Below, piece after piece: positions 1 through 64,000 of a stretch of 64,000 nt of DNA. The translations under genes and the position numbers were made by a program. The stretch spans positions 76,323-140,322 of the forward strand of contig CAVQNU010000031.1 in NCBI GenBank assembly GCA_963714255.1, read 5' to 3'. A model generated the notes under the pieces. It worked only from the letters and a program-made list of their open reading frames with translations. It was not told the origin of the DNA and searched no databases. Positions within the stretch are counted from its first letter, which is position 1. Each line of letters begins with the position of its first letter. The DNA is from an uncultured Alphaproteobacteria bacterium. Its GTDB lineage: Bacteria > Pseudomonadota > Alphaproteobacteria > Acetobacterales > Acetobacteraceae.

Positions 1-14
1 CGAGTGAGGGTGCG

Positions 15-395
15 ATGAACCGCAAACGGATCCTCGTGGTCGACGATGCGCTGACGGTGCGGATGTACTGTCGCGACGTGCTGGAACGCGCGGGCTTCGC
101 CGTGGAGGAAGCCGGCAACGGCATCGAGGGGCTGGAGCGCGCGCTGGGCGGCGGCTTCGACCTGTTGTTCGTCGACATCAACATGCCGCGCATGGACGGC
201 TACGAAATGGTTCGCCATTTGCGCGAAGACCCGGGGCTGCATGGTGTGCCGGTGGTGGCCATCAGCACCGAGGCCGCCGACGCCGACGTGGTGCGCGCCT
301 ACCGGGCCGGCGCGAATGTCTACATGATCAAGCCGGTGCGCGCCGCCCAGCTTGCCCGCACGGCGCAATTGCTGACCGGGACGCGCGCGTCGTGA
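15..395 (+). CDS. cheY: CheY-like single-domain response regulator
   Basis: 126-aa ORF with receiver motifs: VVDD acidic pocket, phospho-acceptor Asp in LLFVDINMPRMDG, conserved Lys in MIKP. GAGGG Shine-Dalgarno upstream. Stop overlaps the GTG start of the next gene (GTGA). Confidence 0.85.
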   Translation: MNRKRILVVDDALTVRMYCRDVLERAGFAVEEAGNGIEGLERALGGGFDLLFVDINMPRMDGYEMVRHLREDPGLHGVPVVAISTEAADADVVRAYRAGANVYMIKPVRAAQLARTAQLLTGTRAS

Positions 396-2632
396 ACCCG
401 CTGCTTGCCTGTTTCGTGCCAGAGTCCCGCGACCTGCTGCAGGCCGCGACCGCGGGCCTGCTGCGCCTGGAGCGGAATGCGAACGACGAAGAACTGATCA
501 ACGAGGTCTTCCGCGCCGTCCACACGATCAAGGGATCCTCCGGCCTGTTCGACGCGGCGGCACTGACGAGGCTGGTGCACGGGGCGGAGGATTTGCTGGG
601 CGAGGTGCGGGCGGGGCGGCTGGCGCTGACCGCCGGCATGGTCGACCTTCTGCTCGACGCGCTCGACCAGGTCGGCCTGTGGGTCGATGCGCTTGAGCAG
701 CGCGAATGCCTGCCGGCGGCTGCCGAAGCGGAGTCGGCCGGCAGGCTGGCCGGGCTGCGCGCGCTGATGCCGGCGCCGGATGGCGGCACGGACATCGCCG
801 CGGGCGCGGTTGGCGCGCGGCGTGCCGACTGGCTGGCGCTGCTCGACCCGGCCGAGGCCCGCGCCGTGACGCGCCATCTGACGGCGGGGTTGCCGGTCGT
901 CGCCATCCGCTACACGCCCGATGAAGCCTGTTTCTACCGCGGCGAGGACCCGCTGCATCTGCTGCGCCAACTGCCGGACCTGCTGGCGCTGCGCATCGCG
1001 GCCCGCACGCCCTGGCCGCCGGCGGCAGAGCTCGATCCGTACCGCTGCAATCTGGTCTTCCACGCCGTCGCCGCAGCCCCGCCCGATGAAGCCGCGCATC
1101 TGTTCCGCTACGTCGCCGATCAGACCGAGATCGTTGCACTATCGGCGGATATGCCGCCGGCCGCGGACGTGGCCGAGGATTCGTCGTTGCTGCTGTTGCC
1201 GCGCATGCTGGCCGAACAGCGCCGCATTCTGGCGCTGCCGGCCGAGGACGCCGACGACATGCGCCGGCGCATCGCCGGCGTTGCCGGCGCGCTGGGCAAT
1301 CTGCTGCACGGCGCCGACCTGCCGGTTGCGCAGCCGGACTTCGACGCCGCCGTTGCCCAGGCGCTCGACGCCGGCCGCGCGGCACCGCTTTTGGCGCTGC
1401 TCGACCATCTCGAACGGCCCGCGGCCGCCGCCGCCGTGCCCGAAGCCGCCGCCCGCCCGGCCAGCCGGGTGCTGAAGGTCGACCAGGAACGCGTCGACCG
1501 GCTGATGAACCTGATCGGCGAGCTGGTGGTTTCCAAGAACGCCCTGCCCTTTCTCGCCCGCCGCGCCGAGCAGGTGCACGGCAGCCGCGAAATGGCGCGC
1601 GAAATCAAGGACCAGTACGCGGTCATCGACCGGCTGGCGCAGGAAATGCAGGGCGCCATCATGCAGGTGCGCATGATCCCGGTCTCCGAAGTGTTCGAGC
1701 GCTTCCCGCGGCTGGTGCGCGATCTGGCCCGCAAACTCGACAAGCCGATCGAGCTGGTGATCGAGGGCGCGGAAACGGCGGCCGACAAAACCATCATCGA
1801 ATTGCTCGCCGATCCGCTGCTGCACATCGTCCGCAACGCAATCGACCACGGCATCGAGCCGGCGGCGCAGCGCGCGAGCGCCGGCAAGCCGGGCGGTGCC
1901 ACGCTGCGCCTGTCGGCCCACCAGGAGGGCGACCAGGTGGTGATCGAAGTGGCCGATGACGGGCGCGGCATCGATCCCGCCCGGATGCGCCGCTCGGCGG
2001 TCGAGAAAGGACTGCTCGATGCCGAGCAGGCCGACCGGCTGTCCGACCAGGAGGCGGTGAACCTGATTTTCCGCGCCGGTTTTTCGACCGCTGCAGAAAT
2101 CTCCGACCTGTCCGGCCGCGGCGTCGGCATGGATGTGGTGCGCACCACGGTCGACCGGCTGGGCGGCACCGTCGGTGTCACCTCCGTCATCGGCCAGGGC
2201 ACGCGCGTCTGCCTGTCGTTGCCGCTCAGCATGGCGATCACCCGAGTCATGACGGTGGAAGCCGGCGGCACGCTGTTCGGCATTCCGATGGAACTGATCG
2301 GCGAGACGGTGCGGCTCGACCCGCGCCGGGTGCGCGACATCAAACAGGCGAAAACCTTCGTGCTGCGCGACGCGGTGGTGCCGCTGCGCCGGCTCGCCGA
2401 TCTGCTCGGCCTGCAGGTGCCCCCGCCCGAGCCCGACGCGCACCAGGCGGTGCTGGTGGTGCGGGTGGGCGGCGCGCCGGCCGGCCTGGTGGTGGACCGG
2501 TTCCGCGAAGGCATGGACGTCATTCTCAAGCCGATGGACGGGGTGCTCGCCGGGCTGCGCGGTTATGCGGGAACCGCCCTGCTCGGCGACGGCAGCGTGC
2601 TGCTGGTGCTCGACCTGAAGGAGTTGCTCTGA
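392..2632 (+). CDS. cheA: Chemotaxis histidine kinase CheA
   Basis: 746 aa. HPt motif HTIKGSSG, dimerisation segment LKVDQERVDRLMNLIGELVV, HATPase boxes (HIVRNAIDHGIE, DDGRGID, GRGVGMD) and a C-terminal CheW-like domain. Confidence 0.9.
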   Translation: MNPLLACFVPESRDLLQAATAGLLRLERNANDEELINEVFRAVHTIKGSSGLFDAAALTRLVHGAEDLLGEVRAGRLALTAGMVDLLLDALDQVGLWVDALEQRECLPAAAEAESAGRLAGLRALMPAPDGGTDIAAGAVGARRADWLALLDPAEARAVTRHLTAGLPVVAIRYTPDEACFYRGEDPLHLLRQLPDLLALRIAARTPWPPAAELDPYRCNLVFHAVAAAPPDEAAHLFRYVADQTEIVALSADMPPAADVAEDSSLLLLPRMLAEQRRILALPAEDADDMRRRIAGVAGALGNLLHGADLPVAQPDFDAAVAQALDAGRAAPLLALLDHLERPAAAAAVPEAAARPASRVLKVDQERVDRLMNLIGELVVSKNALPFLARRAEQVHGSREMAREIKDQYAVIDRLAQEMQGAIMQVRMIPVSEVFERFPRLVRDLARKLDKPIELVIEGAETAADKTIIELLADPLLHIVRNAIDHGIEPAAQRASAGKPGGATLRLSAHQEGDQVVIEVADDGRGIDPARMRRSAVEKGLLDAEQADRLSDQEAVNLIFRAGFSTAAEISDLSGRGVGMDVVRTTVDRLGGTVGVTSVIGQGTRVCLSLPLSMAITRVMTVEAGGTLFGIPMELIGETVRLDPRRVRDIKQAKTFVLRDAVVPLRRLADLLGLQVPPPEPDAHQAVLVVRVGGAPAGLVVDRFREGMDVILKPMDGVLAGLRGYAGTALLGDGSVLLVLDLKELL

Positions 2633-2877
2633 TGCCGCTGCGAAGCGAGGGCGAGGTGCTGCATTTGCAAGCCGAATGCGGCGTGGAGGAAGCGCTGTCC
2701 CTGCTGGAGCACCTGGCCGCGGCCGCGCCGCCCGGCGTCGATCTGCGCACCTGCACGCATCTGCACACGGCGCTGGTGCAGGTGCTGGCGGCCTGTCGCC
2801 CGCGCGTCGTGCGCATGCCCGAGGACGCCTTCCTGGCCCGCTGGCTGATGCCCCTGCTGCAGGCGCCGCAGCCATGA
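2632..2877 (+). CDS. Small conserved-looking protein coupled to cheA (possible STAS-like fold; function unknown)
   Basis: 81-aa ORF whose ATG shares one base with the cheA TGA (TGATG). Strong GC3 bias typical of real genes here. No catalytic motif recognised. Confidence 0.5.
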   Translation: MPLRSEGEVLHLQAECGVEEALSLLEHLAAAAPPGVDLRTCTHLHTALVQVLAACRPRVVRMPEDAFLARWLMPLLQAPQP

Positions 2878-2950
2878 GCCACACGCGCTGCCGCCAACAC
2901 CACCCGACACCCAAGCGTCCGCGCGCCGTTGTTCGTTTCTGGAGGCTCGC

Positions 2951-3325
2951 ATGAGCAAGACCATCATGATCGTCGACAATTCGCCCACCATGCTGCTCAG
3001 CCTGGACGGCATCCTGTCCAAGGCCGGCTATGCCGTCGCGCAGGCGCGCAGCGGCGAGGAGGCGGTCGGCGCGCTGAAGGGCGGTCTGCGCCCGGCGATG
3101 GTGATCACCGATTTCAACATGGGGACTATGAACGGCATCGAGGTGGTGCGCCAGGTGCGGCGGATGCCGGGGCTGCAGTTCACGCCGCTGGTGCTGCTCA
3201 CCACCAAATCGCAGCGCGACCGCCGCGATGAGGCGCGCAGCGCCGGCGCCACCGGCTGGCTGGTCAAGCCCGTGCAGGCCGAGGCTTTGCTGCAGGTGGT
3301 GCGCCAGCTCGTGCCGGGAAGCTGA
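2951..3325 (+). CDS. CheY-like receiver protein
   Basis: 124 aa. [10 protein letters not shown], Asp in [13 protein letters not shown], Lys in WLVKP. GGAGG-like SD (ctggaggctcgcATG). Confidence 0.85.
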
Positions 3326-3330
3326 GGCGG

Positions 3331-4703
3331 TTGGGCGCTGCGATGTCGTCCCCCCCGGCGCGCCGCAAGCCGATGGCGAGCAGCAACGGCTTGCGGATCG
3401 TTCTCAGCCGGCGTTTTGGTCACTACCTGGGGCTGACCTTCGCGGCAACCGCCGCCCTCGCGTTCGCCGGCGTCTTGCTGCTGCACCACGCGGTCCACGC
3501 GCTCGGCGATGCGCTCGGGCTGAGCCACGGGCTGTTCGATGCCGTCGGCGCGGTCGCCGTTCTGCTGGGCGGCGGCGGGGCGATGCTGCTGGCCATGTCG
3601 ATGTACCGCCACCTGTTCCAGGAGACCGTCCTCGTCACCTGCGGCCATCGCGTCACCGCCGGGCTGTGCGACCGCGACGCGGCGCTGTCGCGTGCGCTTT
3701 CCGACCGGCAGCGTCTGGATGCTGAGCTGCGGGCGGTGCGCGTGCACGGCCAGGAAATTGCCGCTGCCTTTCCCGAGATTGCCGCTGCGAACGGGAAACT
3801 GCGCGCGTGCATCGACGCCACCGCCGGCCTCACCGAGGACGCCGCGCGGCAGATCATCGAACGCCTGCACCGGGTGGACGAGTCGGTGCACCTGCTCGTG
3901 CAGCTTCTGTTGCAGTCAGGCCAGCAGTCGGACAGCATCATCCGCCAGGCGCGCGACCGGGTCGGTGCCAATCACCGTTTTGTAGCCGACATGGAAAGCT
4001 ACGTGCACAGCCGGCGCGACGAAGTGCAGGCCCACCGCACCCAGTTCATGGAAATCATCGGCACGATCACCGCGTTCGGCCGCAACCTCGGTGCCATCGA
4101 GGCGATCGCCGCGCAGACCAACCTGCTGGCATTGAACGCCACCATCGAGGCGGCGCGTGCCGGCGAGGCGGGCCGCGGTTTCACCGTGGTGGCCAGCGAG
4201 GTGCGCCAGCTTTCGCACCAGACCGTTGCCGCCGCCGACGAGATCCGCGCCGGGCTGGCCCGCATGCAGCACATGATCGACCGGTTCCTGGTCGAACGGG
4301 TCGATGCGGCGCAAACCAGCCGGGAGATCGAGAAGCTGGAATCCTTCGGCCACGAGCTGAGCCAGGCCGTGGACGGTTACAACGAGCTGACCGGCTATCT
4401 GCGCGAAGTAATCGACGCGGCCGATGGCCAAAGCCAGCAAGTGGCCGCCCGCATTGCCGACGCAATCGGCGGCGTCCAGTTCCAGGAACATCGTCCGCCA
4501 GCGCCTGGAGCAGGTGGTGCACGCTCTGTCGGTGCTCGACGCGAGCAGCAGCAGGCTGGCGGAGGCGATCGGGACCCTGCCCGAAATCACGCCCGATCGG
4601 CGAGGCGCTCGCCGCAGTGCGCGATCTGGCCGGGTGTGGCGTGCTGTGCGGCTGCGGCGGCGCCGGCCCGTCTGCCGAGCCGGCGGTCGAGCTGTTCGGC
4701 TGA
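3331..4703 (+). pseudogene. Methyl-accepting chemotaxis protein, reading frame broken twice
   Basis: N-terminal two-TM region followed by the MCP signalling hairpin ([37 protein letters not shown]). Frame 1 degenerates after GGVQFQ at about 4486. The conserved continuation [17 protein letters not shown] is in frame 2, and the C-terminus PIGEALAAV...AVELFG* is in frame 0 from about 4592. Confidence 0.7.
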
Positions 4704-5170
4704 CAGGATTCCGCCATGATGCGTGCGTGGCCGCGCGCCCGGGCCGGGAAAGAGGTGGCATGTACGCGCACGGATTCGACTTGGCTTCACGGTGGCGTTC
4801 CTGTCCTGCGCGGCGTTGGGCGCGGTTGCCTGCACGCGACGCGCCAGTTGAATGCGATCGTGGACCGGTTCGGCGCCATCTGGCTGGGCCAGGTTTTCGC
4901 GACGACCGGCGGCGCGGCCTGCTGGCGGCCTGGACCGGCGTGCCGCGGCGGTGGAGCAGCCGAGTACGGCGGCAAGCGACATGTCCCGCGGTGCCGCCGA
5001 TGCAGCGCATCACACAGCGCTTGTGTCGGACCCGGTCGGCACGCTGACCCGGATGTCCGGCGGGGCGGGCAAGCCGGCCACGCAGGTGCCCGGCGCCGCC
5101 GAGAAGCTGGCCCAGCAGTCCGAGACGCACCGCGGCGGAGTCGGAGGCTCCATCAGCGGCATCCCTGCCG

Positions 5171-5255
5171 CTTAAGTCAGGGTTCCAAGGGCCTCCGGCC
5201 CTTGGTGGGGTGCAGGGGCAAAGCCCCTGTCCGGGTCCGGGGCAGCGCCCCGGCT
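5171..5255. repeat. Copy of intergenic GC-rich palindromic repeat family
   Basis: cttaagtcagggttccaagggcctccggcccttggtggggtgcaggggcaaagcccctg... shares modules with the copies at 27300-27385 and 50290-50433. Confidence 0.7.
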
Positions 5256-5426
5256 GCGAAGTTGCAGGTCCGTCAGTCGCTCCACAACGGCGATCACCGC
5301 CCCCGCACCCAGCAGCGCCCCGGCCGCTGTCCACCCATTGCCCGTCATGAGGGCGAACATGGCGATCAATCCGAGCACAAGCGCCACCACATAGCCGCTG
5401 CGCCGGATGCTGTCGGATTTTTCCAT
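5172..5426 (-). CDS. Small membrane protein (hypothetical)
   Basis: ATG at 5426 preceded by a strong AAGGAG SD. Hydrophobic segments: YVVALVLGLIAMFALM and AAGALLGAGAVIAVV. The last ~25 codons are read from the repeat copy. Confidence 0.5.
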   Translation of the reverse strand: MEKSDSIRRSGYVVALVLGLIAMFALMTGNGWTAAGALLGAGAVIAVVERLTDLQLRSRGAAPDPDRGFAPAPHQGPEALGTLT

Positions 5427-5708
5427 GCTGGCGGACTCCTTCTTGGAACAACTGCATCCTCGCACCGGGTTCGGGCGCAAGTCGGGCCGGATCGTGGCCG
5501 AAGCAAGGCGCGGGGCGGTTTGGGCGCCGTGCACGGTTGCCGCCACGTCCAGCCAGATGCGCCGCATCGGTCTGTCGTCGCATACCGGCCCCGCATACCG
5601 GCCTCGCATACCGGGAAAAGGCATCCGGTTGCCCGCGATACTGGCGTCCCGCAGGCAGCCTCGCTAGCATCGCGGTCCGAAGGAGGCATGGATGCCAGCA
5701 CCTGCCGA

Positions 5709-5992
5709 TGAGTGAGGTGATCGCGCTGAGCCACGCCCGCGACGACACGATGTGGGCGGTGGTGGCCAATATCGGCAAGACCAGCCGGGTCGCCGACATC
5801 TACCCTACCCGCGGAGCGGCCCTGGCCGATCGCGCCTGGCGCGAACAGCAGGTGCGGGCCTACACGGCGCTTTTGGAGAGCTGCCGGCAAGGCAGGCCGC
5901 GCTACAGTGTCGTACCAATGCGGCGGGCGGATCTGCCGCGTAAATGGACCCCGCTGCCCGCGCTGGGCTTCCTGCGCGGGCAATTTTTTTGA
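5709..5992 (+). CDS. Hypothetical protein
   Basis: 94 codons from the ATG at 5709 with high GC3. No clear SD and no recognised motif. Confidence 0.35.
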
Positions 5993-6002
5993 AATCAAGA
6001 TG

Positions 6003-6060
6003 AAGGCCAGGGCGCTGCCCTGGACCCGCCAGGGCCGGGAGGCCCCTGGACCCCCGCTAC
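6003..6060. repeat. Copy of palindromic repeat family (half unit)
   Basis: gaaggccagggcgctgccctggacccgccagggccgggaggcccctggaccc. Confidence 0.7.
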
Positions 6061-6147
6061 ATAGCGAAGCTCGGCAAAAAGGAGGTCGGGTCTTGGCTGG
6101 CATTCCGAAGCGTTAACGGGCACACTCTTCGGGACAGAGGGGGAACA

Positions 6148-6756
6148 ATGAAGCGTTTTGTGGTATTCGTGGCGATGGGTTTGGCACTGTCCTCGCCGGG
6201 CAGCGCGGCGCAACTGCAAGGCGTGACGCTGCCGGATACCCAATCGGTCGGGCACACCGAATTGCGGCTCAACGGCATCGCGCTGCGGACCTACTCGATT
6301 TTGCGCATCCCGATCTACGTGGCCGGGCTGTACCTCGTTCGCCCGGATAGCGACCCCGACCATATCCTCCGCTCCGCCGAGATGAAGCTGTTGGATATCC
6401 GCTTCATCCATGATGTCGATGCGGCGAGCGCGCGGACCGCGTGGCAGGAAGGCTTCGACCAGAACTGCGTCGCGCCCTGTCAGCTTCGCGCGGCGGATGT
6501 CCAGCGGTTCCTCGCCAGCGTGCCCGGGATGCGCGAGGGCGACCGGTTCAGCATCCTGTTCACCCGCGACGGCGCCGAAATCGCGGCGAACGGCCGGTCC
6601 ATCGGCAGCATCGCTGACCGCGGGTTCGCCACCGCCATGCTGACCACGTTCATTGGTCCGCAGCCGCCGACGCCGCGACTGAAGCAGGAACTGCTTGGCG
6701 TGCACGATGTGAAGCAAGCCCAGGCCGCCGGCAGTTTTGCCCGCGCCCGCCGCTGA
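6148..6756 (+). CDS. Secreted chalcone-isomerase-like family protein
   Basis: Signal peptide MKRFVVFVAMGLALSSPGSAA. Family-typical LRLNGIALRTYSILRIPIYVAGLYL block. Confidence 0.7.
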   Translation: MKRFVVFVAMGLALSSPGSAAQLQGVTLPDTQSVGHTELRLNGIALRTYSILRIPIYVAGLYLVRPDSDPDHILRSAEMKLLDIRFIHDVDAASARTAWQEGFDQNCVAPCQLRAADVQRFLASVPGMREGDRFSILFTRDGAEIAANGRSIGSIADRGFATAMLTTFIGPQPPTPRLKQELLGVHDVKQAQAAGSFARARR

Positions 6757-6786
6757 CCTGGCAAACTCCCGGAACAGCCCGATGGC

Positions 6787-9102
6787 TCACGCGCGCACCG
6801 GGGCAATGATTGTGGTGCTTTCGATGTCCAGCGCCGCGCGCCGCAGATGGATCACATGGTACTCGCCGCGCAGCCAGGGGCCGAACTGGTCGCGGTAATG
6901 CGCACTGCCCGGCACGCCGGAATTGCCGATGTTCTGAATGGCGAGGAACGAGTCAGGCGCCGACAAATCGGCCACCATGCGGTACTCGGCGCCCGAGCCG
7001 GCGGCGTGCGGCGGTAACTCCCCACCGGTGTTGCGCAGCGTGTGCGATCCGCCGTCCACCGGCGCCGGCCCGATATCCAGCGCCCCGGCGAGCGCCGGCG
7101 AACTGAGCGGATGGCGCCAATGCGCCGTGTGCACCCGCCCCCAGTGCCAGCCCGCTGCGTTCTTGCCCAGACGCCGCTCCAGCGTGGCCACCGCCTGCCG
7201 GGCAACAACCCGCACCGCGGCCGGCGTGCCGGCGGCGAAGCAGGACAGGCCGTCCTGCTCCAGCAGCGCCGCCGCCAGCCCGGTCTGCTGCATGGTCAGA
7301 TCCAGCAGCCGCTCCGGCAGGTACTGGCTGGCGACGCTGCGCTGCCAGAGCGCCATGAAAGTTTCGAATAGCGTCGGCGCGGTGCTGTCCAGCGTATAGC
7401 GCCCGTCCCAGCCGGACAGAGCGGACACCAGGGCGGCGAGGCCGGGATCGGGCCGGCGGGCCAGATGGCGCAGAATGTGCGGCGCGAGCCGCACCGCCCG
7501 GGGGCTGAGCAGATCGTTCTGCAGGCTGATATTGGCGTCCAGGCCCAATGTGCCGGCGGCGAGGACCGCGTCGAGCCGTGCGCCGCGATGGCCTTGCGAA
7601 TAGGCGCCATAGATCGGCCGCTTATCATCCGCCGGCAGCGGCCGCTGGTTGGCGCTGGCGAGGAACCCGCAATCCGGATCGCGGCGGGTTGGAAGGTCCT
7701 CGAAGCGCAGATACGACACCCAGCGATCGGCGCCGTTGCCGGCATCGCGGTAGCCGGGGGTGACGCGTCCGCGCACCGGAACGCGCCCGGCCATCTGATA
7801 GCCGATGGTGCCGCCGGCCTCGGCAAAGACAAAGTTGAACACCGGCAGCGCCCAGTCGCGCAGGGTGCGGCGGAACTGCTGCCAGGTGCGGGCGCGCGAC
7901 AAGCCCACCAGGGCGCGCAGATCGTCCAGATGCTCCATGCCCACCCAGCGCAGCGACAGCGGCGGATCGCCATTGGGGCCCAGCGCCGGCACCAGCGCAT
8001 TCACCACCGGGCCGCGTAGGGTCGAGCGGATGGCAAGCGTGCGCGCCGCCTCGCCGCGCACATTGATCGTCACCTCGCGGGTGTCGAACCGAAGCCAGAT
8101 GTCGCCGTCGCGGTAGCGTCCGGGGTCGGCCGGGTCGACCTCCTCGCGATACAGGTCGCGGGTGGAGGCCATGTTGTTGGTGAGCGCCCAGGCCGCCGCG
8201 CCGTTGCTGCCCCACCACAAGCCGGGCAGGCCGGGATGGCCGCAGCCGGCGGCGGCGTCCTCGGGGCCGTGCAGGGCGAATTCATACCAGGACGAAGGCA
8301 CCCAGAAAGGCTGGTGCGGATCGCCGCAGACGATCGGCGTGCCGGTGCCGGTGCGGCTGGGGGAGAGCGCCCAGTTGTTGCTGCCGGTAGCATCGTCGGT
8401 GCCCGCGGCAGTGCCCGGCAGGATGACGTTCTCCGAGGCTTCCGGGGTCAGGAAGGGCGCGCGCAGCGGCTCCGGGAAGAAGCCCGCGCATTCGGCGGCC
8501 GCGAGCCGGTCGATGCGTCCGCTCAGCGACCACCAGAAGCCGCGCGCGATGGCCAGCACGCAGCGCGGCGTGAACGGCGCCGGACGGTAGGCCAGCAGGC
8601 GGAATTCGACCGGCAGGTCGTCGCCGGCGGCTTCGATGAAACGGTTAATTCCGGCGACCATTGCCGCGACCACCGCGCCGGTCGCCGGATCGATGGCGGC
8701 GGCCTCGCGGGTGCAAATCTCATCGAGACCAATGGTCAAATGGGCCGCATCGGCGGCAACATAGTCCGGGCCGAGGATTTCCGCCTGCTGCCCGAGCGCG
8801 CGGCGGCGGAGCCGGTCCATTTGCCACAGCCGGTCCTGCGCCATGGCGAAGCCCAGGCCGAAATACAGGTCTTCGGTGCTGGCGGCGTAAATATGCGGGA
8901 TGCCGGCGCGGTCGCGCAGGATTTCCACCGTGGCGCCCACCGGGCCCGCAAGCGTGCGGTCGCCAAGGACCGCGTGGCGGGCCAGCCAGGCATCGCGGGC
9001 AGCATTGAACGCGGCTGGAGCTACGCCCAGGTCCCGGCAGATCGCCTCGGGCGACCGGGCACCGCGCAGGGCGGCGAGAAGGGCGGCGTCGTCGAGTTGC
9101 AT
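6787..9102 (-). CDS. Penicillin/AHL acylase family Ntn-hydrolase
   Basis: 771 aa. Autoprocessing/nucleophile site GSNNWAL, GDPH block, and alpha-subunit motifs GIPHIYA and DRLWQMD. No N-terminal signal peptide visible. Confidence 0.9.
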   Translation of the reverse strand: MQLDDAALLAALRGARSPEAICRDLGVAPAAFNAARDAWLARHAVLGDRTLAGPVGATVEILRDRAGIPHIYAASTEDLYFGLGFAMAQDRLWQMDRLRRRALGQQAEILGPDYVAADAAHLTIGLDEICTREAAAIDPATGAVVAAMVAGINRFIEAAGDDLPVEFRLLAYRPAPFTPRCVLAIARGFWWSLSGRIDRLAAAECAGFFPEPLRAPFLTPEASENVILPGTAAGTDDATGSNNWALSPSRTGTGTPIVCGDPHQPFWVPSSWYEFALHGPEDAAAGCGHPGLPGLWWGSNGAAAWALTNNMASTRDLYREEVDPADPGRYRDGDIWLRFDTREVTINVRGEAARTLAIRSTLRGPVVNALVPALGPNGDPPLSLRWVGMEHLDDLRALVGLSRARTWQQFRRTLRDWALPVFNFVFAEAGGTIGYQMAGRVPVRGRVTPGYRDAGNGADRWVSYLRFEDLPTRRDPDCGFLASANQRPLPADDKRPIYGAYSQGHRGARLDAVLAAGTLGLDANISLQNDLLSPRAVRLAPHILRHLARRPDPGLAALVSALSGWDGRYTLDSTAPTLFETFMALWQRSVASQYLPERLLDLTMQQTGLAAALLEQDGLSCFAAGTPAAVRVVARQAVATLERRLGKNAAGWHWGRVHTAHWRHPLSSPALAGALDIGPAPVDGGSHTLRNTGGELPPHAAGSGAEYRMVADLSAPDSFLAIQNIGNSGVPGSAHYRDQFGPWLRGEYHVIHLRRAALDIESTTIIAPVRA

Positions 9103-9674
9103 GTCCGGCGGTCCTTCCGGTTTTTGGCCGCTTTTCTTGTCGGCCGGGCGGGAGCGCTTTCAGGCCTGGCTTAGTTTGACAAAATCACATTCCCGGCTGA
9201 CCGTGATGGGTTTGGATGCGGGGGCAAAGCGTTGGCCTCTGGGATCGCCTCACATTTTCGATTGAAAGGGGAATCTCTTGTCGAATCAATGGGGCTCCAC
9301 GTACATCCTGGAGCCTGGAAGGCGAAATGAGGCAATCAATTCGTCCGATGACGGTATGTATGTGCCGATGAACTGCGACGGCATCGCTGATCGATGGGAT
9401 TGCCGATGCATTCGCGCCGATGGCCGTTCGGTATGGCCCCTTCTTGCGCACCCGTGATCGCGACAACCCGCCAGCGGCCGGGCGGTACCGGAACGGGCTG
9501 GCGCAAACCACGGAAGGCCACATTCGCCGCGATGGCCGCCGTGGTTGATCAGGGCTGCGCGCAACTGTTGCAGCATTTGATCCTCAACTCGCCGTGGCGG
9601 CACAAGCCGGTGGTGGCGCAGATCGGCCAGGATGCCGACCGCCTGCCCGGCGGCGAGCCGATCGGTTGCCTTGT

Positions 9675-10544
9675 TATTGACCCGGCCTGAGCGGTCTCGG
9701 ATCGAGGCGGATGCCTGCCCAGATATGCGGCAGGCAACACCTTGACATGCGGAGTTTGGCGCCAGCGGCGCAAGAGGAGCGGCGACGCCGGGTGATTGGC
9801 TTGCATGAGAGCGGGTTGACCTACGCGGCGATTGGCCAGGTGGTCGGGCTCACCAAGAACCGGGTGTTCGACATCTGCAAGCGCTACCGGACGCAGGGGA
9901 TGGCGGGGTTACAGAGCGGCCCGCGCGGCCCGTCGCCGGGCACGGGCCGGCTGCTCACGCCGGCGCAGGAGGCGGAGATTCGCCAGTTGATTTGCGACGA
10001 CACGCCCGATGGATATGGCTTGCGCTCGGACGACGTGCGCAGCCGCAGCGACGCCCCCCGAGGCAAGACGCCGATCGTCCGACCCAGCCAGAAGCGGGCC
10101 AATGTTGGCGTGATCTCGGCAGTGAGCAACCAGGGAGAGCGACACCGGATGGTCCTGCATGGCGCGATCCCGGCGCCGGTACTGATCGTCTTGCTTCAAC
10201 GCCTGATCCGCGATGGCGGCGGCAAGGTGCTGCTGATCCTCGACCGGCTGGGGTGCATCGCGCGCGCATGGTGATGGACTGGCTGGCCGGGCCTACCGCG
10301 CAGATCGAAGTGTTCAACCTGCCGGCCCGCAGTCCGAAACTCAACCCGGACGAGGGCATCAACGGTGATCTGAAGCAGGCCGCTACGCGCAAGCCGCCGG
10401 CCCGCAGATCTCGGGAACTGAAGCGCAACGTCATCAACCACATGCGCAAGCTCTCGAACGTCGCCGAGGCGCATCCATAGCTTGTTCCGCCATCCGACGT
10501 TCCGCTATGCGGCTTAATCCCAGTGCACCCGAGCCGGGTCAATA
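9675..10544 (+). mobile_element. Deleted, frameshifted IS630-family element with intact terminal inverted repeats
   Basis: Perfect 12-bp IRs including the flanking TA: tattgacccggc at 9675-9686 and gccgggtcaata at 10533-10544. Internal ORFs 9711-10274 and 9992-10480 encode the HTH N-terminus, then jump to APRGKTPIV...ISAVSNQGE (internal deletion). The DDE C-terminus VHRARMVMDWL...LPARSPKLNPDE is in another frame. Confidence 0.8.
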
Positions 10545-11076
10545 GGCAGATTTTCCGCTTATCGCCGTTTCCGAATTTGGCCCGCCACCTCCGTCGAGAG
10601 TGACGAAGCCGGGGGTGCGCTGAAAGCCTCGGTCAAGGTGCGTCCGCAACTCGCCGCGCCGACGTGACATAGGCTCCCGGCGATATGCCTTCAGGCCGGC
10701 GCAAAACCACCAGATCGGGCCGCGGACAAGCTGCTGGACGGCGCGCTGACGGTGGGTCGCGGCGCATGTCGTCCACGGTGATCCAGGCCGCCGTCTCCAA
10801 CCCCGCCCGCAACAACTCACGGTTGGTCGTCCCTCGGCGCCCAACCATCGACGAAATCGTCCTGCCGATCGATCAGCAGCCGCATAACCTCGCGCCCAAA
10901 ATGCCGATGCCGACCGCCTGCAGCCGGGCCACCGGCCGCTCCACGGTCACCTGGCCCTGGTGGTACGCCTCCTCGCCGTCCGGGATGGCCACCTTTGGAC
11001 GCCTCCCTGACACTTGAGGCAGCAAAACGATGCAAGCAACCATCAACGCAGCGATGATCGCGGAGGCAAGCGGGCG

Positions 11077-11171
11077 ACCGACTTCGACGGCGACGACCAG
11101 GCTACCCTGGCGCTCAATCTCGTGACCGACCATGGCCGGGCGAGGCCACTGTTGTGGCTGCCAGTTGTGGC
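11077..11171 (+). pseudogene. IS4-family transposase remnant, 5' piece
   Basis: DFDGDDQATLALNLVTDHGRARPLLWL block typical of IS4-family transposases. Cut at TA 11172-11173 by the IS630 insertion. Confidence 0.55.
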
Positions 11172-12414
11172 TACTGCCGCGAGTCGTTCATATCGCCGGG
11201 TAGAGCCTCTTGAGCTTCACGCGGGCATCGGCGGTGGTGAACTGCCAGTCGGCTTTGGCGTGATGACGATTGCGGTGCGCCTGCCAGGCGGTGACCTCCT
11301 CGGCCAGCGTGGTCTTGTCGGGAATGCGGCGATCGAGGCATTGCGAGGTCAGCACGCCGAGTTCTGACTCGGCCATGTTCAGCCAACTGCCGTGCTTGGG
11401 TGTGTAGTGCCACTCGAACCGTTCGACCAACCTGCGTGCCTCGGCCGGGGAGAATGCCTTGTAGAGTGACGCCGGGGTGTGGGTGTTGAGGTTGTCCTGC
11501 ACGAGGGTGATCTTGACCGCATCGGGAAAGCGTGTGTCGGCCAGGAACTTGAGGATTTGCGCGTAATCCACTGCGGCGTGATGGTCGGTCACTTCGACGT
11601 GCCGCCAGCCTTCCAGTGGTGCGAACAGCATGAACAGGTTGGCGGTGCCGTTGCGTTCATACTCGTAATCGTAACGAGCCACTTTCCCCGGCCTGGCGGG
11701 AATCGGCACACGCGTCTCAGCGACCAGTTGCTTGGATGTCTCGTCCAGACAGACCAGCGGGCGGGTTGGGTCGTGCGGCCTCTTGTAAACGTCCAGCACA
11801 TCTTCCATGTTGGCGACGAACGCGGCGCTGGCCTCCGGCGGGATGACCCACTGCTTGTTCAGGTGTGGCTTGACAACGTTTTTTTTAGCGTCCGCCCGAT
11901 CGTGTTGTCGCTGGCCTTGTCGACAATGTGCAATTCGACGACGTGCTCTTCCAGCAGTCGAAGCGACCACGCCGCATGTCCCGGAGGCGGCTTGGAGCAG
12001 GCCAGAGCAATCAGCTTCGCCTCGGCGTCACCGTCAAAGATGCGCTTGCGTGCTGAGTTCGGCGAATGCTTGCAGGTTAGCGCGGCGTTCACACCCTCTT
12101 CCACAAACCGTTGGCGCGTCCGCGCGATCGTGTCGACGCTGGTGTCCAGAGCGGCGGCGATCTGGCTGTCACTCCAGGCATCACCGTTTTCGGAGGCGTC
12201 GGCCTTCAGCAGAATGCGGGCCTTCAGCAAACGCCGCGCCGCGCTCTTGCCGACGTTGGTCAGCGCGCTCAGATGCTCGCGCTCCTCGGCGGTCAGTTTC
12301 ACGACATACTTCTTCGCACCCGCTGCTTCGCTGGCCATCGACTCGAGTTCCTCATTGAGCTCTCGGAACCATCGAGTCAGCATCCCGCCACAAGGTCAAG
12401 GACGCGAGGCACTA
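11172..12414 (-). mobile_element. Intact IS630-family insertion sequence flanked by TA
   Basis: Imperfect terminal IRs (about 12/17 matches: ctgccgcgagtcgttca versus the reverse complement of 12396-12412). Each abuts a TA dinucleotide (11172-11173 and 13 bp-inside 12413-12414), consistent with TA target duplication. The element carries the two-frame transposase listed below. Confidence 0.7.
11188..12383 (-). CDS. IS630-family transposase, two overlapping frames joined by a probable -1 frameshift on A8
   Basis: ORF A (12383-11859) holds HTH domains. ORF B (11970-11188) holds the DDE domain (LDETS..., YERNGTANLF, QDNLNTHT, SWLNMAESE). An A8 run at 11879-11886 lies in the overlap. The fused reading gives ...GRTLKKNVVKPHLNKQWVIPPE. 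Confidence 0.8.
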
Positions 12415-12535
12415 CGAGTGTGGAAGGACAACTCGAAGGATCGGCGAAACGACTTCGAGGATGCATGTTTGCTGCGATGGTCGCAACTCGTTCCGCCAGG
12501 GCTGCATGCTCTACGGGCCGATTCCGAACATGACC
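12415..12535 (+). pseudogene. IS4-family transposase remnant, continuation after the IS630 insertion
   Basis: Right flank reads KDRRNDFEDACLLRWSQLVPPGLHALRAD, the block that follows PLLW in IS4-type transposases. Degenerate beyond about 12535. Confidence 0.45.
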
Positions 12536-12544
12536 GAGCGCCGG

Positions 12545-13293
12545 CTCCTTCCTCTGATGCAGCGGTTCGGCGGCACGTTTCATCGACCGTATCGGCAAGG
12601 GCATCCGCGCCGCACCTCGCGATGCTCTGGTGGCGGATATCGCACCTGCGCATCTTCGCGGCGCAAGTTTCGGACTGCGGCAGTCGCTCGACACGATAGC
12701 GGCTTTCTTCGGTCCGGGCCTTGCTCCGGGCCTTATGTGGCTGACGGCCAACAGTTCCCAGGCCGTGTTCTGGATCGCGGTCATTCCGGCATTGCTGTCG
12801 CTGATGGTTCTCGCAGTACACGAACGCGCGCGGCCGGAAGGACTGCGCAAGGTACGCGCACCCTTGAGCCCGCAGAACCGAAGCCGCTCGGCACGTCGTA
12901 TTGGTGGGTCGTTGGCTTTGCCACATCGCTCACGCCGGCACGGTTTGGCGAGGCGTCTCTGGTTCTGCGCGCGCAAACGGTGGGCCTGTCGCTTGTCCTC
13001 GTTCCGCTTGGCCTGGTGGTCATCAACGTCGTCTATGCGCTCGCCGCCTATCCGGCGGGCGCGCTGCCAGATCGTTGCGACTAAAATACGCTGCTGATGA
13101 TAGTCTGCGGAATTCCCATTGCAGACGATGTTGCGCTGGCAATATCCGGCGGTCTCAAAAGCATCACGACCGCCGTTATCCTCTGGGCTTGCATATGGGG
13201 TTCACGCAAGAACTTCTTGCCACCCTTGTTGCCGATATGGCACCGTTGGAATTGCCTGGCGGGGCCTATGGCGTTTTCAATCCGTTCGGTCGT
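12545..13293 (+). pseudogene. MFS transporter fragments (5'-truncated, frameshifted, 3' cut by ISAs1)
   Basis: DRIGKGIRAAPRDALVADIAPAHLRGASFGLRQSLDT, then RFGEASLVLRAQTVGLS...VYALAAYPAGALPDR and GLHMGFTQELLATLVADMAPLEL..AYGVFN, spread over three frames. Confidence 0.65.
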
Positions 13294-14577
13294 CACGGCT
13301 GTTCAATCCTGCCGACGAGCTACCGTGAGTCCGGGAGGCAACACCGGCGTGCCAAAGCGAAGCTCATGGGAAACAAGGGGATTCCCCTGGCGGCTGATCT
13401 CTGAACTCCTGGGGCGGCAACCGAGCTGGAGGTTGCCGTGACCGCATTCGCGCCGTTGCTGACCCTTCTGCAGGAAGTCCCCGATCCCCGGCGGGCACAG
13501 GGCCGACGCTACCAACTCGCCTACGTGCTGCTGTTCGCTATCCTGGCCATCGTCTCCGGCGCCAATACCTATCGCGACATCGCCATTTTCATCGACGAGC
13601 ACCGCGAGGCCCTGAACGCGACCTTTGCTCTGGCGTGGTGTCGTGCGCCTGCGCACACGGCTATTCGCTACATCCTGCACAAGCTTGACCCCCTTGCCCT
13701 GGAAGCCGCCTTCCGCCGCCACGCTGCCCTGCTGCAAACCGCACTTGCCAAGGCTGGATCGGTCAGCATCGCCATCGACGGCAAAACACTGCGCGGCAGC
13801 TTCGACAACTTTCGCGACCGCGCCGCGGCCCAGATGCTCAGCGCCTTCGCCATCGAAACTGCGCTCGTGCTCGCCCATCTCGACATCGACGAGAAATCCA
13901 ACGAGATCCCGGCCGCCCAGGCGCTGCTCGCCGAACTCGCGCTGGCCGGTCACCGCGTCAGCCTCGACGCCCTGCACTGCCAGAAGAAAACCTTCGAGGC
14001 AGCAGCCGAGGCCAACGCCACCGTAGTCGTCCGGCTCAAGGACAACCAGCCCGCCCTGCATCAGCAGGCCCAGACGATATGCACCGAGACGGTCCCGCTC
14101 GGCAGCACCACCAGCCGCGAAAAGGGACGCAGCCGCGACGAGACACGCTCCGTCAGCGTGTTCGCTCCGGCCGACAGGCTCGCCGATAGCGAATGGCAGC
14201 CGCACGTCGCCAGCATCATCCGCGTCGAACGCAGCGTGTACAGCCGCATCACCAAGACCGGCCTGTGGCAACGCTCCAGCGAGGTCGCCCTCTACCTCTC
14301 GAACGCCGTGCTCACCGCCACCGGTGCCGCCGAAGCCGTGCGCGGCCATTGGCGAATCGAGAATACGTCCCACTACAGCCGCGATGTCACCATGGGCGAG
14401 GATGCCTCTCGCATCCGAACCAATCCCGGCATCTTCGCCCGTCTGCGCAGCTTCGCTTTCAACATCCTCAAAGCCAACCGGCGCAGCACCCTACGCCAGG
14501 ATCGCTACCGCGCAACCATCAGAGGACTCGACAAGCTGCTGACCTATCTCGCAATTCCACAGCGTTGAACAGCCGTG
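13294..14577 (+). mobile_element. ISAs1-family insertion sequence
   Basis: Perfect 13-bp terminal IRs: cacggctgttcaa at 13294-13306 and ttgaacagccgtg at 14565-14577. They enclose the transposase ORF. No obvious target-site duplication. Confidence 0.75.
13438..14568 (+). CDS. ISAs1-family (H-repeat type) transposase
   Basis: 376 aa. LQEVPDPRRAQGRRY N-terminal signature, IAIDGKTLRGS, LDALHCQKKT and HWRIENTSHYSRDVTMGED blocks. Confidence 0.85.
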   Translation: MTAFAPLLTLLQEVPDPRRAQGRRYQLAYVLLFAILAIVSGANTYRDIAIFIDEHREALNATFALAWCRAPAHTAIRYILHKLDPLALEAAFRRHAALLQTALAKAGSVSIAIDGKTLRGSFDNFRDRAAAQMLSAFAIETALVLAHLDIDEKSNEIPAAQALLAELALAGHRVSLDALHCQKKTFEAAAEANATVVVRLKDNQPALHQQAQTICTETVPLGSTTSREKGRSRDETRSVSVFAPADRLADSEWQPHVASIIRVERSVYSRITKTGLWQRSSEVALYLSNAVLTATGAAEAVRGHWRIENTSHYSRDVTMGEDASRIRTNPGIFARLRSFAFNILKANRRSTLRQDRYRATIRGLDKLLTYLAIPQR

Positions 14578-14956
14578 CCTCTCACCAGAGGCCGCGGCCC
14601 CACCACAGTTAAGCCAGTGGCGCTCTTATCGGCGTTACTTCTCGGCGTCGCACGCAATTCGACAGCATCATCAGGCCCTGGGAAAACCGGTCCACGGCGG
14701 CGCTTGCGTCAGCGTGTCGTGTCCCCATGTATCCTATTGGCATGGAGACGCTGCGCATATCTTTGCCCATTCTGCGCCCGGGAACCGCTTCTTTCGGGAA
14801 CGACAACGCACTGCTTTGCCCTCCAGTCTCAAAGTTGCCTCACGAGTCGCTCAGAGCTTGATTGTGAATTCGCCCGCCTAGCGGGCGCATGATAGAGCCC
14901 AACGCAACGGGAGCGCGTTCCCACCACACAACAAGTTTCTCCAGGAAGGCTTGCCA

Positions 14957-16123
14957 ATGAACTCGCGTACCGACGAGCCGTCGGATGACATCGCGTACCC
15001 ATCCAGTATCGCCTTCCTGCTGGTCCACCTGGCCTGCTTTGCCGCCTTCTGGACCGGCGTGAACGCGGCGGCGCTGCTGCTCGGCGTCGGGCTGTATCTG
15101 CTGCGCATGTTCGCGATCACCGCTGGGTACCACCGCTACTTCTCGCACCGTGCCTTCCGCACCAGCCGCGCCTTCCAGTTTGTGCTGGCCTTCGTGGCGC
15201 AGACCTCCGCCCAGAAGGGAGCCCTGTGGTGGGCAGCCCATCATCGCCGTCACCACCGCTTCTCCGACACCGAGCTCGATGTGCACTCACCATCGCAGCG
15301 CGGCTTTTTCTACGCGCATGTCGGCTGGATCTTCGTGCCCCGCAACGACCCCACCGACCACGCCGCCATTCGTGACCTGGGGAAATTCCAGGAACTGCGT
15401 TGGCTCGACAGGTACCCCCATTTGCCCGCGACGCTGCTCGCGGCAGCCGCGTGGCTGGTCGCCGGCTGGCCGGGACTGATCGTCGGCTTCTGCTGGAGCA
15501 CGGTGGCAACCTGGCATGCAACCTTCTGCATCAACTCGCTCGCCCACGTGTCCGGCCGCCGGCGCTATGTCACCGGCGACGACTCCCGCAACAACTGGTG
15601 GCTCGCGCTGCTGACCCTGGGCGAGGGCTGGCACAACAATCACCACGCCTACCAGGCCTCCGCCCGGCAGGGCTTCCGCTGGTGGGAATACGACCCGACC
15701 TATTATGCACTGCAGATGCTGTCGTGGCTGCGCATCGTCTGGGACCTGCACGTTCCCCCGCAGGCCCTCTTGCGAGGCGAGCACCGGCTGGGACGGCTCG
15801 TCATCGACAAGGTGGCCGGCCAGCTTGCCGCCTCCTTTCCCGTCAATCACATCGCAAGCCAGGCGCTGGAGGCGTTGGTTCGCGCGCCGGGCTGGACTGA
15901 GCTGAAGCTGCGGCTGGCCTCCGCCGGCATGCAAGCGGAACTCTTCTGGCGCGACATCGACCTGCCGGAGATCCCCACGCTTGACGACGTGCGCCGCTAT
16001 GCCCGCGAACGCCTGTCCCGGACGCCATCGCTCGACGAGATCGCCGTGCGCGCCCGCGAGCGGTTATTGGAACTGGTATATTCGCGCCTGAACGAAGCTG
16101 TCGCGGCGCCGGCGGCCGGATAA
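14957..16123 (+). CDS. Membrane acyl-CoA/acyl-lipid (delta-9 type) fatty acid desaturase with C-terminal extension
   Basis: Three His boxes: HRYFSH, HHRRHHRFSD, HNNHHAY. AGGAAGG SD lies 8 nt before the ATG at 14957. About 100 extra C-terminal residues. Confidence 0.85.
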   Translation: MNSRTDEPSDDIAYPSSIAFLLVHLACFAAFWTGVNAAALLLGVGLYLLRMFAITAGYHRYFSHRAFRTSRAFQFVLAFVAQTSAQKGALWWAAHHRRHHRFSDTELDVHSPSQRGFFYAHVGWIFVPRNDPTDHAAIRDLGKFQELRWLDRYPHLPATLLAAAAWLVAGWPGLIVGFCWSTVATWHATFCINSLAHVSGRRRYVTGDDSRNNWWLALLTLGEGWHNNHHAYQASARQGFRWWEYDPTYYALQMLSWLRIVWDLHVPPQALLRGEHRLGRLVIDKVAGQLAASFPVNHIASQALEALVRAPGWTELKLRLASAGMQAELFWRDIDLPEIPTLDDVRRYARERLSRTPSLDEIAVRARERLLELVYSRLNEAVAAPAAG

Positions 16124-16414
16124 GATCGCGGGGGGCGTTCATCCAGCACGGCCGAGGAAAACGCGGCCGACCAGGGCGGCCCGCTCTCAGCCCTGAATGT
16201 CGCAGAAGCCCCGGTATGGAAACCGGCCATGTCGAGGTCACGCCATAGAACATCGCCTGACCCCGGACAGGTCTGACACTCGCCTGTAGCGGGTCCAAGC
16301 GGCGTCAGCGACCAGCCGCCCTCATGGAACAGTCTCCTGGCGTTACGCGAAAGCCGCTGGCCTTGCCGGAGGCCGCGGCGTGATCGCCGGCGCAACCGCA
16401 GCGCCGCCGAGGAT

Positions 16415-16825
16415 GTGGTGCAGGAGGCGTTCCTGCGGGTCTGGACCAAGGCGCGCGACTGGGACCGCAGCGGTGCGGCGCGGTTCGCCGGCTGGTTCGG
16501 CCGCGTCACGGTCAATCTGGCCATCGATGGAGCGCGCCGCGTGCGCGAGGACCCTTTGGACGACACGCTCCCCCTCGCCGATCCAGGCCTGGCCTCCGAT
16601 GATGCCGTGCATGCGGGGCAGATTGCCCGGCGCATCGGCCAGGCCCTGGCGACGCTGCCGGAGCGTCAGCGCGTCGCCTTCGCGCTCTGCCAGATCGACC
16701 GGATGAGCAATGGCGAAGCCGCGCAATCGCTCGGCATCAGCACCGGCGCGCTGGAGTTGCTGCTGGTGCGCGCCCGCAAGGCGATGCGTTTGAAGCTCGC
16801 CGACATGATCGAGGCAATCCGATGA
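16415..16825 (+). CDS. ECF-type sigma-70 factor, N-terminally short or disrupted
   Basis: AEDVVQEAFLRVW (region 2.2-2.3) sits at the very start of the ORF. Region 4 HTH: MSNGEAAQSLGISTGALELLLVRARKAM. Upstream region-2.1-like residues can only be read by switching frames. Confidence 0.65.
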   Translation: MVQEAFLRVWTKARDWDRSGAARFAGWFGRVTVNLAIDGARRVREDPLDDTLPLADPGLASDDAVHAGQIARRIGQALATLPERQRVAFALCQIDRMSNGEAAQSLGISTGALELLLVRARKAMRLKLADMIEAIR

Positions 16826-17085
16826 CACTCAGCGAATTCGAGGACAACATCGGCCGCTACGGCACGGCGATCGACACCTGGCCGCAGACCGTGCGCGCCG
16901 CCGCCCTGGCCTTGCTGGCCACGAGCCCGGAGGCCACGCGCCTGCTCGAACAGGCAAGGCTGCCGCTGCCGCCGGAGCGCCCGAGGATCGTCGCCATCGG
17001 CCAATGCCGGGACGCGCCGGTGGAGGCACGTGGGCACCGAGCCATGGATGCCGCAGGATCAGGCAGCGGCCGCCTGAATCCGTGA
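16822..17085 (+). CDS. Short putative anti-sigma factor (possibly truncated)
   Basis: ATGA overlap with the sigma gene. N-terminus MTLSEFEDNIGRYGTAIDTWPQ..RAAALALLA resembles small anti-sigma N-termini. No TM segment before the stop. Confidence 0.4.
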   Translation: MTLSEFEDNIGRYGTAIDTWPQTVRAAALALLATSPEATRLLEQARLPLPPERPRIVAIGQCRDAPVEARGHRAMDAAGSGSGRLNP

Positions 17086-17250
17086 CGATACGTTAATCTG
17101 TGGCGACACGTTCGCCGCGCGGTCATTGCGGGGAACAACAGAACCATCCTGTGTCGGAGTGTCGGCAGGTGCGTCGCCGGGAGAATGTGGAGCCGACATG
17201 ACCCAGTCTGTCACCATTTTCGCCCAGAGCTGGTTGTTGTAAGTAGACAT
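17059..17250 (-). CDS. Small hypothetical protein
   Basis: 63 codons. Strong GGAGGTG SD 6 nt upstream of the ATG at 17250. Convergent with, and overlapping, the 3' end of the anti-sigma ORF. Confidence 0.4.
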   Translation of the reverse strand: MSTYNNQLWAKMVTDWVMSAPHSPGDAPADTPTQDGSVVPRNDRAANVSPQINVSSRIQAAAA

Positions 17251-17641
17251 GTGACACCTCCGACCGTTAGGACTGACACAGGTTGATGATGGAAGTTTGT
17301 TCCGCCATTAAGGCGGCTCTGAGGCATTTCCAGGGAATATTTGCCACAGGATACGAAGTTCACATTGGCGACGCTCAGGCACGCTTCCCTGTGCCGCATG
17401 GGTGGCAATGACCATGGTCTGGGGCCTGAAACCGTTGTCCCATCCGCAAACGGGGTGGCGATTGGCGACATCCCTGCACGTTGTCGGATCCGTTGGGCGT
17501 GGAATACCAACTCAGCTCTCGTCGCCCGCACGAGGGCGGTGGCCGACGCTCCCACATCACCGCAGGCAAATTGGTATTCGGCAACGGTTAATGCCGGGCG
17601 CCTATGGCGGTCCGTCTCTGCGACCGACCCCAGGAACTCCC

Positions 17642-18175
17642 ATGGCCACCTTCCCTGCCCGTTCCCGGCTGCGGACCCTGATCATCACCGCACGCGCCAT
17701 CGTCTCCGCCGCCACGGCCCTGTTCGTCGTGTTCGGTCCTGCCTGGGCCATCGACGGCTTGGTTGATCGCGCCAACCGCCGCGAGTTGCGGGGCCATTAC
17801 GAGGCACTGCAAGCCACTCTGGTGCAGGAGGCGCAGCGCGCCGAGGCGATGGCCGCAATTGTGGCCGCGATACCGCAGGTCGCCGAGGCAATGCAGCGGG
17901 GCGATCGTGCAGCGCTTGCGGCCATGTGCGGAACCGCTTTCACCGGGCTGAAAACCGGCTACGGCATCGAGCAGTTTCAGTTTCACCTGCCTCCTGCGAC
18001 CTCGTTCCTGCGGGTCAACCAACCCGAGAAATTCGGCGACGACTTGTCCGCGTTCCGCCAGACCGTGGTGCAGGCCAATGCCCCCCGTCAGCCGGTGCTG
18101 GGGCTCGAACGCGAAGTCACAGGGCTTGGCAATCGCGGAGTCGTGCCGTTCGCCCAGGCCGGCCGCCACCCGGCA
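17642..18175 (+). pseudogene. N-terminal fragment of a Cache-domain sensor (MCP or kinase), truncated
   Basis: TM helix LIITARAIVSAATALFVVF followed by a Cache-type block QFQFHLPPATSFLRVNQPEKFGDDLSAFRQTVVQANA..PVLGLE..VTGLGNRGVVPF. Recognisable sequence is lost after about 18175 and no transmitter domain follows. Confidence 0.6.
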
Positions 18176-19202
18176 TGCCGCGCCGCGCGTATACCAGTGC
18201 GGTCGCGCCCCGCGCCGATCGTGACGATCTCGCCGTCTTGCGCCGGCGCGCCGTTCCACAGAGGCGCCCCACCAAGGCTGCACGGCACCATGATAGCGAC
18301 GCGGCCGTCCGGCGGCGTGACCAAGGCAATGCGCGCCTGCCGCTCCTTTGCGGCCCGCAACGACATCCGTGCAAGCACGACGCGGATCATGCGGGCGCAG
18401 CAAGGCACGCCGCCGGGCGCCACGAGGGCAACCTCAGCGGTGTCGTTCAGAGCCGCCGGCAACACGAGAAAACCCTGTTCCGGAATGCGCTGTATCTCAT
18501 GGCTCAGCAGATGGCTGTCCTTGGTGAGCCGTCTGAGGTGGACCCCAAGGACCGCCTGAACGCCATGGGGATGCTCCGGCTCTACGGCGTGTTCCCGGCG
18601 CACGACACCGAGACGGCCATCGCAGTCAGGATGCGACCGACCCAGCGACGCCTGGGACGCTATGCCGTCGCACTAAGGCGTTCCTCGGAATCCAACGTGA
18701 TTCCCGAGTCTCCCTGATATCACCCCACCCCGAAATCGCGCTGTACAGCCTTCTTTTGCGTCCACATTTTCAGCTTGAAGTCGAGCAGCGCCTGTCTAAC
18801 GGGGAACGTCTCCGCGCGCAACCAACCGCGTCCAGTCACCGATGCCGACGCATCGCAATGTTCCTACAGCCCAAGCGTTCTGTATAAAGAAATGTTTTCT
18901 ACGAAGATATGCCGCATCGTAGCATTCGCCACGCGCGAAAGGCCATGGTGCCCATGGATGAGAGATGACAAGCACTGGCCAATGTCAACATTGCGGGCCG
19001 TTGACCGCGGATTGGCAGTCCGTTGCGTGTACCATTTGTCCGGCCGGGCGTTCGATTAGGTCTGGCGCTGTCCTATGATAGGACAGCAGGATCGGACCTC
19101 GTGGCACAACTCGCTAACCCAAAGAAGTATTCTGCTTAACTTAATCGTTGCATCGCCACTTTATGTGAAATCGTGCTACATTATCTGAAATTCTACAAAA
19201 CA

Positions 19203-19670
19203 TCACCCGATCGCCAGCCCCTCGCGCGCCGCCGTCGCCAGCCGGTCGGCGCGTTCGTTCATCACATCTCCCGAGTGCCCGCGCACCCAGCGCCACTCCA
19301 CCACGTGACGTTTCTCCGCCGCCAGCAGGCGCTGCCACAGCTCCATATTGGCCACCGGGTCGCCGGCCGCATTGCGCCAGTTGCGCCGCACCCAGCCGGT
19401 GTGCCAGCGCGTCACCCCGTTGCGCACGTATTCGCTGTCGGTGTGTACCACCACGCGACACGGCCGGGTCAGCGCCTCCAGCGCCGCCGCCGCCGCGGTG
19501 AGTTCCATGCGGTTGTTGGTGGTCGCCGGATCGGCGCCGGACAATTCCCGCTCGCGGCCGCGGAAGCGCAGGATCGCCGCCCAGCCGCCCGGTCCCGGAT
19601 TGGGCTTGCAGCCGCCATCGGTCCAGATCTCGACCTCCGGCTTCCCGGCGGGCGCCTCGTCAGAGGCCAT
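19203..19670 (-). CDS. rnhA: Ribonuclease HI
   Basis: 155 aa. IWTDGGC, TNNRMEL, HTDSEYV and the C-terminal [12 protein letters not shown] motifs. Confidence 0.9.
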
Positions 19671-20619
19671 AAGCGTGCTCGTCGCGGGCGGTGAGGTGAA
19701 ACCGCAGGCGCCGGACGTATTCCATCGGGTCCTTGCGGGTCACCAGCGCCCCGGCCGGGGTGTTGATCCAGTCGAACAGCCGGGTCAGCGCGAAGCGGAT
19801 CGCCGCGCCCTGGCAGAGCACCGGCAGCACCGCGAGCTCGGTGGCCGATAGCGGCCGGATGGCGGCATAGGCCCGGCACATCGCCCGCGCCTTGGTCACG
19901 TTCAGCGACAGATCAGCCTCGAAGCACCAGGCGTTCAGGCACACCGCGAGGTCATAGGCCAGAATATCGGTGGCGGCGAAATAGAAGTCGATCAGCCCGG
20001 ACAGTCTGCCTTCAAGAAAAAACACGTTGTCGGGGAACAGATCGGCGTGGATGTGCCCGACCGGCAGCCCCTGCGGCCAAGCCGCCAGAATGCGCGACAG
20101 CGCCGCCGCCAATTCGGCGCCGAGCCCGAATTGCACGCTGTTGGCCCCGGGCCGGCTGCGGTCCAGCAGCGGCCCCCAGCCCTCCGGCCCGAGCGCGTTG
20201 CGGCGCGTCGCTTTATACCCGGCGCCGGCCAGATGCAGCGCCGCCAGCGCCTCGCCCACCGGTCCGCAATGCTCCGGCCGCACCCGGCGCGGCCACACGC
20301 CGGGCAGGAACGTGGTGATGGCGGCATGCCGGCCGCACAGCAACCGCAGCGCCACCCCGTCGCGCCCGTGCACCGGCCGCGGGCAGGTAATGCCGTGCCC
20401 GGCCAGATGTTGCATCAGGCCGAGAAACCAGGGCAGGTCCAGCGGGTCCACCCGCTTCTCATACAGCGTCAGGATGTAGTCGCCGGCGGTGGTCTTGAGG
20501 GAGAAGTTGCTGTTCTCCACCCCCTCGGCAATGCCGCGGAAGGCCACCAGATCGCCGATGTCGTAGTCGGCCAGGAAAACGGTCAGCGCGTCGTCGGAGA
20601 CCTGGGTGTAGACGGCCAT
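19660..20619 (-). CDS. thrB: Homoserine kinase, ThrB type II (APH fold)
   Basis: [10 protein letters not shown]...[23 protein letters not shown]-terminus and the [11 protein letters not shown] catalytic loop. Confidence 0.9.
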
Positions 20620-20658
20620 CGGCGGGGAGCAGTCCTCGAAGGGAACGCCCCGCCTACC

Positions 20659-21612
20659 TCACGCCAGGGGCGCAGGCAACCGGAACACCACGTCCTCGTC
20701 CACCACCCGCCGTTCCTCCACCGAAAGCGTGTAGTGGCTGCCGAGCCGCTCCAGCAGCGCTTCGACCAGTTCCTCCGGCGCCGAGGCGCCGGCGCTGATG
20801 CCCAGCACGCCAACCCCGTCGAGCTCCGCCCAGTCGAGCATTTCCGGCCGCGGCAGCAGCAAGGACCGGGCAGCGCCGGAGCGCTCGGCCACCTCGCGCA
20901 GGCGTTGTGAGTTCGACGAATTCGGGCTGCCGATCACCAGCACCAGGTCCGCACCGGGCGCGATCGCCTTCACCGCCGCCTGGCGGTTGGTGGTGGCGTA
21001 GCAGATATCCTCGCGCTTCGGGCCGCTGATGGAAGGGAAACGTTCGCGCAGCACGGCGACGATCTCGGCGGTGTCGTCCACCGACAAGGTGGTCTGGGTG
21101 ATAAAGGCGAGATCCCCCGGCGGTGGGCGTACGCTGCTGGCCTCGTCGGCATCTTGCACCAGGGTCATCGCCCCCGCCGGCAACTGGCCCATCGTGCCTT
21201 CCACTTCCGGGTGGCCGGCATGGCCGATCATCAGGATATGGCGTTCGGCGGCAAAGTGCCGTTCGGCCTCGCGGTGCACCTTGGACACCAAGGGACAGGT
21301 GGCATCGAGATAGAGCAGCTTGCGCCGGCGCGCCTCGTCGGGCACCGACTTCGGCACGCCATGGGCCGAGAACACGACATGCCCGTCATCCGGCACGGCG
21401 TCGAGCTCGTCGACGAACACCGCCCCCTTGGCTTCGAGTTGTTCCACCACGGTGCGGTTGTGCACGATCTCATGGCGGACGTAGACAGGCGCGCCATAGC
21501 GGCGCAATGCCTCCTCCACCACGCGGATGGCACGGTCCACGCCGGCACAGAAGCCGCGCGGGGCAGCCAACAGGATGCGAAGGGACGGCTTTTGGGAAAC
21601 GGTTTCGGGCAT
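20659..21612 (-). CDS. ispH: 4-hydroxy-3-methylbut-2-enyl diphosphate reductase
   Basis: Start chosen at the ATG at 21612 ([29 protein letters not shown]). Motifs [22 protein letters not shown]. The longer 459-aa ORF has a non-homologous Arg/Ala-rich N-terminus. Confidence 0.9.
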
Positions 21613-21694
21613 GTTGTCCGTTGCGCTGGGTCGCCTCACTATGGTCGTGATCGGTTCTTTGGACAAATGCCCGTCCTTCATCTCGGAGTTGCGG

Positions 21695-22342
21695 ATGCGC
21701 TTTTCTGACCCTGCCAGCCCCACCCCGCCGGGCGTCCTTGCGTCCTTGCCCAAGAGAGTGGCGGCGCGCGGGACGGCTGCAATCCCCGGTCGGCACCGGG
21801 TTGGCCGGCGCGCCCGCAGCCTGCGGACGGCATTGCTGCTGGCCGCCGCGGCGGGGTCGCTTGGCGCCTGCTCGCGGCCGGACGCCTTCGCTCCGGCCTG
21901 CCCGCAGCTCGCCCTGTTGACGGACGGCGCCGACCTCGCACGCTTCGCCGGCACCGGGCGTGACATCACCGATCTCGTGCTCGACGCCCACCTCACCACC
22001 GTCCCCGCTGCCTGCCGCTGGGCCGACGAACGGCACACCAGGGTCGAGGCAAAACTGCAGGTCGCGATGGCGCTCAGCCGCGGACCGGCGATGCAAGGGC
22101 GAACGGCCGACCTGCGCTACTTCGTCGCCGTCTCCGAGGGCGACGAAATCCTGGACAAGCAGGTGTATGCCGCGCGCGCCGATTTCCCGGCCAATACCGA
22201 ACGGCTTGCCCTCAGCAGTCCCGAAATCAGCATGCTGTTTCCGGTGAGCAAGGAGAAATCCGCCGCCGCGTACAAGATCACTGTCAGCTTCCAGCTTACG
22301 CCTGAAGAGCTTGCTGCCAACCGAAGCCATGGCGGGCATTGA
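21695..22342 (+). CDS. Lipoprotein of unknown function
   Basis: Lipobox [16 protein letters not shown] at 21695. High GC3. Confidence 0.55.
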
Positions 22343-22360
22343 CGGGCAGCGGCGGCGAGA

Positions 22361-22393
22361 AAGCAAGGCCAGGGCTCTGCCCTGGCCTTGCTT
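22361..22393. terminator. 15-bp perfect hairpin built from the repeat core
   Basis: aagcaaggccagggc-tct-gccctggccttgctt, 19 nt after the lipoprotein stop. No T-tract. Confidence 0.5.
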
Positions 22394-22467
22394 CCTACCG
22401 CCGACCGCCCCGGCAAACCCGCTTGAACCCGCCGCCGCGATCCGGCATTTTGATGGCGTTCGGATAT

Positions 22468-22680
22468 CCCACGCGGGAGAAAATCGCCGTCCCGTGCCGC
22501 CAGGTAAGGGCGGGTGATCGCCGAAGGCGCAACCGGCCCCCGGAAACGCTCAGGCAAAAGGACCGCGCAGGAGAACGGATCTCTGGAAAGCCGGCCGGGC
22601 CAGGTCCCTGCCGCACCGACGGAGTAAGGACGGCGTGTGCCCGTCTGAATCTCTCAGGTTCCGCGACAGAGGGGGGTCGA
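22468..22680 (+). promoter_or_regulatory. Tandem glycine riboswitch leader of gcvTHP
   Basis: Aptamer 1: cgggagaaaa...gatcgccgaaggcgcaa...ctcaggcaaaaggac. Aptamer 2: ctctggaaag...gcaccgacggagtaa...tctctcaggttccgcgacagagg. Located directly upstream of gcvT. Confidence 0.75.
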
Positions 22681-22757
22681 CGGGTCAGGTCGGGCGGCCG
22701 ACTGTGACCCATCTTCCGGCATCGGGCCGGGAGACGACCCGAAAGCGGAGCCACGAC

Positions 22758-23912
22758 GTGACAATCGAGTTCGGACCCGAACCGGCGGACTACGCCCCGC
22801 TCAAGACCTCGCCGCTTGACCTGCTGAACAAGGCGCTCGGCGCCCGCACGGTCGGCTTCGCCGGCTGGTCGATGCCGGTGCATTACAGCGGCGGCGTGCT
22901 GGCCGAGCACCTGCACTGCCGCGCCGACGGCGGCGCGGCGCTGTTCGATGTCTCCCACATGGGCCAGATCAGCCTGCACGGCACCGCCGCGGCGGTGGCG
23001 CTGGAGGCGCTGGTGCCCGGCGACATCCAGGGCCTCAAGCCCGGCCGGCAGCGCTACACCATGCTGACCAACGAGGCCGGCGGCATCATCGACGACCTGA
23101 TGGTGGCGACACTCGCCCCCGACCGTTTGTTCCTGGTGCTCAACGCCAGCCGGCGCGACATCGACATCCGCCATCTCGAAGAATACCTGCCGTCCGGCGT
23201 CACCCTGGAGCGGCACGACGACCGGGCGCTGCTGGCCTTGCAGGGGCCCGGGGCCGCCGCCGTCATGGGCCGGCTGGGTCCGGAGGCCGCCGCGCTGCCG
23301 TTCATGGGGGTCGGCACATTTTCCGTCGGCGGCGCCGATTGCCTGGTGTCGCGCTCCGGCTACACCGGCGAGGACGGGTTCGAAATCTCGGTCCCCGACC
23401 GGCAGGCCGACCGGCTGGCCCGGCTGCTGGTCAACCAGCCGGAGGTGCAGCCCGCCGGGCTCGGCGCCCGCGACAGCCTGCGGCTGGAAGCCGGGTTGTG
23501 TCTTTATGGCAACGACCTCGACGACGTCACCACGCCGATCGAAGCCGGGCTCGCCTGGGTCATCGGCAAACGCCGGCGCGAGGAGTGGGCTTTCCCCGGC
23601 GGTATCGTCATGCGCGACCAGTTGCGCCATGGCTGCCACCGACTGCGGGTGGGCATCCGCCCGGAAGGCCGCGCCCCGGCCCGCGCCGGCACCCTCATCG
23701 TCGCCGCGAACGGCACCTCCGCCGGCAGCGTCACCTCCGGCGGGTTCGCCCCCTCGCTGAACGCGCCAGCCGCCATGGGCTATGTCCGCCGCGACCTCGC
23801 CGCCGCGGGAACGGCGCTGCGCCTGCAGGTGCGCGGCCGCTCGCTGCCCGCCAGCGTCGTCCCCCTGCCCTTCGTTCCCCACCGTTACGCCTCCCACCCC
23901 TTCGTGCAGTGA
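22758..23912 (+). CDS. gcvT: Glycine cleavage system aminomethyltransferase T
   Basis: GTG at 22758 after aagcggag. Motifs [31 protein letters not shown]. The longer ORF start lies inside the riboswitch. Confidence 0.85.
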
Positions 23913-23925
23913 AGGAGCCCGCCCC

Positions 23926-24296
23926 ATGTCCGAAACAAGGTTCACCAAGGACCACGAATGGGTCCGCCGCGACGGCGGCATCGCCACCATCGGCATCACC
24001 GCGCATGCCCAGGAAGCGCTGGGGGATGTGGTGTTCGTGGAACTCCCCGAGCCCGGCCGCGAGGTTGGCGCCGGCGAGGCCTGCGCCGTGGTGGAGAGCG
24101 TCAAGGCCGCCTCCGACGTCTACGCCCCGCTCGCCGGACGGGTGGTCGAAACCAACCAGGCGATCGTCGACGACCCCGCTTTGGTCAACCGCGCCCCCAC
24201 CGGCGAGGGCTGGTTCTTCCGCCTCGAACTGGCCGACCCCGCCAGCTTCGCCACCCTGCTGGATGCCGCGGCCTATGAGGCGCTGCTGGAGAGCGA

Positions 24297-24300
<4 letters not shown>
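23926..24300 (+). CDS. gcvH: Glycine cleavage system H protein
   Basis: [13 protein letters not shown]..., lipoyl-Lys motif VESVKAASD. Confidence 0.9.
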
Positions 24301-27176
<2,876 letters not shown>

Positions 27177-27385
27177 GGAAGGCCAGGGCTCTGCCCTGGA
27201 CCCGCCAGGGGGCAGTGGCCCCCTGGACCCCGTTACTTAAGCATTTGTCTTGAGAGGGGGGGTGAGGCGGTGAACCGGTTCACCGCCTCACCCCCCCCTC
27301 TCAAGACAAATGCCTAAAAGTAATGGGTTCCAAGGGCCTTTCGGCCCTTGGCGGGGTCCAGGGGCAGAGCCCCTGGCCTTCCTTT
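27177..27385. repeat. Composite ~210-bp inverted repeat (two repeat units flanking a unique palindromic core)
   Basis: Arms gaaggccagggctctgccctggacccgcc...cttaagcatttgtcttgagaggggggg and their imperfect complement. Core ggtgaggcggtgaaccggttcaccgcctcacc. Fills the whole gcvP / kinase-like gene spacer. Confidence 0.85.
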
Positions 27386-27386
27386 C

Positions 27387-27944
27387 TTACTCCGCCACCC
27401 GAGCGCACTCCTCCAGCGCCTCGCGCATAAGGACGCGCGTCGGCCGGCCGCCGTCGAGCCGCAGCACCTGGCAGGGCAGTTCCAGCAGCCACGCCTCGTG
27501 GCGCCGCCGGCTGCGTCCCTCGCGCAGGCCGGTATCGTAGGCAGCGGTCCAGTCCAGGAACGCCTGATGCTCGTCGTGCATCGCTCCGCCGGGGGCAATC
27601 GCGGCCTCCCCGTAGCGCACCCGCTGGCGTGCAGCGATGCGTGCCAGCCGCAATTCGGTTGGCGTGTCCAGCCAGATCACCAGATCGAACAGCGGCACCA
27701 ACGGCCCGCCCCAACTGTCGAGCGAGCCGGACAGCACCCAGGCCCGCCGCTCGCCCAGCAGCTCCCCCAGCAGGCGCAACCGGTCGACCACCGGCCGTTT
27801 GCGGCGATAGGGCGGGTCGGTCGGCACCCAAAAGAAATCATCGGTGTCGAAATGCGGCGCAGCCAGGCGCTGGGCCAGGGCACGGCCCAGCGTGGTCGTG
27901 CCCGACCCGGACGCGCCGGTGATGTGCACCCGTGCCCTGGGCAT
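27387..27944 (-). CDS. P-loop NTPase, adenylate-kinase-like / AAA family ATPase
   Basis: ATG at 27944. Walker A HITGASGSGTTTLG. 185 aa. Confidence 0.7.
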   Translation of the reverse strand: MPRARVHITGASGSGTTTLGRALAQRLAAPHFDTDDFFWVPTDPPYRRKRPVVDRLRLLGELLGERRAWVLSGSLDSWGGPLVPLFDLVIWLDTPTELRLARIAARQRVRYGEAAIAPGGAMHDEHQAFLDWTAAYDTGLREGRSRRRHEAWLLELPCQVLRLDGGRPTRVLMREALEECARVAE

Positions 27945-28012
27945 GGCGATCTCCGCACGAAAAAGGGGCAGCCCTTGGGCCGCCCCCATCCTGTCGCCTG
28001 AGCCGCAGCCGG

Positions 28013-28522
28013 TCAGGCGGCCCGGCGGCCCAGCGCGCTGGGCAGGCCGCCGATGGCCTGATCGATCAGTGCCGCGTCGGCGGCGGCGGTAAAGTCCTCC
28101 CGGATGACCCGCTCGGCCGCGGCCGCGGCGATCTCGGCGGCGGCAATGCGGACCTCGTCCACCGCGGCCTTCTCGGCGGCGGCGATCCGGTCGAGCGCCA
28201 TGCGCTCGCGGCGCGCGGCGGCGGCCTTGGCTTCCGCCTCGGCCGCGGCAGCCAGCCGGATTGCCTCGGCGCGGGCGCCTTCCAGCAAGGCGTTGGCGTC
28301 GGCAATCGCGGCCACGCGGCGTGCGCTGGCATCGCGCAGCATCGCCTCGGCTTCTTCGCGCAGGCGCTTGGCCTCGTCCAGTTCGGCGCGAACGGCGGCG
28401 GTCCTTGCGTCCAGCATCCCGGCGATCGCCGCCCACAGCTTGCGGCCGAGCAACAGGAAGAAGGTGATGTAGGCGATCGCAACCCAGCTTGTCGGCTCGG
28501 CGAAGAAGTTGACTTCGTGCAT
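28013..28522 (-). CDS. atpF: F0F1 ATP synthase subunit b
   Basis: ATG at 28522. One TM (WVAIAYITFFLLLG) followed by a long Ala/Glu/Arg coiled coil. Last gene of the F0 operon. Confidence 0.85.
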   Translation of the reverse strand: MHEVNFFAEPTSWVAIAYITFFLLLGRKLWAAIAGMLDARTAAVRAELDEAKRLREEAEAMLRDASARRVAAIADANALLEGARAEAIRLAAAAEAEAKAAAARRERMALDRIAAAEKAAVDEVRIAAAEIAAAAAERVIREDFTAAADAALIDQAIGGLPSALGRRAA

Positions 28523-28532
28523 GCGGGCCTCC

Positions 28533-29102
28533 TCAGCCCTGGCCGCGCGCGGCCAGGGCGGCGCCGACGGCCTGGTCGACCAGAGCGCGCCCTGGCACAC
28601 GGCCGGTCAGACGGGTGATCACGACGTCAGCGGTCTCGGTCGCGACCTCCCGCAGCGCCCCCAGCGCGGCGGCGCGGGCAACGGCGATGCTCTGCTCGGC
28701 GGCGTCGAGCTGGGCGTCCAGCCGCGCGTTCAGCTCGGCCGACTGCGCCGCCGCGCTATCCTTGGCGCGCGCCACGGAGGCGGCGATCTCGGCCTGCGCC
28801 TCGGCATTCGCCTTGCGGGTCGCCGCGTTGCTGGCGGCGACCGCAGCATCGGAGTCGGCCTTGGATTTGCGGGCAGCCTCCAGGTCCTCGGCGATCGACA
28901 CGGCGCGGGCTTCCAGCACGCCGGCCACTTTCGGCAGACCCCAGCGGGAGAGCAACACGTAGAGGGACGCGAAGATGACGACCAGCCAGAACACCTGGCT
29001 GGTCGTCAGCGGATTCTTGAAGTCCAGCTGCGGCATGCCTTCCGCCATGGCGGCGGCGGGCATGGCCAGCAGAACTATTGCGGCGACAGCAATCCGGCGC
29101 AT
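28533..29102 (-). CDS. F0F1 ATP synthase subunit b-prime
   Basis: MPQLDFKNPLTTSQVFWLVVIFASLYVLLSRWGLPK signature of alphaproteobacterial b-prime, followed by a coiled coil. Confidence 0.85.
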   Translation of the reverse strand: MRRIAVAAIVLLAMPAAAMAEGMPQLDFKNPLTTSQVFWLVVIFASLYVLLSRWGLPKVAGVLEARAVSIAEDLEAARKSKADSDAAVAASNAATRKANAEAQAEIAASVARAKDSAAAQSAELNARLDAQLDAAEQSIAVARAAALGALREVATETADVVITRLTGRVPGRALVDQAVGAALAARGQG

Positions 29103-29176
29103 GGGGGCTCCCGGCGAAGGCTTGGTGGCAAAGGCTGGGGGCGCGGCTGCGCCCCGCCCGTCAGACGCAAGGCCTG

Positions 29177-29401
29177 TCAGCCGAACAGGATGATGAACGA
29201 GAAAACCAGCTGATAAAGCGCCACCGCTTCGGTCAGCGCGAAGCCCAGAATGGCGAGGCCGAAAACGTTGGCGCGGGCCGACGGGTTGCGGGCGATGCTC
29301 GACACCAGGGCAGCGAAGATCGTGCCGATACCGATGCCGACGCCACCGACGCCAATGACCGAGAGCCCAGCGCCAATCAGCTTCGCAGAAGCGAGATCCA
29401 T
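29177..29401 (-). CDS. atpE: F0F1 ATP synthase subunit c
   Basis: 74 aa hairpin with GxGxGxG (IGVGGVGIGIG) and RNP loop (ARNPSA). Carboxylate in LTEAVAL. Confidence 0.95.
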   Translation of the reverse strand: MDLASAKLIGAGLSVIGVGGVGIGIGTIFAALVSSIARNPSARANVFGLAILGFALTEAVALYQLVFSFIILFG

Positions 29402-29479
29402 ATGTCCGGTTCCTTTCTTGATCCAGGTGCGCCGGCAGCACCGAGCCGCAGGCCGCGCGGATGGTGGTGTTAACGGTGG

Positions 29480-30241
29480 CTAGTGGAGGTGCACGGCGTC
29501 GTGCAGGTAGATGCAGGTCAGCAAGGCAAACACGTAGGCCTGCAGCACGGCGACCAGGAATTCGAAGCCGATCAGCACGACATCCACCGAGAACGACAGG
29601 GCGGCCGGTGCCCAGTACAGCGCGCCGGCAGTGCCCAGCATCACGATGAAGGCGCCGAACACCTCCAGCATCATGTGGCCCGCCACCATGTTGGCGAACA
29701 GTCGGACCGACAGGGAGATGAGCCGCGACAGATACGATAGGATCTCGATCGGAATCAGCAGCGGCATCAGCGCGATCGGCACGCCGGGCGGTGCGAAATA
29801 GGTGAAGAACTTCCACCCGTGCAGGCGCAGCGCCACCGCGGTGGTCAACACCCAGACCAGAACCGTCAGGGTGAGCGTGTTGGCGATATGGCTGGTGAAG
29901 GTGAACGCGTACGGCCAGATGCCGATCAGGTTGCCGAACAGGATGAAGAAGAACAACGCGAACACCAGAGGGAAGAACTTCTTGCCCTCCTCGCCGATGT
30001 TCTCGATGCACATGCTGTGGACGAAATTGTAGCTCAGTTCCGCCAGCGCCTGCAGCCGGCCGGGCACGATCGCCCGCTTGCGCGCCCCGAAATGCAGCAT
30101 CGCCAGAGTCAGGCAAGCGGCCAGCACCATCATCAGGTTGGCCTGGGTGAAATTCACGGACTCGCCTATGTGCGCGCCCACCGTGTGGAGCTGGAATTGC
30201 CCCAGGACGTCAATTCCGTGTCCTTCAGCCGCCACTGTCAC
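29480..30241 (-). CDS. atpB: F0F1 ATP synthase subunit a
   Basis: 253 aa polytopic. Conserved LSVRLFANMVAGH (essential Arg). Confidence 0.95.
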   Translation of the reverse strand: MTVAAEGHGIDVLGQFQLHTVGAHIGESVNFTQANLMMVLAACLTLAMLHFGARKRAIVPGRLQALAELSYNFVHSMCIENIGEEGKKFFPLVFALFFFILFGNLIGIWPYAFTFTSHIANTLTLTVLVWVLTTAVALRLHGWKFFTYFAPPGVPIALMPLLIPIEILSYLSRLISLSVRLFANMVAGHMMLEVFGAFIVMLGTAGALYWAPAALSFSVDVVLIGFEFLVAVLQAYVFALLTCIYLHDAVHLH

Positions 30242-30608
30242 GTCCTTTACGTCCGGGGCCGCCGCGCCGGCGGCCCGTCAGTTCCGACACTGGCCCGGCG
30301 CCTGCTGCCCCCGGCCCCATCAGGCGCCAGACATTGGCAACACCCGCCGCACCCCCAAGCAGCACGAACACCCCCATCAGCACCGGCGAGGTGTGAAGCC
30401 ACTTGTCAAGCCACCAGCCGATGGCCACCGCCACCACCAGGGCGGAAACGAGTTCCAGACCCACCCGGAGGCCGATGCTCAGCGCCGAAGCGCCAAGCTG
30501 CCCCAGACCGCCGGACTGATCCGGCGGCTTTGGGTCCATCCCGTGCCTTTGCCGTGCGGCCTGCAGCCTGTCCTCGAAGGACCCGCCGCCCTCCTCGTCC
30601 CCGCTCAT
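30225..30608 (-). CDS. atpI: ATP synthase protein I (AtpI-like)
   Basis: Small two-TM protein immediately upstream of, and overlapping, atpB. ATG at 30608. Confidence 0.65.
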   Translation of the reverse strand: MSGDEEGGGSFEDRLQAARQRHGMDPKPPDQSGGLGQLGASALSIGLRVGLELVSALVVAVAIGWWLDKWLHTSPVLMGVFVLLGGAAGVANVWRLMGPGAAGAGPVSELTGRRRGGPGRKGRDSGG

Positions 30609-30840
30609 GCGTCTGCCCCTGTGCAAGCTGCCTTGCGGGAAGGCGTCCGCTTGCTAACCGTGGGGGAGCAGGGTGTCAAGAACGGGTGGCTGGCGTGACC
30701 TCAGGCGCTTGGGGAAGAAATGTAACGGTGTCGCTGCAGCGACGCCCGGCGAACGGTTGATGTGTCGAACCTGCTATGGAGACGCGGCGGATTGCTGTAT
30801 GCGATGACGTTGCAATCGACGTGGGAGGAAGGAACGTCCC

Positions 30841-31656
30841 ATGACCCCGCCGGAACTGTGCGATTCGGTCCTGTCCGTCGAGGGCCGTATTGCAGTGCTG
30901 ACGATGAACCGCCACGAAGTGCGCAACGAGCTGACCGGCACCAAGCTGGCCGCTGAGATCGCCGAGGTGGCGGACTGGATCAACCGCGACGAGCGCGTTT
31001 CCGTTCTCGTTCTCACCGGAGAGGGCTCGGCTTTCTCGGCCGGCGGCAACGTCAAGCACATGCTGGAGCGCGAGCACGGCAGTTTCGGCGGCGATGTCTA
31101 TACGGTGGCGGGCAAGTACCGGCAGGGCATTCAGCGCATGGCGCGGGCGTTGCAAAGCTTGGAAGTGCCCTCCATCGCCGCGGTGAACGGTCCGGCGATC
31201 GGGGCGGGGTTCGATCTCGCCTGCATGTGCGATGTGCGCATTGGCTCGACCGAGGCCAGCGTGGCGGAGAGTTTCCTCACCCTCGGTCTGATCCCGGGCG
31301 ATGGCGGCGGCTGGCTGCTGCAACGCCTGGTGGGCTGGCAGCGCGCCGCCGAACTCAGTTTCTCCGGCCGCAACGTGGGCGCGGAGGAGGCGCTGAAGCT
31401 GGGCATCTTTCTGGAGCTGGTGGAGCCCGACGACCTGCTGGCACGCGCACGCGAGATGGCCGCGAGCTTCGCCGCCAAGCCGCCGCAGGCGGTACGACTG
31501 ACCAAGCGGCTGCTGCGCTACGCCCAGCGGATGGAATTCCGCGACTATCTGGACGTCTGCGCCATGGCCCAGGGCATATGCCACAACACGGAAGACCATA
31601 TCGAAGCGGTCGGCGCCTTCCTGGAAAAGCGACCGCCCAGCTTCGACGGCCGATAG
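30841..31656 (+). CDS. Enoyl-CoA hydratase/isomerase (crotonase) family protein
   Basis: AFSAGGNVKHM oxyanion segment and PSIAAVNGPAIGAGFDLACMCDVRIG. Confidence 0.85.
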   Translation: MTPPELCDSVLSVEGRIAVLTMNRHEVRNELTGTKLAAEIAEVADWINRDERVSVLVLTGEGSAFSAGGNVKHMLEREHGSFGGDVYTVAGKYRQGIQRMARALQSLEVPSIAAVNGPAIGAGFDLACMCDVRIGSTEASVAESFLTLGLIPGDGGGWLLQRLVGWQRAAELSFSGRNVGAEEALKLGIFLELVEPDDLLARAREMAASFAAKPPQAVRLTKRLLRYAQRMEFRDYLDVCAMAQGICHNTEDHIEAVGAFLEKRPPSFDGR

Positions 31657-31708
31657 GGAGCCGATAGGGGCGGCAGCGGCGGCTGCGTCGCCGCCGCAAG
31701 CCGCGAGA

Positions 31709-32503
31709 TCACACCGACGGGCGGATCACCGACCGGTAGGCATGCCACGTGGCATGCCCGATCACCGGCATCGTCACGCACAGGCCAATATACCACGAGG
31801 CCAGCCCGGCGGCCATCAACAGAACGACCAGCACCGCCCACACCGCCATCGCGCGCGCGTTCAACGCCACGGCCGTGGCACTAGTGGCCAGCGCCTCCAT
31901 CAGCCCTTCGCGCCGGTCGAGCAACACCGGCAGCGAAAATGCCCCGCCGACGAAGGCGACTGTCGCCAGGATCGCGCCAACCGCGGTGCCCAAGGCCAGA
32001 AATGAGGCCCCTTGGGTGGTGAACAGCGTGCCTGACAGCACCCGCTCCCAGTCCGTCCCGGCGTCCGGGTAGGACAGCGCGAAGACCAGGGTGGCATAGC
32101 GCAGCCACACGATGAGGAACATCAGCACCGTCAGCCCGCAGGCGAACAGCGGACCAGGGTTTGCTAACCAGGCCCGGCAGGCGGAGCCGAGTGAGGGGTC
32201 GCGGTTGGCTTCGAGATCGCGGCTGATGGCATAGAAACCGACCGTGAAGGCGGGTCCGGCAAGCATGAACGCGATGCCGACCGGGACGATCAAGTACTCT
32301 AGATCAACGGCTGCCAACCCAGCGGTCATCCAGAATGTAGCGACGACGAACAGGAACGCGTATGCGGCGCTCAGCCCGCGACTGCGGCGAAAATCTTGCC
32401 AGCCGGCAGCCAACCATCGGAGTGGCTCGTCAGCCGGGACCATACGGACCCGATCGGCAAATGGCAGCAACGATCCCGGCGCATTGATTATCTGGCCAGA
32501 CAC
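31709..32503 (-). CDS. DUF2189-like integral membrane protein
   Basis: GTG at 32503 preceded by GGGAGGA. PLRWLAAGWQDFRR followed by multiple TM segments. Confidence 0.6.
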   Translation of the reverse strand: MSGQIINAPGSLLPFADRVRMVPADEPLRWLAAGWQDFRRSRGLSAAYAFLFVVATFWMTAGLAAVDLEYLIVPVGIAFMLAGPAFTVGFYAISRDLEANRDPSLGSACRAWLANPGPLFACGLTVLMFLIVWLRYATLVFALSYPDAGTDWERVLSGTLFTTQGASFLALGTAVGAILATVAFVGGAFSLPVLLDRREGLMEALATSATAVALNARAMAVWAVLVVLLMAAGLASWYIGLCVTMPVIGHATWHAYRSVIRPSV

Positions 32504-32891
32504 TGTTCGTTCCTCCCTATGCGGTGTTCCGCCACCGAGAGGGTAACACAATGATTTACATGTTGCCACCCCTATGCTTCGAAGATAAAAAATACTTTTA
32601 TCTGTTTGAAGTTGTTGAATGCTGCTCTGCAGCATTCAAGGCTTTCGGTCAATTTATGTCGAGCAACAGGGAAAAGTTGCACTTTGTCACATAGGGTTTG
32701 TTGTTCATCTGTCAATCGCCGCGACCGGCTTCAGCTTTCCAGTCACGGTGATGTGTCAAGACAATAAAGCGGCATCGGCCGGACAGGCGACGGCTGGTCG
32801 ACAAAGTTTTTTTGTTAAAACAACGAACTAGAGCGCTCCAGCCGCTGACGGTCAGGGCAAAAAATGCGCGATCGTGTTGCGGCGCGGGGCC

Positions 32892-35717
32892 TTATCCGAA
32901 GGCACCCACCTCATGCGTCACCGCGGTCGCGATCTCGCGCACCAGGTCGAATTGCCGCCGCATCGGCGCGAACACCTGCGCGTGCTCGACCCCATAGGCC
33001 TGGGAAGCCCTGGGGCCGGCCGGCTCGGCATAGTCGCACTCCGCCGAAGGGTCGGGCGCCTCGGGGAAAATCTCCGCGAGCAAGGTCAGCGCCGCCGGAA
33101 TTTCCAGGCGCAGCACCGCCGCCTCCAGGTCGCGCCGGGTCAGGCCGTGGCGCGGCGAGAATTCCGGAATGCGCGTGGCCAGCAGCCAGATGCGATGGAT
33201 CAGTGCCAGCCGCAGCGCGTGCAGCAGCATCTCCCGCGCCCCCATCGCCGGCGCCTCCGGCCAGGCGGCCCGCAGCGCCAGATGGTCGGCCTGCACGCGG
33301 CGGAACATCGACTGCACCACCGCCCATAAATCGAGCCGCTCCAGCGCATGCGCCACCGACAGCAGCGCCTGCCGCCGGCCGGGACGACTGGTGTGGGCGG
33401 CGCGATCCAGCCAGGTGCCGGGATCGAGCGTGCCCACCACGGCGCGCAGCACGTCCAGATCGGAATGCGCCAGCGCGTGCGCGGCCAGATCGAGCGCGCG
33501 CCGGAACCGCCGGCTTTTGCGGCGCATGTCCGGGAACGTCTCGGGATGCCGCCCGGCCGCGACCCCCAGCCCCTGCAGCGTGTTCGCCATCCAGCCCAGT
33601 TGCTGCAGGATGGCGTTGTTCGGAATGGCGCGCAGGTCGCGCGGGTGGCGGATCATCGTCGCCGTGCCCATGCCGTCCGCCTGCCGCGCCGGCGGGCGCG
33701 AGCCGGTCGGGTCCAGCAGCGCCGGCCCGAACGCGCCCAGCAGCGCGCCATAGCCGGCATCGCTCACCAGCCCCTCCATGCCGACCCGGACGGTGGCAAA
33801 GAAATCCGACGCGAAGTCGGGATCGGCGTAGATCGGGTCCTCGATCGGGCCGGCGGCGGCATGGAACGCGTGCTCGGCGATGCGCGCCACGCTGGCCAGC
33901 GCCAGTTCCGGGGTGCCGAACAGCAAATAGCCATCGCCGCCCTGAAACGCGCTTTCCTCGCGCACCGGCAGCGACGCCTTGGTCAGCGCCCGCCGGCTGG
34001 CCGTCGGCGACAAATAGCGCAGCCGGTCGGCGAGCGAGCCGGGATGGGCGCCGCGGCCGACGCTTTCGCCATGGGTGTCGAACAGGATCACCTCGACGCC
34101 GGACACGCCGTGGCGCGACAACGTCGCCGCGATCTTCAGGCGCAGCCGCTCGATCAGGTAGCTGGCGGCGGTCTGGCCGACATAGCGTCCGGAATCGGAA
34201 TAGCCGAACTGCAGCGCCAGCCGTCCGGTGCGCTGTAGATACGCGCGCCAGTGCTGGCTGCGCAGCGCCTCGTCCAGCACCTCGGCGCCGCGTCCCAGCG
34301 CCTCGGCGGTCTCGAACAGCGGGCTGATTTCAACCTGGTCGGCGACCCCGAACAGCCGCGCCAGCCACAGCGCCGCCAGCAGCGTGTAGCCGCTCTCGGT
34401 CTCGGCGATCAGGAAGCGCACCGGCGCCGAACCGTCGATGTGCTTGACGATTTGCGCCACCGTCATCATCAGCCGCGCCGCCGAGGCTTGCTCGGCCAGC
34501 ATGGCGCCGAAATCCACCGGCACCGCCTCCACCGTGTCCAGCGCGGCGTTGATGCTGCTCAGCAGCGCGCGGCGGCGCGCGGGGTCTTCCGGCGGGTCGG
34601 CAATGCCGAGGCGCTGGCGCACCACGTTGTGGATCTGCGCCGCATTGAGCCGCACATGGGAGTGTGCGAGCGACAGGCCGTGCGCCACCAGTCCGGCGCG
34701 CGCGGTGCACAGGCGCAGCTGCTCGTCGTCGGTGGCGGCGGCGATCGCCGGGGCGAACAGCGCCAGCAGCGGTTCGGACGTGTGCAGCGCCGGCTCGGCC
34801 CCGGCCACCAATGCGCGCGCGAACCCGGCCACGGCGGGCGGATGCAACTGCGGCGGACAGGCCGCCTCCTGCGCGCCCACCGCCGCCAGCGCCTCGGCGA
34901 GCCGCGCCCGAATCGGGGCCGCGAGCGGCAGGTCCTCGAGTTGGAAGGCCAGCCGTTCCAGCTGCAGCCGCTTCATGCGCAGGCGCAACCGCAGAATGTC
35001 GAGCCAGCCGATATCGGTCCGCCCGTCAGTGTCGTAGCCGACCCAGCTGGTCATGATCAGCGGGCGGGGTGCCAGTTCGGTCCAGCGGTCCGGCCAGGAT
35101 CCGCGCGCCGCCGCCAGCAGGGCGGCATTGAACTGGTCCAGCGCATCCCGCCCGCGGGCGATGGCGGTGCTGGCCTGGGCGAACTCTTCTTCCAAAGTGA
35201 TACGCTGTGGCCGGTGCGAGGCGAAAAATTCGGCCGGCCCGCCGCAGGCCATCGCCGCCAGCGCCCGCGCCACCTCGGCCGGCAGGGCGAAGGTGGGGTG
35301 GGCGGTGAACACGGCGGCGTAGCGGGTGCGCTCGACCGCCTCGCGGAACTCCGCCCAGCGCACCGGGCTGTCGGACGGGTCGGGCCGCAGCACCACGCCG
35401 GCCACCCGCATCAGCGCCGCCTCGTTCTCAGCCCGGTCGGTGCCGCCCACGTAGCGCGCCAGGCGGCGGGCGCGGCCGGCGAAAGCGGCATCGCGCAGGT
35501 GGCGCACCAGCGCCCACAGCAACTCGTCGTCCAGCTGCCCGTCATCGATGCGCCGCGCGATCCCCAGCGCGACCGACAGCACCGGGTTGCCGAACGGGTC
35601 CTCGTCGGAGGCCCGCTGGGCGCGGGCCATCTTGGCCAGCAGCTCGGCCGCCACCGCCTCGATGCGCGCCTGTGCGGGCTCACCCGCCGCCGCCTCGGTC
35701 ATCGCCATATCGGTCAT
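32892..35717 (-). CDS. ppc: Phosphoenolpyruvate carboxylase
   Basis: ATG at 35717. VFTAHPTF and FGYSDSGRYVGQ motifs. About 941 aa. Confidence 0.9.
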   Translation of the reverse strand: MTDMAMTEAAAGEPAQARIEAVAAELLAKMARAQRASDEDPFGNPVLSVALGIARRIDDGQLDDELLWALVRHLRDAAFAGRARRLARYVGGTDRAENEAALMRVAGVVLRPDPSDSPVRWAEFREAVERTRYAAVFTAHPTFALPAEVARALAAMACGGPAEFFASHRPQRITLEEEFAQASTAIARGRDALDQFNAALLAAARGSWPDRWTELAPRPLIMTSWVGYDTDGRTDIGWLDILRLRLRMKRLQLERLAFQLEDLPLAAPIRARLAEALAAVGAQEAACPPQLHPPAVAGFARALVAGAEPALHTSEPLLALFAPAIAAATDDEQLRLCTARAGLVAHGLSLAHSHVRLNAAQIHNVVRQRLGIADPPEDPARRRALLSSINAALDTVEAVPVDFGAMLAEQASAARLMMTVAQIVKHIDGSAPVRFLIAETESGYTLLAALWLARLFGVADQVEISPLFETAEALGRGAEVLDEALRSQHWRAYLQRTGRLALQFGYSDSGRYVGQTAASYLIERLRLKIAATLSRHGVSGVEVILFDTHGESVGRGAHPGSLADRLRYLSPTASRRALTKASLPVREESAFQGGDGYLLFGTPELALASVARIAEHAFHAAAGPIEDPIYADPDFASDFFATVRVGMEGLVSDAGYGALLGAFGPALLDPTGSRPPARQADGMGTATMIRHPRDLRAIPNNAILQQLGWMANTLQGLGVAAGRHPETFPDMRRKSRRFRRALDLAAHALAHSDLDVLRAVVGTLDPGTWLDRAAHTSRPGRRQALLSVAHALERLDLWAVVQSMFRRVQADHLALRAAWPEAPAMGAREMLLHALRLALIHRIWLLATRIPEFSPRHGLTRRDLEAAVLRLEIPAALTLLAEIFPEAPDPSAECDYAEPAGPRASQAYGVEHAQVFAPMRRQFDLVREIATAVTHEVGAFG

Positions 35718-36004
35718 GCGCGCTCTGTCTCCAGTCGCATTGTCACCCCGGAGCCGATTTGATGCAAAGTTCGGTCCAGTGACCAGCATCACCTTGTTCC
35801 GTTCTCCCCTCGAGAGAGGGGGAGAAGAAAGCGGCGCCAAACCGTGTTCACATTTTGCGGCGCCAGTCACCGTTTCTTGGCAAACCGGTAGGAAATCCGG
35901 GTCAACCGTATGACAGTTCCGGCGGGAGCCTGCATGCCGATTCGTGGTCCGGGGCACTTCGGCGCCTGCCTGACGCTCTCCAACTTTCCCGGTCTAGGCA
36001 AAAA

Positions 36005-36266
36005 TATGATGACGGTGGGAAACATGACATCAGACCTCGACATCCCCCTCCCCCCTCCGCCGGCAGTGTGTTTGCGGTCGCTGTCGCAGCGGTTGAACGA
36101 CGCGTTAACGGGCGGCGGCGCTTTCGACAGCGCCGGATACGACGCACGACGCATCGTGCGCGAGGCCGCCAAGGACATGCTGCGGATCGCCGCCGCGGTT
36201 GAACATGAACGCCCGCAGGAGTGCAGCAGCAATGGCACGGTGCTGATGTTCGCGCCACACCGGTGA
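36005..36266 (+). CDS. Hypothetical small protein
   Basis: High-GC3 ORF. Start uncertain (36005 or 36023). No motif recognised. Confidence 0.3.
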
Positions 36267-36269
36267 CAG

Positions 36270-36413
36270 GCAAGCAAGGAAGGCCAGGGCTCTGCCCTGG
36301 ACCCGCAAGGGGGCAGTGGCCCCCTTGACCCCGATACTTAAGTAATGGGGTCAAGGGGGCCACTGCCCCCTTGCGGGTCCAGGGCAGAGCCCTGGCCTTC
36401 CTTGCTTTTCACA
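36270..36413. repeat. Near-perfect ~140-bp palindrome made of two inverted repeat units
   Basis: gcaaggaaggccagggctctgccctggacccgcaagggggcagtggcccccttgacccc / gatacttaagtaat / ggggtcaagggggccactgcccccttgcgggtccagggcagagccctggccttccttgc. Confidence 0.9.
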
Positions 36414-36637
36414 ACCCCCCACACCCCCCGCACCAGCGGCGTCGCATGCACAGCAAGCGCCCGCCGCAGCAACGCAACGGCGGCCGCCTCATCGCCCAGC
36501 GCCAGCAGATGCATCGCCGCCCCGGCCAGCGCCCGGCCTTCCTGTTCCGCGCGCTGCGCCGACTGCAGCTCGGCCCGGCACCGCCGGCAGGTATCGGCGC
36601 CGTTGAGCATGGCTCGGCAGAGCGGGCAGCGATCCAT
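36338..36637 (-). CDS. Zinc-ribbon (CxxC-x9-CxxC) mini-protein, last gene of the Hsp70 module
   Basis: MDRCPLCRAMLNGADTCRRCRAEL followed by an Ala/Leu helical segment. Start is 3 nt after the Hsp70 stop. The last ~25 codons are read from the palindromic repeat. Confidence 0.6.
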   Translation of the reverse strand: MDRCPLCRAMLNGADTCRRCRAELQSAQRAEQEGRALAGAAMHLLALGDEAAAVALLRRALAVHATPLVRGVWGVVKSKEGQGSALDPQGGSGPLDPIT

Positions 36638-36640
36638 CGC

Positions 36641-38380
36641 TCAGGTCTCAAGGAAGAACAGAAGATCCTGAAGCTGGCCGCGCGCCGTCTCCAGGGCCGC
36701 GCCGTCGCCGCTGCTCCTGGCATCCCGGATGGCCTCGATCAGGTCGATGATCTCGGCGCGATCCTCCTCGCCGGCATCATCCAGCCTGGCGCTGGCCTTG
36801 CCCAGCAGCGCCTCGAGCGCGGCGTCGCCGGCAGGCCCGGTCGGCTCCCCGTCCGTCTGCTCCGCTTCGTCGAACAGGGCGCCGATCCGCTGGCGCGCCT
36901 CGTCGAGCTGCGCCTTGTCGTAGCGCGAGGTGGCCTTGTCGATAGTGATGCGCCGCTCCAGCCCGGTCTTTTTCTCCCGGGCCGACACCTGCAGGATGCC
37001 GTCACGGTCCAGTGCGAGGTCGAGGATCACCGGGTTGCCCGCCGGCGCGCGGCTGAGCCCGTCGACGCGGAACTCGCCGATCTGGATGTTCTCCAGGGCA
37101 TCGGGGTTCTCGCCCTGGTAGATCTTGACATCGACGCTGGTCTGCTCGTCGGCGACGGTGAAAAACACTTCGCTCCGGCGCACCGGGATGGGCGTGTTTT
37201 TCGAAATGATCGGGATGTATTTGTATGGATAAAGGTCGCCGTTGAATTCCCCGATCGCGCTGGTGCCGAACGTGTAGGGGGTGACATCGACCAGCACGGC
37301 CGACACCTCCGCCCCCGTCATCGCCGCCCCCTGGATCGCCGCCCCCATGGCGACGCACAGGTCCGGATCGACCTCGCCGCGCGGGTCGCGGCCGAACGCC
37401 TCCGTCAGCCGGCGCCGGATCAGCGGCGTGCGGGTGGCGCCGCCGACCAGCAGAATCTCGTCCACCTGCGAGGAAGCCAGGCCCGCCGATTCGAGCGCGA
37501 TATGGATCGCCCCGAGGGTTTCCTCGATGAACGGGGTAATCATCTCCTCGTAGTCGTCGCGGCTCAACTCCAGGTCGAGATTGACCGGCTTGCCGTCCTG
37601 CTCGGTGAGGTATTCCTCGGCGATGCGGGCGAACGGATGGGCCGACAGATGTTTCTTGGCGTCCTCGGCGCTGCGCAGGATGCGGGCCATTGCCTGCGGC
37701 CGGTCGGACACGTCCACGCCGTGCTTGATCTTCAGATGGTCAAGCACGTGCTCGACGATCTTGTGGTCGAAATCATCGCCGCCGAGATGGTTGTTGCCGT
37801 GGCTGGAAATCACCTCCACCACGCCTTCCTCGATGCGCACGACCGAAACATCGAACGTGCCGCCGCCGAGATCGTAAACAAGGATACGCTTGCCCTGGTG
37901 CTGGGCCGCCTCATAGACCAGTGCCGCCGCGGTGGGCTCGTTGATGATGCGCGCCACCTCCAGCCCGGCGATCTCGCCGGCCTCGCGCGTCGCCTGGCGC
38001 TGGGTGTCGGAGAAATAGGCGGGCACGGTGATGACTGCGCGGCGCACCGGCCGGCCCAGCCGTTGCTGGGCGATTTCCTTCAGGCGCGACAGGATGATCG
38101 CCGAGATTTCCTGCGGGCTGTAGTCGCGCTCGCCGAGGCGGACCCGCGCGTCGCTTCCCATCTTGCGCTTGATCGAGCGCACGGTCCGCTCGGGATACAG
38201 CAGGAACTGGTTGCGCGCCTCCTCGCCGACCAGCAGCTCCCCGGTTTCGGAAAGCCCGACCACCGACGGCAGGATCACCCGCCCCTGCGCGTCGGCGAGC
38301 ACCTCGGGGCGGCCATCGCGATACAGGGCGATTTCCGAGTTGGTGGTGCCGAGGTCGATGCCGACGATTTCGTCCGTCAT
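36641..38380 (-). CDS. Hsp70-family ATPase, short HscC-like paralog
   Basis: 579 aa. GIDLGTTNS, AVITVPAYFSD.QRQAT, INEPTAAAL, DLGGGTFDVS, LVGGATRTP, and an SBD-beta segment (IPIISKNTPIPVRRSEVF..VKIYQGEN). Short helical lid ending DLLFFLET with no EEVD-like tail. Confidence 0.9.
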   Translation of the reverse strand: MTDEIVGIDLGTTNSEIALYRDGRPEVLADAQGRVILPSVVGLSETGELLVGEEARNQFLLYPERTVRSIKRKMGSDARVRLGERDYSPQEISAIILSRLKEIAQQRLGRPVRRAVITVPAYFSDTQRQATREAGEIAGLEVARIINEPTAAALVYEAAQHQGKRILVYDLGGGTFDVSVVRIEEGVVEVISSHGNNHLGGDDFDHKIVEHVLDHLKIKHGVDVSDRPQAMARILRSAEDAKKHLSAHPFARIAEEYLTEQDGKPVNLDLELSRDDYEEMITPFIEETLGAIHIALESAGLASSQVDEILLVGGATRTPLIRRRLTEAFGRDPRGEVDPDLCVAMGAAIQGAAMTGAEVSAVLVDVTPYTFGTSAIGEFNGDLYPYKYIPIISKNTPIPVRRSEVFFTVADEQTSVDVKIYQGENPDALENIQIGEFRVDGLSRAPAGNPVILDLALDRDGILQVSAREKKTGLERRITIDKATSRYDKAQLDEARQRIGALFDEAEQTDGEPTGPAGDAALEALLGKASARLDDAGEEDRAEIIDLIEAIRDARSSGDGAALETARGQLQDLLFFLET

Positions 38381-39051
38381 GGCGTGTCTCCTTTGCTCGC
38401 GTCGCCCTTGCTGACGATCACTTCCGCCGTGCGCAAGACCTGGTCGTTCCAGAGGAAGCCGCTACGGACTTCCTCGATCACGACACCCGCCGCCGCCGAA
38501 CCGCGCGGCGCGGTGCCGATGACGCGCGCCAGCCGCGGGTCGAACGGCCGTCCGGCCAGCTTCGCGGCTATAACCCCCCGGTCGAGCAGAACCTGGTCGA
38601 GCCGCCGCACCGTCATGCGCAGGCCTTCCTGCCAGGCCGCCCCGTCCGGCCGGCTGCGGCGCAGCAAGCGCTCGTACCAGCGCAGCCGCGCCACGGCCGA
38701 CAGCGCCAGCGCCGCGACCAGCCGGTCGCGCAGGTCGATGACATCCAGCAGCAGCGGCCGCAGCGCCCCCTGCGCCTGGTCACGGGTATCGGCGCGGGTC
38801 CGGTCCAGCTCGCGTTGCAGCGCGGTCTGGCTGGCCTGCAACGCCTCGAACACGGCGCGGAACTGATCGAGCGCGTCCTTCACCAGGCGCGATTCCGTGC
38901 GCACCTCGGTGCGCAGCCCCGCGATTTCGACAAAGACGGAATAAAGATCGGCGGTCTCCGCGGTTTCGTCGGGCGGTTCCGGCGCGTCCTCCGCCGTGTC
39001 CAGATAGGCGCTGAAGCGGTCGAGCAGCGCCTGCTTGATATTATCGTCCAC
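38377..39051 (-). CDS. GrpE-like nucleotide exchange factor
   Basis: 224 aa. Coiled-coil N-terminal half and C-terminal beta domain GRPFDPRLARVIG...VIEEVRSGFLWNDQVLRTAEVIVS. ATGA overlap with the Hsp70 gene. Confidence 0.75.
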   Translation of the reverse strand: MDDNIKQALLDRFSAYLDTAEDAPEPPDETAETADLYSVFVEIAGLRTEVRTESRLVKDALDQFRAVFEALQASQTALQRELDRTRADTRDQAQGALRPLLLDVIDLRDRLVAALALSAVARLRWYERLLRRSRPDGAAWQEGLRMTVRRLDQVLLDRGVIAAKLAGRPFDPRLARVIGTAPRGSAAAGVVIEEVRSGFLWNDQVLRTAEVIVSKGDASKGDTP

Positions 39052-39391
39052 CTGCGTCCTCTCCGGGCCGGCCTTCGTCGGTCGCGGCCTGCGTGATCCC
39101 TTCGGCGAGCAGTGCCGCCACGGCCTGTTTGGTCGCCCGCGACGTCCCGGCGGAGGCCGGCTGCAGGGCGGCCAGGCTCAGCCGCGACAGGGCGGCGGCG
39201 TTGGTGTGCAGCAGCTTCATTTCCAGCCGCTTGCGCTCATCGCTGAGCGCCTCATAGGCGGCACGGTAGGCGCGGAACCGCTCCGGCGCGCGGTCGGGCG
39301 GGAAGTCACGCACCAGGGCAAGATAACGGCGCCTGATCTCGGCATCGGTGGCATCCTCGTCGACGCCGAGAGTCGTGAACGGATCGGGCAT
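39041..39391 (-). CDS. J-domain protein with a non-canonical PPD in place of HPD
   Basis: DPFTTLGVDEDATDAEIRRRYLALVRDFPPDRAPERFRAYRAAYEALSDERKR matches J-domain helices I-III. Codons ttc ccg ccc gac were verified on the minus strand. Confidence 0.7.
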   Translation of the reverse strand: MPDPFTTLGVDEDATDAEIRRRYLALVRDFPPDRAPERFRAYRAAYEALSDERKRLEMKLLHTNAAALSRLSLAALQPASAGTSRATKQAVAALLAEGITQAATDEGRPGEDAGGR

Positions 39392-41907
39392 CAGAACGGG
39401 CTCCGCTGGCCAGCCCGGCTCTGGCGCGGCCGGCCGCCATCCAGCGCCGCCGCGACCATCGCCTCGGACAGTTTCCGCAGCAGCGGCTCCGGCATCCCGG
39501 TTCCCACCGGCGAGGTGCGAAGCTGCTGCATCAGTTCTGCGACCGCACCTTCCCGGCCGAACTCGCCCACGAGATCGCGCAGGTTTTTCGCCTCGTCCTT
39601 GGGCATGCCGGACATCATCGACTGGATCATCACTTCTATCAGGTCGGCATTGAGGCTGTCCGGGAAGCCATCCAGCAGGTCATCGTCCAGCCCCGGCCGC
39701 CGCCGCCTTGCATGGGTTCCATAACCCGGCCCGTCGAGGAATTGTTCGATCCGGCTGGCGGTGCGGAAATCCTGCCGCTGCCCGGCCGCATTGGCCATCT
39801 GCACCAGTTCGTCCGTTTCGGACACGTAGAGCCGGTCCGGATTGCCCAAAGTGCGGGCAACGATCTGGTGGAACCGCCAGACCGGGTTGCCGGGCTCGCG
39901 CTGGCGCGCCGCCCGGGCGTACTCGCCGAGCAGATCGAAGGCATCGAACCGCACGAGCGTCTCCGCCAGGGTTTCGAATTCGGCCACCGGCCATGCGATG
40001 GCGGCGCCCTGGCGCAGCCACGCCTGCATGCCGGCCAGCAGACCCGCAATCGCCCGCTTGGCCTCGCCGGCCTCCGGCTGGCCGAGGGCGGACACCACCG
40101 CCATGACCGCCTCGCGGGTCGGCGGCGTCTCGCGGGCCTGCGCCAGCTCGCGGCGGATCAGCGTGGCCCCGGTGCCGGTAAGTTTCATCAGATCGGCTTC
40201 CAGGGCGGCGCGGAACCATCCGGCCGCCCCGCCGCCGGCGGTCGCCACCCCGTCGCGCAGCCCGGCCTGGGCCTGCTCGCCCTTGCCGGACTGCAGGTCG
40301 ACCAGCCCGCGGACGATGCGCAGCAGCGCGCTGGGGGCGTCCGCCCGTTCCCATTCGGCCGCCGCCGCCAATTCCTTCGCGGCCAGGTCGAGGCGTTTGG
40401 ATCGCACCTGCTTGCGGGCGTGGGCCACCTGCAACTCGATCATCTGCCGGCGCACCGCGGGGTTGATCGGGTCGATCTTCAGCAGCCGGTGAGCAAATCC
40501 GGCGGCTTTCTTATAAGCCTTGCGTGCCACCGCCAATTCCGTGGCGGCAAGCAGCACGCCGGTGTTTTCCGGGAAGCGCTGCACCGCCTCATCGGCCAGC
40601 CGGTGCCAATCCTTGAGCCGCGAGTCCTCGCGATAATGCCGGATCAGCTCCAACACGCCAGCCACGTAGTCCGGATCGGCCTGGTAGCTGCGTTCCAGGT
40701 AAAAGATTTCCGGATCGGTGAAATTATCGTGAGGATCCCCCTCGATCTCCCGGTGCTTGGCGGCGAGGGCGGCAAGGTGGCGGAAGATCACGCCGCGCGA
40801 CAGGCTGGCCTGTGGATCGGCGCCGGGGATCGACTCGGCGGCTGCCAGCCAGGCGACTTCCGCCTTGCGCCAGTCGCCGCGCGCTTCGGCGGCAAGCGCC
40901 TGGATGCGGTGACGTTCCGGCGCCGTGAGCGGACCGAAGCTTTTCTCGAACTGCGCCACCCGGTCCGGGATTTGCGGCAGCAGGTTCAGGCAGGCGCTGC
41001 GGACCTCGGCCCGGGGCAGGTCCTGCTGCTTCAGCAGCAAAGCGAACAGGGTGCCCGGACCACCGCGCGCGGCTTCGGACGAACGGGCCAGGAATTCCGA
41101 CGCGCCGGCCGGCAGGCCGCGCGTCTGGGCCACGAAGACCTGCTGTGCTGGCGTCAGCCGGTTCCAGCCATCGGCATCCAGGCCGCGCCCGCCGGGCAGC
41201 GCCGCCTCAACCGCCTGGCGAAACGGGAAGAACGGCGAGGCCGGCGCAATTGCCTCCAGCAGCCGCCGCGACCGGTCGGCGTCCGCGGGCGCGGCACTGA
41301 TGCCTTTCAGCAGCAGGCGCACCGGCCTGAACGCGGAGCGCAGCGAAATCCGGTTCAGCTGCCGATCCAACTCTTCCGCCGGTGCGCCATTGACCCAGGC
41401 GGCCAGCGCATCGCGCGACGCGGCCGCCCATTCGACCCAGCGCCCCCGTTCGGAGCCGACAGCACTGGCAGGACCCGGGCGCTGCGGGACAGCGACGAGC
41501 AAGGCCGCGCCGAGTTCCTCCAGCGCCGCCCGCTCGGCGGCGGGCAGCGGGCTTTCGCCGCCGGCGTAGTTCAGCACATGTGCCGCCGCCTTCTGCTGCT
41601 GCCCGTCGCGGATCAGGCAGCGCAGATACAGCAGGGGATCGCGCAATGTTCCGTCCGGTGCGATTGTGTTCTCGAGGACCATGGCGGCCTCTTTAAACAT
41701 GGCTTTCGCGGCCAGGGTACTGGCACGCCCTTGGTAGGCGTCGGCGAGCGCGGCCTTCCACTCCGGGCGCGGGTCTTGCCGGACTGCCAGCTTGAACAGG
41801 TCGACCGCCTCCTTGAACCGTCCCAGCTGCAGCGCCTCGGCGGCGCGCGCGGCCAGGGTGCCGACCGGCACGGACGGCGACGGTCCGCGCCGCTGGGGTT
41901 TTTTCAA
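39391..41907 (-). CDS. Large TPR-like helical-repeat protein (838 aa), first gene of the Hsp70 module
   Basis: TTG start at 41907 preceded by GAGGA. Repeated Ala/Leu/Arg helical hairpins (e.g. ALQLGRFKEAVDLFKLAVRQDP, ARKAYKKAAGFAHRLLKIDPINP). No catalytic motif seen. Stop shares one base with the J-gene ATG. Confidence 0.75.
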   Translation of the reverse strand: MKKPQRRGPSPSVPVGTLAARAAEALQLGRFKEAVDLFKLAVRQDPRPEWKAALADAYQGRASTLAAKAMFKEAAMVLENTIAPDGTLRDPLLYLRCLIRDGQQQKAAAHVLNYAGGESPLPAAERAALEELGAALLVAVPQRPGPASAVGSERGRWVEWAAASRDALAAWVNGAPAEELDRQLNRISLRSAFRPVRLLLKGISAAPADADRSRRLLEAIAPASPFFPFRQAVEAALPGGRGLDADGWNRLTPAQQVFVAQTRGLPAGASEFLARSSEAARGGPGTLFALLLKQQDLPRAEVRSACLNLLPQIPDRVAQFEKSFGPLTAPERHRIQALAAEARGDWRKAEVAWLAAAESIPGADPQASLSRGVIFRHLAALAAKHREIEGDPHDNFTDPEIFYLERSYQADPDYVAGVLELIRHYREDSRLKDWHRLADEAVQRFPENTGVLLAATELAVARKAYKKAAGFAHRLLKIDPINPAVRRQMIELQVAHARKQVRSKRLDLAAKELAAAAEWERADAPSALLRIVRGLVDLQSGKGEQAQAGLRDGVATAGGGAAGWFRAALEADLMKLTGTGATLIRRELAQARETPPTREAVMAVVSALGQPEAGEAKRAIAGLLAGMQAWLRQGAAIAWPVAEFETLAETLVRFDAFDLLGEYARAARQREPGNPVWRFHQIVARTLGNPDRLYVSETDELVQMANAAGQRQDFRTASRIEQFLDGPGYGTHARRRRPGLDDDLLDGFPDSLNADLIEVMIQSMMSGMPKDEAKNLRDLVGEFGREGAVAELMQQLRTSPVGTGMPEPLLRKLSEAMVAAALDGGRPRQSRAGQRSPF

Positions 41908-42255
41908 AAGCGGGTCCTCGTCAGGCGTGCCGGGGGCATCAGCAGTTGCGTCCGTTATTGATCAGTGCGCCGCCATGGCCGGCGGCCCGAGTGTCCGATA
42001 GGTCGCCAGCGACGAATCCTCCCCCGTGCAGGTGTCCGCCCGTCCCTGCGGGGCGAATCGAATCGGGTAAGTTTAGCCGCACCTGCCAGCCAATACGAGC
42101 CGCCCGGGCAATCGGACAGGGCGATTGGCGGAAGTGAGACACCGGGCGGCGGCGGCAACCGGGGCACGAGATTTTCTGGCATTCTCGCTGCCGTAATCGG
42201 ACGGTACGCGACCGTCCTCACGCGCGCCGCGCGGTGCCGCAGCCAGAAGGGCAGC

Positions 42256-43200
42256 ATGACCACGACGCAGACCAGGCGCACAAGGCTGTGGCCCTTAGGA
42301 ACCGATACCGGAATGACTTTCAAGGACTTTGCTTCCATCGTCTCGATGGTGCGCGGGGCAGGGCCCTGGCCTTCCGTTGCCACGCCGGCCGACCTCCTCA
42401 ACGCCACCATCACGACCGCCGGCTTGTCGGTCCAGCGCGGTATTCCTTATGGCCCCGCCCCGCGCCAGGCGATGGACATCTGGCGGCCGCAAGGCGACGC
42501 CACCGGCCTGCCGCTGGTGGTATTTTTCTACGGTGGCGCCTGGCAGAGCGGCCGCCGGCAGGATTATCCGTTCGTCGCCGCCACGCTGGCGCGGCGCGGC
42601 ATGGTCGTGGCGGTGCCCGACTACCGGCTGTTCCCGCAAGTGCGCTACCCGGTGTTCATCGAAGACGCCGCACGCGCGGTCGCCGCTGTCCGGCGCGCGG
42701 CGCAGAGCTGGGGCGGCGACCCGGACCGGATGTTCCTCGCCGGCCACTCGGCGGGCGCGCATATCGCCGCCATGCTGGCGCTCGACCCGCGCTGGCTGGA
42801 AGCGGCAGGCGAGGACCGGGCCGATCTGGCCGGCATGGTGGGGCTTGCGGGGGCGTTCGATTTCCTGCCGATCCAGGACGAGGATATCCGCGCCGTGTTC
42901 TCCGCCGCCGCCGACCTGCGCGAGACCCAGCCGGTCAGCCATGCCGACGGCGAAGGCCCGCCGATGCTGCTGCTGCACGGCGCGGCCGATGCCACCTGCT
43001 ACCCGCGCAACACACTGGCGCTGGCCGCACGGGTGCGCGCGACCGGCGGGGCGGCGGAGGCATGGATTTACCCCGGCGTCGGGCATATCGGCATCGTGCT
43101 GAGCTTCGCGCCGCTGCTGCGTTTCCATGCGCCGGCGGTCGATGACGTTGTGGCGTTTGTGCAGCGCAGTGGTCGCGCCGGCGGGCGCGCCCGGCTATAA
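42256..43200 (+). CDS. Alpha/beta hydrolase (esterase/lipase, HSL-like)
   Basis: ATG at 42256 after GAAGGG. FFYGGAW oxyanion region, GHSAGAH nucleophile elbow, LLLHGAAD. Confidence 0.8.
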   Translation: MTTTQTRRTRLWPLGTDTGMTFKDFASIVSMVRGAGPWPSVATPADLLNATITTAGLSVQRGIPYGPAPRQAMDIWRPQGDATGLPLVVFFYGGAWQSGRRQDYPFVAATLARRGMVVAVPDYRLFPQVRYPVFIEDAARAVAAVRRAAQSWGGDPDRMFLAGHSAGAHIAAMLALDPRWLEAAGEDRADLAGMVGLAGAFDFLPIQDEDIRAVFSAAADLRETQPVSHADGEGPPMLLLHGAADATCYPRNTLALAARVRATGGAAEAWIYPGVGHIGIVLSFAPLLRFHAPAVDDVVAFVQRSGRAGGRARL

Positions 43201-43232
43201 GGCGGCGTTCGCAACCATCCGGGTTTTCTGCC

Positions 43233-44240
43233 TTGTCCGCGACCGGTCCTACCCTCGTCACCGGCGCCACCGGCTTCGTCGGTTCCGCCGTCGCCCGCTG
43301 CTTCGCCGCGCGCGGCCATGCGCTGCGGCTGCTGGTGCGGCGCGGCAGCGACCGGCGCAATATCGACGGGCTCGCGGCGGCGACAATGGAGGGCGACCTG
43401 ACCGATCCGGCATCGCTCGCCCGCGCCGTCGCCGGCTGCCGCTACGTCGTGCATGTCGCCGCCGATTACCGCATCTGGGTGCCCGATCCCGCCGCCATGC
43501 TGGCGGCGAATGTCGGGGGCACGCTGGCGCTGATGCGGGCGGCGCTGGCAGCCGGGGTGGAGCGGGTGGTGTATTGCAGCAGCGTCGCCGCCCTCGGCCT
43601 GACCGGCGATGCGACGCCCGCCGATGAGCGCACGCCGGTGAGCCGGGACAAGATCGTCGGCATTTATAAGCAATCGAAATACGACGCCGAACAATCGGTT
43701 CTCGAACTTGTTCGCTCGGAGGGGCTGCCGGCGGTCATCGTCAACCCCGCCGCCCCGGTCGGCCCGCGCGATATCAAGCCCACCCCGACCGGCCGCATGA
43801 TCGCCGATGCCGCCGCCGGCCGCATGCCGGCCTATGTGGAAACCGGGCTGAACATCGTGCATGTCGACGACGTGGCCGAGGGCCATGCGCTGGCGCTGGA
43901 ACAGGGCGGCATCGGCGAGCGCTATATTCTCGGCGGCGAGAACCTGACCATGGCGGCGCTGCTCTCGGTGGTGGACGACGCCTCCGGCAGGCGGCGGCGG
44001 CGGGTGCGCCTGCCGGTGGGCGCAGTCTGGCCGGCCGCGCTGGCCAGCGAGGCGGCGGCGCGGATCACCGGCGGCGAGCCGCGCGTCGCCCGCGACCATT
44101 TGCGCATGGCGCGGAAAACCATGTTCTTTTCCTCCGCCAAGGCCACGGAAGCGCTGGGCTACCGCCCCCGCCCGGCATGGCTTGCCGTCGCGCACGCGAT
44201 CGCCTGGTTTCGCGATCATGGCATGGTTCCGCCGGTATGA
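43233..44240 (+). CDS. hpnA: Hopanoid-associated NAD-dependent sugar epimerase
   Basis: VTGATGFVGSAV Rossmann motif and YKQSK catalytic motif. Position at the head of the hpn cluster. Confidence 0.75.
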   Translation: MSATGPTLVTGATGFVGSAVARCFAARGHALRLLVRRGSDRRNIDGLAAATMEGDLTDPASLARAVAGCRYVVHVAADYRIWVPDPAAMLAANVGGTLALMRAALAAGVERVVYCSSVAALGLTGDATPADERTPVSRDKIVGIYKQSKYDAEQSVLELVRSEGLPAVIVNPAAPVGPRDIKPTPTGRMIADAAAGRMPAYVETGLNIVHVDDVAEGHALALEQGGIGERYILGGENLTMAALLSVVDDASGRRRRRVRLPVGAVWPAALASEAAARITGGEPRVARDHLRMARKTMFFSSAKATEALGYRPRPAWLAVAHAIAWFRDHGMVPPV

Positions 44241-45353
44241 TGGTGCTCGCGGGGACGGCGCTGCTGGCCTGGCTGTATCTCGCCGCCTGGCATGGCGGGT
44301 TCTGGCGCGACGGCGAGCGCCTGTCCGCCTCCCGCCCCGCCCGCTTCCCCGCGGTCGCCGCCGTGGTGCCGGCCCGCGACGAAGCCGACATGGTGGCGGC
44401 CAGCCTCGGCAGCCTGCTCGCGCAGGACTATGCCGGGCCGTTCCGGGTCGTGCTGGTGGATGATGGCAGCACCGACGGCACCGCCGCCATCGCCCGCGGA
44501 CTGCCCGGCGCGGAGCGCCTGACCGTGCTGGAGGGGACGCCACGCCCGCCGGGCTGGGCGGGGAAACTCTGGGCAGTGCACCAGGGGCTGGCTGTCACCG
44601 ACGAGGAATTCCTTTTTCTCACCGATGCCGACATCGTGCACGATCCGGCGCATCTCTCCGCCCTCCTGGCCCAGGCCGAGCGAAGCGGCGCGGAGATGGT
44701 CAGCGAAATGGTTGCGTTGCGGTGCGAAAGCCGCGCCGAACGGGCGCTGGTGCCGGCCTTCGCCTATTTGTTCGCTCTGCTGTATCCGTTCGCCTGGGTC
44801 AACGCGCCGCGGCACGCCACCGCGGCCGCGGCCGGTGGCACAATGCTGATCCGCAGGCAGGCGCTCGATCGCATCGGCGGCATCGCCGCCATCCGCGAGC
44901 GCACTGATCGACGACGTGGCGCTGGCGGCGGCGGTGAAACCGGGCGGACCGGTCTGGCTCGGCCATTCGCGTCTGGCGCGCTCCATCCGGGTCTATCCGG
45001 GGTTTGCCGATATCTGGCGCATGGTGGCGCGCTCGGCCTATGTGCAGCTGCGCCATTCGCCGCTTCTTCTCCTTCTGACCACGCTCGGGCTGGGGCTGGT
45101 ATTCGTCGTGCCGCCGGTGGCCGCGCTGTCCGGGCCTGCGGCGGCGCGCGGCTGCGGGCTGGCGGCGTGGTTGATCATGGCGGGGACGTTTCTGCCCACG
45201 CTGCGGCGGTTCGGTCCGTCGCCGCTCTGGGCAGCGGCGCTGCCGGCCATCGCTGTTTTCTACCTCGCCGCAACGATCGGCTCGGCCGTCGACCATCATC
45301 GCGGCCGCGGCGTGGTGTGGAAGCGGCGCGCCTATGCAGGAAGGCCGGCATGA
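44237..45353 (+). pseudogene. hpnB: Hopanoid-associated glycosyltransferase HpnB, frame broken at about 44900
   Basis: GT2 motifs VPARDEA, VDDGSTDGT, LTDADI. After GGIAAIRE the conserved continuation ALIDDVALAAAVKPGGPVWL... is in the +1 frame (ORF 44916-45353). One extra base at about 44900. Confidence 0.75.
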
Positions 45354-46189
45354 ACGACGCGGCGACCGATGTCGAAGCCTGGTCCGGCAAGGACCGGGGC
45401 GACGAGAATTTCCCGGTCGGTTCGGCGCTGATCAGCGCCCGGCTGCGCCCGCATATCCACGCCTTCTACGCCTTCGCCCGCAATGCCGACGATATTTCCG
45501 ACAGCCCGGTGCTGGACGCCGCCGACAAGATCGCGCGGCTGGATGCCATGCAGGACGTGCTGCTGGGCCGCCGCGACACCGGCAGCCCGAGCGCGCTCCG
45601 CCTGCGGGCGAGCCTGGCCGAAACCGGGGTGAGCCCCGCGCACGCGACCGATCTGCTGGTGGCGTTCCGCCGCGACGCGACCAAGCTGCGCTATGCGAAC
45701 TGGGACGAGCTGATGGACTATTGCCGCTTCTCCGCCATGCCGGTCGGCAGGCATGTGCTGGAGCTGCACGGCGAGGACCGCGCCACCTGGGAAGGGTCGG
45801 ACGCGCTGTGCGCGGCGTTGCAGGTGCTGAACCATTTGCAGGATGCCGGCAAGGACCTCGCCGGCCTCGATCGCTGCTATCTGCCCGCCGACCTGCTGGC
45901 GCGCCACGGCGCGCGCGTGGAGGATGTGCGTGCGCCCTCCCTGTCGCCGGGGCTGCGCCGCGTGTTCGATGCGCTGCTGGACCAATGCGACGGGCTGAAC
46001 CGGGTGGCGCGCGACCTGCCGCGGCGCACCCGCGACCGAAGGCTGCGGCTGGAGACTTCGGTGATCCTCGGCCTGTCGCACCGGCTCGCCCGCCGGCTGC
46101 GGCGCGGCGACCCGCTGGCCACGCGGGTGAAACTGACCAAACCCGATGTCGTTGCCAGCCTGCTCGGCGCGCTGCGGTTCGTGCCGTGA
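45350..46189 (+). CDS. hpnC: Squalene synthase HpnC (squalene/phytoene synthase family)
   Basis: ATGA overlap with the hpnB end. ENFPVGS and FYAFARNADDISD Asp-rich motifs. Confidence 0.8.
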   Translation: MNDAATDVEAWSGKDRGDENFPVGSALISARLRPHIHAFYAFARNADDISDSPVLDAADKIARLDAMQDVLLGRRDTGSPSALRLRASLAETGVSPAHATDLLVAFRRDATKLRYANWDELMDYCRFSAMPVGRHVLELHGEDRATWEGSDALCAALQVLNHLQDAGKDLAGLDRCYLPADLLARHGARVEDVRAPSLSPGLRRVFDALLDQCDGLNRVARDLPRRTRDRRLRLETSVILGLSHRLARRLRRGDPLATRVKLTKPDVVASLLGALRFVP

Positions 46190-46199
46190 GGAAGAAGTC

Positions 46200-47054
46200 G
46201 TGACCACGCCACTCGGCGCGGCGCCGGCCGACCTCGAAGCGGTCGAGGCGCTGGTGCGCGGCGCCGGCACCAGTTTCTACCGCGGCATGGCGGTGCTGAA
46301 GCCCGACCGGCGCTATGCCATGTACGCGATCTATGCGTTCTGCCGCATCGTCGACGACATCGCCGACGACCCGGCGCCATTCGAGACCCGCCGCCCGGCC
46401 CTGAACGCATGGCGCGGCCGCGTCGCCGGCCTGTACCGCGGCGTGGCGGACGACGCGATAACCCGCGTGCTGCTGGGCGCGGTGCGGGCGTTCGCCCTGC
46501 GGCAGGAGGATTTCGAGGCGGTAATCGACGGCATGGAAATGGATGCCGCCACCACCATCGTGGCGCCCACGCTCGCCGAACTCGACCTGTATTGCGACCG
46601 GGTGGCTGCCGCGGTCGGCCGGCTGTCGGTGCGCGCGTTCGGCGATGCCAGCCCCGCCGCCGATCAGGTGGCGTTTCACCTCGGCCGGGCGCTGCAAATC
46701 ACCAATGTCCTGCGCGACATCGCCGAGGATGCGGCACGCGGGCGGCTGTACTTGCCGCGCGAACTGCTGGACGAGGAAGGCGTGCCGGCAGATCCGGCTG
46801 CGGTGCTGCGCCATCCCGCGCTGGCCTCGGTCTGCGCCCGCCTGGCCGCGATGGCGCACGGGCATTTCCGCCAGGCGCGCACCGCCATGGCCCGCTGCGA
46901 CCGGCGCGCCATGAAGCCGGCCCGGCTGATGGCCGCCATGTACGCCGCCATCCTCGCCCGGCTGCAGCGGCGCGGCTGGCAACAGCCCGAACGCCGGATC
47001 ACCGTGCCAAAATGGGAAAAACTGTGGATCGCCCTGCGCTACGGCATCCGATGA
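46200..47054 (+). CDS. hpnD: Presqualene diphosphate synthase HpnD
   Basis: GTG at 46200 after GAGGAAGAAG. SFYRGM, YAFCRIVDDIADD, DAARGRLYLP motifs. Confidence 0.8.
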   Translation: MTTPLGAAPADLEAVEALVRGAGTSFYRGMAVLKPDRRYAMYAIYAFCRIVDDIADDPAPFETRRPALNAWRGRVAGLYRGVADDAITRVLLGAVRAFALRQEDFEAVIDGMEMDAATTIVAPTLAELDLYCDRVAAAVGRLSVRAFGDASPAADQVAFHLGRALQITNVLRDIAEDAARGRLYLPRELLDEEGVPADPAAVLRHPALASVCARLAAMAHGHFRQARTAMARCDRRAMKPARLMAAMYAAILARLQRRGWQQPERRITVPKWEKLWIALRYGIR

Positions 47055-48310
47055 AGCGCGTTCACATTGTCGGCGCCGGGCTGGCCGGGCTGGCAACCGG
47101 TGTGGCGCTGGCCGGGCACGGCATCGCGGCGACGCTGTACGAGGCCGGACCGGCCGCGGGCGGCCGCTGCCGCTCGTATTTCGACCGGGCTCTGGGCTGC
47201 CGGATCGACAATGGCAACCATTTGCTGCTGTCCGGCAACCGCGCCGCCATGACCTATCTGGACACGATCGGCGCAAGCCACACGATCGGCGGGCCGGGCG
47301 CGGCGCGATTTCCGTTCGTCGATCTGGCCACCGGCCAACGCTGGACGCTGGCGCCCGGTCCCGGCCTTGTCCCGTGGTGGATTTTCCGCCGCAACCGCCG
47401 GGTGCCGGGCACGCGGCTGCGCGACTATTTTTCCCTATTCGCCCTGCGCCGGGCCGGGGCGGACGCGACCGTGGCGGAAGCGCTCGATACCGACGGCGCG
47501 CTCTACAAGCGGCTGCTGGAGCCGCTGGCCATTGCCGCGCTGAACACGCCGCCGGACGTGGCGCTCGCGCGGCTGCTGCGCCGGGTGGTGGACCAGACCC
47601 TGCTGAAAGGCGGGCAGGCCTGCATTCCGTGCATTCCGCGTGAGGGTCTTTCCGAAAGTTTCATCGATCCCGCGCTGGCTTTTCTGGCATCGCGGGGCGG
47701 GAAGCTGATCACCTCCTGCCGGGTGACCGCATTGCATCGGAACGGGCAAAAAATGACGGCGCTGGAAACCACCGACGGCCCGATGCCGGTCGGGCCAGAC
47801 GAGGCAGTGGTGCTGGCCGCGCCGCCCTGGGCGGCCGAGGAACTGGTGCCGGGGCTGGTCGCGCCGGACGCGTTCCAGGCCATCGTCAACCTGCATTTCC
47901 GCACCACAGCCGATCCAGGCGCGGCCGGGTTCCTCGGCGTGCTGGGCGGCACGGCGGAATGGATTTTCGTCCGGTCCGGCATCGTTTCGGTCACCATCAG
48001 CGCCGCCAACCGCATCGCCGATCTCCCGGCCGAGGAACTCGCCGCGCGCGTCTGGCCGGATGTGCGCGCGGCGCTGCGGCTCGGCGAGGCCATGCCGCCG
48101 GTGCGGGTGGTGAAGGAACGCCGCGCCACCTTCGCCGCAACGGCCGCGCAGGAGCGGCGGCGGCCCGGGCCGCGCTGGCCGGCGGAAACGTGCGGCGTTC
48201 AAAACCTTGTGCTTGCCGGCGATTGGACCAGCACAGGCTTGCCCGCCACGATCGAAGGTGCGATCAAGTCCGGCTACGCCGCCGCTGCCGCGATCCTGGC
48301 CGGCGCCTGA
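47051..48310 (+). CDS. hpnE: Hydroxysqualene dehydroxylase HpnE (FAD amine-oxidase fold)
   Basis: ATGA overlap. VHIVGAGLAGLATG dinucleotide-binding motif. Confidence 0.8.
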   Translation: MKRVHIVGAGLAGLATGVALAGHGIAATLYEAGPAAGGRCRSYFDRALGCRIDNGNHLLLSGNRAAMTYLDTIGASHTIGGPGAARFPFVDLATGQRWTLAPGPGLVPWWIFRRNRRVPGTRLRDYFSLFALRRAGADATVAEALDTDGALYKRLLEPLAIAALNTPPDVALARLLRRVVDQTLLKGGQACIPCIPREGLSESFIDPALAFLASRGGKLITSCRVTALHRNGQKMTALETTDGPMPVGPDEAVVLAAPPWAAEELVPGLVAPDAFQAIVNLHFRTTADPGAAGFLGVLGGTAEWIFVRSGIVSVTISAANRIADLPAEELAARVWPDVRAALRLGEAMPPVRVVKERRATFAATAAQERRRPGPRWPAETCGVQNLVLAGDWTSTGLPATIEGAIKSGYAAAAAILAGA

Positions 48311-48331
48311 CCGGGAACGAGGTCCGCTGCC

Positions 48332-50279
48332 TTGCCAATAAACATTCTGCTCGCGCCCCACCCCGCGCAGGTGGCGGATGCGGTCGACCGCGCGCGGGAC
48401 GCCTTGTTGCGCCGGCAGAAGCCGGACGGGCACTGGGTGTTCGAACTCGAAGCCGACGCCACCATCCCGGCCGAATACGTGCTGCTGGAGCATTTCCTCG
48501 ATCGCGTGGACGCCGGGCTGCAGGACAAGATCGCCGTGTATCTGCGCGCCATTCAGGGCGCGCATGGCGGCTGGCCGCTGTTCTACGACGGCGCCTTCGA
48601 TCTTTCGGCCAGCGTGAAAGCCTATTTCGCGCTGAAGATGATCGGCGACGATCCGGACGCGCCGCATATGGCCCGCGCGCGCGCGGCCATCCTGGCCGCC
48701 GGCGGGGCCGAGCGGACCAATGTGTTCACCCGCGCGCAACTGGCGCTGTACGGCGAGGTGCCATGGCACGCGGTGCCGTGCATGCCGGTGGAGCTGGTGC
48801 TGCTGCCGCGCTGGTTCCCGTTCCACCTGAACAAGGTTTCCTACTGGTCGCGCACGGTGATCGTGCCGCTGGTGGTGCTGATGGCGCTGCGCCCGCGCGC
48901 CCGCAACCCGCGCGCCGTGCACATCCAGGAGTTGTTTCGCACCAAGCCCGCGCGGGTCGGCGATTGGATTCGCGGGCCGTACCGTTCGGCCTGGGGGCGG
49001 TTTTTCAAACACCTCAACGGGGTCGTGCGCGCGGTCGAGCCGTTTTTCCCCCCCGCCCTCCGCCGCCGGGCGATCGACTGGTCGGTGCACTTCGTGACCG
49101 AGCGGCTGAACGGCGAGGACGGGCTGGGCGGCATCTACCCGGCGATGGCGAACACGGTGATGATGTTCGACGCGCTGGGCTATGCGCCCGACCATCCGCA
49201 CGCCGCCATCGCCTGGGCCGCCATTCGCAAGCTGCTGGTGATCGAGCAAGACCGGGCCTATTGCCAGCCCTGCCTGTCGCCGGTGTGGGACACCAGCCTG
49301 GCCGGGCACGCCATGGCCGAGTCGGCGGGCGGGGCCACCCAATCGGTCGCCGCCGCCAGCGCCTGGCTGCAAGGCAAGCAGGTGCTCGACGTGGTGGGCG
49401 ACTGGGCGGCCTCGCGTCCGCAGGCGGTGCCGGGGGGCTGGGCGTTCCAGGTACGAGAACGCGCATTACCCGGATGTCGACGACACCGCGGCGGTGGGCC
49501 TGCTGCTGCACCGGCATCTGGCGGAAAAGGGCGACGACCCGGCGTTGGCCGAAGCGGTGCGCCGCGCGCGCGACTGGGTGGTCGGCATGCAGGGGCGCGA
49601 CGGCGGCTGGGGCGCTTTCGACGCCGACAACAATCACGACTACCTCAACCACATCCCGTTCGCCGACCATGGCGCGCTGCTCGACCCCTCGACGGCGGAT
49701 GTCACCGCGCGCTGCGTGGCCTTCCTCGCCCAGGCCGGCATGGCGGCCGACGATCCGGTGATTGCGCGCGCGGTGGCCTGGCTGCGCGCCGCGCAGGAAG
49801 CGGACGGGTCCTGGTTCGGGCGCTGGGGCACCAACTACATCTACGGCACCTGGAGCGTGCTGGGGGCGCTGAACGCCGCCGGGGTGGCGCATGACGATCC
49901 GGCGATGCGGCGCGCCGTCGGGTTCCTGCTGCAAACCCAGCGCGACGACGGCGGCTGGGGCGAGGACAACGAAACCTACGCCACCGCCCCGCGCGGCCGC
50001 TACGACCGCAGCAACCCGAGCCAGACCGCCTGGGCGCTGCTGGCGCTGATGGCGGCGGGCGAGGCGGACCATCCGGCGGTGGCGCACGGCATCGCCTGGC
50101 TGGCGGCGCAGCAGAAGCCGGATGGGGAGTGGGACGAGGCGCCGTATACGGCAGTTGGGTTTCCGCGGGTGTTTTATCTGCGGTACCACGGGTACAGGTT
50201 GTTCTTTCCGCTGCTGGCATTGGCACGGTACCGGACGCTGCGGCGGAGTAATGAGCGGCGGGTGGCTTGGGGGTTTTGA
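48332..50279 (+). pseudogene. shc: Squalene-hopene cyclase, frame broken at 49450-49451
   Basis: QW repeats (DGHWVFE, GGWGAF, DGSWFGRWG, DGGWGE, DGEW). N-terminal frame ends ...GGWAFQ. The expected YENAHYPDVDDTAAV (DxDD catalytic motif) continues in the next frame (ORF 49494-50279). One extra g. Confidence 0.8.
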
Positions 50280-50289
50280 GCGAGCCGTG

Positions 50290-50433
50290 TCGGGGCGTTG
50301 CCCCGAACCCCACCAGGGGGCTTTGCCCCCTGGACCCCCACCAAGGGCTTTGCCCCTGGACCCCTTTCTTAAGTAATGGGGTCAAGGGGGCCACTGCCCC
50401 CTTGCGGGTCCAGGGCAGAGCCCTGGCCTTCCT
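50290..50433. repeat. Palindromic repeat family copy (about 2.5 units)
   Basis: ...ccaccagggggctttgccccctggaccc...cttaagtaatggggtcaagggggccactgcccccttgcgggtccagggcagagccctggccttcc. Ends 3 nt before the hpnG start. Confidence 0.85.
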
Positions 50434-50436
50434 TAA

Positions 50437-51057
50437 TTGACCCTCGGCATCATCACCGGCCTGACCGCCGAGGCGCGGCTGGCGCACCCACTTGGGCTGG
50501 TGCGGGCCGGCGGCGGGCGGTCGGAGGGAGCGGCAGCGGCGGCTGAGTGGCTGATCGGCCAGGGCGTGGATGGTCTGGTCAGTTTCGGGCTGGCCGGCGG
50601 GCTCGACCCGGCACTGCTTGCCGGCGATGTGGTCGTGCCGGCGCGCGTGCGCGAGGGTGAGGCCGTGCACGCCACCGACCCGCACCTGTCGGCCCGGTTC
50701 GGCGCCCCCGGCGGCACGCTGCTCGCGGGCACGGCGGTGGTGACCGCGACGGCGGAAAAGGCCCGCCTGTTTGAACAGACCGGCGCGATCGCGATCGACC
50801 TGGAAAGCGGCGCCGTCGCCCGTGTGGCCGCCCGGCATGGTGTGCCGTTCGCTGCGCTGCGGGCCATCTGCGACCCGGCCGGCCGCAGCCTGCCGCCGGC
50901 CGCTCTGGTCGCCCTGAATGGGAGCGGCGCCATCAGCCTTTTGCGCGTGCTCGGCTCGGTGGCGCGGCGCCCCGGACAGGTGCCCGCCCTGATCGCCCTC
51001 GGCCGCGATGCCGCCACCGCCCGGGCGGCACTAAAAAGATGCGTCCGCCCCGCCTGA
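50437..51057 (+). CDS. hpnG: Hopanoid-associated phosphorylase/nucleosidase HpnG
   Basis: TTG start. PNP/UDP-phosphorylase-like blocks GLAGGLDP and AIDLESGAVA. Cluster context. Confidence 0.7.
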   Translation: MTLGIITGLTAEARLAHPLGLVRAGGGRSEGAAAAAEWLIGQGVDGLVSFGLAGGLDPALLAGDVVVPARVREGEAVHATDPHLSARFGAPGGTLLAGTAVVTATAEKARLFEQTGAIAIDLESGAVARVAARHGVPFAALRAICDPAGRSLPPAALVALNGSGAISLLRVLGSVARRPGQVPALIALGRDAATARAALKRCVRPA

Positions 51058-52212
51058 TCAGTCGGCGACCTCGGCGACCTGCCGATCCGGCCGCGCGGGC
51101 TTGGCGGGCACCAGCCCGGCCATGGCCGCCTGCACGTGCCGGCTGAATACGTCATCGGCCGGGCGCTGGCCCTCCAGCGGGATTTCCGGCGCCATCGGCC
51201 CTTCGGTGCGCGGGCCGCGCAGCGCCAGCATCAACGGCTTCCACGGCTTGCGCACGGCATCGACCACGGCGGTCGCCTCATAGCCGGAATGCACCATGCA
51301 GTCGGCGCATTTCTCGTAGTTGCCGGTGCCGTATTTGTCCCAATCGGTGGTTTGCATCAGCTCGGCGTAGCTGGCCGCATAGCCCTCGCCGAGCAGATAG
51401 CAGGGCCGCTGCCAGCCGAACACGTTGCGCGTCGGCTTGCCCCAGGGCGTGCACTGGTAACGCTGGTTGCCGGCCAGGAAATCCAGGAATAGCGACGATT
51501 GGTTGAACTGCCAGCCACGCCCGCGCCCGGCGCGGAAAATGTCGCGGAACAATTGCTTGGAGGTCTGCCGCTTGAGGAAATGCGTACGGTCCGGCGCGCG
51601 TTCATAAGCATAACCCGGCGAGATCATGACCCCGTCGATGCCAAGCGCGGTCACCTCGTCGAGGAACGCGGCCACCCGCCCGGCCTGCGCGCCATCGAAC
51701 AGGGTGGTATTGATGCACACCCGGAAGCCGCGGGCTTTAGCCGCCACAAGGGCCGACACCGCACGGTCATAGACGCCCTCCTGGCTGACCGCCTGGTCGT
51801 GCATCGCGCGGTCGCCGTCGAGATGCACGTCCCAGGCGAAGTTGCGGTGCGGCCTGTAGAGATCGAGCTTTTTCTCCAGCAGCAGCGCATTGGTGCACAG
51901 ATAGACGAACTTGCCGCGCGCCAGGATCTGTTCGACGATCTCCGGCAGTTCCTTGTGCAGCAGCGGCTCCCCGCCAGCGATGGCCACCACCGGCGCGCCG
52001 CATTCGTCCACCGCATCCAGGCATTCCTGCACCGACAGGCGCTGATTCAGGATCTCGGCCGGGTAATCGATCTTGCCGCAGCCCGCGCAGGCCAGGTTGC
52101 AACGGAACAGCGGCTCCAGCATGAGCACGAGCGGATAGCGCCGGCGGCCGAGCAGGTGCTGCTTCACCACATAGGCGCCCACGCGGAGGATCTGGTTCAC
52201 CGGAACGGCCAC
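51058..52212 (-). CDS. hpnH: Adenosyl-hopene transferase HpnH (radical SAM)
   Basis: GTG at 52212 after AAGGAGAG. CNLACAGC radical-SAM cluster motif. Conserved C-terminal CADCMVHSGYE. Confidence 0.85.
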   Translation of the reverse strand: MAVPVNQILRVGAYVVKQHLLGRRRYPLVLMLEPLFRCNLACAGCGKIDYPAEILNQRLSVQECLDAVDECGAPVVAIAGGEPLLHKELPEIVEQILARGKFVYLCTNALLLEKKLDLYRPHRNFAWDVHLDGDRAMHDQAVSQEGVYDRAVSALVAAKARGFRVCINTTLFDGAQAGRVAAFLDEVTALGIDGVMISPGYAYERAPDRTHFLKRQTSKQLFRDIFRAGRGRGWQFNQSSLFLDFLAGNQRYQCTPWGKPTRNVFGWQRPCYLLGEGYAASYAELMQTTDWDKYGTGNYEKCADCMVHSGYEATAVVDAVRKPWKPLMLALRGPRTEGPMAPEIPLEGQRPADDVFSRHVQAAMAGLVPAKPARPDRQVAEVAD

Positions 52213-52327
52213 GGCACCTCTCCTTTGTGCTCTGCACCATACGAACACGACGTCGCGTTCGCGTCTTGCCCCAGGCGTCGCGGCTGTGTCAATTGTCGCG
52301 TGTGCACAACTTCGGTACATCGGTGGG

Positions 52328-52951
52328 ATGAACAGCGACGCGCCGCGGCGCCGCAGCCCCGTGCAGGAACGCAGCCAGGGAACCGTGCAACGGGTGCTGG
52401 CGGCCGCCTCGTCGCTGCTGGCCGGCGGCGCGCCAGTGGAAGCGCTGACCACCGCGCAGATCGCCGCAGCGGCCGGCCTGTCGGTCGGCGCCCTGTACCG
52501 CTTTTTTCCGGACAAGCAGGCGATCGTCGACGCCATCGCGGTACGTCACATGGATTTGTTCCAGGACCGCCTGACCGGCATCATCATGGCCGCTCTGCCG
52601 GCATCCGCGCCCGCCTTCCTCGGCACGGTGATCGACGCCTTCGTTGCCTATCTCGAGGCGAACCCCGACTTTCGCATCCTCGCCTTCGGGGTCGGCGGCA
52701 GCGGCCGCTACGTCAGCCGCGGCACGCGCGACGACTATGCCGGGGTGCGGGTGGCCGCGACCATCCAGGACTTCGTGGCCGAAGCGTACGGCATCGAAAC
52801 ATCGGACAGCTTCGTTCTGCGTCTGCGCATCGCCACCGAAATTGGCGACCGGTTGCTGGCCTTCGCGTTCGAACAGGCCGACGCGGCCGAACGCGGGCGA
52901 ATTATCGCCGAAGCCAAGTACTTGCTTGGAGATTATTTGTTCGGGCGGTAA
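52328..52951 (+). CDS. TetR family transcriptional regulator
   Basis: HTH LTTAQIAAAAGLSVGALYRFFPDKQAI. ATG at 52328. Confidence 0.8.
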   Translation: MNSDAPRRRSPVQERSQGTVQRVLAAASSLLAGGAPVEALTTAQIAAAAGLSVGALYRFFPDKQAIVDAIAVRHMDLFQDRLTGIIMAALPASAPAFLGTVIDAFVAYLEANPDFRILAFGVGGSGRYVSRGTRDDYAGVRVAATIQDFVAEAYGIETSDSFVLRLRIATEIGDRLLAFAFEQADAAERGRIIAEAKYLLGDYLFGR

Positions 52952-53058
52952 GCTCGTAAGGTCCCGTCTGCCCTCGCCGCCGTGCGCAGACCAGCCCCGA
53001 CGCAACGGCCAATGGCCGTCCGGTATTCACGACACAAGCGGAACCCATTACCTCAGCA

Positions 53059-53106
53059 GAAAAACGCGGCTCCCGGACCACAGGCTCCGGGAAGCCGCAC
53101 TTTTTG
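53059..53106. terminator. Bidirectional rho-independent terminator
   Basis: gaaaaac-gcggctcccgg-accacag-gctccgggaagccgc-actttttg. A-tract and T-tract flank the stem. Lies between the convergent TetR and MarR genes. Confidence 0.7.
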
Positions 53107-53108
53107 CC

Positions 53109-53507
53109 TCAGCCGTTGGCAACCTTGCGCGAGGACGCGCCGGCCTCGCCGCCGCCGGATTTCTTGGCGGCATTGGCAGCTTCGGTCATGATACCGCGCA
53201 GGTCGCGCAGGAAGGCCGTGCCCTTGAGGGTACGCTGCACAAGCACGCTGCGGCGGTCCATCGGGTCCACCTTGCGCCTGGCCAGATCGAGCTCCCCCAG
53301 CCGGTCCAGCGCCCTGGTGATCGCTGGCTTGGAGACGTTGAGGTCCGCGGCCAGACCGCGCACGGTATGGGCCCCGTCCTGCAGGTAGCAGGTCAGGAAA
53401 ACGCCGAGCTGGCGGGCGGACAGGTCCGGCCCGTCACGCCGCACAAGTGCCACCACTGTGTCCCGCAGAATACCGACCAGATGGTCGGTCGATGGCGATG
53501 TTGCCAT
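53109..53507 (-). CDS. MarR family transcriptional regulator
   Basis: ATG at 53507. Winged HTH RGLAADLNVSKPAITRALDRLGELDLARRKVDPMDRRS. Confidence 0.8.
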   Translation of the reverse strand: MATSPSTDHLVGILRDTVVALVRRDGPDLSARQLGVFLTCYLQDGAHTVRGLAADLNVSKPAITRALDRLGELDLARRKVDPMDRRSVLVQRTLKGTAFLRDLRGIMTEAANAAKKSGGGEAGASSRKVANG

Positions 53508-53671
53508 TGTATTGGTCCTTTCACTTTCCCCGGCGGGGTACGCCGCCTTGTTGTTAACCGTCTTGCCGGCCCTGCTATCGCCGTCCGGAACGCCGCACGC
53601 CCGATTCGGGACGCATCCCGTTCCCAGTATCAATGAGGATACGTCCACGGATCATTGTAGGGTAGTCGAGA

Positions 53672-55117
53672 TCACGTTACCGGCATGTTTCGGTCACCTC
53701 TCATTACGATCACTTTATCAATGATCGCTGAAGACACCGAACGTATGGTCTGCGCCTCCCCACCTTTGGGCCGGCCGGGACGCGCCGTGTCGTTCCACGC
53801 GTACATGTCGATATGGACCCAGGCCGTGCCCGGCGCAAGAAACCGGCGCATGAACAGCCCAGCAACGACCGCGCCAGCGAACGGGCGCGACGAGATATTG
53901 CTGAGATCGGCGACCGTGCTGTCGAGCCAGCGATCATACCCATCCCACAACGGCAGCCGCCACATCGGGTCGTGGCAGGCCATCCCTTCGCGCAGAAAAC
54001 GCTCGGCCCAGTCATCGTCGGTGGCGAACAATGCCGGCAGGTCGGGACCCACGGCCACCCGCGCAGCGCCGGTCAGGGTGGCGCAGTCCAGCAACAGGTC
54101 GGGATGTTCGTCAGATGCCTCGGCCAGCAGGTCGCAGAGCACCAGCCGTCCTTCGGCATCGGTATTGCCAATTTCCACCGTCAGACCGCGTCGCGTCCGC
54201 ACCACGTCGAGCGGCCGCATCGCCCGGCCCGACACGCTGTTCTCGACGCAGCCAAGTCGCACCGCGAGGCGAACCGGCAGATCCGCCTCCATCAGAATGC
54301 GGGCAATGCCGAGCACGTTGGCGGCACCGCCCATGTCCTTTTTCATGCGTAACATGCCGGCCGACGGCTTGAGGTCGTAGCCGCCGGAATCGAAGCACAC
54401 CCCTTTGCCGCATAACGACACCAGCGGCGAACGGTCGGTCGCGTCGCTGCCGCGCCAGGTAAAGCCGGCCACCACCGGCGCGCGCTCGGAGCCGCGCCCG
54501 ACCGCGGCGATCGTGGGGTAAGCGGACGCCAGCGCCTCGCCCTCGATGCGGAACGCCGTGGCGCCGTGGCGGGTGCCGAGTGCGACCGCCGCCTCGGCGA
54601 GTTCGGACGGGCCGAGCTGGTTCGCCGGCGCATTCACAAGGTCGCGCACCATCCATGCCGCGGCCGCTTCGGACAAGGCCCGAAGCTGACCCGATACGGC
54701 AAGCGTTGCCGGTTCGTGGCGGACCAGCTTCAGCCGGTCATAACGATAGGCGCCGAGCAGAAAGCCGAGGGTTGCGCCGGCAGGATCGAAGTCGCCCGGC
54801 GCGATCCGCCAGGCCGTGCCCGCCGGCAGCTTGTTCGCCAGGTCGCCAAAAGCGAAGGGCGAGCGGTCGGCACCCAGCCCGAGAACCGCCCCGGCAACGC
54901 CCCCCTCGCCCGGCAACAGCAGCAGTTCCTGCGCGCCGGCCGCGAACCTGGATGTCCGAAGCCAGGCAGCCTGAAACTCCGGCAGCGCAGCAACGAACGC
55001 CTCCAACCCGTCCGGCCGGATGGCGTAGACGGGGCGCGAAGGTGAATCGCCCGCGACAACGGGCAAACTCCGGTCCGGCACGGAGAAGCATCCTTCTGGG
55101 CCTGGGCGTGGCTGCAT
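53672..55117 (-). CDS. M17 leucyl aminopeptidase family protein
   Basis: GKGVCFDSGGYDLK, MKKDMGGAA and NTDAEGRLVLCD metal-site motifs. Start codon not certain. Confidence 0.8.
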   Translation of the reverse strand: MQPRPGPEGCFSVPDRSLPVVAGDSPSRPVYAIRPDGLEAFVAALPEFQAAWLRTSRFAAGAQELLLLPGEGGVAGAVLGLGADRSPFAFGDLANKLPAGTAWRIAPGDFDPAGATLGFLLGAYRYDRLKLVRHEPATLAVSGQLRALSEAAAAWMVRDLVNAPANQLGPSELAEAAVALGTRHGATAFRIEGEALASAYPTIAAVGRGSERAPVVAGFTWRGSDATDRSPLVSLCGKGVCFDSGGYDLKPSAGMLRMKKDMGGAANVLGIARILMEADLPVRLAVRLGCVENSVSGRAMRPLDVVRTRRGLTVEIGNTDAEGRLVLCDLLAEASDEHPDLLLDCATLTGAARVAVGPDLPALFATDDDWAERFLREGMACHDPMWRLPLWDGYDRWLDSTVADLSNISSRPFAGAVVAGLFMRRFLAPGTAWVHIDMYAWNDTARPGRPKGGEAQTIRSVSSAIIDKVIVMRGDRNMPVT

Positions 55118-55227
55118 CGGTCACGCAACGTTGAGCAACACATGGCACCGCCACGTCGTTGCCACAACCCCGAGCCCGGCCCGATGAAGGTAAAATCGGC
55201 GCGGAATCGCCCCCGAAACTGTTGCGA

Positions 55228-55896
55228 TCAGGCGGCTGCAGAGACGGAAACAAAGGCGGCGTGCAAGGCGGTTGCGTGCAAACCGGCGGCTATTAGTACC
55301 ATCGCATGCCAAACAGCCGTGTGGTATTTTAATTCGTGGCGCGTATAAATCAGCGCTCCCAACGAATACACCAGCCCCCCACCCACCAGCAGGGCCAGCA
55401 ACTCGGTCGGCAGCCGCTCGATCAGCGGGCGGATCATAACCAGGATCGCCCAGCCCATGCCGAGATAGAGCGCCAGCGACAACCGCTCGAAACGGCGCGG
55501 AAAGGCCAGCGTCAGCGCGATGCCGATCGCCGCCAGCGCCCATATGACGACGCACAGCCCGACGCCGGCGGGCGCTTCCAGCACGTTCAGCGCGTATGGC
55601 GTATAACTGCCGGCGATCATAACGAAGATCATCGCGTGGTCGGCGCGGCGCAGCAGTTCCTTGGACCGGCCTGGCCGGGACAGATGATAGGCGGCGGACG
55701 CGACCAGCATGCCGATCAGCCCGGCGGCATAGACCGACATCGACGCAATCAGGCGGCCGCTTTCGCTGCGGCAGACCTCCGTCAACAGCCAGGCCGCCAC
55801 AACCACCCCGGCGGGCACGCCTATCAGGTGCACGCCATTGTCAAGCCGCTGCTCGGCACGGCTGTAGGCCGGAAAACAGGACTGTATCAGCGTCAT
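55228..55896 (-). CDS. Hemolysin III / PAQR family channel protein
   Basis: 222 aa, 7 predicted TM. ADHAMIFVMIAGSYTP and HTAVWHAMVL blocks. Confidence 0.75.
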   Translation of the reverse strand: MTLIQSCFPAYSRAEQRLDNGVHLIGVPAGVVVAAWLLTEVCRSESGRLIASMSVYAAGLIGMLVASAAYHLSRPGRSKELLRRADHAMIFVMIAGSYTPYALNVLEAPAGVGLCVVIWALAAIGIALTLAFPRRFERLSLALYLGMGWAILVMIRPLIERLPTELLALLVGGGLVYSLGALIYTRHELKYHTAVWHAMVLIAAGLHATALHAAFVSVSAAA

Positions 55897-56018
55897 GAGG
55901 CAGCACCCGGCAATTCGGCCGCAGGCATCGAGCGCAGCGGGTCACCCATCCTTGCAGGAACGCCGCGGAGCAGCGAGCGGCGGAGGGCTATCTGCCGCGA
56001 ACGTATCCGTCCGCTTTT

Positions 56019-56262
56019 CTACCGGCGTGCCTTGGCGACGGCCGCAGGAGGCGGCGACCAGGGACTGACCCCGGCCGCAAGCTGGCTTTCCCGGATGATC
56101 CGTTCGTGGCCATCGCTCACGTTCTTGACCCGGGTACTGGAACCCGGCGGCCTCCAAGGGCAATTGGCGGACGATACGGTAAGTGCCGCGCGGTACGTTG
56201 AAATCCATGGCACTCGGCAAAAAGCTGACTTCCTGACCAACCGTGAATTTGTGGCGGGGCAT
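56019..56262 (-). pseudogene. Small conserved hypothetical protein, frame broken at about 56130
   Basis: MPRHKFTVGQEVSFLPSAMDFNVPRGTYRIVRQLPLEAAGFQY continues as RVKNVSDGHERIIRESQLAAG only in the other frame (ORF 56019-56240). Extra c in the ccc run at 56129-56131. Confidence 0.55.
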
Positions 56263-56310
56263 AGGTTTCTCCGGCAGGAGCCGGCGCCGCCGGCTGGCGG
56301 CGCCGTCGTT

Positions 56311-56340
56311 CTGCGCCGGCCAAAAACCTGGCCGGCGCAG
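56311..56340 (-). terminator. 12-bp GC hairpin downstream of cspA
   Basis: ctgcgccggcca-aaaacc-tggccggcgcag, 12 nt after the cspA stop. Confidence 0.5.
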
Positions 56341-56351
56341 ATTACGCGGGT

Positions 56352-56558
56352 TTAGCCGGCCTGCAAATTCTCGGCCGACAACTTACCCTGCTGCCCGCGC
56401 TGCAGCTCGTACTTCACCTTCTGGCCCTCATTCAGACGGCCGAGGCCAGCCTTCTCGACCGCGGAGATGTGCACAAACACATCCTTCGAGCCGTCGTCGG
56501 GCTGGATGAAGCCGTAGCCCTTCTGCGCGTTGAACCACTTCACAGTGCCTGAAGCCAT
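56352..56558 (-). CDS. cspA: Cold-shock protein (CspA family)
   Basis: 68 aa. RNP motifs KGYGFI and VFVHIS. Confidence 0.95.
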
Positions 56559-56740
56559 TCGTCTCACTCCGATGACCGGCGGCCCGCACGATGCAGGCCG
56601 GATTACTTCTCGTTGGGGAGCGTCGAATGCGACAGCGCGCAAGGCACGAGCAGCCCGATGGAAAAGCGCCGTCGAAGGTGTATGGTCCCTTTTCGGGCGA
56701 TTTGCGAGGGCCGAGGCGGGCAATTCTTCGTCAGTGGCCG

Positions 56741-56787
56741 GAAGGTAAGCAAGGCCAGGGGCTCTGCCCCTGGCCTTGCTTACCTTC
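56741..56787. terminator. 22-bp perfect hairpin built from the repeat core, downstream of pepN
   Basis: gaaggtaagcaaggccaggggc-tct-gcccctggccttgcttaccttc, 12 nt after the pepN stop. Confidence 0.55.
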
Positions 56788-56798
56788 CAGCCTCCGCA

Positions 56799-59438
56799 TC
56801 AAGCCAGCGCCTTGGAAACCTTCTCATAGGTCAGCCGGCTCAGCCCGCTCGCCGCCAGGATGCGTTCCAGTTCCGCCCGCATAAGCGCCTGCCGCCCGGC
56901 GTCCTGCCGCCGCCAGGCGCCCAGCGGCCCGACCAGCCGCGAGGCCGTCTGCCCGTTCAGCGGATCGAGCGCGATCACCGTGTCGGCCAGGAACCGGTAT
57001 CCGGCGCCCGAGGCATCGTGAAAGCGCACCTGATTGCCGGAAGAGAAGGCGCCGACCAGGGCGCGCACCCGGTTGGGGTTGCGCAGGTCGAAATCTGGAT
57101 GGGACGATAGCGCCCGCACGTCGTCCACCGTCTGGGGCCGCGGCGAGCCAGCCTGGATGGAAAACCACTTGTCCAGCACAAGGTCGTCGCCACGCCAGCT
57201 CGCGTGGAAGGCATCGAGTGCGGCTCGCCGGTCCGCCCCGTCGGTCGCCGCCAGCACCGCCAGTGCCGCCAGCGAATCGGTCATATTGGTGGCGGCATCA
57301 AACTGCGCCCGCGCCAGCACCACGCCCGCGGCGCCGGCGGCTGCCAGATACCCCAGGCAGGCATTGCGCAACGCCCGCCGGCCGATCGCCTCCGCATCGA
57401 TCCGGGCCGGGCCGGAATCGGCCAGGCGGTCATACGTGGCGCGCAAAGCGGGCTCCAAGCGGCGACCAACTTCGCCGCGCAGGAACTGGCGCGCGGCATG
57501 GACGGCGTCGGGATCGACCACCTCCATCTGATCGGCGATGAAGGCTTCCGAGGGCAACACCAGCGCCTCGGCGGCGAATTGGCGGTCGGCGTCGGCCCCC
57601 GCCAGCAGCGCCGCGGTCGCTTCCACCAGCCCCTCGTCCAGCCCGAGCGGCCGTTCCGCGCGCACGTCCGCCACCAGCCCGAGCAGCAGCATGGTGGCGT
57701 AGCGCTGGCCCGACTCCCAGCGCACGAACGGGTCGGCGTCGTGGGTGGCGAGGAAGCGCAGCCGGTCCGGCGTGAGGCCGGCGAGCTTCACCGGAGCGGA
57801 AAATCCGCGCAGCAGCGAGGGCACGGGCGGCGTCGGCACGTCTTCGAACACGAAGTTTTGTTCGGCGCTGTCGAGCAGCAGCAACCGCGTGCCATGGGTT
57901 GCCTCCGCCTCGCCCGCCAGGCGGATGGACAGTTCGTCCCCATCGGGACCAAGCAGCCCGAGCGCCACCGGGATCGGCACCGGCGATTTATCCGGCTGGC
58001 CCGGGGTCGTTTTCGTCGCCTGCCGCAACGTCAGGACAAAACGCCGCCCCGCCGGGTCGTACGTGTCGGAAACAGTTACTTCCGGCGTGCCGGCCTGCGC
58101 GTACCAGAGCAGAAACCGCGACAGATCGGCGCCGGCCCCATCGCCGATGGCCCGCACGAAATCCTCGATGGTCACCGCCTGGTTGTCGTGCCGGGCGAAA
58201 TAGCAGTCCATGCCGCGCCTGAACCCGTCTTGTCCCAGCACCCGGTGGAGCATGCGGCAGATCTCCGCACCTTTTTCATACACGGTCGGGGTATAGAAAT
58301 TGTCGATGGCGATATAGCTGTCCGGCCGCACCGGGTGGGCCAGCGGCCCGTCATCTTCCGGGAACTGGGCGGCACGCAGGCGGCGCACATCGGCGATTCG
58401 TTTCACCGCCGGACTGCCCATGTCGGCGCCGAACATCTGGTCACGGAATACGGTCAGCCCCTCCTTCAGCGACAACTGGAACCAGTCGCGGCAGGTCACC
58501 CGGTTGCCGGTCCAGTTGTGGAAATACTCGTGCGCGATCACCCGCTCGATGCCCTCGTAATCGGCATCGGTGGCGGTTTCCGGCCGTGCCAGCACGTATT
58601 TCGTGTTGAAAACGTTCAGCCCCTTGTTTTCCATCGCCCCCATGTTGAAGTCCGAAACAGCGGCGATGTTGAACACGTCCAGATCGTATTCCAGGCCGAA
58701 CACGCGCTCGTCCCACGCCATGCTGTGCTTGAGCGAACGCATCGCGTGCCCGCAACTGGCCTCGTCGCCGCGCCGCACCCAGATGGCAAGCTGCACCTCG
58801 CGGCCCGAGCTTGTGACGAACCGGTCGCGCACGGCCACCAGATCGCCGGCAACGAGGGCGAACAAATAGGACGGTTTCGGGTGCGGATCGGTCCAGCGGG
58901 CGAAATGCCGTCCGTCCGGCAACGTGCCGGCGTCGTCCGGGTTGCCGTTCGACAGCAGCACCGGCACGCCGGCGCCGGCCACGATGGTGGTGGTGTAGCG
59001 CGCCATCACGTCGGGGCGGTCGGGGAAGAACGTGATGCGCCGGAAACCCTCAGCCTCGCACTGGGTGAAATAGGCGCCGCCCGAGGTGTACAGGCCGGAG
59101 AGCTCGGTGTTGGCGGCGGGGGCGATGCGGGTTTGCACTTCCAGCGTGCAGGCATCGGGCAAGCCGGGAATGGTCAGGCTGCCGTCCTGTGCAAGCATAT
59201 ACTGGTTGGCCCCCAGCGCTTCCCCCTCCAGCCGCAGCCCGAGCAATGTCAGGCCCTCGCCGTCCAGGTGCAGCGGCGCAGCAGGGTCGCCATGCGCCTG
59301 GTTGCGCCGCAGCGCCAGCTTCGACCGCACCAGGGTGGCGCCCGGATCGAGCTCGAAATGCAGGTCGACGGTGTCGACCAGAAAGGCGGGCGGGCGATAG
59401 TCGAGGCGGCGGGTTTCGGTCAGCTTGCTGTCGGGCAT
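56799..59438 (-). CDS. pepN: Aminopeptidase N (M1 family)
   Basis: ATG at 59438. GAMENKG exopeptidase motif, HEYFHNWTGNRVT zinc site plus downstream Glu (SLKEGLTVF). Confidence 0.9.
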   Translation of the reverse strand: MPDSKLTETRRLDYRPPAFLVDTVDLHFELDPGATLVRSKLALRRNQAHGDPAAPLHLDGEGLTLLGLRLEGEALGANQYMLAQDGSLTIPGLPDACTLEVQTRIAPAANTELSGLYTSGGAYFTQCEAEGFRRITFFPDRPDVMARYTTTIVAGAGVPVLLSNGNPDDAGTLPDGRHFARWTDPHPKPSYLFALVAGDLVAVRDRFVTSSGREVQLAIWVRRGDEASCGHAMRSLKHSMAWDERVFGLEYDLDVFNIAAVSDFNMGAMENKGLNVFNTKYVLARPETATDADYEGIERVIAHEYFHNWTGNRVTCRDWFQLSLKEGLTVFRDQMFGADMGSPAVKRIADVRRLRAAQFPEDDGPLAHPVRPDSYIAIDNFYTPTVYEKGAEICRMLHRVLGQDGFRRGMDCYFARHDNQAVTIEDFVRAIGDGAGADLSRFLLWYAQAGTPEVTVSDTYDPAGRRFVLTLRQATKTTPGQPDKSPVPIPVALGLLGPDGDELSIRLAGEAEATHGTRLLLLDSAEQNFVFEDVPTPPVPSLLRGFSAPVKLAGLTPDRLRFLATHDADPFVRWESGQRYATMLLLGLVADVRAERPLGLDEGLVEATAALLAGADADRQFAAEALVLPSEAFIADQMEVVDPDAVHAARQFLRGEVGRRLEPALRATYDRLADSGPARIDAEAIGRRALRNACLGYLAAAGAAGVVLARAQFDAATNMTDSLAALAVLAATDGADRRAALDAFHASWRGDDLVLDKWFSIQAGSPRPQTVDDVRALSSHPDFDLRNPNRVRALVGAFSSGNQVRFHDASGAGYRFLADTVIALDPLNGQTASRLVGPLGAWRRQDAGRQALMRAELERILAASGLSRLTYEKVSKALA

Positions 59439-59506
59439 GGCGGGTCCGGGGTTCGGGGTGGTGCTCGCATATTGGGACGGAAGATGCGGCCGGATAGGCC
59501 GGCAAG

Positions 59507-59618
59507 AAAGGCCAGGGCTCTGCCCTGGACCCGCCAAGGGGCAGTGGCCCCTTGGAACCCATTACTTTTAGGCATTTGTTATGAGAGGGGGGGCCAGGGC
59601 AGAGCCCTGGCCTTACTT
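59507..59618. repeat. Palindromic repeat family copy carrying part of the second module
   Basis: aaaggccagggctctgccctggacccgccaaggggcagtggccccttggaacccattacttttaggcatttgttatgagagggggggccagggcagagccctggcctta. Confidence 0.85.
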
Positions 59619-60977
59619 GCCAGCCACCGGCAGCCACACCGAGAACAGCGCCCCCTTCCCCTCCTCGCTCTCGATGCCCAGCAATCCCCGATGCCGGTTG
59701 ACGATATGCTTGACGATCGCAAGTCCCAGCCCGGTACCGCCCGCCTTGCGCGACCGCCCCGCATCAACCCGGTAGAACCGCTCTGTCAGCCGCGGCACGT
59801 GCTGCTTCGGAATACCCGGCCCGTCATCGCGAACCGTCAGCAGCACGCCCGCCCGGCTCGGCCAGCGCCCGCCGGGCCGAGCCGGCGCCACGCCGACCTG
59901 CACCCGCCCGCGCTCGCGGCCGTATTTCAGTGCGTTGTCGATCAGGTTCTGCAGCACCTGCGCCACCTGGTCGGCATCGGCGACAGCCGGCGGCAGCGCC
60001 GGCGCCACCTGCAGCTCCAGCGCCACGGAGCGCGCCGCCGCCGCCGGCTCGAACCCAGCCACCACCCGGGTTGCAAGCGCGCCGAGATCCACGCGGGCGG
60101 ACGGCGGCTGATGCTCGTTCATTTCGATACGCGACAGGCTGAGCAGATCGTCGATCAGCCGGTTCATGCGCGCCGCCTGCTCGGCCATGATGGCGAGGAA
60201 CCGGCGCTGCGCCGGCGGGTCGTCGGCGGCCGGTCCCTGCAGGGTTTCGATGAAGCCGACCAGGCTGGCCAACGGCGTGCGCAGCTCGTGGCTGGCATTG
60301 GCGATGAAATCCGCCCGCATGCGCTCCAACGCGCGCTCGCGGGTGCGGTCCGACAGCACCACGATGGCACGCGCGCCGTCGGACAGCGGCGGGTCCATCA
60401 GAATAACGGTGGCGTGCACCTCGCGCGGCACCGGCACCGGCACGCTGAGCTCGGCGGACTGGCGTGCCCCGGTGTCGAACGCCCGGTCGATGGCGGCGCG
60501 CATGCCAGGATGGCGCAGCACAGCCGGCATGTCGGCGCCGAACGCGGCGCGCGCCGCGGCGTTGGTCCGGCGCGGCTTGCGGTCGGGACCCAGCACCAGC
60601 AACGGGTCGGGCAGGTTTTCGACGATCGCCTCGTTGGCGCGCAGCAACCGGCCGACTTCGGCCGCGCGCGCGGCCAGGCTGCGGGCCAGCCGTTCGATGC
60701 CGAGGCCGATCCGCTCCACCGGGGCGATGCGCGGCGCGGCGGCGGCGTGCGACAGTGCCATCGCGTTTTCCTGGGCGGCATGGCGCAGCGTCTCGGCGAG
60801 CAGGGACAGGTCGCGGGCGAACAGCGCGCCGAGACCGGACGCGGCCAACAGCGTCGCCGCGAGCGCGAGCAGGACCGGTCCGGTCTCGGCGGCACCGGTC
60901 GCCAGCAGCAGCAGCAACGCCGCCGCGGGGGTGGCGGCGATCGCCCCGGCGGCGCCGAGCAGCACCCCGGTGCGCAC
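59613..60977 (-). CDS. phoR: Sensor histidine kinase, PhoR-like
   Basis: Two N-terminal TM segments. H-box SHELRTPLASL. RFLAIMAEQAARMNRLIDDLLSLSRIE is typical of PhoR. N/G boxes DNALKYG, DDGPGI, GTGLGLAIV. Confidence 0.75.
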   Translation of the reverse strand: MRTGVLLGAAGAIAATPAAALLLLLATGAAETGPVLLALAATLLAASGLGALFARDLSLLAETLRHAAQENAMALSHAAAAPRIAPVERIGLGIERLARSLAARAAEVGRLLRANEAIVENLPDPLLVLGPDRKPRRTNAAARAAFGADMPAVLRHPGMRAAIDRAFDTGARQSAELSVPVPVPREVHATVILMDPPLSDGARAIVVLSDRTRERALERMRADFIANASHELRTPLASLVGFIETLQGPAADDPPAQRRFLAIMAEQAARMNRLIDDLLSLSRIEMNEHQPPSARVDLGALATRVVAGFEPAAAARSVALELQVAPALPPAVADADQVAQVLQNLIDNALKYGRERGRVQVGVAPARPGGRWPSRAGVLLTVRDDGPGIPKQHVPRLTERFYRVDAGRSRKAGGTGLGLAIVKHIVNRHRGLLGIESEEGKGALFSVWLPVAGK

Positions 60978-60989
60978 CGCCGCGGCCCG

Positions 60990-62222
60990 TCAGATGCCCG
61001 GCGCGGAGACCGAGTCCGGCGCCGACTCGATCAAGCTCACCCCGCTGCGGTCGATCTGGAACAAGGCCAGGCCGCGGCGCACCGAGCCGTCGGTGCGCAG
61101 GGCGAACAGCCCGTCGACCCCGGCGAACCCTTCCGGCCGGCACAGCGCGGCGATCGAGAATCGTCCCTCCGCCGCCAGCACCCGGGCAATCGCCGCGGCG
61201 TCGTAGGCGAAATCGGCCAGGCCGGGTGGGGTGGCGTTGTATTTGGCGGTGTAGGCGGCATCGAAGGTGGCGCGCGCGGCCGGGTCGGGCGCGGCGTACC
61301 AGGCGCCGTTGAGGTCGGCGCCGCTGCGCGTGCCCGGCACCGCCCAGAGCGCGGGTCCCATGACCTGCACAGCGGGTGGGTTGATATCGTAATAGGCCAG
61401 GAAGCTGGTCAGCCAGGCCAGCCGTTCATTGTTGGTCTCGGCCAGCAGCAGCGAGTCGAACGGCGCCGGGGAAACCGACGGGTGGGACAGATTGGCGCCG
61501 TCGTTTCGGTGCGCCTCCGTCGGCGCCCGCCTTCCCGCAGTCTCGGCGAGGTCGCGGATTGTGCCGGAGATGCCGGCGTTGGTGCTCTCGTAGAAGCGGA
61601 TGTCGGCGGCGGGGCCGCCGGTCGGTGCGATCGCCTGGGTCAGGGCGGTCGCCATCGATTGGCCGAACCCGGAATTGGGCAGGGCGGCGGCGAAACGGCC
61701 CTTGCCACGCGCCACCGCCGCGCCGACCAGGCGGCGCACCTGCTGCGCCGGCGTCAGGCCGAGCGTCCAGACCCCGGGCTGCGCCTGGGCGGTGTCGTTG
61801 GTGAAGGCCAGCACCGGAACGCCGGCAGGCCGCGCCACCGCGGCGACCGCGGCGGTCTCGCCGGCGGTCAGCGGACCGATGAACAGCCGGGCGCCGGCGG
61901 CGAGCGCCGCGGTGGCCGCGACGGTGGCACCCTGCGGGGTGCCGGCGGTGTCGCGCACGTCGAGCACCGGCGAGCCCGGCTCGGTCAACGCCAGTTGCGC
62001 GGCATTCACCAGCGCCTGGCCGCGCTCGGCGTTCGGGCCGGTCAGCGGGGCAAGCAGCGTGAGTCCGCGAATGGCGGGGGCGACGGTGGGGGGCGGCGGC
62101 CGCACCGGCAACGGGGCGGGCGGGGCGATGCCGAACATCGGCTGGCGCGGCGGCGGAGCGCTCCCGGTGCAGGCCGCCAGTGCTAAGGTGGCGACGAGGA
62201 GCACGAATGCCCGACGAAACAT
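60990..62222 (-). CDS. Lipoprotein with periplasmic-binding-protein fold, LpoA-like penicillin-binding protein activator
   Basis: ATG at 62222. Lipobox LALAACTG and a Pro-rich linker. Divergent from rsmI, as lpoA is in E. coli. Confidence 0.55.
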   Translation of the reverse strand: MFRRAFVLLVATLALAACTGSAPPPRQPMFGIAPPAPLPVRPPPPTVAPAIRGLTLLAPLTGPNAERGQALVNAAQLALTEPGSPVLDVRDTAGTPQGATVAATAALAAGARLFIGPLTAGETAAVAAVARPAGVPVLAFTNDTAQAQPGVWTLGLTPAQQVRRLVGAAVARGKGRFAAALPNSGFGQSMATALTQAIAPTGGPAADIRFYESTNAGISGTIRDLAETAGRRAPTEAHRNDGANLSHPSVSPAPFDSLLLAETNNERLAWLTSFLAYYDINPPAVQVMGPALWAVPGTRSGADLNGAWYAAPDPAARATFDAAYTAKYNATPPGLADFAYDAAAIARVLAAEGRFSIAALCRPEGFAGVDGLFALRTDGSVRRGLALFQIDRSGVSLIESAPDSVSAPGI

Positions 62223-63118
62223 GCGAAATCCCTTTCGATCCGGCCGTACTCGGCGGCGGCGCGGCCGCGGCCGCGCCACCCGGCGGTCTTGTGCTGGTTT
62301 CGACGCCGATCGGCAACCTCCAGGACCTGTCCGCGCGCGCCATTGCCGTGCTCGGGGCGGCGCACACGGTGTTGTGCGAGGACACCCGCGTCACCGCCCG
62401 GCTGTGCGCGGTGCTGGGCATCACCCCGACCCTGCTGGCGCTGCACGACCACAACGAGGACGGGCGCATCCCGCAGGTGTTGCGCCTGCTGGCCGAGGGT
62501 CGGCTGGTGGCGCTGGTGTCGGATGCCGGCACGCCCTTGGTGTCCGATCCGGGCTACCGGCTGGTGCGGGCGGCGCTGGCGGCGGGGCTGCCGGTCGCGG
62601 CGGTGCCGGGGCCGAATGCGGCGCTGCTGGCGCTGACGCTGTCGGGTCTGCCGCCGCACCCGTTCCTGTTCATCGGCTTCCTGCCGCCGAAAGCGGCGGC
62701 GCGGCGGGCCACCCTTGCGAAACTGCGTGCCGCCGAACGGGCCGGGCTCGCGGCCACGTTGCTGTTCCACGAGGCGCCGCACCGGCTGGGTGAGGCGCTG
62801 GCGGACATGGCCGATCTGCTCGGTCCCCGGCCCGCCGCGGTGGCGCGGGAGCTGACGAAGCGCTTCGAGGAGGTGGCGCGCGGCACGCTGCCCGAGCTCG
62901 CCGCCCGCTATGCCGCGGCACCGCCGCGCGGCGAGGTGACGCTGGTGGTCGGCCCGCCGCCCGAGGAGGGAGCGCCCGCGGAGGCGGACCTCGATGCCTT
63001 GCTGCGCGCGGCGCTGGAGGGGCACAGCCTGAAGGAGGCGGTCGCCGAGGTGACCGCCGCGACCGGCCTGCCACGGCGCGCGGTGTACGCACGCGCGCTG
63101 GTTCTGGCCGGAGGATGA
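62207..63118 (+). CDS. rsmI: 16S rRNA (cytidine1402-2'-O)-methyltransferase
   Basis: LVLVSTPIGNLQDLSARA..LCEDTRVT and SDAGTPLVSDPGYRLV tetrapyrrole-methylase-fold motifs. Confidence 0.85.
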   Translation: MPDETCEIPFDPAVLGGGAAAAAPPGGLVLVSTPIGNLQDLSARAIAVLGAAHTVLCEDTRVTARLCAVLGITPTLLALHDHNEDGRIPQVLRLLAEGRLVALVSDAGTPLVSDPGYRLVRAALAAGLPVAAVPGPNAALLALTLSGLPPHPFLFIGFLPPKAAARRATLAKLRAAERAGLAATLLFHEAPHRLGEALADMADLLGPRPAAVARELTKRFEEVARGTLPELAARYAAAPPRGEVTLVVGPPPEEGAPAEADLDALLRAALEGHSLKEAVAEVTAATGLPRRAVYARALVLAGG

Positions 63119-63124
63119 GGGAGG

Positions 63125-64000
63125 TCAGCGCCCATGCGCCCGAATGAGAATGAAATTCAGCGTCAGATGCAGCGTCACTTCGTTTTGCGGCGTGGCGGGC
63201 GGGAACGGCGGCAGCATCGCGTTGCGGAAAATCGCCAGCGAGCCCATGTCCAGCCACTGACTGCCCGAGCGCATTTCCAGTTCGGCCTCCCGCACCCGCC
63301 CGGAGCGGTCCACCAGCAGGCGCACGCGCGTCGTGCCGTCCTCGCCCTGGGCCGCGGCCTGACGCGGGTAATAGCCGTGCCGTTCCCACCATTCATGCAG
63401 CGCGCGCAGCCAGTCACCGCCCAGGTCCGCGCCTTCGACCCGCACCATGTCCCCCGCCCCTTCGGGGTTGCGCGGCACCTCGCCATTATTGGTGCGCGCC
63501 TGCGGCCCGAGGGCGAGGTTGAAGCCGCGCCCTTGCGACACCTGGGGGGCGGGCGCGGCGCCGGGATTGCCAAATCCCAGGTCGGCGAGCGAGCGAGCGA
63601 TTGGCCGCGGGAAGGATGATGAAGGCGCGGCAGGCCGGGCTTGGCGCGGCGGCGGCGGGGCCGCTGGCAGGGGAGGCGGCGTGGGCAGCACCTCCGCCTC
63701 GGGAACCGGTGGTGGCGGCGGCAACGGCGGCAGCGCCAGCCGCACCGAAGGCGGGACCGGCAGCGGTGCGGGGGGCAGCGCCTGTGCCGGGGGCGCTTGC
63801 GGTGCCTGGCTTTCGGGGACGGGCGGCTCCGGGGTGGTGGGATTTTGCATCGGCGTTTTCGGCGCTTCCGGCGCGCCCGGCGGCAGCATCACCACGTCTA
63901 CCGATTCGGGTTCGCCGACATCGCGCGCCATCTGCTGCTCCGGCGGGGCGATCAGCAGCGCCAGCAGAACCGCCAGGTGCAGCAGCGCCGAGAGGGCCAG
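63125..64000 (-). CDS. tonB: TonB-like energy transducer (5' end outside the window)
   Basis: Frame stays open to the window edge, where it encodes the TM anchor LALSALLHLAVLLALLIAP. Followed by a long Pro-rich spacer and a TonB C-terminal domain (YYPRQAAAQGEDGTTRVRLLVDRSGRV). Confidence 0.75.
   Translation of the reverse strand: MALSALLHLAVLLALLIAPPEQQMARDVGEPESVDVVMLPPGAPEAPKTPMQNPTTPEPPVPESQAPQAPPAQALPPAPLPVPPSVRLALPPLPPPPPVPEAEVLPTPPPLPAAPPPPRQARPAAPSSSFPRPIARSLADLGFGNPGAAPAPQVSQGRGFNLALGPQARTNNGEVPRNPEGAGDMVRVEGADLGGDWLRALHEWWERHGYYPRQAAAQGEDGTTRVRLLVDRSGRVREAELEMRSGSQWLDMGSLAIFRNAMLPPFPPATPQNEVTLHLTLNFILIRAHGR

Follow-up and report, generated by a model that had tools for sequence, protein, structure and literature searches.

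Among the Hsp70 systems described so far, HscC of E. coli is the one with which the locus analysed here is most readily compared. HscC shares with the Hsp70 reported below a length of 550-580 amino acids, the deletion of the region corresponding to DnaK residues 76-101, an insertion in loop L1,2 of the SBD-beta, a short lid and the absence of a disordered tail. Both have genes for dedicated J partners close by, and the E. coli neighbourhood contains a TPR-like Sel1 gene (ybeT). HscC, however, has no GrpE signature loop and is believed to work without GrpE. Specific handles for Hsp70 are known from other systems, namely the C-terminal QLMLT of the clathrin heavy chain (PMC2830701) and LPPVK of IscU (PMC9596805), and a review explicitly expects that more insulated JDP/Hsp70 systems exist (PMC9596805).

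The locus occupies positions 36338-41907 of the window, i.e., the whole stretch of 64 kb of DNA that was analysed, and comprises five co-directional genes on the minus strand, each of them an open reading frame located where the initial annotation had placed it. It begins with the gene for a solenoid protein of 838 amino acids (39391..41907), whose TTG start codon has a GAGGA sequence on its 5' side, and continues with genes for a J-like protein (39041..39391; 116 amino acids), a GrpE-family protein (38377..39051; 224 amino acids; GTG start codon), an Hsp70 (36641..38380; 579 amino acids) and a zinc-ribbon protein (36338..36637; 99 amino acids). The tight gene junctions noted earlier are borne out by the sequence: base 39391 is common to the stop codon of the solenoid gene and the start codon of the J-like gene, the J-like and GrpE genes overlap by 11 nt, the GrpE and Hsp70 genes overlap by 4 nt, and a gap of 3 nt separates the Hsp70 gene from the zinc-ribbon gene (TGA-GCG-ATG). 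All five translations are identical to gene calls present in public collections, and the profile searches that the initial annotation had suggested detected the HSP70, GrpE and DnaJ domains in Pfam.

The Hsp70 of this module is indeed short and ends in DLLFFLET. It matches the Pfam HSP70 family (8.8e-149), scores 546 bits versus a DnaK equivalog cut-off of 648 bits in NCBIfam, and is also below the HscA equivalog cut-off, its HscA score being lower than its DnaK score. In a neighbor-joining tree of 28 taxa with 200 bootstraps, for which the reference DnaKs were mostly plasmid-borne, the module Hsp70s formed a clade of their own (182/200) that fell outside DnaK (200/200) and was sister to HscC (180/200). 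The earlier view that this protein is not a housekeeping DnaK is thus well founded. Its description as HscC-like holds with respect to the substrate-binding domain insertion, the indel pattern (38/38 module Hsp70s have the deletion in lobe I and the insertion in L1,2 that are seen in HscC) and the position of the clade, but not with respect to the GrpE-contact loop (DnaK 284-299), which is of the DnaK type and full length in all 38 proteins (16 residues versus 10 in HscC). Residues D8, T11, K70, E171, D194, T199, D201, R151, R167, N170, T173, L391 and D393 are invariant in the same 38 sequences, and the ATPase, linker and J-contact residues are all intact. Within the Acetobacteraceae, the Hsp70s are 81-87% identical. 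The C-terminus is conserved and aligns to the final helix of the DnaK lid; docking of a C-terminal Hsp70 peptide in a TPR groove, a possibility raised at the outset, is therefore not favoured by the alignment.

The J-like protein consists of a J domain (residues 3-56; Pfam DnaJ, 40.1 bits versus a cut-off of 27.8; 4e-10) and a C-terminal extension of about 50 residues, and it gives a weak NCBIfam match to a cold-adaptation J-protein model listed as ActJ. It carries FPPD where HPD is expected. Across 54 clusters of the family, the corresponding columns read PPE in 37, PPD in 14, SPE in two, PAE in one and HPD in none, so that 51/54 contain PP[D/E]. The degenerate J motif seen initially is, as judged from these columns, a family-wide PP[D/E] signature and not local decay. 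Without the HPD histidine, a J domain normally fails to stimulate the ATPase, and the J-like protein might hence regulate Hsp70 rather than activate it. The GrpE protein matches Pfam GrpE with 71.8 bits (cut-off 25.8; 7.1e-20) and lies below every NCBIfam GrpE equivalog cut-off; we assign it on these profiles as a nucleotide-exchange factor of the GrpE family that is divergent from housekeeping GrpE. Its N-terminus, MDDNIKQALLDRF, agrees with that of the orthologs. In the zinc-ribbon protein, CPLC-x10-CRRC is followed by a TPR-like helical hairpin, and Pfam yields a weak double-zinc-ribbon match and a weak TPR match. Conservation is limited to the first ~75 residues, and CPxC-x9-11-CxRC is present at every locus where the gene was detected.

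For the solenoid protein, Pfam gives weak N-terminal TPR matches only, and the AF2 model (pLDDT 84) is composed entirely of helices. In this model, the repeat helices extend to about residue 725; a disordered linker (728-756) connects them to a small C-terminal domain of three helices (754-823), after which a basic, disordered tail runs to the final RQSRAGQRSPF. Foldseek searches with the model retrieved generic TPR scaffolds only (TM at most ~0.28), and no enzymatic domain was found by Pfam, the AF2 model or Foldseek, in keeping with the proposal of a giant TPR-like protein devoid of an enzymatic motif. The family comprises 913 clusters at 50% identity. Among 119 representatives, 46 carry a C-terminal Q-x-x-[LMIF]-F motif versus 0.11 expected, and 15 a strict clamp-type motif versus 0.01 expected. 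This motif sits after a Pro/basic-rich linker, and the tails that bear it carry acidic residues (D or E as the third motif residue; DD or E beyond the motif). A different class of tails has [FL]P[FL]PLP and then basic residues at the same position; the solenoid of the window has no QxxLF motif, and Acetobacteraceae tails are variable. That different hydrophobic tails interchange within the family fits a peptide-binding SBD. Acidic residues are reportedly disfavoured in DnaK-type substrates, and the acidic QxxLF tails fit a beta-clamp motif better. The tail motif could be either an Hsp70 handle or a beta-clamp-binding motif.

A synteny survey of 96 solenoid-gene loci, grouped in 60 clusters and derived from Alpha-, Beta- and Gammaproteobacteria, revealed the same gene order and strand for the J-like gene following the solenoid gene in 52/52 clusters, for the GrpE gene in 47/48, for the Hsp70 gene in 41/45 and for the zinc-ribbon gene in 35/37. 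All five genes are syntenic at 7/7 loci in the Acetobacteraceae and in 5/5 distant genomes with called genes (e.g., Nitrosococcus halophilus Nhal_2514-2518, Ca. Accumulibacter, Ca. Venteria and Paraburkholderia), and overlapping junctions recur at other loci. A small Nostoc plasmid carries, adjoining an integrase and a transposase gene, a copy with the same layout that encodes four of the five proteins plus a solenoid in the equivalent position whose homology to the module solenoid is barely detectable. The module is not lineage-specific. With dozens of independent lineages sharing this order, chance falls far short of explaining the arrangement, and the anticipated linkage of the 838-residue protein to the other four genes extends over three proteobacterial classes and, in layout, to the Nostoc plasmid. 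Flanking genes vary from locus to locus (the Acetobacteraceae, the distant genomes, the Nostoc plasmid and the window), which identifies the five genes as the conserved unit. In two lineages, solenoid, J and GrpE genes occur without adjacent Hsp70 and zinc-ribbon genes; hence, the solenoid can persist without an adjacent Hsp70 gene.

Around the module, the window contains housekeeping genes (for PEP carboxylase, epimerase, glycosyltransferase and squalene/phytoene synthase). The initial annotation had the locus bracketed by a palindrome and a divergent spacer. The palindrome is real (36272..36407; 136 nt; 68-nt arms; 97% complementary) and covers the 3' end of the zinc-ribbon gene, whose last ~23 codons are read from it; judging from further copies at 27181 and 50380, however, it is a copy of a dispersed REP/MITE-like repeat that lies outside the module and does not mark a module-specific boundary. 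It may act as a transcript-end hairpin, and Rfam returned spurious miRNA-hairpin matches only. On the other side, the spacer of about 350 bp (41908..42255) does lead to a divergent alpha/beta-hydrolase gene and presumably holds the promoter; neither a sigma-70 consensus nor an Rfam regulator or thermosensor RNA was found in it.

The five-gene synteny, the separate Hsp70 clade and the possession of its own J and GrpE proteins support the idea of a dedicated chaperone machine. We give about an even chance to the reading that the module is a conserved, horizontally mobile and self-contained accessory Hsp70 system, an insulated machine distinct from DnaK, HscA and HscC. The solenoid would serve as the fixed scaffold or client of this machine. 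The J-like protein would dock on the solenoid or on the zinc-ribbon protein and place Hsp70 there via a co-evolved, non-canonical PP[D/E]-R167 contact, whereupon Hsp70 would clamp a flexible segment, most plausibly the C-terminal tail of the solenoid. ATP hydrolysis would then remodel, disassemble or switch a solenoid-based assembly, and the dedicated GrpE would reset the cycle.

Other explanations have to be weighed against this proposed machine. That the locus is an unusually arranged housekeeping dnaK/grpE/dnaJ cluster, or a duplicate in decay, is scarcely credible, although Hsp70, GrpE and J domains occur together and no further Hsp70, GrpE or J gene was found in the 64-kb window. The DnaK equivalog cut-off, the position outside the DnaK clade, the HscC-type indels with a short lid and no disordered tail, and a J protein of 116 residues that lacks the zinc-finger and C-terminal domains effectively refute a housekeeping dnaK locus, and in the PGAP annotation the Nitrosococcus ortholog is called 'Hsp70 family protein' and not DnaK. 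A decaying duplicate is excluded by the strict conservation of functional residues across 38 lineages. Rather unlikely is a general stress-accessory chaperone, an extra Hsp70/GrpE pair against proteotoxic stress, with the solenoid not as its target but as a co-chaperone of the Hop/CHIP type that routes clients or widens their range. The intact catalytic machinery of Hsp70, an HSP20 gene divergent upstream of the module in Ca. Accumulibacter, ybeT near hscC and the accessory MxDnaK2/MXAN_6672 operon of M. xanthus (PMC11019930) are consistent with it. Against it stand a sigma-32-like signal that did not exceed shuffled controls in 54 upstream regions of module loci and the lack of an Rfam thermosensor RNA; furthermore, the His-less J domain and strict 1:1 linkage to one giant protein favour a dedicated function, and the Hsp70 C-terminus corresponds to a structured lid helix, not to an EEVD-like free tail.

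We consider it unlikely that the module is an anti-phage or conflict system in which the solenoid acts as the sensor for a protein of the invader, with the Hsp70 cycle as a threshold switch or as an effector that, for instance, sequesters or unfolds a protein of the phage or the host. Such a role would suit the patchy distribution across phyla, the mobile setting of the Nostoc copy and the location of several loci among toxin-antitoxin, AbiE, HEPN/MNT, DUF262-like and transposase genes, and there are parallels in predicted conflict systems, namely in GAP1-N2 GTPase systems, which combine Hsp70 with GrpE and DnaJ/TPR fusions (PMC7159879), and in CoCoNuT III, which pairs an Hsp70-like domain with HEAT repeats (PMC11090510). 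However, none of the five proteins matched the PADLOC defence library, no effector (nuclease, protease, TIR, pore or NTPase besides Hsp70) is recognisable, a GTPase or McrBC partner is absent, the Acetobacteraceae Hsp70s are without sign of diversification, the neighbours in the window are housekeeping genes, and phage copies were not found. Also unlikely in our view is a clamp-tethered chaperone, which the solenoid QxxLF motif would recruit to DNA-loaded DnaN in order to remodel replication or repair proteins, to evict them, or to monitor how invading DNA is replicated. The tails match the clamp-binding consensus (Q-phi-x-L-F or QL[S/D]LF; positions 1, 4 and 5 are critical) at the frequencies given above; exact QLDLF, QLELF, QLNLF and QMDLF are found right at the C-terminus, behind a disordered linker, a placement also typical of many clamp partners, D/E at position 3 agrees with clamp preference, and the preceding basic stretch could contact DNA. 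Moreover, loss of HscC in E. coli causes UV sensitivity (PMC8215388). Yet position 2 is mostly G, K or R and not aliphatic, much of the family, including the clade of the window, has proline-rich and basic or basic and aromatic tails unfit for the conserved clamp pocket, and no conserved replication or repair genes lie beside the module at the distant loci examined.

The proposed dedicated chaperone machine remains to be set against known systems. Public names of its proteins are generic, no NCBIfam family for the module was matched, and no paper on it and no curated family were found, in agreement with the initial statement that no characterised system of such composition was known. HscC, although sister to the module Hsp70s, is only 32-36% identical to them, and neither an ~800-residue solenoid nor a zinc-ribbon gene accompanies it; the module for its part has a GrpE gene in the operon in addition to the full-length GrpE loop, and its J protein is of ~100 residues with PP[D/E], whereas DjlB/DjlC, the J partners of HscC, are large tail-anchored membrane proteins. 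MxDnaK2 (MXAN_6671) is likewise an accessory Hsp70 with its own GrpE (MXAN_6672) in a bicistronic operon but has been described as a paralog of DnaK and lacks a J-protein gene in its vicinity (PMC11019930). Shewanella AtcJ is similarly a short J protein with a short extension in an operon with specific partners, but possesses a functional J domain and works with housekeeping DnaK. GAP1-N2 systems (Kaur et al., 2020) also place Hsp70 and GrpE with J-domain/TPR partners in a non-housekeeping context; they are built around a GTPase and a protein with FNIII repeats, neither of which is present at any examined module locus, and occur mainly in Actinobacteria and Firmicutes. CnuD of type III CoCoNuT joins an Hsp70-like unit (NBD/SBD) to alpha-helical, HEAT-like repeats, but has degenerate ATPase motifs, forms part of GTPase/nuclease systems of the McrBC type and is without a GrpE or J partner, while the module has an intact ATPase and no McrBC components. 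With HscA/HscB/IscU, the proposed module would have in common an insulated Hsp70, a small dedicated J protein and one client with a handle, and the [FL]P[FL]PLP tails followed by K/R are loosely like LPPVK; HscA, however, lacks the GrpE loop and works without a NEF, HPD is present in HscB, and IscU is a small Fe-S scaffold within the isc operon, whose genes are absent here. Clathrin, too, is a large alpha-solenoid, whose flexible tail at the C-terminus bears a Q-L-x-L-type Hsp70 handle, and in its uncoating a J protein docks on the solenoid and Hsp70 and NEF drive disassembly; it is eukaryotic, auxilin has HPD, and the comparison is one of analogy only. As an analogy, the proposed logic of the module resembles that of clathrin heavy chain/auxilin/Hsc70/Hsp110 and of IscU/HscB/HscA.

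The five minus-strand genes between positions 36338 and 41907 make up a self-contained Hsp70 system that is both conserved and mobile and whose Hsp70 belongs to a distinct clade. Our gene calls reproduced the five reading frames of the initial annotation at exactly the same positions, and public gene collections hold identical translations for each of them. The first gene (39391-41907, minus strand) starts with a TTG codon preceded by the sequence GAGGA and encodes the giant solenoid protein of 838 amino acids, for which Pfam returned only weak, N-terminal TPR matches. It is followed on the same strand by the genes for the J-like protein (39041-39391; 116 amino acids; Pfam DnaJ, 4e-10), the GrpE homolog (38377-39051; 224 amino acids, GTG start; Pfam GrpE, 7.1e-20), the Hsp70 (36641-38380; 579 amino acids; Pfam HSP70, 8.8e-149) and the zinc-ribbon protein (36338-36637; 99 amino acids; weak double-zinc-ribbon and weak TPR matches in Pfam). 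The tight packing originally described was found at every junction: going from the solenoid to the zinc-ribbon gene, the first stop and start codons share one base, the next two pairs of genes overlap by 11 nt and in an ATGA, respectively, and the last pair is 3 nt apart. The GrpE homolog scores 71.8 bits against the Pfam profile (gathering score, 25.8) and lies under every NCBIfam cut-off for housekeeping GrpE equivalogs. No second Hsp70 gene is present elsewhere within the 64-kb window.

A GC-rich, perfect-type palindrome of 136 nt (36272-36407) does exist beside the module, as reported before, and is consistent with a REP/MITE-like element. Its proposed role as a module boundary was ruled out, since the repeat (GGTCAAGGGGGCCACTGCCCCCTTGCGGGTCCAGGGCAGAGCCCTGGCC) is dispersed, with further copies at 27181-27229 (minus strand) and 50380-50428 (plus strand) among three sites in 64 kb. 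In the window, the final ~23 codons of the zinc-ribbon reading frame come from the palindrome and give the protein a non-conserved tail; the sequence common to the zinc-ribbon orthologs is limited to the first ~75 residues. Downstream of the module lies a minus-strand reading frame (32892-35957; 1021 amino acids) of which the PEP carboxylase profile covers only about 220 residues (60 bits), and which may represent either a divergent PEP carboxylase or an N-terminally over-extended reading frame. The other flank carries an alpha/beta hydrolase gene, an NAD-epimerase gene (43233-44240) and a plus-strand reading frame of 670 amino acids (44177-46189) that combines a family-2 glycosyltransferase domain (residues 63-233) with a squalene/phytoene synthase domain (residues 407-655). 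The latter two look like a hopanoid-type cluster, and the second, called mechanically as one reading frame, may be a true fusion or two genes in frame. The sole chaperone-related neighbor among the loci seen is a divergent HSP20-family small heat-shock gene (locus L013, 7077-7604) directly upstream of the module of Ca. Accumulibacter cognatus.

When a genome collection was scanned with the 838-amino acid solenoid, ten loci were recovered, most of them labeled Acetobacteraceae and including that of Rhodopila globiformis DSM 161; the same five genes occurred in the same order in all seven loci with enough DNA, while the flanks varied. An exhaustive HMMER search expanded the solenoid family to 913 clusters (50% identity threshold), whose full-length members reach as low as about 26% identity. 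A profile built from distant solenoids matched proteins from Nitrosococcus, Chromatiales, Competibacteraceae, Ca. Venteria, Ca. Accumulibacter, Sterolibacteriaceae, Sulfuricellaceae, Paraburkholderia and one MAG labeled Phycisphaerales. Each of the five distant look-ups with called genes revealed the gene order TPR, DnaJ, GrpE, HSP70, small protein, the fifth reading frame being present though uncalled in one of them. Together with 80 further loci from a metagenome scan with a tighter solenoid profile, our survey covered 96 loci, grouped at 80% identity into 60 clusters, in which HMMs made from confirmed module proteins were used to count genes wherever the downstream DNA sufficed. Downstream of the solenoid gene, the J gene was found in 78/79 loci (52/52 clusters), the GrpE gene in 69/70 loci (47/48 clusters), the Hsp70 gene in 57/67 loci (41/45 clusters) and the zinc-ribbon gene in 48/53 loci (35/37 clusters). 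Gene order and strand were constant throughout, and synteny of the solenoid homologs with the Hsp70, GrpE and J genes extends across distant taxa.

Two metagenomic lineages (L065-L067 and L069; L093-L095 and L097) have kept the solenoid, J and GrpE genes without a downstream Hsp70 or zinc-ribbon gene, and the genes found in their place are on the opposite strand or unrelated. Translations read by eye indicate an ATPase-like protein and a second uncharacterised protein at L065, and a nucleotidyltransferase/HEPN-type toxin-antitoxin-like pair at L093; in the L093 group, the solenoid tail has degenerated to QPDLLG. No copies turned up in phage records, and the idea that the solenoid stems from phages or plasmids was dropped, as tblastn searches with this protein found no matches in either phages or plasmids. 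It was only through a search with the Hsp70 that a copy with the same five-gene layout surfaced on a 40-kb plasmid of Nostoc sp. UHCC 0302 (NZ_CP151103.1, 3209-9211), next to genes for a tyrosine recombinase (integrase) and an IS607 transposase. Four of the plasmid proteins (J, GrpE, Hsp70 and the fifth) match the module HMMs. The 846-amino acid Nostoc solenoid gave only a weak, in-register N-terminal hhalign match (probability 54%), and we treat it as a positional equivalent rather than an established homolog. This barely alignable protein ends in ...KKRKGRRKGGFQELF, and the zinc ribbon of the plasmid carries a long insert between its two Cys pairs.

The Hsp70 does not fall inside housekeeping DnaK, in agreement with its initial classification. 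It scores below the cut-offs of the NCBIfam DnaK equivalogs (545.8 vs. 648 bits for NF001413; 532.6 vs. 822.55 bits for TIGR02350) and also below that of the HscA equivalog. In a distance-based neighbor-joining tree with few references (28 taxa, 575 columns, 200 bootstraps), a DnaK clade without the module was present in 200/200 replicates and a module clade in 182/200; the two were joined in only 20/200. The module clade was sister to three HscC sequences in 180/200 replicates of this small sampling and was not nested among them; identity to HscC is 32-36%. We aligned the window Hsp70 with the genuine E. coli DnaK, HscA and HscC proteins and surveyed 38 non-redundant module members. At 579 amino acids, the window protein is shorter than DnaK (about 640 amino acids) and has no disordered C-terminal tail. 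In 38/38 members, seven residues span DnaK positions 74-104, a lobe-I deletion (DnaK 76-101) with the boundaries of that in E. coli HscC. The resemblance of the substrate-binding domain to the HscC type was likewise confirmed, as loop L1,2 of SBD-beta has an 8-residue insertion (23 residues vs. 15 in DnaK and 19 in HscC) and the short lid ends level with that of HscC. The GrpE signature loop (DnaK ~284-299), by contrast, comprises 16 residues in 38/38 members, as in DnaK, vs. 10 in HscC; it is deleted in both E. coli HscA and HscC. Invariant in all 38 members are the catalytic residues D8, T11, K70, E171, D194, T199 and D201, the linker residues L391 and D393, and the J-contact residues R151, R167, N170 and T173. 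Collectively, the cut-off scores, alignment indels, tree and residue table led us to reject a housekeeping DnaK operon. Every proteobacterial or metagenomic locus with a complete Hsp70 gene encodes the C-terminus L-[AS]-[DE]-x-[ILV]-[FY]-[FY]-L-x-x, and that of Nostoc reads D-F-L-Y-Y followed by extra residues. Docking of this peptide in a TPR groove is not favored, because in the alignment the DLLFFLET sequence of the window protein falls on the final helix of the DnaK lid.

Canonical J domains carry the invariant tripeptide HPD between helices II and III, and its histidine is considered essential. The J-like protein of the module has a J fold according to its profile score (PF00226; 40.1 bits, cut-off 27.8), with FPPD at the HPD position of the window protein. 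Hence, the description of this protein as degenerate is accurate, and it applies to the entire family: among 54 clusters, the HPD columns read PPE in 37, PPD in 14, SPE in two and PAE in one, and HPD in none. From this absence, the family lost the histidine long ago and under selection, which excludes decay at a single locus. An acidic partner for R167 of the Hsp70 has been kept. The protein consists of a J domain and an extension of about 40-50 residues; a J domain with a short extension is the build of small targeting J proteins.

AlphaFold2 modeled the solenoid (pLDDT 84) with helical repeats up to about residue 725; beyond them, a domain of three helices lies between a disordered linker and a disordered tail. 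Foldseek comparison with the PDB retrieved only generic TPR scaffolds (IFT-A, APC/C, Ctr9, Ski3, TTC7; TM about 0.2), and a sequence search of the PDB returned nothing. Among 119 full-length representatives, 46 end in the motif Q-x-x-[LMIF]-F (QxxLF), against a chance expectation of about 0.11. It was seen across the related solenoid proteins P0121-P0269 and loci L013, L015 and L019-L098, usually as the extreme C-terminus or just ahead of DD or E, and it comes after a Pro/basic-rich stretch. A second class of tails has [FL]P[FL]PLP and then a poly-basic run. The clade of the window protein has a basic stretch and variable termini and is devoid of QxxLF; the window solenoid itself ends in ...GQRSPF.

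We propose that the solenoid would be the fixed scaffold or client of the machine, that the J-like protein would bring the Hsp70 to it, that the Hsp70 would act on a flexible segment, with the solenoid tail as the likeliest candidate, and that the dedicated GrpE would reset the chaperone cycle. QxxLF resembles the Hsc70 handle QLMLT, located at the flexible C-terminal end of the clathrin heavy chain (PMC2830701), and the proline-rich tails recall LPPVK, the handle of IscU for HscA (PMC9596805). QxxLF is also identical in form to the bacterial beta-clamp (DnaN)-binding motif, whose consensus is Q-φ-x-L-F or Q-φ-x-L-x-L in a flexible terminus. We keep alive the possibility that the tail binds the clamp: the strict clamp motif is present in 15/119 representatives and the loose one in 46/119, exact QLDLF matches occur, and the QxxLF tails are acidic in character. 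However, the window solenoid ends in QRSPF without a match. Judged from the sequences, we prefer the tail as a putative Hsp70 handle over the tail as a clamp motif, because differing tail chemistries substitute at one position in orthologs and because the co-varying partner is encoded in the operon.

The patchy distribution of the module, and the toxin-antitoxin, Abi and transposase genes that adjoin it at several loci, make a role in defence possible. The module contains no effector gene, however, and none of its five proteins matched a family among the PADLOC 2.0 defence models, on which basis we rejected a known defence system of that library. A general stress role finds no support from promoter scans: a sigma-32-type consensus scored no better in 54 upstream regions than in shuffles, neither a sigma-70 consensus nor a terminator was found on the coding strand, and an Rfam scan gave only spurious hairpin matches on the palindrome.

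We consider two bolder versions improbable, namely a fourth, hitherto unrecognised Hsp70 class, next to the three prokaryotic types DnaK, HscA and HscC (PMC8215388), whose solenoid is tethered to the clamp through its C-terminal motif, or a self-assembling solenoid that the Hsp70 disassembles through a C-terminal handle. The former, if true, would place an ATP-driven protein-remodeling machine directly on the replisome; the latter would give bacteria an equivalent of clathrin uncoating.

More J-protein/Hsp70 systems that are insulated in function have been predicted to await discovery (PMC9596805). With its hundreds of sequence clusters, spread over no fewer than three proteobacterial classes and also found on one cyanobacterial plasmid, the module is a tangible and widely distributed candidate for such a system. 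Its hybrid Hsp70, which joins HscC-type indels to the signature of GrpE dependence, bears on how dependence on a nucleotide exchange factor is lost or retained during specialization, and the histidine-less J domain facing an Hsp70 with intact HPD-contact residues is a natural experiment on the mechanism of J-Hsp70 activation. The giant solenoid is obligately tied to the machine as a fixed partner, and the motif in its flexible tail may serve either as a handle for the Hsp70 or in clamp binding. The module lends itself to direct testing, since it is self-contained, occupies a compact 5.6 kb and occurs in cultured strains, namely R. globiformis DSM 161, Nitrosococcus halophilus Nc 4 and Nostoc sp. 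UHCC 0302.

A literature search that included the locus tags Nhal_2514-2518 and did not cover the J-protein classes of Barriot et al. (2020) found no description of the module, and no specific annotation was found either, in keeping with the initial view that no characterised system of this composition is known. The GAP1-N2 GTPase/Hsp70 conflict system differs from it by a GAP1-N2 GTPase and an FNIII-repeat protein, both absent from the called neighbors at six annotated loci and from the window. CoCoNuT type III systems have a McrB-like GTPase and CnuC, which are absent at the loci examined, and the ATPase motifs of their Hsp70 are degenerate, whereas those of the module are invariant. Unlike HscA with its hscB/iscU context, the module Hsp70 is without an N-terminal extension, retains the GrpE signature loop and is not accompanied by isc genes. 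The module Hsp70 resembles HscC in the length of 550-580 amino acids, the deletion of DnaK 76-101, the L1,2 insertion (4-8 amino acids in HscC) and the short lid; the lobe-I deletion, L1,2 insertion and short, tail-less lid are listed as HscC-defining (Mayer, 2021; PMC8215388). However, HscC is devoid of the GrpE signature and regarded as GrpE-independent, whereas the module keeps both the loop (38/38) and a GrpE gene (47/48 clusters). In E. coli K-12 (677415-683393), the hscC neighborhood comprises djlB, ybeT, ybeU, djlC and hscC and includes a Sel1/TPR-like protein. By this analogy, the association of specialised Hsp70s with J proteins and helical repeats may be an older theme.
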